From Bugula neritina (Eukaryota; Animalia; Bryozoa): a stretch of 64,000 nucleotides of DNA. The first letter of the stretch is position 1; the number at the start of each line of letters is the position of its first letter. This document shows positions 1 to 64,000 of this stretch, piece after piece. The DNA is taken from assembly GCA_964035545.1 (NCBI GenBank), contig OZ037765.1, forward strand, positions 17,484,995-17,548,994, written 5' to 3'. The notes beneath the pieces are model-generated. The model was not told the origin of the DNA and ran no database searches. It saw only the letters and a list, made by a program, of their open reading frames with translations. Position numbers and translations under genes: made by a program.

Positions 1-2
1 GG

Positions 3-215
3 GGTAAAGTTCGCCAGGCTTATGCTCCAACAGCTACTGGACTACAAGATGCACGTCCATTACCAAAGTTGGCTAAGTTCACACAATTGTGGAACTTAAT
101 CTTTGAAATAGTTAGAGACAATGAAATGCTGGAGCTTGATGAGCCTGACCCACGTCTTTGGTGGCGAAAAGTTTTTATTAACTTGCGTAAAGTGCATGGT
201 AAAGGTGAGCATTAA
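3..215 (+). CDS. 3' end of an unidentified open frame, truncated by the window start
   Basis: 70 sense codons without a stop (GKVRQAYAPT...DPRLWWRKVFINLRKVHGKGEH*), more GC-rich than the neighbouring introns. Family not recognised. Confidence 0.4.
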   Translation, partial: GKVRQAYAPTATGLQDARPLPKLAKFTQLWNLIFEIVRDNEMLELDEPDPRLWWRKVFINLRKVHGKGEH

Positions 216-256
216 CTATTCTGCATACAAAGCATTGCATATATGTTGTGTTGCAG

Positions 257-3200
257 GGCAGCTGAGCCCGTTGTAGAGGCTGAGGTTGATGTTGAAGCTG
301 GGATGGATGGCTCAGGTGATGCAGTGTCAGATGGTAAAATTCTACTCTCACTTTACAGCCACAACTCATAGTTTGTGTGTAAAATTGCTTAGTTAAGCAT
401 TTATTATTGCCTAATATTTGTTTGCTGCCTAGTTCCTGGAAAGTTATATATTTCCTGGTCTATTTTAGCCTGAATTGTTGTATAAAGTGTTCGTCATGTC
501 AACTTTTTGTCCCTTGACTCTTTTGGAGCTACTAATGAGACAGATGTGTAACAATTATAGTATCCAGTCCTCATCATTACACAAAATAATTGATTACACT
601 GTGGTCAAGTTCGTCATACCTCATCATTTCGTTTGTTTGATGAACAATAAGTCTATTCTTGGCATATTTTTGTCAATAAATGCTGAGTTACTTTTTACTT
701 GTTTTCCCCTTCAATGCATAAGGTTTTATCAACCTATTGTCATTCCCAGTCCCACAACTTTCCAGGCTACTGAACTGCTAACTTGACTTTAACCCTTTTC
801 AATTCATAAACTTTTCCCTATTGTTTGTCAGTGGTGATGCCTTTATTGCATGTCAGCACACCAGAAAAGGCTGTTCATGATGACTCAAGTGTCTAGGCTA
901 TAAACTATTTGTAAAACACCTATAATATATTCAGTTATGTAAATTTGTTACCCATCAACCTGTAAATCATACATTTGAAAAACTTAGTTTAAATATTTAC
1001 GTCAAAGGTTGGCGTTTTTATTTCTGAAAAGAGAAAGCCTCCCATTATATCAAGCATATTAATATCTACTTGTTTGTGTCACAGCAAAGGCAAGCAGTAT
1101 TGCTGAGCAGTTGATGCAGAATCCTGAAGTATTGTCGGCCATTGAAACAAAACTGGCTGGAATGGCGGATGTTGACTCTTCACCCTCAGCACACATGAAG
1201 AAGTAAGTAACCAGCACCTGTTGGCAGGTGTCTAGTAAGAATTGACACATAAAGCTAACATCAATCCATTCTGGTTGTTTGACCAGATTCTCAAGGTTAA
1301 CATAGTTGTAAGTTTTCAATGCTTAGCTTTATTGTCCAATATATTATTAGTGCATGTTTATTTTACTCTGCGTCTGTGTTTTGTATAAACTATTTAGTGT
1401 TGAGAGTTTTTCAGGTGGATGGGTATTTTACCACCAGCTTATATGAACTACTGTATACTTCTGTTTTCATAATAATTTAATTGTCTTTTTTTCTTATTTT
1501 AGCCTCTATGGTGCATTTGATTCTAGTGTTGGTCTGCTTTTTCCTTTCATAGTCGTATTTATTGTCTCTAATAATAAAATTTATTGACTTGCTATTTTCT
1601 TTAACAAAGTTAAATGACTGGAAAACCGTAATGATTTAGAGAACAATGAGTATGGTCAAAGACATGCATTTGTTCTGGCTGGTTGGCTCACTCTAACTCT
1701 ATCTTTAATAAAAACCTCACTTGGAAAACTGCACGGACCCTCTTAGCACTCAGTGCCAGCCCCATCACCTCCCCTCCACCTCTTGCTTCCATATCTTGAC
1801 AATTCTTTTTTATTCCATATGTGTAGCTTAGTATGTATATAATGTGTACAATACAACACAACACAATACAGATATGTAACTGAATGCATGCTGGTGAACA
1901 GCTAGGACCAAGGTAGTTGATATGGAGGATATGCTCTACTGATCAATCTATGAAGTGGATAACCAGCCATCAATCATTATATGAATCTACCCATGACTCA
2001 CCCTTACAATCTACTGAAAATACTAATACTAAATTCCTTTTAATTACCTCGCACTTAATCACTGATGGAACAATAGCTTTTTAGTAAGAATGTGGAAATT
2101 TCTCAATATTTACACATTCATAATACTTTTTTGTATTTTGACAGTTTACCAAAGCCTGTTATCAGGCGAGTCAAAGCTCTTAAAAAGTTACAGTTTGATA
2201 TGATTCAAATGGAGAGCAAGTTTTATGAAGAAGTACACCAGCTGGAATGTAAATACGCTGAACTGTATGCTCCCATCTTAGAAAAGGTGCAGTTATTTAT
2301 TATATTATTCTTTAGCTTGTGTCATTGTTGCTGTGTTGATTGTAACCTTACTTTGTTGTAAGTAATGACAGCTGTCTACATTTACTCTTACTCTATCATT
2401 GTTTATAGACAGTCTAAACTCTATTCTCTCTTGCTATCTAATAAATAGTTTTATGTTGACATTTCATGTAACTAATTAGAAATCTGTTGTAAATATACCA
2501 GCAGCTATTAAGGTAATCAACAACACAAGGCAGAGTTACAATTGTCTTTGGACAATATTGTACATATATTGCATTGTTTGAAGCTTGATAATTTCTACCT
2601 TTAGAAGGTAGAAAGGTAATCAATTTTAAATTCTTTTGGTATCAGTTTAGCTTCACTGAAATCTGCTAGAAATAGCAACAACCATATTATAAAACCTCCC
2701 TGCAATGCCAATACATTAATTAATAGTTAGTTTAATGTCATGCTATTTTCATCTGTAAGCAATTCTTTGCTACAAAGCTTGGTAACAATAATGTTTTTGT
2801 TATCAATGAGGATCTATTACATTAGGTTTAAAGCCAGAGTTATTAAACATCTTCTGAAGCAGGGCTGCTGTTAGATGATGTTTAGTATTACAGTAAAGTG
2901 CAGTTAGAGCTTGAGAGAGTTGACTTGGCGGTCACAGTATATATTCTCTCCTCTCAACACACCAAACACTACTGGCATTACTTGTAACCTCTGCTGACAC
3001 TTCATGAGTCATGCTGCCTGCAGGCTAGCATATTCATATTATCTCTGCTTCTACTTGACTTCTGCCAGCTGTTTTGATTGATTTCCATCAAGTTGACAGT
3101 TGAGACCGCTGACACTGTACCGCTAGTATCTTCACCTTTTGTCCTCCTGAGAATAATTTCTTCCTTCTTTTCCACCAGCATTACTGATGCCAATCAGATC

Positions 3201-3857
3201 TCACTTCAGAGAAGGTTGTAGTGGTGTGTGTGAATTGTAGAGAAATGAAATAGTATCCGGGGAGGTGGAGCCAACTGATGAGCAATGTGATTGGCCGTCG
3301 GATGAAGAAGACGATGACGAGGCAGCTCTGGCTGCAGAGACAAAGGAGAAACTAGCACTGGAAGACGTGCCTGCTGAAGGTATGCATGTGTTTCCTTGCA
3401 GATAGTAATCTGTGTGAACACTTCCTTGCCGGATAGCAATCTGAACACTTCCTCTTGTAGTTAACCACATTCCTGTGTCGTAAAATCCTGAAAAGATAAA
3501 CACCGTCATGTGCTCACTTTTTGAGTTTTGTAATTTTATTAGTTTCAAAACCTCTTTTAGTTTTAACAACTTTTACTGTTGCCTATCACAAACCCAAACC
3601 ACTTAACCTAGTCACCATAAGACCTGAGGCTACACATGGAAGTAGATCGTTGTGTCAAATATTCAACTGATATTTTCACCCTTGCCGTCATTACATATTT
3701 AGCATGCTTCTGGCGCAGCTTATATGTTTTTTTTTCTAAAATAATCTTTTTAGAAACTAGGTAGTCAAAGTGGCATAGGTTGAATTTAATAGCAATTTAT
3801 TTAGCTGATGCTTTTCTATAATTTTATTTGGCTCCTTCACCTAAGTTGTTCATGCTT

Positions 3858-3896
<39 letters not shown>

Positions 3897-6800
3897 AGCT
3901 TTGTAGATGTTCAGTTTTTCCTGCATGTTCATGACTCTTGTCTTGCTACATATAATCTGCACTGCTAGTTGGCATCTGATGTTCTCTGCTCACTCAGCAT
4001 ATACTTGCAGATATTAAAGGCGTCAAGAGTTTCTGGTTGATAGCCTTCAAGAATGTAGACTTGTTAGCTAGCATGATACAGGAGAATGACGAGCCCATTC
4101 TAGAGCATCTCACCAACGTCAAAGTGCAGTTCTCAGCTGAACCCATGGTGAGTGTATGCTGTCTTCAATGGCTTTCAGCATATTTTTAAAGGTATAGGTG
4201 AAAGTTTAAATTTAGAAATAAACTGAGTTTTATAATTGTTTTTTGAAAAAGTCAAGAATCAAACACTGGAGATGATTTAGTAGTCTCAATGCATGTTTTA
4301 GTAAACTTACGCCATCAGTGCAAATTTTAGGAATAGCAGAGTGTAATGGAAGTGGCTGTGTAGTTGAATATTCATAGGATTAGTGAAGTCTGTGCTTCAT
4401 GAAAGTTGTCGAGTTAAGTTTAAAATTTGGAAGTATTGTGAGGACGGGTAACTTTTACTTTTGAAGTGAATTCAAAAGTATATAGAAATAAACAAACTAG
4501 TAGTTCAAAAGTGAGGTTAGACTTGAAATTGTCATAGAAAGTTGTCTCATTTTGGTAGGCAGCAAATTATTACAAGAAGTTACTCAAATTCAATATATGT
4601 ATGTTTCAAAGTTCTATCTTATCATTGACTTCCACTTTTTTAAATGTTTTGCTTTGCTGTTTCACACTACTTTTGAATTCCACCCGCAGGGATTCACGCT
4701 GGAGTTCCACTTCTCCCCCAACGAGTACTTCACAGACAAAGTGCTCACCAAATCCTATGAAATGAGAGCTGAACCTGATGAACAAGATCCTTTCTCATTT
4801 GAAGGTCCGGAGATTGTGGCCTGCCAGGGGTATGTTAGTCATGTGACTTCTCTATATAATTCTCATTGGTTACTATTTCTGTATGTGTTAGTACTTGGTA
4901 TCATTCCAAAATTGACATTGGTGCCTGCAGCTTTTGCAAAGTAGAGGCAATGTATGCAGTTTGCTGAACTTTGAACAGTTTCTATGAGTTGCCATCCCAG
5001 CAATACCAATTTATTTTTATTTAAATTACACAATACAGCTACAACTACATGGCAGCTACTTGACAAACCTGATAATTAGAAATCTTAATTACTTCTAAAT
5101 TTGTGAATTTTCTAGAATACTTTAATTTTAATTACTGTAGCTTTCAGGACGACACAAGTTGCATTTAATTTTTGTTTACTTAGTGCTGCCAACGTGAAAA
5201 TTTAAGCAAACAAATAAATCTATAAATAAATGCAATGGTGAGTAAGGGTCAAGTTGTGTCAATAATCTCAGTTACATGCTTGTTCTTGTTATACAACTTA
5301 TATAACATTCATCTCACTTGAGTGCATTTCTCTGGGAATATTTCAGATTCATTAGTGCCAATTGCATGCCTGGGGTAATAAGTGGTGAAAATTCATTTAT
5401 TGTTAAAAGTCATTCAGCAGTAACAAATTTCATTTTTTTATAAGCCTTATGTTTGATCAGCTATTATATGGCAGTAGGTATGGATAATTTATACTACAGT
5501 AATAATAATAGGCATCATAATATTATTTAAGTGTTTCCACTCAACAAGTTTTAAAATTTTAATTGTGGAGCATAATTAGAAGAAAGTACTGACACAAAAA
5601 TACAATATCAAAGGCAACTCTGAATATTTTTTAACATTTTCAAGAGCATTTGTAGGACAATAAATTCTACACAAAATATTGATTATTGTTCATTGCTGAA
5701 GTGGAGCGTTTGAACTTGAAACTACATGATGCACCTGGGTAAATGGTTGGTTGTTCTAACTGCGTGGCTGTGTGTTGCAGCATCTGCCTTCCATGTTTGT
5801 GGAATAAATTCAATAATACCTAATGTTAATAACAATGTAACAATACTTGTTAATAAAATGTGGCACTAGATGCAGGGATTTTAGCTTGTAGCTACTATGG
5901 TGATACATACCAGTTACACGTATTCAGTATCTTCCCTATTCTGGAGTTAGTTGTATACCCTGTAGATGTGTTATCAACTGGAATAAAGGAAAGAACGTGA
6001 CTGTTCGGGTCATTAAGAAAAAACAAAAGCATCAAAAGTCCGGCACCACCCGAACAATTACAAAGGAAGAGCAACAGGATTCCTTTTTCAATTTCTTCAC
6101 TCCTCCGGCTCGTAAGTTATTCTCACCAGCCTGCCTTATGCTTGTGATGTCGGTGGCCAAGACAAAGGTCACTTCTCCCTTGCTTTAATATATGTCTCTA
6201 ATAATAAAATGTGTCGAAATATCTTAGCTACAATCACAACACGTTGCTAGAGTTGCAACACATCGAGATTAATTTTTGTAATAGTCGTTGTGATATTGTC
6301 AAGTTAGAATTTAAATTGTAAAATTGCAAATTTCATTTTTATTATTCAACTACATTATAAACTTAGTTCACGTGAACATACAACTGTAAAATTGTGTTAA
6401 AATTGTAGCTGAGATGTTATATATTTATTACTACATTACAAATCCAGCAATGCTGATCTAATAGATATCACATACTGTTTGATTATATACATGAAATGGC
6501 ATAGCACAGTTTATCTACAAATAATTCAAGACGAGTGCAGTGAGAGATAAACCAGTATAAGATCAGATATCTTTCACCAAAATTTTCACACCACCTGCCA
6601 ACCGGTTTCTAGCTAAAGCCCAACACACCAAACTGAAATATGTATAAAAGTTTTAGCTGCAGTTTGTTAGTGTTATCATAGAGTATTGGTGCCATCCTTC
6701 TAATAGTAATTCTACGTTTTAGCTGAGCTTGATGAGGAAGAGATTGACCATGAAACGGAGGCTTTGCTGCAGGCTGACTATGAAATCGGCCATTTTATCC

Positions 6801-8816
6801 GTGAAAGGATTGTCCCTCGAGCTGTTCTGTTCTACACTGGTGAAGCTTGCGATGATGTAAGTGAATGTACTTACTCTAATACTTACAGTGTATTGTAGTA
6901 CTTGCAATGTACTTACTGTAGTATTTGCAATGTATTTACTGTAGTACTTGCAATGTATTTACTGTAGTACTTACAGTGTACTGTAGTACTTACAGTGTAC
7001 TGTAGTGCTTACAATGTATGTACTGTACTGCTTACACATGCACTTGTTAGCACTAGCAACATCTTCCTTTAAATATAAACAATCATAGTATCTCAACTGG
7101 TTGCAGGAAATGTTCCTGTGTATTATAATGAGTTAAAAGTGAGTGTTGTGCCCCCATGGACAGTGCTGGGTGTTCTCATTTAGTATACATAGTTTCAGTG
7201 CTACATTCTCATATGAATATTGTTTTCACCTGAGTATTTGAGAACTCCTTTACATCTGGTGTTGCAGGATGAGGACTTTGAAGAAGAAGAAGATGAAGAC
7301 TACGAGGACGACGACGAAGATGATGACCTTGACCCCTCCTGCAACAACGTAAGGAGCTGACTTTTCTTTGCTTTCTTTTTTGTTGAATTGGTTAGCATTT
7401 TTTGCTATATTTCTAAATTATTTATTTATGGAAAGTTATGCAAATACATGCAATGTATTTGAAAGTAGAAAAGTTTGCATTTTGACTAGTAATTAGTTTC
7501 AAATATATTTTATATAGACACTTGAATTTTTTATTCTTGAGCCTTGTAATTAAATTAGTATTCTATTACATCCGTAGTTTGTTTATTTTATTTTAGTAAA
7601 AAATTTGGTATGTCAATGTTAAAAATATGCTACAAGTGTGTCACAATGTCCATTTCAAAATCTCTAAGAATGATTTAGAACGCTCCGTTGTTAATATTGA
7701 AACCACACACGGTTTTCTCTCTAAAACGTGTTTACTGCATAAAATCACACTGTTTGCTATTTTCTTTGCTCACTGCCTGCGGTGGTTTGGGAATTAATCT
7801 CAGGTGCTAAAGACTGGTTCTCTTTCAGCTGTGAGGTAGATTAGCCAAGTTAAACTAATACGTATTTTTATTGCACTGTGAAACTGGTTTGTTTAGATGT
7901 GAAAATTAGCAACACGAATGTTTGTGTCTGCATAATTAATTTGCTAAGATATTTTTGGGAATTTTACTACATGAATGTGACTAGTCAGCCCAATTATACA
8001 ATGATCTGTGTGAACTCTGACAGCAAGTAATTGATGCTGTCAATAATAAGTCAAAAAAGATTGGTAGATGCTTTGAAATGTGTGCATAATGTAACTATTG
8101 TAGTTAAAGAGTTTATGGTTGAGAACCCATCTTTGTGTACCATTCTGGGGGAGGGGAGGGGGGGAATGTTACTGTTATGTGACCTGAAGTGCTTGTTGCA
8201 TGTTGAATTGGGAATGCAATCATCTTGTTAATAAAAGTGTGTTTGTCTTTTTATGACTTCAGGTAGATGTACATAAAATACTTCTGAACAGCCATTTGAA
8301 TTTACAATAAAACGACAAACACATTAGAAAACCAACATAACATAAAATAATTGTTATAATTATATGTCTGTCCAAATCCCCTCTAATGTTCAGAGTGTGT
8401 AAACTGTGTGTAAACTATTTTCACTCTGAAACAAAAGCCAGCATTAGTGTTTCAGCATTGTGTTGCATTTTGCTAGCTTAAGTTTACTGTTTAGTACATC
8501 TTGCCAATTTCTAAGGAATTTGCACAAGTATTCAGCTGATCTTGAAAATTCTAAAAAAAGTTCAAGAGTATTTTCATTAATTGGCAATTACTTTATCTAC
8601 AATCAGACTTTAGAGTTTTCCATGGTGGGGGAACCATTAAAGGCAGAAGAGAAATCATGTTTTATAATGCTAGCCCAACTAGAAGAAATGTTGAATATTT
8701 TAACTAATCTCAGCTTAAATGTTTCTCTAATAAAATATTTATGTTTGAAACTTAGAAGATATCTGTTTATGTTGTAGGCTGGTGGTGAAGGTAAAAAAGA
8801 ATGTAAACAGCAATAA
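257..8816 (+). CDS. NAP1L1: Nucleosome assembly protein 1-like (NAP1L1/NAP1L4 type), spliced; start codon upstream of the window
   Basis: GT-AG exons at about 257-333, 1085-1202, 2145-2286, 3241-3379, 4011-4147, 4691-4829, 5966-6111, 6723-6856, 7268-7348 and 8778-8816. They encode LMQNPEVL, LPKPVIRRVKALKKLQ, GFTLEFHFSPNEYF, KKKQKH, DSFFNFFTPP, DYEIGHFIRERIVPRAVLFYTGEA, an acidic tail and a terminal CKQQ* CaaX box. Confidence 0.95.
3860..3892. repeat. (TA)n microsatellite
   Basis: Pure TA run in a NAP1 intron. Confidence 0.9.
6865..7040. repeat. Degenerate 19-23 bp minisatellite (tactgtagtacttacagtg-like)
   Basis: Tandem units visible directly after the exon donor at 6857. Confidence 0.8.
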
Positions 8817-11800
8817 AGACATATTGCCTAGATAATGTTACTGTCAACACCACCATTATTTTGTGCTTGTTGAACATTATGTTATGTGCAGTGTTGAAAT
8901 CTGTAAATATTTGGTGTCATTTTTTAGCCAATTACTTTGATAGAAACCTAGTCCAATGAGATTTTATGTTTGACCACCAATTTATGATGTTAGTATTGCA
9001 TAATTAAAAATAAATATTCAAATCACCTTCAAATATTTGCTTTTTTGAGTTGATCTGCCCATTTAAAGCATTGTCATAGAAATTTAAGATACAGTATGCT
9101 AAATATAATATGAGTATATATGTAAATATATGATGCACTTACATCTGTCAAAGTCTTTTAAAGTTATTGGAATATCATATCTCACAAATATTAGCAAATT
9201 TACTATTATTTTTATTCGTAAGCTGCAAGAGTAAATTTTAGAAGCTTAGCAAGCTGCATAATTATTTATAAAAAGTAAAGTTACAGGCTAACTTAAGGAA
9301 AATAATTGTCTCCATTAAGCACTTCTACTTGAAAAATTGTGAAGCCGATAGTTCAATAGCCCGCTGCTGAAACAACCAATATTATATATTGATATAGATT
9401 GTAGCTATGATTTATGAAGAAAAACCATTTCAGTCATTTGATATACTTATTTGTTAAACTAGCTTTTTCTAAAATATATAATGTATATGGTTGATAAAAT
9501 ATAGTCAACGCATGTGTTTTGAAAGTGTAATAAAATAACTATAAATATGTAAAACAAGTAATAAATGTGACTGTCTTGATGAATGCAAAACTGAAAATAA
9601 TTTGAAAACAAACTTTGCAGAGCTGGGTCTAAAGTCCCTTAGACCTGGGCACTTGATATGCCGAGTTGTATACAAAAATGAGTTAAATACAAACATCAGC
9701 GCTGTAGACTGGCTAGATGTTTCACTTAATCATTGTAAGGCATACATAAATTATAATTTACAACACTTGACCATGGGGTTTTCAAATAAGTGATTACTAA
9801 AAACTGGATATCCTAAATATGTTTTCAACCGTCAACAAATTAGGTAATACATGTTATATGTAAAAGCATTATTTTATAATGAAAATTTAAAAGCAGCTTT
9901 TCATGGATGGCTTACAAAAACCCATCACGTATATTTGGTTATTTATGGGGTCTAAGATTTTCTTGCACATTTGAGATCTAAACCTTTTATTTTATATGTC
10001 CTAGCAACATGCTTCAATAATTAGAAATTAAGGAATTTAGGACTATGTGATGACATTCTATATCACTACACTGCTACTGAACATATGCAATTCATCTCAT
10101 TTCACATAAAGTTACCATAGTCTCTCGTGCTCCTTGGGTCCCCATATCTGGTCTTGCCTGATCTAAGCAGATTAATATTAATTTACACTATGCAATCAAA
10201 TAATACAATACTTTTTTACATAATTATTGTAGCAGTTTTTTACGGTTACATATATAATAGCAGTGATAATTGTTGAGAGTAAAGTTTTACCTATAAGGAT
10301 AAAAGGTCATGACTAATAACAAGCATGCTAAATATAAAACATTTTTAAAATTTAACAATGTAATAAGAATGTAATCTAAATTTTAAGCAACTATTTAAAT
10401 AAAGTGATGAGACTAAATATTTTATGAAATAAATAAACAACATATGTACATGTTGTTTATTTATTTCATAGGACTGTTATCAACTTGGTTCAGTTTTGAA
10501 TTTATAAGCATAAAATATATTTTACCCACAATAATTTTCCTGTTAGTTGAAGCTAAAATTATGATTGAGAGTTACGTGACCCTTGTTACTAAACATTAGC
10601 AAGTATAAATTCATTTATATAGCCAGTGTTCTAGAAGTAAAAATTATGGAATTTATTAAACATGATGATGATGTGATGATAAGCAGAACATTTTACTCAC
10701 ATGCTAACTTATCCTGTAAAACTCTGTTAATCCACATTCTATCCTTGAATGTGAATGAATAGTGAATGAGTACACAGTAGTTAAAGTCATAGACATGATG
10801 AGGGGTGATCAGTAAATCTCTTCTCAATAAATTTTCTGGCACTGATGCAAATAAGTTAGTGACTTTGTGTTTTGATTGTTGAGTGTAATGAAGTTAGCAA
10901 AGCATTAAAAATTCCATTTTATTCAACTACCTATAGATATTATTTTAATTGTACTATCTATTGACAATATGCATAATTCAATGAACTATAGGTATTACTT
11001 GTAAGTCAACTTGCAGTAAAGTTTTTACCCAATTTTTGTTCAAAGCTCACAGATTTTAAATCAAGTATTTTGTATAAAGAAAATGTTGTTTTGTTCTATA
11101 TACTTCAGAATATTAGTTTCTAGAATTCTACAAAATATTAGTTTTAATCCATCAAGTATGCTGATAAGAGACCTAATCCTTTTTTTATCTTACATTCTAT
11201 GAAGTGTTATAAGTTTTGAGAAAAATTTTTTTATTGAACAGATTCAAAATCGTTAGTAGCGAGGCTTTAGTAACATCTCTCTATGATTTTCAAAAACATA
11301 AATTGTTACTAAAATAGTATAAAATGTTTTAAGCTTTCCTTCCCATAGAAAAATTTCAACATGTTCAGTAGACTTTTGTGGTCAGAACTGTTTAGCAAGT
11401 TTTACAGAGAGGATAAATCCTACAAAACAATTCAGAGTGTAGAGATGCTTGGTGTTATAAGAATAGTAAATGTTAATCGCTTTAGAAGCATAAAAACTGG
11501 CCATAACAGGCAAATAAAACATGTATATAGAAAGATATGGTAGAAAATAAGTTTATAAAAATTGCATCAGATACAGGTTTGTATATGTACAGAATGTACA
11601 AACTACATTAGAACACTAAGGAACACGTTGCACTAGCTTATTGAAGAGAATAAACACAAAACACACTATACACGTATAAATACTGCTACAAACCAAATGC
11701 ATAAATATTGATATAGACACTAGCAATATATAAAAAAATATAAGTGCGAAACTACATAAATAAAATTGATAACTTTGATTTTGTACTTGTTAGTTTTTAA

Positions 11801-12052
11801 CGTAACTTACATAGATATTTGTGCATTAGAACATTTCAAAACATTTTCAATGTGATTTTCAGTAATAAAAAATTACATGTGCTGCTTAGCTCTAAGGGCA
11901 TCTTATACGTAACATATTACTCTTATAATATTATTATTGCTAGTCTAGGAATGTTCGAGTGCTCAGAAAAAATATATAAGTATGAGATCCAATTTCACAT
12001 GAACAGTATATCAATGCATGAGTAAAACTATCCTTCAGTAACCAATGAGTAG

Positions 12053-15000
12053 TCAAAGTAAGTCTTGATTAAACATATCAAGTCCACCATCCATCTCTGT
12101 GCTTGTTTGGTGGTAAGCTACAGGATAACTGAATCTACTTCCATCTGCTGAACTGTAACAAAAATAAAAAATTTAATTTTTAATTTTGGCAAACAAAAAT
12201 AAATGATATGACAAAATAAAAAAAAAAGTGTTAGTTACAACACAAACCAAATTTGCTGCACTACAGAGACTTATTAACTTATAAATAAATGCTTATATAA
12301 AATGTATTTATTTCAGCCTTTTTGAAGCTTTCAACCACAACCAGCTACAATGAACAACACCATGATATGCTTCCCTCACCTGGTTTTCAAGTAAACATGC
12401 TGGTTATTTCCAGGATATAATGTAGTTTTGTTAGTAAGTTCAGTCCACCATGAATAAGTTTCTGTTCTCCACCAAACTCGTTGCCTCTTGAACTCTATAC
12501 TCAACCTCAAATACTTGACATTGTTTAAGTCAGTTCTCCTGAAACAGTAAATTATCATTGTAAAGCAAAGCCAGCCATTTTTTATAAATATATTTTGTAG
12601 ATCACCAAATTATAGAAAATGCATTTAAAAACAACAAAACAATATTAGTAACTAATTTCAAAGAAACAAATAACATCAACTCAACTAACACTTCAACACC
12701 AGGTGGCGCCAGATGATACTTCAGATCATATCTTTTTTCAAGGATTGGAATTTCAAACTTCTCAATTGAACGTCGAAACCTGAAAAAATCTTTTGGTATA
12801 GTAAACTTAGGTACAGATACAGTATTTCTATTTGTAATTATTTTATGGCATCAAATTTATACACTGGGTGTCATAAATTATGACCTATATCTACATTTTT
12901 TTACATTTTCAATTTAGAATGTGAGCTGCTATCTACTGACACTGGTATGAAAACTTTCCAAACCAGAAATATTTCTTTAGTTGTGGATACTTTGAGAAAC
13001 TGGTTGAATCAATTTTAAAGAAATTCATCAACATAAAGCTCTAAACAACACAAACGCTCATTTAATAGTGTATTTCAAAGTTTTTATTTAGTTCAAGACT
13101 GCATATTTAATATATACTGACAAGTCAAAATCCTTTTGTAGGCCTTCTGGGTTTTCCCCAGCGAGATGTTCCCAAGGTGCTTCTTTCCAAGCTCGCTCTG
13201 CAACAGCGAGAATTCTGGGAAAAGTGCTGTCGTCTAGCCGGTGCTGATGAGGTACTGTCTCTGAAAACAGTACAGCCTCTACACCAACAATATTCTCCTT
13301 TTTTATTAAGGGTGGACAGCGCTTCACATCACAGAATTCTTCATTAAGAACTCCCGTAGAACTATAGAAGAAAACACAAACGAACTATTAAATATAAAAA
13401 ACAAGTAACTTCAGCTGTTACTATTTATTTTATTTGAAATGTGAAATATTTGTTACCTTTGATAGATAGAAATGTTATCTTTGATAGATAGGACAGTTAT
13501 TTGCTAGTAATTTTATATTTGGCTTATAAATTGTATAACAGTGTTGCATGTCAGTTTTCACAGCAATAATCTGGGAATGTATTAAGTTAGCAGAATATAC
13601 TGAGCAGCTAGAATTGAGCATGATAACTCATGATGTAATAAGATAATGAAAATCATCTATAATTTAAAAGAAATGAACCCTACATTGAATCAGAAGTCTT
13701 TATGCATGAGAGTCTAAAAATAAATAGTAAAACTAGAGAATTATATATAAAATTTGGAAACCACCAATTTGCTGCCAAAATTTCTACTATTATAAAAGTA
13801 ATAAATCACTTAAATTATTAGAAAAATAAACAATTCTTACGATTTCCTAATAATATTTCCATAATAATTATCAGGTCTAAATGAGAACGTAGTGAGTAGA
13901 TTGATATAGCGAGTAGCCCAGTAAAAGCCACTGTCCTTAGGGTGTGGCTCTTGGGCATGGTCAAAGTAGTATCTGGAGGCTGGGGCAAGGATCACCTGAA
14001 ATATATTCTAATATGAGAATGTCTACACAACACAGTTGAGCTGGGTATCAGAGTACAAACAGTGCAAGTGTTTCCACACGCATATAATATACTAGATTCT
14101 AGAATAACAGCATAGTGCCACATCTTAAAGCAGAGCTATCTAGTTACTTTAACGTAAAATAAAAAATTGCAGAAATACCTTTGCTACAATTTCGGTGTTG
14201 TGTAGCCATTACAATTGATTTTATAACATATTTTGTGCATGCATGTCTTCAATTAACCTGTCAGCTTTGGGTAATCTGATTATGACATCACGGTAAAGAG
14301 GATATTAATAACTAATGCCTATAAGACTAGCTAGAACTTTTAGCAAATAAAGCCTTATTTCTTATGTTCTGTTGGTTGGGTCATTTACAGAAACCTATTG
14401 CAACATTTTTGTTGGATCTCTTCTTATACAAACAATAATTTCAGGGATAGTGACTTTAAACCCATGTGATTTTACATACGTTCAAATTAGTAAAATAAGT
14501 AGAGCTGTGATGTTGAAAACTAACAGCATCATTTGACATGCTGCATAAAAAATTCAGCCATTCAAACGCTAGCATCATAAACTGAATAAACCTCACCTTA
14601 TAACCGCTGTTGGCCAGGTTGTATGGCCTACTATCAGACGTTCCATCAAGTATGGAGAACCAAACGTAGGTGTAAACAGTGACACCTGGTGGGAAGACTT
14701 CTTCCTTCACAAAAGGCTCATCAGTCAAGCTGTCAATCAGACCGTCTTCCCAGAAGGCTAGAGACAAGCCTACAGACTCTGCCAGAGCGCCAAGTCTGCG
14801 CAGCATAGCAATTTTTATTTCTCTCACTTTCTCTTTTTGATCATCTACCAGTCAACCACACAATATGCAATAAATTTATTACAAAAAAACTTAGCATCTC
14901 GTACATCAATCATGTAAAATGTAAAATGATGTTAAATTAAAATTCCATGATTTTGAAGTGCAACTCGGGAAACTTCAACAAACTTAAAATTGTGTACTAT

Positions 15001-18000
15001 CAATTCAGATTTTTTGTTTTTAAAATAATGAAATATTTTACTGCATACTCATATATTGGTAAAAATAAAACAATTTTTAAATCAATATAAAGCTCCATTC
15101 TGGTGGAAACATAATCAAAATATAAACATCAACCAACAGTAGCATATTATTCAAAGTAAGGAGAACCAACTTATGTTTGTTTTTCCAAGCCGAGTCAACA
15201 TTGTGTCACAAGCAGGAGACCGAGACCAGGCAGTGCCGGGCACCTCATCTCCTCCCAGGTGTATGATAGTCAATGGCTGACCAGCTTCCTCGTGGTAGGA
15301 CTGAACTGCCTGTACAACTGTCTTAGTGAAAGCATACGTTGACTCTACACAGGGATTCACTACCCCATTGGAGAAGGACTGGGTGCTTATAAACTGTGAC
15401 TTATCGAGAGGGTCATGGAGCCTGTAGTCAGCTAAAGTAAGCAGACACAATGTATGAGATACAGGAGTTGGGTGGAGGTTACAGTAAAAAAAGCTTAATT
15501 ATTTCAACTTGTGCAGTGCTGAGGGAGGCAGACGAACTACTTAATCGCAAGCCTACATATGTTGATGAGTTGCTACTGACTGCCAACCATGCTCGTACCT
15601 TAACTAGCCGAAGTACTTTGTAAAAAATCTTTCTTTTGCAATTAAAATATTGTTTCCACCATTTAAGAGTTTAGACTAAATATAACAAAAATAAGCATAT
15701 TGCCTTGTGCTCTAACTAAAATATGATCAAGAGTATTAGGCAGGTAATCCTTATTACATACTGAAAGTAGGAGAGTGTACATATCTCATCTTCATTGCAT
15801 TCAAAGCAGCGGTTGAGTGACCCGGCAAATCTATTTCTGGAATTACCTACGTAGATAAACACCACACAAATTCTAAATTAGAATGTAATAAAAATTACAA
15901 AAAGGGTAAACATATTTTTCCTCAAAGACTTAAACACAAGAATAATCAGAAAGTGTACCATAACTCCCTTGGATTCTGCAAAACGCACGATTTCAATATA
16001 TTCAGACTTTGTGAGGAATTGTTTTCCCATATCAAGTTTCTTGCCAAGTTGAGGATAGGTACCACACTGAGATAAGTCAAAGCATTGTCTTGAACCAATC
16101 TGCATACACAAATTAGAATACCATTGCAGTGCTGCACAAGATAGTATACTTTTACACTTCAACGAGTAAAATATGTTGCGCAATCTACTTAATATAACAT
16201 TCATTTCTGTGGCTATAGATGTTTATTGAACTTCTAAACTAAAGTGTTCAGTTATGCATTGGACTGAATTTTTAACGACCATCATTTTAGTATTCCAATT
16301 TTACTGTCACTATCTCAGAATAGATGATGTCAAATGGGTCATTTTACTTAATTTAGTACACACTCGAAATCTCCAGCTTTTAGCTGTTTTTCACAATTTA
16401 GCTGCTAATGTATATGGGCTTTTGCTCAAAACTAATAAAATATCAATAAATACAGCTAAATAATCAAGGTTCTCTTTGATCTTGGTTCTCTCCTAATTAT
16501 TTAGCTAATTTGGATTTGTGGACGATCACTAAGATACTAAGATTCCGAAGAACCATGACTCACCTCGGTCAGCTCAGGAATGCCGTCAATTTCTAAAGAC
16601 CATGACTCATCATCAGTTAAATGAAGATGTAATCTGTTGAGGTTATAATAAGATAGCAACTCTATCTGTCTTTTTATAACCTCCTTATCAAAGAAATGTC
16701 TTGCTATATCCAGCATAAACCCTCGGTAGTCAAACCTAAGGAGCACAATGTACATAACATTTGAATTCTCAACAATACATATAGGTAGGGAGTGTGAAAA
16801 TATACAGTGAAAATATAGTAACACAATATAATATAGCTTAGAACCTTTTAGCGGGAAACATAGTTTGATTCAGCCTTGAAAATAGAATGTTACAACAGGT
16901 ACAGCTCATGCTGCACATGCCAACAATTGGTTTATTATATTTTTAAAAGCTTTCTTAGACAATCACACAGGAGGGGGGAGAGGGGTGTCGGTGTAGTTTA
17001 CACTTGATCGGCAACCAGTTACACTTATCAGTTTCTGTACTGACTGAGCAGTATAAAATTATTAAACTTACGGCATCATTTGATTTAAATTTTGATGCGC
17101 AAAATTAACCAACTAGCCTAAAAGGTAGGTCCCTACTTTGCATCTAAAATTTCCCCAACTACCTTGTTTTATTAAACAATCTATTTTTGAGTCAATCATG
17201 GGGGGGGGGGCATCATTTAAATTTGAAGCTAAACTTGGTGCAATCTATTGAAATGCACAAACCTAAATCTAAAGTTGAGACTATCAGCTTAACACCTCAA
17301 AAACTTTGGGAAATCAACTGGTAATAGAATGACCAAGACTTACTGCTAATGCTATACATTGTCACTTGAATAGGGAAAAAGTAAATTTAATAAACTCACC
17401 AACAGTGTTTTCTTTTTAAAAGACTACAAATCATTTTCCTTAAATTCATATAAACAATTCATTCAACATTTGAAACTTACATGAACAATTTTGTAATTAT
17501 TTACATACAACAACAATGCTGCTGGTGATGACACTTTGAAAAGTTTGTTTTTCAAATTCAAAAGACATTAACATTCTGTATGCATCATACAAGATGCTAC
17601 TATGCTTAACTTTAGAGATGCCTTAATTTGTATATTGTGTTTATGTATCTCAGTTGGGAAGTCACAACAATGTCCAGGGTGCCATGTGGGGGTTAGAGTA
17701 TAGAACTCTCCGAATTTGTTAAAGTTGCATATGAGTCACCTTATCCATTTCAACATTTGCTGCTAGTCACAAATGCTCAACAGCAGGTGAATATACTGTG
17801 CAGATGGCTAAACATTACTAATAAAAGTTGTGCCAACAACCAAAGTACATCCCTATTCTATTTACAAACCACCACAGCATGGCAAAACTATTAAACAATC
17901 TTAACTTTTAAATCTATAGCTTAGATAAAATATCTTGAAGAAGTGAAGGTGAGTGATATGACAAACCTAGGAGGTCTGGATAGGAATGTGCCAACAGGTA

Positions 18001-21000
18001 ACTTGTAATCAAACCTGTGCAACAGGTGAGTGATGGTGTTAGTCACCAGCAGCTCTGTGTGCTGGGATTGAGACTCAACGCCTGCTTTTACTCGGCCATC
18101 TTTATTCACCTGTCACAAGTATTATGATATAGACTATAGAGTACAGAGTATAGACTATAGAGTACAGAATATAGACTATAGAGTACAGACTAATGTATGA
18201 TGCATTGCTTCAGAAAATCTAATAATATATTAAATCACATCTAAAACTTCTAGAAACAGTCTGAATCAAAACCACTAAACACTTGGTTTTTATATACAAA
18301 CCCATATGCGGGCACATTTCTTCTAATTAATGGCAACAAACAACTTTTATACATATTATTTGAAATAAGCAGCTAGTGAAAAGAGCAATGATACCATTCT
18401 ATAGATACTGCATAGCGCTATACTCACGGTTTTGCATATCATATACTAATTCCTAGTGTTTGATAGTAAAACTTTGATTGAAGTCAATGAAACGAAATAA
18501 ATGACTGCCTATGATTTAGCAAGAAATAAGTGCAACTGAAAACTGAGTGAATGAGATTTAGTTGCCAGAGAGACAGGACAGCAATGCTCACAGCTGAGTG
18601 AAGCAGCACACAAGATGATGCACGCATTATGTCACAGAAAACCACTGCATCTCAGAGAAGATCTGGGTGAAAGCAAATCATAGAAACACACTAGCAGAGC
18701 AGCTGCAACTTACTGTCAGTTTAAATTGATTTTTCAACAGAGATGGATCATGATTATATGTCACTGCAATATACATTTCACTCAGTAGAAGAAAACCGTT
18801 TGCTAAGTCAGATACAACACTGACATGCCATCTCGAAAGCACAAGTTTCTATAATTATAATATCTACACTTTATTTACTATTTCAGTGTAGCTTCTGTGG
18901 CTTTACTTACACTGTCTCTCTAAAAGAGGGAGCAGATCCTAAATTAATAACTAATCCATCAGATATCAGTAGACGAATTAGACAGTAAATTACAGATGAA
19001 AATAATTCACTTTCAATTGTAAAGAGTAAAGAGCAAATTTAAGCAGCTGTAGATGTCAAAGGAGAGAAATCAAGTAAACCGATTTTCTATATTACCAGAA
19101 GGTGGAGCAGAGTTGAGCAGATTTCCGTATTGTGGTGTGTATTCAGTATGTCTGTTGAGAGAGAACAACTCCAGCACATCGGGAACAAGCTTTGCCCGAA
19201 CTTCCAACTCTGAGAACTGGTTCAGTTTAGTCTGGTAGATATATCTCTCGGACAGTGACAATGGGAGGATGAGGTCGTCTGATGCTCTCTGAAAGTAGTA
19301 TACAGTACACCCCTAGCTAGATTACACCCCTAGCTGTAGTATACAGTACACCCCTAGCTGTAGTATACAGTACACCCTTAGCTGTAGTATACAGTACACC
19401 CCTAGCTGTAGTATACAGTACACCCTTAGCTGCAAATAATGCAGATAATGCATGTATTCATATTGAATAGCAAACAGCAATATCAAATTTTGTTAGAGAA
19501 GGGCACTCATAGTGACCTTGACATCAAAATGTCACGTGATGGTGAGTTGGAGCTGAAAAAGGCTTTGAATGAGTCACTTTTAAAAATTTCCAATATACAC
19601 ATCAGTTTTTATTGTTTACTGTTTTTATTGTAGGCGCAAAAGGGCTGACATTGTGTCAACTCCAACTTAATTCAATAAATTGAAAGATTAAACTAGGTTT
19701 TTATAACCCCTAATAATCAGCTAGAAATACATCTCACCCATAAAGCATCTAACTTGAAGGGAATTTCAATTGCAGTTTGATACTGCATCAATGAGTCAAT
19801 GAGCTTTAATGAATAATTTTTCAACTCATGATGAATTTGAATAAAAATTTGATGAAATTATAAACAAATATTATCACAAAACAGAAACATCCCCATACTA
19901 ACTTGCAACTTATTTTTAGCATCAAATGGCAGCACAAAATGAGTGGGATCTTGATCTGTGTTAGCGACTAGCCATTTGGGTCCATCTCCCAGCTGTATAT
20001 ACCTGAGCAGAGTTAGAATAAACACTACTTGAGAGACCGGGCTGAATATTTTTAACTAGTAATTTGTAATTTTTAGTTATTCACTTGTAGCTTCTGTCAC
20101 AGGAGCTACAAGAGCTTTCCAACTGGCAGAATGTACAGGTTGCTATCAACACATGATAGTTTGCTACATCAAAGCATAACAAATTGCATAACCTTGACAT
20201 TTAAAACATCTTCATGCAGTTGATAGCAGAACTTTTATAATACGAGGTTTTTCAGGCACTTACCATAATCCTAACACATAATATAGTATTTGATTAATAT
20301 TCAATTATTGCAAAATTGAAAATTGAAACATATCAAAGTAATACTTAGTGAAACATTTGGTCAATCTCGAGACATTATGAAATAAAAACAGCAATAAAAC
20401 TAATTTTTTCAACTTTAAAGTAATGTGTTACAAACTAGAAGACACAGAATAAGTAATAGGATTGAACTTACAGGTTGGGCATGTAGTCTGTGTAAGAGAT
20501 AAATTTATTATTGAATGGTAAACTGACTGTAATATTTTCCCCAACAGCCAGCATAAATGGAGGCGCAAACACAACTTTATGTGCACAGCCATCAAGATGG
20601 TGGACTTCAGCGTTGATTGGAAAGCCATTAAAACTTTTTCCTCTAGTGCTTTCGGACTTGATGACTCGGCTAAAAGAAACATTCTACAGTAGCATATACA
20701 TTGTAAGGGCCTTTCATTTCTACTAGTTGATAGAACAGCATGGTGCAACTGCTTCCTCCAAGATTTCACCAAACTTCATCACCATTTCGTTTATTATATA
20801 AATACATCAACTAATAACAAATGCATTAATAGGCATAGCAAAAAGTTATTGTTTAATGTTGTTAAAAGTATTTCATCTAAATATTATATTGATACTTTTA
20901 GTAACTGTACAAAGTAACTTTGAAACTCACATTTATTATACATAGAACTAACTAGCTAAAGACTGTAATTTAAAAAGTTGGAGAAATAAGCCACGGAATG

Positions 21001-21256
21001 CTATTAGAGATTGCCTCCCTTACCCAAGAAAGCAGGTATAGACGGTTACTGAGTGGGGCCCACAGTCAATTGGAAACCATCCAGTGTTTAGTAATGTTAA
21101 ATTGCTGATGAATATCTTATGTCCGCCAGCAGTTGTAGCAAAATGAATGTGAATATTTTTTAAGTCATCTGTAGTGTAGCGACTCAACTCAAAACTCAGG
21201 TATGCCAGAAGAATTAAAAGGATGATCACTGTAAAAAGCAAAAAGGCAAATAGCAT
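12053..21256 (-). CDS. Beta-N-acetylhexosaminidase, GH20, chitobiase-type architecture (N-terminal hydrophobic segment, CHB_HEX-like, GH20b and GH20 catalytic domains), spliced
   Basis: Exons encode RFDYRGFMLDIARHFF, NRLHLHLTDDESW, VIPEIDLPGH, the catalytic IHLGGDEVP, YYFDHAQEPHPKDSGFYWA and FPRILAVAERAW. N-terminal exons carry VHHLDG...ISYTDYMPN and ANTDQDPTHFV, resembling the chitobiase N-terminal domain. ATG at 21256 has an in-frame stop upstream; TGA at 12053. Confidence 0.9.
18131..18193. repeat. 21-bp tandem repeat x3 (gactatagagtacagagtata)
   Basis: Seen directly. Confidence 0.8.
19293..19432. repeat. About 24-bp minisatellite (ctgtagtatacagtacacccctag) x5-6
   Basis: Seen directly; abuts a minus-strand splice acceptor of the GH20 gene. 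Confidence 0.85.
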
Positions 21257-22599
21257 AAATGTAATGATTCATGACCGTTGTGAAACACATAGCTATATTA
21301 CAGAATGGGTTACAAGCTTTCCAAGATCTAAATGTAAACTGAACTATTTTATGTTTGCAAAAAATTGAGTTGAAGCCTACATGTGCAAGTTACAAGTGTT
21401 CGATTGAGCTAAGTTTTTAATGGGAAAAAATTACACGAACCATATCTATAAAAACAAACACTTGTTTTTCTACTAAAATCTTGGAGTTTATCTCCAGAGT
21501 GTAGAATGTAGTTAAAATTTAAACGTCAATGTTATTCAAAATAAAGTTTGAATGCTTAAATGTAATATAAAGAGGTTTACAAAATTCTGTTAAATAACAT
21601 GCTATGAAATACTTCACATGACACAAATTGGAAGATAATTAAGCTCATTCATAAAATTTATGTCATTGTGGATGTGAAGACAACTTACATATCTTTTGCT
21701 TTAATTTCATAGTTTTGACTGTGAAGATGCGCATCAGTTATGTTTTACCTCTAATCCATAAAACTATCACCGTGCTGGTAAGCATTAAAGGCATAAGGAA
21801 TTTGCAAAAAAGGTCCTGCAACAAAGTAAAGCTATTACTAAAATAATACCGAGGGTATTTCTACAAGTTCTGAAAAAAAGTAATTCTAAACTTTATTACA
21901 AATTGTGTAGAATAAAATATTAGTAGCAAAGCTGCAAAATATAAAGAATGAAACCTGCTTCATAAAAAAAATCCTAACATTGCTTGATCAATCAAAAAAT
22001 AAAATTAAATGTTATTGAAAAATATCATAATCACATATATCACACATTTCAGTTTTATTATAAATACATACGTAAATTTACTGGATTGTGTAAATTTGTT
22101 GTCAACTTGGTAAAATTATATTTCCCTAAAAATAGTCACTACAAAAGCAACCATAGTAACCAGCAATTCCTATAACTTAGTTCATTGTTCTGAAATTATG
22201 CAATCAAATTAGAAATTAAAATAGCTAGTTTTATTAAAGTTCTTGAGGTGATCACGAGGAACATAAAAATAAAGAAATTAATGTAATGAAAAGCACAAGA
22301 TTTGTGTCCTAAGAGCAGCCCTTACCAAAAAGCTTAAAATGACAGGTAGTAATTGCATACTGTGGTTGTTAAACTGCTACTACATGAAACTTAGCTAGTT
22401 TGCGCATTTATCTAGTGCATTAAAATAATTATTGTTTATTTTTTGTGAGCACAATGTCACTATACTCTAGTATCGGTTGACACAGGCTAGTGTATCATAA
22501 CAATTTACCTTTGGTAGGTGCAGAGCGTTTATTAGCCACTAGAATTTTGGCTGTTTTACTGGGTTTTTGGGCGATGTGCTGGTAAAACTTCAGATCTAG

Positions 22600-23285
22600 T
22601 TGAAGTGTGATACCAAGATAGAGAGCCTTGCCTCTTCATGGGATGGCATTTATTACCCAGTTTATAAGCAGGTGTGTTGTCTGGTTTTTCGAAAGCTAAT
22701 GCATGGCATTTGGATGTATTAGACAAAATTTCCATTTCTGTGACCAGGATTGTACAGCATCAATATTTTTTTAATTTCTCTTGGCAGCTAACTCTTTTGT
22801 AGAAGAGGGTATCATCCACGTAAAGTCGAACATTGAAGTTACCATATCTGGTAGATAATTGATATATACATAAAGGGTAGGCCCTAAAACGGAGCTTCGA
22901 GGCATTCCAAATATCACATCACACATTTGCCCGACCCTTAATTTTTCAAGGGTTGGCAATTACTCTCTGTTTTTGCCTATTGAAAAAATCTTGGATGCAG
23001 TTTAGAAGGGAGGAGTCGAAATCAGGAATACTTCCCAGTTTCTGTAGGAGCAGGCTATGCGATACTTTATCAAAGGCCTTTTTAAAGTCCAAGACAAGGG
23101 CATGTGTAATTCTTTGTTCTTTTTGATTGGTTTCACTATATCATGGGTTTCACAGGACATTCTTCTGTAAAACTCATGTTGTCTGTGGTGAAGATTGGTA
23201 TCTAGTTGTTTATTAATGTGATGAAGGACAATATGTTCAAGAATCTTACACGGTATTGATGTGAGAGAAATAGGCTTTTAATTAG
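22600..23285 (-). mobile_element. Decayed non-LTR retrotransposon (CR1/L2-group) reverse transcriptase fragment
   Basis: Minus-strand translation gives PISLTSIPCKILEHI, LDFKKAFDKV and SVLGPTLYVYINYLP, with frameshifts and stops. Confidence 0.85.
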
Positions 23286-23699
23286 GCACTTAATATTATT
23301 AATAATATTACCCACATGGCATATACCATAGTCATACTGATATTAATACTAATAATTACAGTAATAGTAATACTGAGTAATAGGAATTAGTAATACTAGT
23401 AGTTAATTAACTTTGGACTTGGTTCAGGTTATACCATAACTAAGCCTAAGACTTATAGACATAATAGACTAATACTAATAGTTTGAGCTTGACTTTTTGT
23501 AACAAATTCAAATTGAATTAGCACCGAGTAAGTGTAACGAGTGTAACAGTGTTACACTTGAGAGTTATAAATTTAGATATTTACCTTTAGAAAAACTGTT
23601 TTAGTTTCACCAGTGGGCAGTGGCATTTAATTAAATTATCGTTGGAGTCGCAATCACAAAGTGACAACCACATTGACATTGGCAATCACATTTACTTTT

Positions 23700-24975
23700 A
23701 GTGTGCTTCACCATCGACAGCATGGTTTTAGGAAAGGACTGTCCTGCCAAACTCAACTGTGTGTTACCTACCATGACCTAGTAAAAGCAGCCAATGAAGG
23801 ACATACTACCCATGCAGTAGTTATGGATTTCAAAAAGGCTTTTGACAAGGTACCTCACCTTATGTTGCTCCAAAAATTACAAGAGATACCGGGTATAAAT
23901 GGATACCTCCTTAACTGGATACTCGATTTTCTTTCCGACCGACAGCAGTCTGTTGTACTTAGAGGGGCAAGCTCTCAAAAGTGCCGAGTAACCTCAAGAG
24001 TGTCGCAGGGATCTGTGCTAGGTCCAATCCTGTTTTTGTGCTATATAAATGATCTTCCGGATTTGTTGTCATGTAAAGTCAGCCTCTATGCTGATGACAC
24101 TCTACTTTACCAAACTGTGAACACCACTAAGGATGCAGAACTATTCCAAACTAATATTAACGCTGTATATGAGTGGTCTCTAAAATGGAAAATGCCCTTC
24201 AATGAACAGAAATGCCAAGCAATTAATTTTGGTAAGGTAACCCCTATATCACACTACAAACTCGGTACCACATGCCTTGCGTCGGTACAAAGCACTAAAT
24301 ACCTTGGGGTAACCATCCAGTCAAACCTAAAGTTTGATCAACACATAAATAACAAGTGTACCAAGTCCCGGAAAATTCTTGGCGGCATCAAGCATTTGAT
24401 GTATGATGCCCCAAAAGATGCTAAGCTATTGGCTTATACAAGTCTATGTAGGCCTATACTCGATTATGCGGATGTGGTTTGGGATCCTGCGGCTAGGAGT
24501 AAAGTGCATGATATAGAGCTGGTCCAGAACAGTGCCATACGATTTATAAGCAATATGAAGGGACGTGCTGACAGTGTTTCTGAGGCGAGGGATGAGTTAG
24601 GACTCCGGTCGCTGGAAGACAGACGAAAAAATCATCGACTGTGTTTGCTGACCCGAATTCTTCAAAATGAGGATCAACACCAGTCTCTATCCAGAGCCTA
24701 TGACGAAATAATTGAAGGCAGGGAACTTGTAACTGTAACCACTCGAGCGGCTGCCAGAGGAGAGCTTATCTCTATATCATCTAGGAAAAACTTATTCCAC
24801 ACTAGTTTTCTACCACGAACAATTCGTGAAATGCGCGGAGAATATAATAACTAATTACAAAACAGCAAATGCTGTAACTAGTGCTAACCCTGGTCCAATG
24901 TAAGTTTTCACTAGAGGCTTCCCTATAGACTTTCCAGTTGCTGCGGAAGTCCTACCTCAACTGAGGTAATAATCA
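23700..24975 (+). mobile_element. 5'-truncated non-LTR retrotransposon (CR1/L2-group): RT and C-terminal region plus 3' UTR
   Basis: Open frame to 24854 with QHGFRKGLSCQTQL, DFKKAFDKVPH, QGSVLGPILFLCYINDL, YADDT, KYLGV and RPILDYADVVWDP. The short 3' UTR has two small hairpins (gactttcc...ggaagtc and tacctca-ac-tgaggta). Confidence 0.92.
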
Positions 24976-25395
24976 CTATCAGTGTGAGTATGATAGTCAT
25001 AGTATCAGTATGACTATGAGTATGAGTAAAGCCTAAGGATACTCAGACTAAGAGTTTTACTTTAGTTTTAGAGTCAAGCAAAGCCTACATTAACAACTAT
25101 AATTATAATAATATGAATATGATCTGAATATCCATATTCATATTGAGTTTCATATTGTGAGACTCAGACTGGGAGCAAAATAAACTTAAAGAGCATCGAC
25201 TTAGACTCAGACTGTTACTGTGAGAGCTAGAAAAACAGTATGAGTATACAAAGCCACTGTAAAGGTTTTGCAAATTTTCCGAGTACACAAGTAGCTGCTG
25301 AAAATAAAACAGCTCATAGTGCAAGTCAATGAAAAGTGAAACAACCTATAAAATATAATTATTCCGTTACTATTGTGCAAGTTTCGCACAAAACT

Positions 25396-25560
25396 GAATG
25401 GTTTTCTAAGCAGCATCAAGTTGGGAGTGATTGGGTGCAGTAGTTTGCAGTTCTCAAGTTTGAAGTTGGGGTTGATAAATACCCCCAATCATACACTCAA
25501 GAACTTTAAACTGCCACACTCATTCACCCTCAACTTGGAGCTGTTTATAGAACTATTTCA
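25396..25560. mobile_element. Old MITE-like fold-back element
   Basis: Imperfect inverted arms of about 70 bp (cagcatcaagttgggagtgattgggtg... / ...cacactcattcaccctcaacttggagctg) around a short AT loop near 25472-25481. Confidence 0.55.
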
Positions 25561-26772
25561 AAAGGTAACTTGGCTTAGATTTCTTTTTTTTTCTATTTCG
25601 CATACGAATATTAGTTACATGAGAAGACAACTATGTTGTGTTAAGCCATAGAAATAAAATATCAGACCTGCACTATACTTTAGTTTAGGTAGAGTTAACG
25701 CTCGACTTTGCACACAGAATAAAGGATTTTTAGCAAGATGAAAAAACTTATCATTAATGGCTCATTCTAGTTGTATTAGTTTCCACCTTATAGTAGATTT
25801 TACTGAGAGCAATTTTTCAATACAAAATTACGATTATTATTATCACTATATTAATATTTAGTTGAATTATGATATTATGTTTATATACTGATTACAGAAA
25901 CAGACAAAAAATGAGAAATAATAAAATGGTTTCACATGCATATATGTATATAGTTTCTAAAGCTATTTTTGGTGTTTCCTTAGCTATTCATATTTTTAAA
26001 ATTTTATGGATGAATCTGAGTGCCCTAAATGTTTTATCTATTGCCAGGAAGCAAGAGAACTATTCTACAAGCAGGCTTACATTAAATGTTGTATGCATCC
26101 AGTTACCATTATATTATAATGCATTCCAATATAATATTAGCTCAGTTATATTCAAAACTGAGCATACAATCAAATAGTATATATATTGTACCACAATAGT
26201 TTGTTAAACATGTGCTACAAATTTTTTTGCTTTATTATTATGGCAAAACAAAATGTGTTATTTATGAATAAAAAACAACTTTTAACTTTTTAGTTAACCA
26301 GGTGATTTTTCGAAGATGACATCTTTTTAATACCATGCGCAGAAGCAACCTACAGACTATTATACAAAATTATTACTGCGGATGAACAGTAGTTTATTGT
26401 TGATGCATTGGCTAATCATTGTTCATGGAATAGCAGTCATCCGCATCAAAGTTTTTGAAAACAATTGGTAGTTTAGTAAGTTTGGCACATATACTAGAAT
26501 ATTCCCTGCATAAACAATGTAATTTTTCTATTACACAAATTATAAGTGTTACACTCCAGCTTCAGAGTATTCCTCAAATTTTTTACATACATGTATCAAC
26601 GTAATATGACACATTGGATCATGTCTCTAGAGCAAACAGCACAAGTTTATAAGCAAAGATAACCAAACCATGCATTGAGAAATTGCACTGTAATTGATTT
26701 TATTAATGTATATTATATAAAATTTCCCCAAAAAATCAAAACAAGAGAAGCAATTAGTATTCATTAAATTGG

Positions 26773-29700
26773 TTAAGCTAGTTTAATGAGCTCATCACTA
26801 ACTGCAGTTGGAGTCAATATTCCTATATCTGTAAAAAGCAGAGTCAAATACTCAGGTGGTGTGTAGTCTATCAGAGGGTGTTTTTTTCTGTCTATAATCT
26901 CTTCTGTAAGACTTTCATACTGCAAACAGAACACATGCATGAAATAGCTTACTTTCAGCTGCTCCATGCACCACTCTACGGTATAAAATATAAAATTAAA
27001 TAATGAATAAACTAACTACATTGGTAAAACAACTATTTTTTCAAATTTGAATCAAATTTTTTTTCACAGTACTCATAATCTGAAAGCTATTTCAACATAC
27101 AAACAATTAAGCTGTTAATATTTTCTACTTTGAACAAGTTACCGTGATTTATCACAAACTACTTCAATTCATTCGACAGTAAATGTAATACTAGACACCT
27201 ACCTTGTGTTTATTGGGTAAATCTTTTTGATTCAACGGGTAGAGATTTGAGAACTTGAAGCTTTCTGCTGCTACATAAACTGGTCTATTGAATGCTTTAG
27301 CAGCCATAGCTATGGAGAATGTTCCTATCTACACACAGATGTATAAAACATTGAAGAAATACTTACAACTAAAAATAGGTGTTAACAACAGATACAGCAT
27401 GTAGGTGTAGAGTTTATATAAATCTTTTATTATAACTGTTTTAGTGGTTGTTTATTAGGGGCCCTTTTTATCGGCATACGTCACTTAAACCATGCCAGTG
27501 TTAATCAATTTATTTCTAGAACTTTTCAAATGCATATATCACAATGCAATTTTTTATACCTAGAAATACTATACTGCAATAGGTAACAATGCCTAACTGC
27601 AGCTAAGCATCAATCAGTGCTCACCACAACTACATGAAAATTTCCAAAGATTGTAATAAAAACACAAGAGAAAATTAACTCTTACTTTGTTAACAATGCC
27701 TCCACTTGCCAACACTCCCTCAGCTCCTACTAAAACCACGTCTATAGTTTCCATAACATAGCCAATAGCTGCATCTAGAATACAGTCTACTTCTATTTTG
27801 TGCTTTTTTAACTCCTGTACCATGTCTCTGCTAAAATGAATAATATTGAAACCAATTATTTAGAAACTTGAAAAGATGTTTCAACTCAAAAGTAGAAAAA
27901 AAAGGCTTACAAACTAGCTATTTTATTTCAATGACTAAATTGCTAAGTGGAAAATGTGTTAAATTCAACAATTACTATTAAAAAACAAGAAGATCTGAAG
28001 CTAATTTACTTCACCCACCCAGATCCATCAGGTCTCGACTCCGTCACAAAAACTTTAAACTGTTTGTCTTTAGACGCTTCTTTAAGCAACTCCAAAACCA
28101 CCCTCGACCTTGAATGCACCAAGATTTTCTACACAAACAGCATTGTCTGAAGAATATTCAACAACAAAAATATCTTTAACGGTATTATTATGGAGTCTTA
28201 ACAAACGTAAACAAATGCATCATTTAAAATTGTTATAATAGTCAAAACTGATAACTGCATGTATAATACTAACCGAGTTTTCTTTAATATGCTGACTACC
28301 AAGCTTAGCTATTCTTAGACGTGATGAATCCACTTTTTTGACAAACTTATTTCCTCTCTCCAGCATCAAAGTTTTGCATTGCTCAAAACTCTGAAGAAAA
28401 AAGGTACCATGCGTCCTTAAACAAACCTAATGTTTAATAACTTATTTTGCCTATACTCTATAGCAGCATAAAGTGTTGCATCTAGTATAGATAAGTCAGA
28501 AATTATAGGCACTAGTTGTAACTAAACTGATAATATAGTAATGTGAAATTAAATATTATAAAAGTTAAAAACCAGTCAAAACTAACAACCCAATTCCAAA
28601 GCAGATACAAGTTAAGCTGGCATAAAAACTTGAAATTCTTTTAAATTGATTTCACCTGAAAATTTCAATTGATGTGTTGCAAATAATATTTGAAATGTTA
28701 TAGCTTTTATAACAAGTAACTTAATTGAATATTACTGATTTAATAACATTTTAATGAGAACAGCTTAAATCGTCGCAGCAATTGATTGAAAATTCAATTT
28801 GGAAATTCATAACGTCTAACAAATACCACGGTTTTTCTACTTTTTCTATTATATATTCATTAAATGTATTTAAAAAAATAAATAAAAAAACTATGTAGAC
28901 CTGAAGCTACAAATTAATTCTTCTCATTGTTGAATTTCATAATATTATATAATATAATGTAAATATCTAATAAATATGCTTACTCTATCAAATAGAATAC
29001 TTACAAAATGACTAGAGCTGACTTAAGTAATTAATTGACTTGGACGTGAAAATTTTGACTATATCGATATGATTAACCAGTGATTTGATATGATTCGACC
29101 AAACAATGTTACATTCTAAACTATCAAAATTTATATTCAAAATACAAAAATGAGAGTTGATAAGTAAAAGCCCTGCCACAAAATTTAAAAAATTTGTTTC
29201 TGAGGAAAAAACTGCAATTTTACATAGTAAAAGCTCTTAAATCTTAAACTTCGTATGTGGAAGAGAGCGGAATTTTCTCAAACACAATTTATTTAGTTTT
29301 CTCAAAACACTCGTATGATTCTGGCAGTCTTACATCAATTTAGCTTTTAGCATTTCTTAGTACCAATTCTTGTTTTTCTCCACCATTCAGAATATTGGCA
29401 CATATACTATTCAATATCATGAAAACAATTGTAAAATAGTTAGGCACAGTATTTAAAAATCATAATTAGCAAAAAACAAGTCGTATTTTCTACCCAAATA
29501 ACTTTTTTTTAAATATATTACCCATCGTGCTATGAATGCAGTACCAGAGAGTTTTAAAATCCCAAACCTTTCCCAACGGGAAGCTATAATTTTTGAATTT
29601 AGAGGGTTATTTGACAGAATATATTATAGGTTTATGGTTTTGATGAGAAAAACTGTTGCCCAGTGGCTAGCATGACATGCTGTATTAATTTAATAATCAA

Positions 29701-30722
29701 TGATTCAAAGATTAGATGAAGGTGATAGGGAGCACAAATCCTAACTATTGAATTATCCAGTAGCTAGTGCATGGTGTTAAAGTAGAAAGAACTTGTAGGA
29801 TGCCTGTTGCTATAGTTACCTCATCTCTTCCTTCATCTCGGATATTGCTGATGAATCTCATGAACAACTCACAACCACTAGTCATTGATATACTTTCATT
29901 TGTGCATTCTCCCATAATTTTCACAGCTGTACGTAGCTTCGTTACCAGTTCAGAAAATGTGGAAGCTGATAAACACAATAATAGTAGAACATGTATTATG
30001 GCTACATAAAACTAGCAATAAAATAGTATTTAGAGTAGATTTAAAAGAAGCAGTTTACCATCTCCAGAATTTATTAATTCCAATAAGGTCCGGACAGCAG
30101 CGATCCCATCTGAAATTTCAGGGCCACTTTTTTCTTCCCAAACCTGTCTTACATTCTCTACAAAATATAATCTTTTCAACAAACTTCTTTAAAAAGCAGA
30201 CGAAATACTCAGCTTTGAACAAACCAGAAAACCAGTAGATAATAGTGTACTTAACCTATATCAATCCTCCTATTAAAATAGCAAAATTTTAAAATAGTGA
30301 CTTAAAAGTGAAATAATAAAATGCATTTTCATATTTTTTCACAAAATGATTCATGGAAAATTTTTTAAAAGCAATCAGTAGCACTAAAAATATTTTCTAA
30401 CTACGAATTACATTTTTATATTATTATGGCCACCAATAATTCAAGTGGATTAATAAAGTTAAAAATAAAAGTTCAGTTTTGTCACTATGCCCCAACTTGA
30501 TCATTGCTTTGAATTTTTGATAACTATTAAATACCGAGTAATTTTTCTATTCTATATGTTATTCTATAATTAAAAAACTCATAACAATATGCCAAGGTCT
30601 TTAGAGCAACGGAGTGGCAGCATGAGATAATTTCCCAATGTTAAATAAGGTGCATGTCTCAAAGAGCCCTTGCAAACCAAGTCCTCCAATGTTTTCATGC
30701 TCAACTCACCTTCAAACAGCAT
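26773..30722 (-). CDS. EIF2B1: Translation initiation factor eIF2B subunit alpha, spliced
   Basis: About 8 coding exons: MLFE|ENVR...[67 protein letters not shown] and [35 protein letters not shown]. The start micro-exon at 30710-30722 is inferred from splice phase. Confidence 0.95.
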
Positions 30723-32182
30723 CTTTTGTTCAACTCTCAAACTTGTAAACCAGAAAAGATAAACAGTTTTTCAACCACTGTAATGATAACAATAAGCAAT
30801 ATATATGTTTAAACCATAACACAAGCAAAAAATTCTATATTGCACAGAAAATTTATATGGCTTCCTCATCTCACAAAACAGAGTGTGAAAATGAAAATTC
30901 TCGGTGATGTCATTTCACTGCAAAGTGAATTATATTATTTTAATTTACAAATACAGATAGGAGGTGCAAGTGCATTCAGTAGACATGACAGCATAAGCTT
31001 AGATCCATATGGAAGTCTATGATATATTAATTTATAATAATTTGATTTCCACTATGATTACTACTGTAACATGTTAACTAATTTGCATTTTCATTTTTGA
31101 CTTTTCATGTTTAATGTTTATGTCAGTTGACATGGTTATGGTGCTTAAATAATGAGGAATGCTTATGTTATTTACCTATTATCTTGAAACTGATTCCCAC
31201 AAATTATTGTGAATATACATTTATGTTTTTGGCCTACAACCATAACAAATAGATACTTGCATTTATACTAGTTATTAATCAAATATATTTATTAGATATA
31301 TTTTTAAATCATATTAATAAGTATAATTATCATTGATTTTCAGCTCAGATCAAGTTAATATTTAAAATATTGCAACTATCAGTTGCACCAAAAGCCATGC
31401 AACAGAAAGTTGTAATTCTAAGAATTACTGCAGCTGTTTAACTTTATGATCACCCAAAAGGTTTAGCGTGCAGGTATAGAGATACTATATGAGTATAAGT
31501 ATGTATCTGCTTACAACTACTATGTCATAACACTGATATTATAACCACTAAAGGAAGTCATCACCCTCAAACGTGACAGCAAGCTAATACTCAAAATATA
31601 AGCAAAATAAAGCAATCATTTTTCTATAAAAAAGTAAATGTGAACTCTCTAGAAACTAATTGCGTGGTGCCTTACACTAAATAAAAAACATAAATAGTCC
31701 TTAGCAAATGCAAGATATTTACTTGACAGCATTGAACAAAACTATAATTCACTGGTAATTTAAGGCAATAGTTCAAACCAAAATACTTGGTTCAGCAAAA
31801 AAATTGATATTAATAGTAACACCATTACTATTAATAATGATCAATTTTAATGCTATACCCATATTGATACTCTTATTCATAGTACTATTAGTCTTGACTT
31901 TTGGATAGTTGTACTACTAGTAAGTAGTATTTTATGCTTACAATTATAGTTATGCACTACTAAATTTATATTATATGACTTAGTTTCATATGAGTATGAC
32001 TTAGACTAGGTATGGTAATAATACAAAATTTTAATTTATAGAATTAATATTATATTGATAAGTTATAATTATAGACTTTTAGCTATACTCAGTCTAATGA
32101 TGAGATTGATATAACTTAATAATTTAGTAATAGTAATGCTAAGTCTAACAGTTTATTAGCATTGCCATTACTTTTATTAGTT

Positions 32183-32800
32183 CCAAATTCAAGTACTTGG
32201 GCACAACAATCCACCAAGATAGAGGCTGCCGGAGGGAGGTTGAGCTGAGAATATCCAATGCTTGGAATAAGTGGAGAGAGCTGTCTGGTGTGCTCTGTGA
32301 CAAGAAAATGCCCACAAAACTCAAAGTGCTGATTTACAAAATAGCTATCAGACCAACCCTATTATACGGAAATGAGACTTGGCCCATCACAAAATCTCTG
32401 GCGGACAAGATGTCATCATGTGAGATGCGCATGCTGCGATACAGTTTGAATGTCAGTTTAGAGGATCATAAGCCAAATGAGGAAATAACAGCAGAAGCCA
32501 GAGTGATGCCGATTAAAGACCTGATGAGGAAAAGACGAATGCAGTAGTATGGACATGTTAGAAGAGAAAGTGAGGAAGACATCCGGAGAGTGTCAGAGAT
32601 GACAGTTGAGGGAGTTCGACCTAGGGGTAGACCAAAGCAAAGATGGTGTGATACAATAAACTCAGACCTTAGATGGCTCGATCTACATAGCGCAGATGCT
32701 GAAGATCGAGTTCGATGGAGATGTCTGGTAGAACTTGGTATCAAGCAAAAACCCGCCACCTGCGCAAGACCACGGCGGTGAAAGGTGACCAAAGGTGACC
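32183..32800 (+). mobile_element. 5'-truncated RTE-clade LINE with a 16-18 bp TSD
   Basis: Encodes FKYLG, AWNKWRELSGVLCDK, IRPTLLYGNETW, EMRMLR and GVRPRGRPKQRW, with one premature TAG at 32545. The tail is (aaaggtgacc)2. The direct repeat ccattacttttattagtt sits at 32165-32182 and 32799-32816. Confidence 0.92.
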
Positions 32801-33630
32801 ATTACTTTTATTAGTTATTAAGTATTACTACTACTCTATTACAATAGTATTAGATTTAGTATTACTATTAGTTATTAAGTTTGACTTCAAGCTGTTAGAG
32901 AGATGTCTCACTATTACTATTAGTATTACTACAACTAATATTATTAGTATTAGTATAACTATAAGACTTAGCATAACTATAAGAGCATAAGTATTACTAT
33001 TACTTATTTTTACTATTACTTTTAACTATACATTTTATAGTTGTAGTTATATTAGTATCACTATTTATAGTGAGCTGTTAATGTTTTATCAATATGGCAT
33101 AGCCCTATGGCCAGATGGGGTATGGTTATACCTATAGTTATAGTCATAGTGTATGTGATAGTAAAACTATAGTAACAGTTTATAAGTATAAGTACTGTAT
33201 TACTATTACTATTACTATTAGTCTATTACTATTACTATTAGTATAACCGTATTAGTATTTAGTAATACATCATCATTATGATTATGATAAAATATTACAG
33301 TTACTTATATTTTATATTATTTATTACTATTACTATTACTATTAGTATTACAGTATGACTATGAGTATTACTATTTCTATTACTATTAGTCTATTACTAT
33401 CAGTATTATAATTACTATTGGTATTACTATTACTCTTAGTATTAGTAATACTACTAGTAATACTAATAGTATCAGAGTAATAGTAATACTAATACTAAGT
33501 ATAATAGTAATACTAATAGTAATACTAATAGTAATAGTAATACTAATACTAATAGTAATAGTAATACTCACTAATAGTATTACTATAAGTATAACTATAA
33601 GTATAATATTAATATTATTATTATTGATGC
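32801..33630. repeat. Degenerate (TACTAT/TAGTAT/AATAGT)n low-complexity tract
   Basis: Seen directly; explains the spurious ITIS-repeat ORF 33386-33736. Confidence 0.85.
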
Positions 33631-33799
33631 TCATTGATTCAATGTTACTCTCAAATTCAATGGCCATGTGATGTACATGATTATAACACAATGGATTAAC
33701 AATCAATTTGAATTTGATGAGCTTGGATAGTTGCAAATGTCACTTGTACTAATACTTAGCTAAAAAAAACATGACAGACACTACTACTAAAAGCCTTAG

Positions 33800-34519
33800 T
33801 CTCTATTGCCGTAAATTTGCGAAATTACGCTAAAATGCATAGGAGCGTTAAATACAATTTTATAAATCTTATACCCATTGGCTATGCGTGAAACAGATGA
33901 GCTGAGTCAAGCTAAGTAAGTTTCTATATAATATCCGCGTTATAAAAGAGTGTGGGACATAATTTTAGTTTGCTAAAACTGAAAGTAAACGAGTGAATCT
34001 AAATGCAATTACAAATTACTATAATAATTAGTAATTTAAAATAGCCAATTAGAAAATTAAATGAAAAGATAATAAGATATAATTAAATGCTACTAAAATA
34101 TAATCAACTGCACTGTCTGAGGCTGAGCAGTGAGCAGCGTGAACAAAGTGAAAATCAAACTCAACGTGATACTGATAGTGACACGGTTAGACTTAGTCCA
34201 ACTCTCAGAGTTGGAGAGATACTGGTAGACACACGCACAGTTACATTTGATCGCGGCGCTAAACTTTGTTGGCGACTCAGTAGACATTGTACTTGTAGTG
34301 ATTGTAAATAATTCTGCTTATACTAATGAGTTATACTTGCGAGTAAAAGTTATACGCTTACGATAACAACCAAGTCCAGCTGAAAATCATCATTTGCAAC
34401 TGCAGTGATTCATAGGCCTAGAGTCATTGGCATTCGGATTCTTTTGGTGTTCTCGAAATAGAAAAACAAATGTTAATATAATTTTAAACGCTACTCAAGT
34501 TTTCGAACATCAGATCCAA
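33800..34519. promoter_or_regulatory. Probable bidirectional promoter / 5' UTR region shared by EIF2B1 and GTF2H3
   Basis: CpG-containing region directly upstream of the GTF2H3 ATG. There is a candidate minus-strand non-coding-exon donor (atc|gtaagc) at 34361. Confidence 0.45.
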
Positions 34520-37500
34520 ATGAGTTCTGGTAAGTTCTAAATTTAGCTTGCAGTTGCACCAAATCTTATCATTATATTAAAAATTATAGTTCTAGTGTGG
34601 TGGCTTGTGGAGCTACCAGCAACACAATACGCAAGGTTGCGTATTGACCCGGAACAATGTATTAGCCAATTAGCTAGGCTGTTTATAAGTAATAGTAGCA
34701 GCTTCGCGCTACTAGCTCAGTTGAGGATAATGCTGTAAATTAAATAGACGTGCGTATCATTTACTGTTGTATACTAGTTTTATTATGTATTCTTGTATTA
34801 AAATATAACGATATCTACTCGACTTATCACGGTGAAGTTTCTCTAGTAATAAATAGACTCTCTTGGTTGCACATCGACCCTAAATCTGGAAAACATAACA
34901 GTGGTGGCAGCGGTGGGATAGTGTACATCAAAGATGGAGACTGAAAATGCTAGAATGCAACCACCCCCAGTAGAAGGTGAGCGTAGAAATGCTGTTAATC
35001 CTGTGAATCGTGAGGGAGAAGAAGCTTATAGATATTGCTTGAAAGCTCCCACCTTTACTGGGTCGGAAGATGTCGAACAATTTATACAAGAATTTAGAGA
35101 TGTAATGGAGGTTGCTCAATGGCCGCATAGAGTGGCCCTTATCCAATTGCGGAGAGCGGTGACGGAACAAGCCAAGCCATACGGAGTGGGAACGGACGTA
35201 AACGGGATACTAGCTGCGCTGCGGGCCCGTTTTGGCATCTCCACAATAGACGCTAGGACCAAGTTAGAAAGATTGTGCCGCACCCCGCGGACCCCGCTGC
35301 AAGAACATGCCGCGACGGTGAAGAAGCTGGCGCAGATTGCGTATAGCGATCTGCCAACACAACACCAAGAGCGTTACACCTATGACGCCTTTGTCCAGTC
35401 ACTAAACGACCTGGGCCTACAACATCAACTACGAGCTAAAGGGATAACCAGAATAGAGGATGCCCTGAAGGCTGGAGAAGCTTACCTGTTGGCTACCCAA
35501 ATGCATCGAGCACAACGGAACCCACCAGTAGTTGGAGTCAACGCTGCCAGGGCTACGACAGGTCCCGAAGCCCTCCCGCTGGAAGCCGAAGTGGACCGTA
35601 TGGTAGAGATGCTGGGACAACTGGTAACCATTCTGGCCAGTGCTGGCCCCGGTCAGGCCCTGCGGGTGCCCCCAACGCCTGTGGGGCAGGGCTGGAGTGG
35701 CGCTGGTCAGGACCAGGGACAGAAAGGACGACTCCAATACCAGGGGGCGTTAAACTGTCACGGCCCGCGGACACTCTCCCTCCCCGCGGGCCGCAACTGA
35801 AGGAGTATGGTGGGACACGCCGTCGTCTGTCCGTACGGACACGACGGAACACTCCACCCGAGTGGCAGGTACCACGCAGGACTAGTAGGCCCGCACAACG
35901 GCCGAGTACCTTCTCCCTGCCACTCGCCAACCGGTTCCACCGGTTACCTCGGGAAGAGGAGCCCGCCACTGAAATGGAGCCAGAAGGCCCAGTGGAGAGC
36001 CCCAAACCCCGCCGGCACCAACCTCGCCGCCGGAAACCCCGTAAACCACGGGTGAAACCCCCGCCGTCCTGTCAATCCAGGACAGCACATGCGGGGGGGG
36101 GGGGGTGAAAGTACAACCACATGGAGAGAGCTATTTCCTACCCGGAAAGGTGGCCGGCAACGCCGTCACTTTCCTGCTCGACTCCGGTTGTACTACCAAC
36201 CTTCTCAGTCGTAGAGTCTTTGAGGCACTGCCCCGCCGGGACAGGGATAGAGTACGACCGTATACTGGGGAACATGGCACCCTGGCAGACGGGTCATGTA
36301 TTCCCTTTTATGGTATTATCGAGCTCCCTGGGCGTGTCCGAGACCAGGCTGTACAGGAGACCTTTGTCATAGGCCAACTGGAGGAAGATGCTATCCTCGG
36401 AATGCCCTTCTTGAAGCAACACCAGTGCCGAATAGACTTTAGTAAGTCGGTGGTGCTGATGGGCGGGCGAGAACTCGCCTGTGTGGATAAGTTTGGGCGT
36501 CCTCTGGTGGGCGGTGTTCAGGTAGTTCGGAACTGCACCGTGCCCGGACGCTCCAGAGCTACTATCCACTGCCGAGTGAACAGCAACCGGATAGCCAGGC
36601 TCGGGATCGTTGAAGGCGCGCACGAAAGGATCCAACTCGCCAGTAGTTTAAACCGACTAACTGAGCGAGGGGAGGTCTTAGTGCAGTGTGTCAACCCCTT
36701 TACCGAGCCCATTGAGCTCCCAGCTGGGTCAATGCTGGGCCGGTTCCATTCCGTCCAGGAAGAGGACGTGGGCCCGTCGCTGGGCGACGCGACGGAGGCA
36801 CCCCCTCGACACCCTATTCAGGGACGAGGGGCAGTCCCGACACATCTCCGGGAGTTATATGAAACAGCCAGTGGCGGCTGCGCGAGCAACAAGGAACGCC
36901 AAGCCATGGCGAAGTTGCTACGCGACTACGGTGATGTGTTCAGTAGCGGAGATCATGACGTGGGGCTGACTGGAGTTGTCAGACACGAAATACCGCTGAC
37001 TGCAGGGACAGTCCCTGTCCGGCAGCCCACACGCAGGCTGGGGCCGGAAAAAGAGAAGGAAGTTAGCCGACAAGTACGGGATCTTCTGGACCGGGGACTG
37101 ATAGAGCCCGCCCAAAGTGCGTGGAGCTCGCCAGTCGTACTGGTCCGGAAGAAAGACGGCAGTTGGCGGTTCTGTGTGGATTACCGCAAACTCAATAGCG
37201 TAACCATACAGGACGCTTACCCTCTACCTCGTATTGACGAGTCATTGGACGCCCTAGCCGGCAGCAAGTACTTCAGTACGTTAGACTTGCTAAGCGGCTA
37301 TTGGCAAGTTCCTCTGAGTCCCGACGCCCAGGAGAAAGCGGCGTTTATCACACGGGACGGGTTGTGGAAGTGGAAGGTGCTGCCCTTCGGGTTAACCTCC
37401 GCCCCAGCCACCTTCCAGAGGCTGATGGAACAAGTCCTTAGCGGACTCCATTGGAAGACACTGCTGGTCTACCTCGATGATGTCATCGTAATCTCTCCAG

Positions 37501-40500
37501 ACTTCGAGACACATGTCAGTCGTCTGCAGGAGGTTTTCGATAGACTCCGAGGTGCCGGTCTTAAGCTCAAACCTTCCAAGTGCGCTCTATTGCAGCCGGA
37601 GGTCAAGTACCTGGGGCACGTTGTCGGTCGAAACGGCGTGGCAACGGATCCCGAAAAGGTACGGGCGGTAGAAGACTGGGTCACTCCCCAAGACTTGACC
37701 GGACTCCGGGCTTTCTTGGGGCTGGTAGGGTATTACAGACAATACATACCAGACTTTGCGGGCATAGCACAGCCGTTAAACCGGCTCACCGCAAAGGGAG
37801 TGACGTGGCAGTGGACCCCAGTCGAACAGGAAGCGTTCGACCGCCTCAAGGGCTGCCTACTAACGGCGCCCATCTTGGCCTACCCAGACCCCACTCTGGA
37901 GTACATCCTCGACACGGACGCCAGTGACCAAAATGTTGGCGCTGTGCTGTCACAAGTGCAGGAAGGCCGAGAAGTAGTAGTAGCCTACTACAGTAAGTCT
38001 CTCTCACCCACTGAACGAAACTACTGCACTACCCGCAAGGAGCTGCTGGCAGTAATCAAGTCAGTGAAGCACTTCAGACCATACCTATATGGCAGGAAGT
38101 TCCGGCTGCGTATGGATCATGCCTCGCTGATCTGGTTGTGCAAGAGAGCAGAGCCCTCTAGTCAGGTCGCCCGGTGGCTCGAAATCCTAGCTGAATTCTC
38201 ATACCGGATCGAACATCGACCGGGCAAGAGACACAGCAATGCGGATGGGTTGAGTCGCCGACCTGACGGAGGTTGCAAACAGTGTCTCAACATCGAGAGG
38301 AGGGATGGAGGTCCCCCGCGATGCGAGTTGGAGACGCTGGCTCACCACGGAGCACCGTTCGACTGGGACCAAGGTCAACTCAGGCAAAGAGTTGATGAGT
38401 CCCCGGAGGATGTACAAAACCTCCGCGCCAACCCTGTACTGGCCGGTAATGTTCGAGAGCTGAAGAAGCTCCAAGAAGAGCTGCCTGGAGTCGTGGCAGA
38501 CATATACCGGGCCAAAAGGGAAGGGCGACGACCCAGTGAGGAACGCATACGACAGGGATGCGCCGAGTTCCGGCTATACTGTCAGCGTTGGGACTCGCTG
38601 CGGATCGGGCAGGATGGGTTACTAACCATCTCTCTAGCTGCCAGTGGCAGACACCCGGAAAGGAAGAGGGTAGTCTGTCCCACGGCCATCCGCCGTGAGT
38701 TGATTTGGGATACTCACAAACAGGCCCACGCAGGGGTCAAGAGAGTGATATCCAAATTACGACTCCGGTGGTATTGGCCACAAATGGAGCGTGACGTCCG
38801 GCTCAGAGTCAAACAGTGTGAAATCTGCCAGGCCAGTAAGCATAGCCGCCCCCCTGGTGAAGCAGGACGGCGGAGGCTATATGCTGGTAGGCCCTGGCAA
38901 GTAGTCGCTGTAGACCTGGTCGGACCCATGCCCCTGACCCCCAGAGGCAATAATTGGATCCTAGTACTAACCGACCACTTTACTAGGTGGGCGGATGCTC
39001 TGGCTATCCCAGATGCATCAGCCCCAACAGTGGCCAGGGCACTAGACCAACATGTATTCTGTTATTTTGGGCTCCCCGAACAGATACACTCTGATCAAGG
39101 CGCTCAATTCCAGTCTCAACTGATGAGCGACCTGTGCCACCTCTGGGGAGTAAATCAGAGCAGGACCACCCCCTACCACCCTCAAGGTAACGGGGTGGTG
39201 GAGCGCAACAACCGGATGCTAGGTGATGCACTCCGGAGTCTCCTCCTTGGACGAGGTCAAGAGGAATGGGATACGGTGCTGCCGCAAGTCATGCGTGCAT
39301 ACCGTAGCACCCCACATACCAGTACTGGTGAGACCCCAAACCTCTTGATGCTCGGGAGAGAGACTCGTGTCCCTGACCATCTCACCTATCACGTTCCAGA
39401 GCAAGACAACTCGGTTCACGAGTATGCCAGTGAACTAGTGGAACGGATGAGGGCCGCACACGAGATACTGCGCGAACGGCAGTGGAAGGTGCGGCACGAA
39501 GATTCCGATGAACCACCTCTCTACCAAACGGGAGATAAGGTGTGGATGGTCAATTACCGTAGGCGTCGCGGACAGGCTGATAAACTGAAGCCTAAGTTCG
39601 TAGGACCCTACGTGGTCGTCGAGGCTATGCCCAATCATACGTACAAGATTGAGCGCTCAGGACAGGTGTCTATCCAGAATGAGTCTCGCTTGAAACCGTA
39701 TTGGGCTAGCCCCGACGGAGTGGGAGAAGCCCCCCCGTTGTTAGAGCCCAGGAGGCAGACAACAACGCGCGGGCGACGGCGGCATGGACCTGAATACGAA
39801 GTGGTCATACCGCGGGAAGAAAACTTGGTGAGAGAGGAGCGGCAGCTTTTGTCAACAGAAGCGTGTCCGCCACCGCCAAGTCTAATTCCATCACTTCCAG
39901 AAACCGAGCCGGTTCCGGAAGTGCAAACCCCCACGGAGGGAGGGGCTCCATCCGGAGAACAAGAAGAAGTGACCGCTAACGGTGAAGTAGAGACGCCATT
40001 AGAGGCCCCTACTAACGAACCGGCAAGCGTGTCACCCCCCCTAGAAAGGGGACAGCGTACGAGGAAACCCCCACCATATTTAAAAGACTTCGTATGTGAC
40101 TGCATTAGAAGCGGCGCACATGAAAGTCTAGGGGAAAACCGTATGATAAAATGTTGGAGTTGTGAACCCCACGCAAATATCAACTTTTGCGAGGGCAGAA
40201 TAGTGGGAGGAATTAATGCGCGTAAAGCAAATAGTTCCGACCTCGTGCCTCAGAAACGATGCTCAGCCTTTTCTTATGCTGACATCGCCAAAGGCAGACG
40301 TATCTCACAACCAGCTCCAATCTTACCAAGAACGTTGAGTATGGACATTAATACCGAGTTCCCAGGTAAGCCAGTCTAAGTCTTGTATTCCTATTCATGG
40401 AAACGGGCTCGATGCCAGTAAATTCTGAACTAATTCAGCAGATTGAATCAGAATTACTGGGAACCACGTTTCATGTGAATGACGATGAAGACACTGTAAT

Positions 40501-43500
40501 GGCCGACGGTCTGTTAGACCTGGAGCTAGACACTGTTCTTGGTCAGTCCACACATGATTCATCGGTTCCTCGAGTGCATTCCAAAAGCTGTGACTCTCAG
40601 GCTAGCAACAGTCGACAGTCACTAGAATTATGTTGTAAAGATCCACCGCGATCTAACAATAATTCTACTTTTGTAGACACACTCGCGCCCGTCTCTCCGG
40701 GCATGCCTTCTCTAGAGATGGCATGGGACCCAGAGCCGGCCCCAACAACTTCTACAACCAGGCAACTGCCACCCCAGTTGGAAGCAACCTCCAACTGGAT
40801 TACCCCTGCCACAGAGAGAGAGATTAGGACTCATCAAGGAGGTGAGAGTAGTCGCGAATGCAACCTCTGCCAGCAGCGATTTACAACCCACCGCAGACTA
40901 AAAGTACACTTGCCGCAACATTACATCACCACTTTCTGCCCTTGCGGAGAATATAGCTACAATCGTGATTACCTACTGCGTCACCAACGTACTATGCAGT
41001 GTTATCAAGGACATGTCTATGAAGTAGACGAATCATCCTATCCTGCATTTCTCAATGCCATTAAACCACTCATCACTGACCCAGCTCGGCTATCTCGCCT
41101 GGAGCAAGGCTTCCCTTCCCCGCGACCCATCATCTCTGGAGCCGCAGATAAACCTATACAGTCTACTAACTCTCCACCTCACAATCTTCTACGCATGCCG
41201 CATACCTTTCCTCGTGTCGTACTACAGAGGGTAGACACGAATGCGTATACACTCCCTCCTCCCCTTCCATCCTCAGAGCGGAAAAGACACAGACAGCCGA
41301 CTTCCTCTCGCTCGTCCCCCTGGGCCCGCAACCTACGTGAAGTAGAAGCTAGGGCACACGACTTGGAGCAAGAAGTGTATAGACTGGCCCCGCGGGTGCA
41401 GGCTGCATCCAGTGAACTCAAATATTTACAGGAGTCTATTAAACGCATGAAGCGTGCGGCCCGCAGTTAACTTGAGCCTATCTCCAACTCCATACTACTC
41501 TTCCCCTACCTCTCTGTGGCATTCCCTACCGTTATGGTGGCACGTACTCTACATGTAGATAGGACCTTCTCTTACTTATTACATATTGTGCACGTTTATA
41601 TGTATACCTGTATATTTTTATCAGTTGTTTTTTTTGTATATACTTTTATACTGTTCTCTCTCTCCACAACGAAGTATACGTTTTTTTATGTGAATTATAT
41701 TTTTATCAGAAAGAGGGCTTTCTGCTGGAGGGGGCAGTGTGGTGGCTCGTGGAGCTACCAGCAACACAATACGCAAGGTTGCGTATTGACCCGGAACAAT
41801 GTATTAGCCAATTAGCTAGGCTGTTTATAAGTAATAGTAGCAGCTTCGCGCTACTAGCTCAGTTGAGGATAATGCTGTAAATTAAATAGACGTGCGTATC
41901 ATTTACTGTTGTATACTAGTTTTATTATGTATTCTTGTATTAAAATATAACGATATCTACTCGACTTATCACGGTGAAGTTTCTCTAGTAATAAATAGAC
42001 TCTCTTGGTTGCACATCGACCCTAAATCTGGAAAACATAACACTAGTTCTAGTTATAGTTATACTAATAATTTTTATGTTGCCTTGTGATAGTTTTAAAT
42101 TAATTTGGTTTCATTTAATTTGGAATACATTGTTGTTTATAGGTTTTGTCATAAAAATTGAAATCCTATATAGTGTTGTAGTTTTGTGCACTACCAGAGT
42201 GGGGTATTATTGTATACACGAATTACTGCTGCATGGTTTACAACGAGGTTGCTAGAGAAACCGAAGTAGTTAGTGTTTATGAAAGATCTATATTTTAAGT
42301 CTAATTAGATACAAATAAAGTTATCAACAATTACAAAAGAATACACTTGTAAAACAGCTACACAATTTTATCCTAGTCTACATAACAGTTATCTTCTGAC
42401 TGAGGCTGGGCACCGGAAGGCACTGTTTATATCTGAAAGGTTGGCTCTGATTGGTCTGTGGGGGTTCCGGCGGTGCCGCCATAGGTAGTGATGCGGTACC
42501 GCATAGGATTGCGGCATCGCTAACGGAGTTATCGTCTCTTGGAACTTTTATAATATAATATTATATCACAACTTCTGTTGTAGGTATTTATACATGGAAG
42601 GTTGGGGGTATACTTCCCACAGCCACCACACCAGTTCAAACACTATTATAATTATATAATATGTTAAGAATTTCCAATACAAATACTAACTTTTCTGACA
42701 GCTCATTTGATTTGCTTGCTGTTGTCATGTTTTCCTATTGTTTTAGAAGAAGATGCCAGTTTATTAGTAATAGTTCTTGATACGAATTGTGTATGGTGGG
42801 GAGAGCGTACTGAAGGTGTCCACCACGGTAGTCCACATCATCAGAAAAATGGCAATTTAAACAACGCTAATCATGCGTCTGACGGCAGTCAGGTATTTCT
42901 ATCAAATTTTTCTATTTAAAATGTTTAACCAATAGTCTATAGGCATGAGAGATCATTTTTTGATAATATCATTTACATTTGCTTATTCTCAAATATTTTA
43001 GATTCTACTGACGGAGCTGGTTGATGGAGTCATTACATTTGGCAATGCTCATCTGCTAACCAATCATAAGAATACTCTAGCGATCATAGCGTGCCAAGCA
43101 AATAGAAGTCAATATATATACCCTCCTAGGCAATTCGTAGCCACTCACAATGCTACAACTGGCGCTACAGCGGATACCTTACAGCTACTTAAAAACTCTG
43201 TGAAAGGAGAATTGTCTCATTTACTTTCAGAAGGTACAAGTTATAGGCTGTTTTTTTAATCATTTCTTTGTGTTTTTATTATAACATGCTGTCTCCAAAA
43301 TTTGGGCTTGTTTTAATGCAGTTTGTTTGTTAACCTGTTCTCCATTAAAGATATGTGCGGTTTGTATTAATTTTAGTTTGAGGTTCTGAATGAATACTTA
43401 GATAAGCATGACTTCCTGCATGCAATCAAATTATAAGCTAGTAGCATTATAGAGACATTTACCTTAGAGAGTAACCTCACTATGCTTGTTACTATTTACT

Positions 43501-46306
43501 TTATTAGTTTGTTGAGTTTTATCACTGTTTCGTTGTAGTTGATGACCGTGAACTGTTTGCTGAATCCATTACTGCCGGTGCTCTTTGCATGGCCCTGTGT
43601 TGTATCCTTTATCATGTAGTCGCATCTTAACCAGTTCGTGACACTGTGTTACTAAATGTTCACTACTAAAACCTGCATTTACATTAATCTTTGTGCAGCT
43701 GTGTTAGAATTAATTCTATTTTCCATTAATTACATTACTCAAGTTAATTTTGTGTGTTTTGCATTACTTTAGAACAATTACAGTCAAACACTGGTGTTAT
43801 TGTTTCTAAATTTCTCACAAGGAGAGATTTTATACCACAGAATATTTTCTTAACTGATCTACTCTTAGATATTCATAAGAAAGAGCAACATCTCATGACT
43901 GGCGAAAAACTGAATTCTAAAATTTTGGTACACAATTTTGTTTAATAACTCACACAGTATATACATGCTTCAACTTATTTTGTATTTATTAAACTCACGA
44001 CATTATGTTAAATCAGTGTCCTGTTGCTTCGCTGCAGGTTATCAAAGGAACTGATGATCATTCGGAGCAATATATGAATTTCATGAATGCAGTCTTCACT
44101 GCTCAAAAAAAGGTTTGTTGTAACTTGACTAATCAGACAGTGGGGTACATTTCTAACTATACTATGCTATTCTCTAACTTGATTCAGTGTGGTGTATAGT
44201 TTTTGGCTTTGCCAAACTAACTATCTCATTCTTTATTAATAGTTAGACCTTATTTTTATTATTAATCAGCATCTGTTGAAAGGTGACTCTGTAATGTCTC
44301 TTTAGAATGTGATTATTGACGCCTGTGTTTTTAACCACGATTCTGGACTGCTTCAGCAAGCGTGTGACATAACAAATGGCATTTACCTTAAGATTCCTCA
44401 CACCAAAGGACTTTTGCAGTACCTGTTGGTAAGTAAATTTAGGTTAAATTGAAATTCTCAATGTGAATTAACAATATAATAATTTAGTGCATTTTATGCT
44501 ATAATATAGATCAACTAATACCATATTATTATTTATACTATGAAATTGGAATTGAATAAAAAAGTATGTGCAATGAAGACAAAAAGGGTCAGATGAAATT
44601 TTAGTTGGGAGATAACTAATAGCTGTATTTTTGGTAGAATTATAGCAGATTGGTATTAAACAGAAAAGTAACACTTCTCCTAACTTGACTTCCAGTTGAC
44701 AAATTATGAAATTTTTCTTTTCTAATTTTGTGTGGTCTTTAGAAGAGAGCCAGAGGGTTTGTCTATTGCCATTAATTTAGATTAAAATCTATGAATTTTA
44801 CTCCGTTTTTATCTGGTTTATAAATTATTGATCAAATTTATTTAATCTAACATTTTTGTTTGGTATCTGAAATTAGTGATTAAGTGTGTTCATTGGAGTT
44901 CCTTCCATTTGCGTTTTATTTGTTCCTGTAAACTACCTTCATTTGAATTAGATATTCTTCTTAGTAAAACATTTTATTCTAGATTAGTATAATATTTAAT
45001 ATAAATTACACTACAGCCAACATTTTTCATAGTTACATAACATTGTCAGGGTTTCTAAAGCTCTTTATATATTTTGCAGTTGTCTTCCCTTTTCATGTCA
45101 ATAGCTCTACTTGACACAAGCTACAAATTGCTCTAACATTAGCAACATTTTTCCACTTATATAGCAGTTATTGTATTAAACATAATACATCTATACCTTT
45201 GCTTTGTTACAAGTGGACATACTTGCCTGACCAAGCAACAAGAGCTAAAATGAGCTTACCACCCAGAACTCATGTTGACTACAGAGCTGCCTGTTTCTGT
45301 CATCGGCAGCTTATAGATAGAGGATTTGTCTGCTCTGTTTGCTTGTCAAGTAAGAGCAATCTCTTCATATGATTTCTATAGTTTTGCAGCACTTTGTGTC
45401 GAAACTAACAATTTTTTATTGAAAAAAATATTTATCAAGTTTATTCAACAATTTGGCCATAATTTTTTATAATTAAAAACTGTTTATAATTTTTCAAATT
45501 GTGTTGAAAATTGAGAAAGCCATATTAATGGTTACAGAAAGGTAGTAAAGCAGATTTGGAGTTTTAATGCTTTCAATAAACTACAACTGCTAGTTAAAAT
45601 TTTGCTCTTAGTATTTGTAGCCCACACACTGCAAGTACTCGTTGCATGTAGCTTTATGTAGTCATTAAACACGTTTTAACATTTCAGGCTGTGCTAACTA
45701 TCAGTGAAAGAATTTTGACTACTAAATAATGATTGTTTCTAAAGTATACTAGAGATACTGTTTTAGTTCAAAGTTAGCTCAGTTTCTAAGTATTTTAATG
45801 TACATGTGTTTTATTACTATATTTTACTAACTTGACAATATTTTCTGTACCAGCAATTGGGTTGCATATACTAAAAGGACTATGACATGAATAATTACTT
45901 CACATAATTGATAGTTTAACGGCAACTGATGCTTGCTTTTTCAACATCCTTTTATTTCCTACCATTGTCTGCTAGTTTATAGACATGACAATAATAATAG
46001 TAATAGTAATTATATGTTTCACTAAAAGCATTGTAAGTTCATCAACAATTCTGTTCTCATTCTACTTAACTTTCCTATTTTGTAGTTTTTTGTGATTTTC
46101 AAGCAATCTGCTCCACATGCAGGTACGTAATAAATAATAAAAACTTGTTTAGATATAACAAACAAAGTTTATTTATAATATAATACAATAATGCACCAAT
46201 TTCACACCAACAATTGCTTGAGCTGTTGATAATGTTTGCTTTCAACAGGACACCATACAAGATTCTTGGAGGTCCAGTTCTTAGAAAGAAGAAGAAAACT
46301 TCTTAA
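34520..46306 (+). CDS. GTF2H3: General transcription factor IIH subunit 3 (p34/Tfb4), spliced; intron 1 contains the LTR retrotransposon
   Basis: Exons at 34520-34529 (ATGAGTTCTG|gtaagt), 42747-42892, 43002-43233, 43539-43601, 43869-43927, 44038-44112, 44306-44428, 45214-45349, 46086-46122 and 46249-46306. They give [72 protein letters not shown] and CSTC. Confidence 0.95.
34596..34900 (+). repeat. 5' LTR (305 bp)
   Basis: Runs tgtggtggc...aacataaca. Contains CCAAT (34666), TATAAG (34684), an Inr-like TCAGTT (34717) and AATAAA (34848). Confidence 0.97.
34902..34919 (+). promoter_or_regulatory. Primer binding site complementary to tRNA-Leu (AAG/TAG type)
   Basis: TGGTGGCAGCGGTGGGAT is the reverse complement of ATCCCACCGCTGCCA+CCA, the 3' end of animal tRNA-Leu(AAG/TAG). 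Confidence 0.88.
34934..35800 (+). CDS. gag: Gag (288 aa)
   Basis: First ORF after the primer binding site, with a capsid-like [18 protein letters not shown]...W...LRARFG pattern. Confidence 0.88.
   Translation: METENARMQPPPVEGERRNAVNPVNREGEEAYRYCLKAPTFTGSEDVEQFIQEFRDVMEVAQWPHRVALIQLRRAVTEQAKPYGVGTDVNGILAALRARFGISTIDARTKLERLCRTPRTPLQEHAATVKKLAQIAYSDLPTQHQERYTYDAFVQSLNDLGLQHQLRAKGITRIEDALKAGEAYLLATQMHRAQRNPPVVGVNAARATTGPEALPLEAEVDRMVEMLGQLVTILASAGPGQALRVPPTPVGQGWSGAGQDQGQKGRLQYQGALNCHGPRTLSLPAGRN
35749..35806 (+). other. Predicted -1 programmed ribosomal frameshift signal
   Basis: In-phase G_TTA_AAC heptamer (35749-35755), a 5-nt spacer and a perfect 10-bp GC stem (35761-35770 / 35784-35793). 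The -1 frame stays open to 36105. Confidence 0.8.
36105..40379 (+). CDS. pol: Pol polyprotein: aspartic protease, RT, RNase H, integrase with GPY/F motif and a long C-terminal tail
   Basis: LLDSGCT (protease); [16 protein letters not shown] and YLDD (RT); LDTDAS and ELLAV (RNase H); HKQAH...CEIC, AVDLVGP, HSDQG and VERNN (integrase); FVGPY. No stops over 1424 codons. The true N-terminus is presumably the gag fusion. Confidence 0.97.
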   Translation: MKVQPHGESYFLPGKVAGNAVTFLLDSGCTTNLLSRRVFEALPRRDRDRVRPYTGEHGTLADGSCIPFYGIIELPGRVRDQAVQETFVIGQLEEDAILGMPFLKQHQCRIDFSKSVVLMGGRELACVDKFGRPLVGGVQVVRNCTVPGRSRATIHCRVNSNRIARLGIVEGAHERIQLASSLNRLTERGEVLVQCVNPFTEPIELPAGSMLGRFHSVQEEDVGPSLGDATEAPPRHPIQGRGAVPTHLRELYETASGGCASNKERQAMAKLLRDYGDVFSSGDHDVGLTGVVRHEIPLTAGTVPVRQPTRRLGPEKEKEVSRQVRDLLDRGLIEPAQSAWSSPVVLVRKKDGSWRFCVDYRKLNSVTIQDAYPLPRIDESLDALAGSKYFSTLDLLSGYWQVPLSPDAQEKAAFITRDGLWKWKVLPFGLTSAPATFQRLMEQVLSGLHWKTLLVYLDDVIVISPDFETHVSRLQEVFDRLRGAGLKLKPSKCALLQPEVKYLGHVVGRNGVATDPEKVRAVEDWVTPQDLTGLRAFLGLVGYYRQYIPDFAGIAQPLNRLTAKGVTWQWTPVEQEAFDRLKGCLLTAPILAYPDPTLEYILDTDASDQNVGAVLSQVQEGREVVVAYYSKSLSPTERNYCTTRKELLAVIKSVKHFRPYLYGRKFRLRMDHASLIWLCKRAEPSSQVARWLEILAEFSYRIEHRPGKRHSNADGLSRRPDGGCKQCLNIERRDGGPPRCELETLAHHGAPFDWDQGQLRQRVDESPEDVQNLRANPVLAGNVRELKKLQEELPGVVADIYRAKREGRRPSEERIRQGCAEFRLYCQRWDSLRIGQDGLLTISLAASGRHPERKRVVCPTAIRRELIWDTHKQAHAGVKRVISKLRLRWYWPQMERDVRLRVKQCEICQASKHSRPPGEAGRRRLYAGRPWQVVAVDLVGPMPLTPRGNNWILVLTDHFTRWADALAIPDASAPTVARALDQHVFCYFGLPEQIHSDQGAQFQSQLMSDLCHLWGVNQSRTTPYHPQGNGVVERNNRMLGDALRSLLLGRGQEEWDTVLPQVMRAYRSTPHTSTGETPNLLMLGRETRVPDHLTYHVPEQDNSVHEYASELVERMRAAHEILRERQWKVRHEDSDEPPLYQTGDKVWMVNYRRRRGQADKLKPKFVGPYVVVEAMPNHTYKIERSGQVSIQNESRLKPYWASPDGVGEAPPLLEPRRQTTTRGRRRHGPEYEVVIPREENLVREERQLLSTEACPPPPSLIPSLPETEPVPEVQTPTEGGAPSGEQEEVTANGEVETPLEAPTNEPASVSPPLERGQRTRKPPPYLKDFVCDCIRSGAHESLGENRMIKCWSCEPHANINFCEGRIVGGINARKANSSDLVPQKRCSAFSYADIAKGRRISQPAPILPRTLSMDINTEFPGKPV
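40397..41470 (+). CDS. Retrotransposon ORF3: zinc-finger / PxVxL / coiled-coil protein (357 aa), not env
   Basis: ATG lies 17 nt after the pol stop. C-x2-C-x3-F-x5-L-x2-H-x3-H finger at 40859-40921; a second C-x-C-x12-H-x5-C finger at 40937-41002; PRVVL at 41210; heptad repeat at 41333-41467. No signal peptide or transmembrane stretch. Confidence 0.85.
   Translation: METGSMPVNSELIQQIESELLGTTFHVNDDEDTVMADGLLDLELDTVLGQSTHDSSVPRVHSKSCDSQASNSRQSLELCCKDPPRSNNNSTFVDTLAPVSPGMPSLEMAWDPEPAPTTSTTRQLPPQLEATSNWITPATEREIRTHQGGESSRECNLCQQRFTTHRRLKVHLPQHYITTFCPCGEYSYNRDYLLRHQRTMQCYQGHVYEVDESSYPAFLNAIKPLITDPARLSRLEQGFPSPRPIISGAADKPIQSTNSPPHNLLRMPHTFPRVVLQRVDTNAYTLPPPLPSSERKRHRQPTSSRSSPWARNLREVEARAHDLEQEVYRLAPRVQAASSELKYLQESIKRMKRAARS
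41727..41737 (+). promoter_or_regulatory. Polypurine tract
   Basis: GGAGGGGGCAG immediately 5' of the 3' LTR. Confidence 0.85.
41738..42042 (+). repeat. 3' LTR (305 bp)
   Basis: Identical to the 5' LTR by eye except C vs T at LTR position 11. Confidence 0.97.
43602..43868 (+). other. U12-type (minor spliceosome) GT-AG intron of GTF2H3
   Basis: 5' splice site GTATCCTTT; branch sequence TTTTCTTAAC at 43845-43854 close to the AG. Splicing restores ALC-Y-IHK. Confidence 0.9.
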
Positions 46307-46852
46307 AGTAGCTCAAATGGTTCTAACTGAAAATTTTCATTATGCTGTACTGCTTGTATGTATATAAACATTTTGTAATTCTCTGCAAGGTAGCTTTTAC
46401 ATTATTGGAGTGCCATGCTACTATAAGATGAAGAACTAACATGTCCTCAAAGGAGTTGAACCTCATTAATCTAATCCTGTGGTTTGAGCCACTGCCATAC
46501 TAGACTAACTAGAGTAATGTAAGGGTAAAGCATAAAAAAACATGCTATTTTTCATCAAGATAACTTTTGAGTTTTTAAAGTAGTTTCTGTTTGATCTTGT
46601 ACATCTGTGTTTCTATTATCATGTAATAAGCATAATATACTGTTAAAAGACTTATATCAAGTCATAAACTGTTAGCAAAAGTTTTTTTGTAATTTCATAC
46701 AATTCTGTCATAGATATAAAAGTTATTATAATAAAAGCATACTGTTACTCTTATGCAATTATTTTGTTACTTTAAATTTTTCATTTTAACTAGCCCCGTT
46801 TTTAAGTAGAAAAGTGTTTTTTAGAAGCATAACACATTACATGCAAATATCA

Positions 46853-49800
46853 TCAGGTAAATAGACGGAAGCCTTTGTTGAAAATTTTAAAGGTGCTGGT
46901 GGACTTTTTCAGAGGCCTAGGGGCAGTGAGTGATTGTTTTGCAGAACTTTTAGCACGTCTGGTTAATGACTTGGGAAGACTGCTTGTGTGAGATATTGAT
47001 TCCGGGATACTGGCAACAGTTGAGTGAAGAGAGGACAATTCTCTCTCCTGTTGAATTTCCCTGACAATGCTGTGAAATACTGAATCAACAGCATTCATGT
47101 TTCCTCTAGCACTGCTCTCCTGGAACAAACTATGAAACTTGTCTGCTAGAGACTGTCCCTCATAAAGGTCCACTTGTCTACAATAACACAAATAGAACAC
47201 AGGCTAAAATAATGAGATTTGAGTCAAACATAAAAATATTGAAGGCAGCTGACATTAAAAAAGTCGCAGGATTTTTATTGCATTCCTATATTTAGTAGTG
47301 GTTTAGAGCATTTTTTATACATTATAAAAGTTTCAATATGTGCTTAAAGGCTAAAAACAGTATTACATAATTTGGGAGAAGTTCTTATTGTCTGCTAAAA
47401 TTCACTAGTTTCTAATACTGATGAGTTGAGTATAAAATGTTTTATTCCTCACTTAGTTTATATAAATTCACCGTCAGTTGGCCATAACTTTGTAATTTTA
47501 TGGCCAAGTATGTTTAGCTATCAGAATAATATTTCTTATACATTGGCCTTATAACTACAAGCTTGGTTGATGAAATAACAGAGCTAATTAAAACATTTTT
47601 CAGACATTTTGCAAACATCCTCGAACCTCAATCTGTCAAGGTCTTTCTTGTTTCCAACCAGTATGGTAGGCTGCATCTCAACTCCTTTTTGTTGGCATTG
47701 TATCCGTATGTGCTTCAAATATGCCTGTGCTTCTAAAAAGCTAGACTTGCTCGCCACACTATAGACAACTATAAACCCATCAGCCCACTTTATGTACTTA
47801 TCCAACTCTATACAACTCTGTAACACAAATTTATTATGGTAGACAGCTGTGTTGCTATTGCTCATGGAAACACCATGGAGGGGTAAAAGACAACTTCACT
47901 TTTGCAAAAAATAAATGTGCCTTCAACCAATGATTAAGGCTAATCCTTCAACTTTGTTGAAGGCTAAAACTTCAACCTTATTGAAGGCTAAAACACCTTC
48001 AACAATAATTTATACTAAAATTAATTTTAAATAACAACAATTCTAACTTGTAAGAGTTTTGGGGAAGTAAACAAATATGGGGCGCTGTTTGGACGTTGGT
48101 GTGCCCAACTTTTATTAGAGCAAAATGTAGGCTCATGTGGGGTAGAAATAACAACATTCAGCCATGATACTCAATTTAAAATATGAAACATTAAGAGCTA
48201 TCAGGTTTTCGTGCAAATTTGGGGAGAACCCTGGACAATACCTAGTCAAATGTCAATATATAACATAATATACTACAATATGATATAAACAATAAACTCA
48301 ACCTACACTAACTTTGCACGTGTTAATTACCTGAGGAAATTGAGGAAATTGAAACATAATGAAATTATTAGAGTGCTATGTCAGTTTACACCCTCAGACC
48401 CAACACCTGTGTATTAGTAAAAGCTTGCCTGGAGTTATGTGCACTCACAAAAATACTTTGGGCACAAGCAGAACTATACATACAAATATTGTGCATTTAT
48501 GATATAACATCTGACAAGCTAGAACTTTTATTTCTAAGTGAGAATATACTGCAACTCTGTATTTCTGCATATAAATGAAAAAGATTGCAAACTTTTTGGT
48601 ATTGATTTTGCTATAATTTAAAACAAGGCGCCCTTTTTGTCAACTGTTGCCTTAAATTTGGCAAAATGTATTTTCAAAATTTTCCATATCAAACTTTGGG
48701 GTAAGAAAAACGCATTTCAATTATTTCAGACAATTAAGAATTAATAAATACAATGTTTATAGGCTAAACAGCACCTAATTTATTTTGAAAATATGAATAC
48801 CCACCTAAATTAACTGATATAAAATGCCCTAATTGAATTCTTCTGACATGACCCAACTTTTAAAATACCGTATCATGCAAACGTACATTTTGAATTTGTC
48901 AATTAGAAATATTTCCAAACATTTTATATATAAAAAACAGAAATCCTATTAACAACTTTTTGGTAAATTGGAACATAAAAGTTCAAATAAATATAATATT
49001 TAGATTAAAAACCATTTTAAATCTGGCCTAAGGAGTTTATCTTAGAAACTGCTTGACTTCCATAGCCACAACAATATAACAAAAAGTTGTCTATTTTTAA
49101 AAAATTCTTATTTTTTTAGCTTATATAGAAACAATTGTCAATAATTAAATGATACCGTGCTTGAAGTAGTAGCAATTTGATGCAAATGTACAATAATTAA
49201 TCCTATATTGAGAATGTTTGAGTAACAATAAAGTGTTTTAGTAGTTTTAATGCTGACAAATTTTCAATTTATTTTCTAAATTTTGTTTTATATATTGTGT
49301 AATTCTGACATGCAATGATCCTAAACGTAGTCCGGATTTATGTTTGCATGTAGCATATGTGGTGCATCACGTCAAATTAACTGAGGAAACAGCAACAACT
49401 AGGTTTGAGACAATAACTTTCTATCAAAAGAACTATACACATCTATAGAATAATTCAATTTAATTTCTTATCCTACATGCACAAGAAATTGGGAAATACT
49501 TGTTATATTGCATACAATTTCATAGCTCTCTGTGTCTAAGATACCTACCCCTGAGTGCGTGTATGTATCCCATACTCGGATAGTCACTGGCTCATGTTCA
49601 ACTATATCAACTTTGTTGTATTTCCCATCTATAAGTAAAATATCCAACATTACACCACTCAAGTTAATAATAGACTAAATATATATACTGTATACATGTA
49701 TATATACATGTATATATACAGGTATATATACATGTATATATACATGTATATATACATACATACATAATTATATATATATATATATATATATATCCCACTA

Positions 49801-50313
49801 CCCAAATAGGACAAAGCGGAGATAGGTGAGAAAAAAAATATATTTATATACATATTGTTCAGCTAGGTATTATGAAAATTTTAGATTATATTAGTTTTAT
49901 ATAATAATGTATTACATCAAAGAAAGCATAGATACATGAGAAGTAAACTTACCTATGTATGGGTCGTAATCTGTGATGAACTTTTGTGTTAAATATTTCA
50001 CTGTTAGCGCTAGAGAAATTACATACAAAAGTAATTATTGAATGCAATCATTCTTAAAGCAATTTGTATTTTTTCTGATGATACATTGCACTGTTTTCAA
50101 AGGTTGTAGAAGAAGCTAATACAAATTATTGTCAAAACTTACACAAATTTTGCTATCATAAGCATGCATTTTCACCAACTTCTAAAAAGCTACATAAGTC
50201 ATAAAAAATCAAGGCATAAACTTAAGATTTAGATTTATCAAACAGTTTTAGAAACTACCTGATTTTCCAACTCCTAACCTTCCGAGCATCACCAATCTAT
50301 ATTTTTCTGGCAT
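46853..50313 (-). CDS. Ras-family small GTPase, RERG/RERGL/RASL11-12 group, spliced
   Basis: Exons encode MPEKYRLVMLGRLGVGKS|ALTVKYLTQKFITDYDP, IRVWDTYT, YIKWADGFIVVYSV, LVGNKKDL and FQESSA. The tail is basic and has no CaaX. Confidence 0.88.
47920..48004. repeat. About 25-bp degenerate tandem repeat with ccttcaac/gttgaagg inverted cores
   Basis: Seen directly. Confidence 0.6.
49681..49793. repeat. (TATATACATG)n / (TA)n repeat
   Basis: Seen directly. Confidence 0.85.
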
Positions 50314-51733
50314 ATCAGTATTCCAAATATAAATATCCGAAAAAACTTTTTTATTTCACCTTCAACCTGTTGACAGCATTCAAAGAAATTTAATAGTGCA
50401 AAAAAAGCAAAACATGAGAAATTAGTACTAAAGAATAAAATGCTGATATACATATATGTACTACATATAAATAATTGGTCACACATTCTTAAAGTGGTCA
50501 GTACGGAAACAAATGTATTTGAATAAAGAAAAAATCTAAAGCTGCCCCTACTAGTAGTTTATTTGCCTATATGAGCCCTACAATCTTCAGTAAAAACTTG
50601 TGTTATAACTAGCTATGTGATGGTTATTAAAAGTTATGTAGCAATTGAATTAGTTCGGTAGTAGATTTTCTAGCTGTAGGTTACCTATTTTATTAAATGT
50701 AATGATATAATCATAAAATCGAGGTAGCCTGGTAAATAATTTTACAAAATCACAATTATTCTGGTTGGATTATTATTTTATTTTCAATCACAGAATTTAC
50801 GTTTATTGTATGCTTTTTGTTATTAAATAACAATAAATATGCATTCTCAGAGAAAAGGTATCTCCATGTGTTAGATGAATTTTAAACCTTCTATAAGTCT
50901 TAATGCAGCTATGGGTTTGAAAACAATTTTACTTTGAAAACTGCAAAATCAAAATGTCACAGTATGTGAGAATTGTGCATATATATTCAAGCAAGCCAAG
51001 TTGAATTGCATAGACATGCATATAGGAATATAAATAGATTAGGTATGTCAAATATTAGTAAATCAGAGAAATTGTCTAAACTTGCCTGCTTACATCTTCG
51101 AGAATAGATATTATCCAAGCCAACTCAAAAAAACTAAAAGCTGCTGTGCTGCATATAATACTTATACGCCCAAGTAATAATTACTTTGTTATTCTACTGC
51201 ATATTCGCCTATTACACAGCGTAGAGTTCTTAAGTAAATTTACACATTGGCATAATGAAGTAGTTATATGTATAGAAAGAAAGCAGGCAGAGCAGTATTA
51301 AGTTACAGATAACTCCTGATTAACATATCCTTGTACAAATAAAAGGGTCTTGTTTTGTAACATTTGTACTTGAATGTTAGACTAGGCAATAAGACGCAGC
51401 CTCAAGAATACCACATTAGTACATTAGAAATGAAATATTTAGTGACTACTAAACCTCGTTGAAAATGACTGTAGTTTAGTAATGATTTGATATGTAGTAA
51501 TTACACAGTCACAGTACTACAATCTAAATAGAATTGTGTTTGAAGCATTAACGGTCAAAGACTAGCACCAATTTGTCAAAAAACAATTTATTAGATCAGG
51601 TCATATTTTACAAATGTGGAAATTAAGAAACAAATAAGATAATAAAAACACTATACAACTGAAAACTTAGTATTTCTGGGTAGCAAATTATCAAAAGTTA
51701 TTAAAACTGTGGCATTATACAATGCGCAGTTGA

Positions 51734-54700
51734 TTATTTACGAGCAAAGTTTTTTTCAGTTGCTGCGGTATTTCTCTGTATTTTATGACGATTTCTTCGA
51801 AGTTGATCCTCAATAGAACTATCTCCTGCATGACTGGTCATCATAGGTCTACACCAGAAGAAAAACAACAGTATGTACTATATAGTTAACAGTAGCGCCA
51901 TACTTCAATGCAGTTTCGAGTAGATATTTGCTTAACTAAATGGTAGCAACTCTAATTTATAAACTGCCACTCTTGTTTTAAGTATAAATGTATCAGCATC
52001 AACTCGAAATGCTAAACATTTACACTTGAAGCCCGATTGCTAGCAAAAGCAATTTAACAATAAAGATTGTATGATAGTTCAACAAGACACTACACAGCCT
52101 AAAGCGACAGTTTAACAATTCCATTTAGAACTACAATTTATAACAATGATATTTAGCGACGATACAGATTAAGACCGTTTGTTGTGAAAAATATATAATA
52201 CAAATCGAGGAGCACACTATAAATATGCAAGTTGTTGCAGTTGAAACATTTGAGATCAATAGTAGCAGTTTTCAAAGGAATGGATGTTTTCAGGTAATTT
52301 TTGAACAAATTCTAGGCATGCAATTAAGTGAATTTTTAAATGTGTAAATTATAATATCATTAAATAGAAATAAAGCGTAACGCTACGATACTATCCAATG
52401 AATAAATATTTCCTATATTTATAGAATATGCACCTGTACTCATTCAATGAGTTGAGAAGTAGGTCAGTGTATCTGACTACACATGATTGACTTTTCTCTG
52501 TAGCAAAATTTAACAATATTTACTTACGCAATAAATTTATTATCTTTCCCTGCATTTTTTGCATACATTTCATCTTCTTCTTCTTGTTCCTTTTTGTATC
52601 TTGCGACATTCTTTGATCGTTGCTCATCTCTCCACTTTGCATTGTTCATCATTTCACTCAACTTTGCTTCCTTTTCAGCTTTAGTTAATCTGAGAGAAAA
52701 GTCATAGTATTGCACAGCCAAAAAATACTTATTCCTTGGTCAGGAAACTCTGAAAATTGAAAAAGATGCACGATATACTTGTATACCTACTCCTTTTGTT
52801 TATGAGATGATTTAGTGGATTGGGTAGGTGATGGTGACCTCTTCAGCTTCTTCTTACTTATATCAACATTACTCTTCCTCTTAGCATCCGAATCAGCTTT
52901 AGCCACAAGGACAGATTCTCCTTTCTAAGTTATACAAGACATTCAATTATGCACCATGAATATCTACTTGGAAAGTGATTTGCACACTAAACTCAACACA
53001 TGGGCTTGTACATGGCGTATTGATATTATTTGCTTTGTAATACATTGAAACTTTAAGAAAATAATTTTCCAGTTTTAAAACAAAAAAAGATTAAAGATTA
53101 TTTCCCAAAATATTTTTAGCCAAGAAAAACTTTGAGAACTACATAGCATTTATGAAATCAGTTCCTGTCCCTAAGATGAAGGCTTTGAGGCCTAGCAGGT
53201 AAAAAAAAGGAATTAGTATTATCAACAAAAAGCAGCGACGGATCTCATGACATGACACTTTATATGTTGAAGGGAAATATTTAAAATTGTGCTATATATT
53301 TCTTACAGGGTGCACAAGGCCATACGATGGTAACATAGATAGCTTGTCTTTGAGTTCATTTCTTTCTCTCTCCAAGTGCTTTAAGGAATGATTAGAGTCA
53401 GCAGATGAGCTTCTTGAATGCGCTGCTCTGTCACGGCTACTTCTGTGTGCGATACAAAAGTTAATGCAGTTCACTTGAAACATATTAGCACATCCAACCT
53501 TGTTCAAGATACTATATTCATGCTTTTAAGTAATTTTTGAGAATTACCTTTTCTTTGGCATTGATTTTTTTCTTCGCTTTGCACCTCGTAGAGGTGAGCT
53601 GCTAAAGCTTGAGTTACTGCCGCTACTTGAACTTGAGTTACTACCAGAAGACGATGAGCTGCTGGATGATGAAACGCTGCACAAAAAATTAAAACCAAGA
53701 TTTATAAACAAATTAAACTTGAACCTATTACGATAAAACTAGAAATTCATGTTTTTGCTCCAATAGCTAGTTGAGCATTTATTAACGAATTCTTGTTTTT
53801 AATTGAAAAGACAAATCCTACCTTTGAGATCTCTTGGATTTAGCCTTTTTTAGGTTTTGATTTTCTACTGTGTTAGAACTACGCACTTTACGCTCTGACT
53901 TTACTCTATTAGCAACTTCTGGAGAGCTGCTTACCACTGGTTTAGATTTAGAGCTTTCAGGCTTAGATTTAGAGCTTGAAATGTGCTGAGTAACCCTTTT
54001 AGTTGCAATTTCTTTAGACCGAGATCTAAAGTTTCTATATCTATGAATACTGTTAGATCGTGATCTACTTCTCCTATATCTCGCAGTGGACCTATCAGAC
54101 TCCCGCCTGCCATGTCTAGTAGAGCGATCTTGAGACCTGTGGTCTGCTCTAGCAGCATATCCAGATCGCTCCGATGGTCCATGTCTGTCACGGTGCAAAC
54201 TGTGGTACTCAATTCGAGATCTTTCATTATCACCAGTTTGATATCGAGCCCTACCATTTCTACGTTCTACGCTGCCACTCTGCCGATCATTTGAATGGAT
54301 GCGAGTTGTTCGCTTTGAATCGTCATACTTTTCAGTTTTCCTCCGAGAGGATTCGGCGTCTTTCCCATTCCCTGATGCAGAGTTTCCATTCCTATCCTTT
54401 CTGCTACTGTCTTTGTTACTCGTATCATGTTTACGGTGCTTTCGTAGCTTTCTTCTATCCTCTTCGTCTGATGAAGCATCATAAAATCTGTATCTCTTCG
54501 TTTTGCCAATCAGTTCCAAGTAGCTATAACATAATGATATATATACTACATATATAAAATAATAATAATCAGTTATAGCGATTAACTACAAACATCAACC
54601 ATTTGTAGCAATCTCTTACTAGTATGAGGGTTTCTGAACGATATGAAATTTCAACTAAGCATGAATTTATTTTAACTTCAAAAATACATTACAAAAATGT

Positions 54701-57700
54701 GGAGTAATCAACTCTTGTTTCCTAACACATTTAACCCTATTAGAAAGAATGACACTTATCGGTCAACATATTTAGTAGATTAGTTAATTTACTATTACTC
54801 AAGAAAATGTGCATTCATAATTGCTAAGCATAATTCAGACAATTACCTACACACCAATGTTTAAACTTGGCTAGCAGCATTAGCACCATCCATATACAGG
54901 CAAATAAAAGCTTATGTAACTCCACACACACCGATATAATAAAGACTGCTCATCATCAGGTAATTTCCTTTTTGCTTTCACTGGTTTAGCATTCACTTTA
55001 CCACCTTTAATAGCCATGAGTCTGGCTAACAACTCATCACCATCTTTACTTCGGCGCTTTTTGCGCCTCTCCTTTAACTGTAACATGAAAACAGCTGATG
55101 GAGTTACATAATGATGCATGTACTATAAAACCAGTATGTCCACACTCTTCAAGGCCTGTTTTTAGTGTAAAATTATTTGACCCTAATAGATATATAATGT
55201 GACAAAATATTCACACTATAAAAATGATTGATTTTGCAACGAACATTTTAGAAAATTCTTCGATGCTTCCTTGAAAATATAAATTTGCACAAACATACAT
55301 CAAAATTGACTGCAAGGCCATGTAACAATGCAGCAAACCTATTTGTACTGATGCAAACGATATGAAAAACTTAAAAACTTGAATACTAATCGATGGCAGT
55401 AAAAAGCTATAAAATGTATTGTTATAAAATAGTGTTAAAGCTCTACAGAACTGTCACTCAGGATTAATGAAGGAGAGCAGTGTATGGTAATACTGCATAG
55501 CATACTCAGTTGTGACCAATTACTGTTTGATTAGAAGTGATTAGTAGGGAGGATAGAATAAAGTCATGTTAGAGGTTTGAAATACATCTATGATATACAT
55601 TTAGCTAGCTACTTTATATACTGTATTATGTTTACTGATGATCACCTCTTTTTCTAAGAGCTTCATTTTGAGAGGATTATTTAGCAAAGCCCTTCTTGCA
55701 TCTTCTTCCTTTTTCCTAAAAAGTTTAAAACATTCTAATATGATAAAGTAACACCAATAAAATACTAGGCACAGCATTATTTAAAGTAGAAAAAAATGTG
55801 TAAACATATAACAAATAGCAAACCTCATTGCTGACAAGGGGTCTTCCCTTTGTTTTATCTGTGTATTTAATCTTTCATTGTGTAAGAATGGATCCTCATC
55901 AAACTTGGCACCAACGTTTGACTGTGCTAAAATAGTGCCTAATAGTGAGTTTGCTAAAGACTGCTAACGTTTCTGTAAAAATGGCTTATTGAAAGCAACA
56001 ACTAAACAAGAGTATAAAATAAGGAAGCACATATATAATACTAAAATAATATTTCTTCAAAAATTTTAGCAAATATGGGATTGTAATTAATGACATGCAT
56101 CCAAACATGCATCTGGACCATTTTAACCACGTATTACTAAAATATTAAAATATATAAGATCAGTGGAATACAACACACCATAATATAAATTATTACGCAA
56201 GGAGTTGTCTATGCCCGCAAAGTGATAACTAATGAGGCATACTCACATCCCTGAGGAATGTTTTGTCTTTCAAAATGGGTATCAACACGCTTGCCTAAAA
56301 GATATTCTTCGGAGTCAACTTTATCTTTGTATAAGAAATCAACTTTCTCAGATCTAAAAATACATGATGATGATGTCACTTAATAGAGCTTACATGATTT
56401 CCTAAAGCAGGGAGTTATTGGGGTAAATAATTTTTATGGATGTTTAAAATGTGTTCATAAATCATCGAATTAGGCCTCTACCAGTAACAAATATATAAAA
56501 AATGAAAGCAAAAATAATAGCACTATTATAGAATTGAAATATGAAGACACAGTTTTTAATCGTAAATCTTTCAGTGTTATATTGACATAAATGCCAATAA
56601 ACTGAAACAAAATGATAAAAAAAAACAGCATCAAAAGAAATTATTTTCCAAATTTGATTTCTTTTTGTAACACTACTGATCTTTTTGGGCTATCTTTACA
56701 TGCACTGTTCGATGTCCAAGTATGTAAAAAGCCAAACCATGTCTAGGATTAGAATAAATGCAAGTGAGTCAGTGAAGATGACTGGATGAAGATGGGAAAA
56801 GAAACAGAGGGGTTTATTATAGCGGCATAAGACATACTATATTCACATGCTATTAAAAAGTAGTAACTATGAAAAATTAGGAAGACAAAAAGTGTGGCAA
56901 TGGGATAAAACTGTCATGAATATTTTCTGTGAAAACTTGCCCAATCAGAATATAGCAAAGTATAATAAGTTGTAGAACAGATAACTCCAATCCCTGTAGA
57001 AAATTAGAATTTCACCAAAGTATGACGTAATATAGACACCAGATTGCACTTGTATTTATAAATAAACTTACAAATAATATTTTGATAGAGTTTTAAATAT
57101 GCTTGAAGAGATAAAAAAATAGAAGAACAGTTGTCATTTATGCGATTGTTCACAGAGTACACAAAGAAACAAAAAGGATAATTAAGAGAAACCAAACTAA
57201 TGTGAAAGAATCACAGTAGGAGAAATTCTAAAATAGTAAGGGCACCGAATGTTAGATATTTTTCAGAAAGACTACTCAGTAAAAAACTATTGTGCACAAA
57301 CATAGGGAAGATAAAAGACATCTGGAAATGTAATAAGAACTGAAGAACATTTGGAATAATATAGATCTCAGCCAAGTGAGTCTGGGCAAATGCCTAAACA
57401 CACAAGATTTTTCTAATTTAGAAAAAGATAAGCATTATGATGCAACTCTCAATCTCTAAAATGCAAAATTAATTGTAATGGTATTCATTCTCATCCTGAT
57501 AATGGTAATAATTAATAAATATGCCAGTTCAACACTAACATATAGGCAGGATGAATATGGTTCAGGAATAAACAAATAGAAAAAATGCTTGACATATAAA
57601 GTTGAATTATATACACCTAGAGTTAAATTTAAAGATAAAAAAATAACTAGCAAACTTAAAATCATAACCTGCTTTCGCTATTCTGTGTAGATTTCCTCTC

Positions 57701-57748
57701 TTTGAAAATCTCAGCAATTTTTCGCTCTTCATCTCGGTTAACGTCCAT
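51734..57748 (-). CDS. CWC25: Pre-mRNA splicing factor CWC25-like with a large Arg/Ser-rich middle, spliced; N-terminus uncertain
   Basis: Exons encode EKVDFLY...EEYLLGKRVD, REDPL, RKKEEDARRALLNNPLKMK, PSYGL, EMMNNAKWRDEQR and IEDQLRRNRHKIQRNTAATEKNFARK*. Confidence 0.88.
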
Positions 57749-57940
57749 TGATACTTATTGCAGATAATAAAGATCACAATACAAATACTAAAGCCCGAAG
57801 TCTCAGATCATAGGTTGTAGTCTCAGTGATAGTAAGCGAAACTACAAATATAAAAAATTAAATCTAGTAAGAAATTATTGCTAACAAACTAGCACAATCT
57901 CTTTAGTTTAACATAGTGATGCAGTGAATATATCAGTAAT

Positions 57941-58151
57941 GGTGTCCGGTAAAAATTGCACAGGTAATAATGGCACAAGTGGCAAAGTAGGTCAAATTTT
58001 CAAAATGTTAATGGCACATTTTCAATATTAGGGTTTGGAATGGGGGGTTTGGGTTTGGGTTTAAGGGTTAAAGAAAATTTAACAACAGTTTGCCATTTTT
58101 ACCTACTTTCCAATTATGCCATTACTACCTGCACCATTTTTACCTAAAATC
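57941..58151. mobile_element. Non-autonomous DNA transposon (MITE, Mutator-like)
   Basis: Imperfect terminal inverted repeats of about 55 bp (ggtaaaaattgcacaggtaataatggc... / ...gccattactacctgcaccatttttacc) and a 9-bp TSD atcagtaat (57932-57940, 58152-58160). Confidence 0.75.
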
Positions 58152-58325
58152 ATCAGTAATACTCATGATTGATACAGGCATAAGACAATGATTATGTATC
58201 AGTATCAGGTAATTTTATTATAACTATAAGTAGCTGTATGAATCTCATAACTATGATAAAAATAATGATATAATTATATGTCTATGAGAATAAAGTCTAA
58301 ACAAACAATATTCATAGTTCATATT

Positions 58326-58544
58326 AAAAAAAAAACTCACGCAAGTTTATAGTCACTATCCCTGTGAGAACCCCTGATGGAGAGTTTTTTGTTAAATCGA
58401 GCTAAGGACTTATTCAGATGAGGCACAGGAGCAATTATGACTGGATGCTCTTCCTAACATCACCAATGGCCTTTGTCGAGGTTCGAACTTGTGACTTCAT
58501 GCTTACTAGGCAAACGCTCTAGCCCCTAGACCACAGCCGCTCCC
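58326..58544 (-). mobile_element. tRNA-derived SINE
   Basis: The minus strand begins gggagcggctgTGGTCTAGGGG (A box)...aGTTCGAACC (B box), followed by a non-tRNA body and a T run. Confidence 0.75.
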
Positions 58545-58722
58545 TTTCATAATTCATATTTATTATAAGTAATTATAATAATTAAAAAAGTAATTAACAA
58601 CATTTAGTAAGATGATACTTTATTGTTTGTGCTGCAATGGCCCTTTCATAAAAATTACGGAGGTAAATCAGTCATCAATTACAATACGAATGACAAGCTT
58701 AGGCCTAAGCTAAGCTACAAGT

Positions 58723-58860
58723 ACTACCACCACTGGTGCCACCACCACCACTGGTGCCACCACCACCACTGGTGCCACCACCACCACAGGTGCCACCACC
58801 ACCACTGGTACCACCACCACTAGCAGTAGTAGTAGCAGCAGTAGTAGTAGTAATAGTAGA
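58723..58860. repeat. 18-bp (caccaccaccactggtgc)n repeat followed by (TAG/CAG)n
   Basis: Seen directly. Confidence 0.85.
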
Positions 58861-59194
58861 CTAGTAATAAAAGTAGTACATTGCTTAGATAATCATAATG
58901 ATAACACTAACAGTTACAGCCATAACTTATAATACTTATGTTATTTCATAACCAATCTCATTAGTTTAGAATCACTGTGAAATTTAATAAATTTAAGCTA
59001 GAAATAGAACTAACGTAAAACTAAATGATTTGCAGAATTGGTTTATTCAGGTCGAAAGCCAAAGGTACAAATAAAAACATTACTAAAATAAAACCAATTT
59101 CAATCCTTCAGATTTAAATCTAAAATTTAAATGATCATCACCATGTTCCACTCACACTGACAGTGAGTGTTACTGTCACTGTGCATGGAAGTGT

Positions 59195-61530
59195 AAATTA
59201 TTAATAATTTACTAATAGTAATAATAATATTAATAAGTAATTACTAGTTACTATTAGTAATAGTATTACTATTACTATTACTATTAGTAATACTAATAGT
59301 AATAGTATTACTATTACCATTAGTAATGGCATTAGTAATAGTATTACTATTAGTGTATTACTATTACTATTAGTATTAGTATTACTATTAGACTTAGTGA
59401 CTGATAGTAATAGTATTACTATTAGTATTATATTATTAGTATTACTAGTACTATTAGTATTACTATTACTATTAGTATTTGAGTATTACTATTACAGTAA
59501 TACTATTAGGAAAATTGACTTAAATTTACTAACAGTAATACTAATACTAATAGTAATACTATTACTATTTGAGTATTACTATTAGTATTACTATCACTAT
59601 TAGTATTACATTTACTGTTAGTGTTAGTGAATTTAAATCAATTTTTTAATTATTTTGGTCAAAAACTAATAGTAATAAGGAAATGTAATAACTAATATTA
59701 ATAACTAATAAGTAATAAGATTAACTTTAAGTTATAAAAAATAGTAATACTAAAACTAAAAGTAAAACTAAGTTTTAAAACTAAAAGTAAAAGTAATTGT
59801 AAATATTAATAAAATTAAATATAATAATTTAATATTATTATAATTATTAATAATATAATAATATTAATAATAGTAACATTAACGGAGTGATTAACACAAC
59901 TGTAAAGTGTAATATATTAATAAACATTTACAGACACTAACATAATTATTTAATGACAATGCAAGGAGTTTGACATATTTTGTAATTTGTGATTAGTATA
60001 ATTACTATTACACTATAATCATATTATGAGCGTTAGGTGTGTTCACGCGTTCAAACCCATGGTTAAAGCCCGATAGCTGGGGAAGATTTTTTAAAAGTGA
60101 ATAAACACGACGGAGCATAGCTAGGGGCCCTTCCAAAACACTTTAGCAGTTTGGTGAATATAACAGTTATCCAATTGCGCAAAATCTAACAAATATCTTC
60201 ACCTACACGATGAAGTGAAAATTGAAATATATAAATTTACAATTTTAGTTGCTATACAATTACATTTTTAGCAGATTTTTAAGCTGTGTTTTTAATAATA
60301 TTTATGCGGTGTGACTATTAAATTGTTTGTAATACAATTTGCATTAATATTGTTGTCAAACGCACGGTTCTTTAAAAGCGGCAGGAGCGTTAAAACGAGT
60401 GAAGAGTCTTGGGTAATGTTGATATTAGTTTCAGTTTGTGAGCCTACGTGATCAAATTTGACATCGGCATCAAGTTCAACATGACTATTACCATGCGTTG
60501 TTTAATTTAGTTTTATCTACATATTTATTGTAATAACTGGAATTGTTTGAGCTATCAAGCCGATAATCGTAAGTAATAACTAATAGTAATACTAATACTA
60601 ATAGTAATAACATAAACATTAGACTTACTTACTCTTACTCTTAGTCTTAGTGATTAGACATAATCATAATGATAATCATTATGATATTGATTATGATTAT
60701 GATAAATCACTAAAACTAAAAGTAAATGATCATCATTATGATTTTGATCATTATAAATATAATTATAAATATTTTATATAATAATAATAATTAATATTAT
60801 AATTAGAATTACATTTTCATTTTGATTTAGTGATTTAGTTTATTATTACTATTACTATTAGTATTACTATTAGTAATAGTATTTGTTATTTATTTATTAT
60901 TTACTATTAGACTTAGAGTATGTCTATTATAAATTAAAATATAAGTAAAAGTTACACTTACAGTTACTGTAACTTAAACTAAAAGTAAATCTAATACTAA
61001 TACTAATAGTAATACTAATAGTAATACTAATAGCAATAGTAATTGACTTAGAGTTAGAGTAAAACTAAATGTTAATGTAATACTAATAGTAACACTAATA
61101 CTAATAACTAATAGTAATAACTAATAAGTAATACTAATACTAATAACTAATAGTTATAGTAATAAGTAATACTAATACATTATTACCCTAATACAGTAAT
61201 ACTAATAGTATAAGTATTGCTATTACTATTAGTAATACTAATACAGTAATAGTAATACTAATTACTAATTAGTAATTATAGTACTTTAATGCATTACAGC
61301 ATTACTATTACTATTAGTATAAGTATAACTCTATAAATTAATAATATTAATAAGTAGCCTATTATAATTAGTATTAATATTAATGTTGGTATTACTATTA
61401 GTATTACAATTACTATAACTACGAGTATTATTATTGTCTATTAGTATTACTTTAAGTATTACTGAATTATATTTAATTTCACTATGATAGTAGTTATTAA
61501 ACTTAGTATTAGTATTACTATTAGTATTGA
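59195..61530. repeat. Degenerate (TACTAT/AATAGT)n tracts flanking a CpG-containing island (about 60030-60570)
   Basis: Seen directly. The island ends in a candidate donor (atc|gtaagt at 60569) and may be the CWC25/KDM5 promoter region. Confidence 0.7.
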
Positions 61531-62142
61531 TATTATTTCAATTTGAACAAAACATTTAAATACTTAGGACTAAAGCCATAGGCCTAGCTTAGCTAAACTA
61601 AAACAGTAAAATGTCAATAATAAATGTGATGGTTTTAATAGCTGTTTAATTAATAATTACTTATATTGATGGAAATGTTATATTTATGATTATAATTGTC
61701 ATTGCGGTAGTGGTAAGTATGAGTCTTAGCCTATTGATTATAATAAATAACTAAGGGAGTAACTAATTTACTATAATATTAATTATACTCTAAATCTGCA
61801 AGTGTTACTATATCTGTTGTTAGCTCTGCTATAATAATAAATGTAAAGTATCACAGTTACTATGAGTTACTATATGCATTAGGTATTTCTTCATTTATAA
61901 TTAAAATAAACACAGTAGATAGTAATGCAAGATGTTGTAACTAAAGTAAATTAAAGAAAAAGTATACATGAGAACTGCACCACGAAAAACAAAAAGACAA
62001 AAATAAAGTGCATAACCAAAATATATATTGCGTAAAGAGTATTACTTGTTAACTGATATAAGTTTTATAGAATAATATAAATATTATAACTATTATATTT
62101 ATACTGTATTTATGTTACCAAAAGGTAAAAGTATAATTCAGA

Positions 62143-63915
62143 ATGGAAAGCTCTACGACTACAGATGTATTTCAACCTCCACCAGAAGCGCCAGTGTTTG
62201 AGCCAACATATGAAGATTTTGAGGATCCTATTGCGTTTATAACGAAAATACGACCTTTAGTTGAAAAAGTGGGAATTTGTAAAATTCGTCCACCTGCAGT
62301 AAGTTTTAGTGAGCATTAAAGCAGTAATTCACATTTACTTTTGATGTTCATAAACACTAAAATATTATCACATTACAATTTATCATGGTTAATATAATTA
62401 TCACAATCAGCTGGTAGTCATGGACCTATTTACTATGAACTAAGTATAGCCAGCATTAAATAAGTTCGAACTTAGGGCTACTTAGTATGTTATATACTTT
62501 GACAGCTATACTACGATGGATTCATACTTTCAGTTTTTATCTTAAGCGATTATTTACCAGTAAATTCAAGCTAAATACACAGTAGTAAATTGTGATGACT
62601 TTTCATAGTTTGCCAGTTACTTATTGCTATTGGAATACAAATATAATATGAAAATGATTCAAACTGTTTGTTTACAATTTAAAAAAATATAAAACCAACC
62701 TGAAGTTGTAAGATTAGTTGGAACCTGACTTAGGCCGAAATCAAATGGTAACTAAAGCTGACTTGCTAAAATTATTAACCCGATTTCATTTGCTCAATCA
62801 GTTTATTTCATTTGAACTTAAAATTATTGTAGCTGCACTACAGACATAGTTGGCATCGCAGGACTTCAACCCAGCTCTGCTTATCATTAAGACATTTTAG
62901 CACTATTGAATAAATATAATTCATGTTGTTTTGAGAAAACGCAATGTATTTAGGTTGAAAGCATTCTGTACAAGTTGTGTCTAGGCTCATATAAATGTGT
63001 AACAGTTCCTATACACATCTTTGTTAGCATCATACTTTTTATTTTTCAATTAAAATGATCAATTCAATAGTGGCAAGTTTCAATTTGTAGGAGTGGCAGC
63101 CTCCGTTTGTTGTGGATGTTGAGAACTTCAAATTTGTACCTCGCATGCAAAAGATAAATGAGTTAGAGGTTTGCTTTATAAATATTATATTAATTAAACT
63201 TTGTATAACTTATATTTCTGTGTCAATTGGTTGAGTTAAACAAGGTTTTGTATAGAGTAATGAACACAGAACCTAAATCAAAATAATTTTATAAACTAAA
63301 ATCTTTTTCTGATTTATTTTGTAATGCTTTTACTTAGTAGTTAAAATGCAAAATTTTATAAATTAAAAAATATATAAATCAATAATTGTTCATTGCTGTT
63401 GCAGTGAATTAGAGTAACAATTCTAGAATTATCATCCACCAGTTACCTTCTTATGCTTTTAAATTCCTGCTTCGAATGGTGATTGAGGATGATTATTGAC
63501 AGTGTAACAGCAGCTGTACCAATGCTTTTTCATAATTTAAATATTTTGTCACTATTATGGCAATGCCTTATAGTGGAATTAATATGCACTGGTGAATTGT
63601 GAAAATAGAATGTCTTCCAAACTATTGTAATAAATTTCATAGTAAATAAATGTTACTACATCTCCTTGTATAATGCAATTTTGATACTTAATTTTTTGTA
63701 TTTTTCAGGCTACCACAAGGGTGAAACTCAATTTTTTGGACAAGTTGCTAAAATTTTGGGAGTTGCAGGTTTGATATTATTAAATGCTGATAGATGAATT
63801 TTTGAATGTTTGATCAAGAAGAATTGCCAATAAAATGTGTAAATATTTTTAGGGGAGGGCTATAAAGATACCTACCGTTGACAGAAAACTGTTAGATTTT
63901 CATAAGTTACACAAG
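62143..63915 (+). CDS. KDM5: Lysine-specific demethylase 5 (JARID1/lid), JmjN and start of ARID; continues beyond the window
   Basis: Exons at 62143-62298, 63091-63168, 63709-63768 and 63853-63915 give [29 protein letters not shown]...GICKIRPP|EWQPPF...INELE|[11 protein letters not shown]...FWELQ|G...[14 protein letters not shown]. Confidence 0.95.
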
Positions 63916-64000
63916 GTATGGTTGTACAAATATTTTACCATGTTCTGCTGCATCAACAGAGCTAATAATTAGGATTCTGACTCAAATATCTAATTTTATT

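Follow-up and report, generated by a model that had tools for sequence, protein, structure and literature searches.

A conserved linear motif in the third open reading frame of a bryozoan Ty3/Gypsy retrotransposon is a probable ligand of the HP1 chromoshadow dimer

Does an animal retrotransposon encode its own ligand for HP1, a host protein that silences genes? The question is raised by a locus within 64,000 nucleotides of the Bugula neritina genome (contig OZ037765.1; hereafter the window), where the initial annotation had pointed to PRVVLQRVD, in the third open reading frame (ORF3) of a retrotransposon, as an HP1 box of the KAP1/TRIM28 kind. If true, a selected HP1 box in a retrotransposon protein would give direct access to the ways in which animal elements deal with heterochromatin. 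The codons bear out the nonapeptide, which corresponds to residues 272-280 of the ORF3 product (P0001) and is preceded by a Phe codon at 41207. Coordinates of all features are collected in Table 1.

The element carrying this motif is a young, env-less Ty3/Gypsy LTR retrotransposon in an AT-rich animal genome. It has the LTRs, primer-binding site (presumably for tRNA-Leu), purine tract, CTAG target-site duplication on either side and PR-RT-RH-IN order of pol that define this class. Pfam found no Chromo domain in pol at E ≤ 1, which separates the element from chromoviruses, and neither Pfam nor a viral fold library returned an env domain in ORF3, which separates it from errantivirus-like elements. 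ORF3 itself lies between pol and the 3' LTR, starting 17 nt past the pol stop. A splice-donor-like CAG/GTAAG occurs at 40363-40371, in the final pol codons just upstream of ORF3; about 0.5 chance occurrences of a 7-mer of this kind are expected per element. Further upstream, the reading frame changes twice on the way from gag to pol: the gag frame ends at 35800, a second frame extends from 35440 to 36108, and that of pol starts at 36045, close to 13 consecutive G (36093-36105). These changes may be programmed, or may reflect breaks or an assembly error.

Table 1 Features of the retrotransposon and of its ORF3 product in the window
Feature	Positions	Strand	Basis and remarks
5' LTR, 305 bp, TG...CA	34596..34900	+	Preceded by the 4-bp target-site duplication CTAG; one mismatch with the 3' LTR (34606)
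Primer-binding site, TGG... right after the LTR	34902..34919	+	Sequence
gag-like ORF	34937..35800	+	Assigned by position; no Pfam match below E 0.06
pol ORF: aspartyl protease, RT, RNase H, integrase (H2C2, rve, SH3-like)	36045..40379	+	Pfam
ORF3 (P0001, 357 aa), accessory protein	40397..41470	+	ORF list, Pfam, AlphaFold2, relatives
Compact zinc domain, residues 121-240	40757..41116	+	pLDDT 91-98; conserved ligands
Conserved Thr270, upstream of the box (T-x-P unit)	41204..41206	+	Site rate 0.21, same as V274
PRVVLQRVD, PxVxL-type, predicted HP1 chromoshadow ligand	41210..41236	+	Codons; P at -2, V at 0, L at +2, R at +4, V at +5
Basic cluster RKRHR, residues 295-299	41279..41293	+	Site rates 0.31-0.83 at 295-298
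C-terminal helix, residues 308-356	41318..41464	+	AlphaFold2
Purine-rich tract 5' of the 3' LTR	41724..41737	+	Sequence
3' LTR, followed by CTAG	41738..42042	+	LTR comparison

Many diverged copies of the element are present in a public sequencing run (X1; 1429 contigs aligned), and the family, which is multi-copy, has been active recently. All 12 indels listed, out of 20 among the copies in this run, fall outside ORF3, and the motif has none of the variant sites among the 40 listed of 81. Low-depth joints in the same run skip 40128-41703 and 40217-41704 and correspond to copies devoid of any ORF3. A contig of a relative from an RNA library spans 41122-41397 with 21 differences at a depth of 2.55 and is no evidence of transcription. 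No ORF3 loci were found in metagenome or viral contigs.

According to an AlphaFold2 model based on a 38-row alignment, the ORF3 product consists of a confidently predicted domain, an unstructured linker and a helix. The domain contains a canonical C2H2 finger (C155/C158/H171/H175) and an atypical site (C181-x-C183...H196...C202), packed together with flanking helices, and the zinc ligands are conserved in nearly all ungapped rows of 37. ORF3 has one canonical and one atypical finger, placed within a single compact predicted domain rather than in a tandem array. Pfam zf-C2H2 matches ORF3 weakly (E 0.021); the best PDB matches of the zinc domain in Foldseek are C2H2 proteins, all worse than E 0.001, and neither PDB nor viral models gave a Foldseek match to ORF3 at E ≤ 0.001, while matches in ESM Atlas are unnamed clusters and generic C2H2 clusters with low recognition. 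As there is no Pfam family above cut-off and no Foldseek match at that threshold, the modelled domain looks like an apparently undescribed fold family, whose profile is matched by 175 of the 203 proteins that we collected (see below).

The remainder of the chain agrees with the proposal that the motif lies in a disordered linker between the zinc domain and a coiled coil: pLDDT is 48-55 over residues 251-310 and about 53 at 271-280, no secondary structure is predicted at the motif, and this low confidence argues against an internal strand. Downstream of the motif, the RKRHR cluster is likely a nuclear localisation signal, and the modelled C-terminal helix is likely a coiled coil through which the protein would dimerise. 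The stretch comprising both (41279-41464) gives weak profile matches to C/EBP, other bZIP and coiled-coil chains (E 0.05-0.6), probably a generic coiled-coil likeness.

A PxVxL pentamer in one sequence is at chance level, because 13.5% of 5000 shuffled versions of P0001 contain one; the looser [PL]xVx[LIMV] appears in 45.5% of 5000 shuffles and the core of the HP1 Access Code in 28%. Likewise, the bare degenerate pentamer is present in more than half of the fly proteome (PMC12526061). The longer patterns PxVxLx[RK][LIV] and PRVxLxRxD occur in 0.3% and in none of 20000 shuffles, respectively, and were picked post hoc, after sight of the sequence. The 30-aa motif region had zero matches among PDB sequences at E ≤ 10.

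We turned to conservation among relatives, of which 61 were found at E ≤ 0.01 and 218 at E ≤ 0.001 in a 50% library; the collected set of 203 proteins comprises the 61 and the best 150 of the 218, query included. Since many relatives are truncated or out of frame, we analysed the 38 frame-intact members, P0001 included, in which the zinc-domain and coiled-coil profiles were both matched in that order; the coiled-coil profile was built from alignment rows hand-picked for an in-frame linker, so this selection may favour motif-bearing clades. Within the linker, [PLC]x[VI]x[LIVM] occurs in 35 of the 38 (all except P0044, P0096 and P0128), against 7.6 expected from shuffles. Strict PxVxL occurs in 25 (1.8 expected) and the Access Code core, from -2 to +5, in 30 (2.8 expected), including the window's copy; as the 38 members are related, none of these shuffle counts is a probability.

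Because the sequences are related, site rates were also estimated on a tree (37 rows, P0101 being left out; total length 12.9). The motif evolves at a rate of 0.69, nearly identical to that of the zinc core (0.68), compared with 1.86 and 1.72 for its two flanks, and V274 and T270 are the slowest-evolving sites of the linker. Position 0 is V in 34 of the 37 rows and I in none; +1 is V, L, I or M in 35, +4 is R in 31 and +5 is I or V in 30, while the spacing between zinc domain and motif ranges from 16 to 32 residues. At a distance of 2.1-2.6 substitutions per site lies a second clade (support 100) with the form LxVx[LIV]. Its sequence is T-Q-P-L-R-V-x-L, where L occupies -2, and the T-x-P unit is kept in both clades but shifted by one residue; the rate of column 272 mixes the two registers, since the alignment placed the P of the distant clade there. 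A further search added 17 proteins, and the motif is present in all four with the region in frame (P0206, P0207, P0208 and P0214), whereas P0205 runs on into the coiled-coil region but does not match the stricter pattern applied.

Loss of the motif alongside retention of the fingers, which had been named as the observation that would speak against the box, was not seen within the ORF3 clade, where 35 of 38 members keep the pentamer at the pace of the zinc domain. The 36 proteins in which only the first part of the zinc domain is matched, mostly the farthest relatives, show no enrichment (8 of 36, against 5.4 expected), and in the Bugula proteins and a second Watersipora protein no motif lies within 60 residues of the zinc domain; the box is thus not needed by the whole domain family. 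Could the motif still be a coincidental match that is kept because of constraints on structure or on the nucleotide sequence? The shuffle frequencies of PxVxL and of the Access Code core would allow it. This reading is nevertheless largely refuted, and we consider it very improbable, given the slow rate of the motif over a 12.9-substitution tree, the lack of predicted structure at the motif and the state of the other five frames, four of which contain stops within 41150-41300 and none of which has a 100-aa ORF there. We conclude that this is a real linear motif under purifying selection.

As to what the motif binds, its sequence makes PRVVLQRVD a probable ligand of the HP1 chromoshadow dimer. 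LxVxL and CxVxL are listed as degenerate HP1-binding forms (PMC7465937), and a study of fly HP1 ligands describes tolerance of P, L or C at -2 and of L, I or V at +2, a basic +4 residue in 16 of 16 functional peptides, contacts made by a hydrophobic +5 residue and location of functional motifs in disordered regions (PMC12526061). Substitutions among ORF3 relatives obey the same rules, with P replaced by L at -2, V, I or M in place of L at +2 and Arg mostly retained at +4. As expected of HP1 chromoshadow ligands, the window's copy has a hydrophobic -2, V at 0, a hydrophobic +2, predicted disorder, conservation above the flanks and a basic +4. One relative, P0029, reads VPMVVLQQI and thereby differs at 1 of 9 positions from VPMVVLQDI, a mouse CAF-1 peptide used in HP1 calorimetry (bioRxiv 10.64898/2026.10.13.758779).

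The fit is imperfect. Thr at -4 and Phe at -3 set the window's copy apart from the full Drosophila Access Code, which only 7 of the 38 members match throughout, and the copy has two basic residues compared with the 3-6 described for the code (PMC12526061). The full code is, however, fly-specific, and the mouse CAF-1 peptide, with D at +4, would fail it too. Two further features count against binding to HP1: the +1 residue in the ORF3 family is mostly hydrophobic rather than basic, and HP1 rules leave the conservation of Thr270 without explanation.

This conserved Thr is one reason for considering that the motif is a beta-strand ligand of another nuclear reader, either the ET domain of BET proteins, as in the tail of MLV integrase, or a partner that also reads T-x-P, and we regard such a ligand as unlikely. 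The P-L-R-V of the distant clade is reminiscent of PLK, a conserved turn within the motif by which MLV integrase binds ET, and acidic and hydrophobic residues alternate in the lining of the ET pocket (bioRxiv 10.1101/2020.09.21.306696). This pocket suits a basic +1 residue, and ET is the weaker fit because +1 in the ORF3 family is hydrophobic in all but two of the 37 rows. Docking on calcineurin through a PxIxIT-type motif, instead of on HP1, appears improbable. PxIxIT favours I, a residue that position 0 never shows (V in 34 of 37 rows); moreover, R at +4 and I or V at +5 would be left unexplained. It is true that PRVVLQ matches the loose P[^PG][FILV][^PG][FILV][^PG] (bioRxiv 10.1101/632547), that 24 of 38 members do so against 5.3 expected and that some distant members have a V-T or I-S ending, but not one of the nine pentamer-bearing members that have L at -2 fits this pattern. 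Patterns for SUMO-interacting motifs matched none of the 38 members and RVxF matched one, and both readings were rejected.

The likeness to KAP1 was a separate part of the initial annotation. The HP1 box of TRIM28 is PRVSLERLD, and a special resemblance to it is not supported: the positions that create the likeness, -1, +3 and +6, vary among relatives, and the mouse CAF-1 peptide is about as close. A literature search for PRVSL together with HP1 returned no match, and KAP1 or TIF1 had no text match in the accessible part of the supplement to PMC12526061, whose mammalian motif panels, being figures, may bear on the comparison of flanks. KAP1 recruits SETDB1 and NuRD through an RBCC/PHD-bromo architecture and is paired with KRAB (PMC12528215). 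In ORF3, Pfam gave no match to RING, B-box, PHD, bromodomain or KRAB at E ≤ 1, and since these defining domains are absent, the notion of a one-protein mimic of KRAB-ZNF and KAP1 has to be reduced to a functional analogy. What ORF3 does share with the KRAB-ZNF and KAP1/TRIM28 system is the combination of zinc fingers, coiled coil and HP1-type box; it differs in a box that resembles KAP1 no more than it does CAF-1 and in having two zinc sites without an array.

More broadly, ORF3 has in common with host ligands of the PxVxL or Access Code type (CAF-1 p150, KAP1, Odj and XNP) the core, the disordered linker, the basic +4, the hydrophobic +5 and fast flanks, and Odj is likewise a zinc-finger protein with a box in its linker (PMC7655104). 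In contrast to these proteins, ORF3 belongs to a mobile element, does not match the fly consensus in full and is an HP1 ligand by prediction. A viral parallel is provided by the agnoprotein of JC virus, which is about 70 aa long. In this accessory protein, a PxVxL-like motif binds the HP1 chromoshadow dimer, as established by ITC and a crystal structure (bioRxiv 10.1101/2024.11.04.621823). Agnoprotein differs from ORF3 in belonging to a polyomavirus and in having no zinc domain, and it reshapes nuclear mechanics, with no effect on silenced genes reported in the accessible part of that preprint. Neither a retrotransposon-encoded HP1 ligand nor ORF3 was found among the matches listed from the open literature, and the accessible portions of PMC13269885 and PMC8287961 contain nothing on retrotransposon-encoded HP1 ligands. 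ORF3 is thus probably an undescribed retrotransposon accessory protein with a conserved motif that would serve as an HP1 ligand.

How might such a protein act? By comparison with known HP1 ligands, V274 would lie at the interface of the chromoshadow domain (CSD) dimer, with P272 and L276 in flanking pockets, and R278 would pair with an acidic residue of the CSD. In this way ORF3, which is predicted to be nuclear, to dimerise through its coiled coil and to carry a zinc domain, would dock on HP1-coated chromatin; going by its anatomy, the zinc domain may read DNA or RNA of the element itself and the coiled coil may double both contacts. Effectors are described as competing for one HP1 surface, the only cleft that a CSD dimer offers. 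Given this competition, element-bound ORF3 would most simply displace repressive partners locally, and the outcome would be an eased silencing of its own element, that is, a family-specific anti-silencing similar to that of VANC. Since a selfish element has kept the ORF across such divergence, ORF3 should serve the element. VANC, from the Arabidopsis VANDAL elements, is an element-encoded accessory protein with sequence-specific action on its own silencing (PMC6719617), although it comes from a DNA transposon, acts on the DNA-methylation system of plants and is unrelated to ORF3.

Provided that the motif is an HP1 ligand, we see anti-silencing as a serious possibility that falls short of an even chance, self-repression as doubtful and an integration tether as more doubtful still; anti-silencing is put slightly ahead of the other two, and the data do not separate them. 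Repression, the leading idea of the initial annotation, would mean that ORF3 binds its own element or host loci and recruits HP1 there, limiting copy number or holding the element silent in the soma as a one-chain stand-in for KRAB-ZNF and KAP1. Taken as a whole, including its dependence on HP1 binding, this account seems unlikely to us. It draws on identical motif evidence (35 of 38 members and the site rates), on host zinc-finger proteins with PxVxL in a linker, such as Drosophila Odj (PMC7655104), and on self-restraint being a recurrent strategy of transposable elements (PMC6719617), but ORF3 is devoid of a KRAB, RBCC or PHD-bromo module, has just two zinc sites in one compact domain and belongs to a family that is multi-copy and recently active.

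Tethering, whereby ORF3 would take part in the integration complex and steer it to HP1 chromatin, has precedents in Ty5, where integrase engages Sir4, and in chromovirus integrases, retrotransposon proteins that likewise engage a heterochromatin component (PMC8909793). It would also suit a pol without a chromodomain match and an ORF3 beginning 17 nt past the pol stop. In Ty5 and chromoviruses, however, the tether is within integrase, whereas in the window's element it would be a separate ORF outside integrase, with HP1 as the putative partner. No integrase domain was found in any of 25 longer or distant relatives scanned, and some 5 kb separate the window's copy from the exons of a gene that is Ras-like by eye. 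Considered together with the need for HP1 binding, we judge tethering to be quite unlikely. Relief of silencing, self-repression and targeting alike would add a compact module that joins a sequence reader to an HP1 ligand.

Relatives of ORF3 in bryozoans extend this picture. An annotated gene of Watersipora subatra (XP_067940964.1; P0063/P0228 with XP_067940963.1) encodes two ORF3-type zinc domains, with 44% and 41% identity, and an HP1-type motif is situated behind each of them: first LSVKL, then a full match to the Access Code, which counts in favour of an HP1 ligand. The C-terminal stretch of this protein resembles a coiled coil by eye. It may be a domesticated gene, a donor or an annotated copy of an element, and would exemplify exchange between a host and its element. 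Further relatives of ORF3 are encoded by neighbouring genes in Bugula neritina and lack the motif. With more reservation than confidence, one may picture an animal Gypsy lineage encoding a dedicated, dimeric HP1-engaging zinc-domain regulator that would read its own element, fill the HP1 cleft and control its own heterochromatin, as an animal counterpart of VANC, with the module recurring in a bryozoan gene that was domesticated or was the donor.

Several other features surround the element in the window. An AT-rich hexamer-like satellite occupies 33000-33640, approximately 1 kb upstream of the element, and LINE-like (non-LTR) fragments are located at 23631-24854 (RT match, E 1.8e-29) and, by eye, at 32149-32547. 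On the minus strand, exon-like ORFs at 46853-47895 resemble, also by eye, a Ras-family (RERG-like) GTPase.
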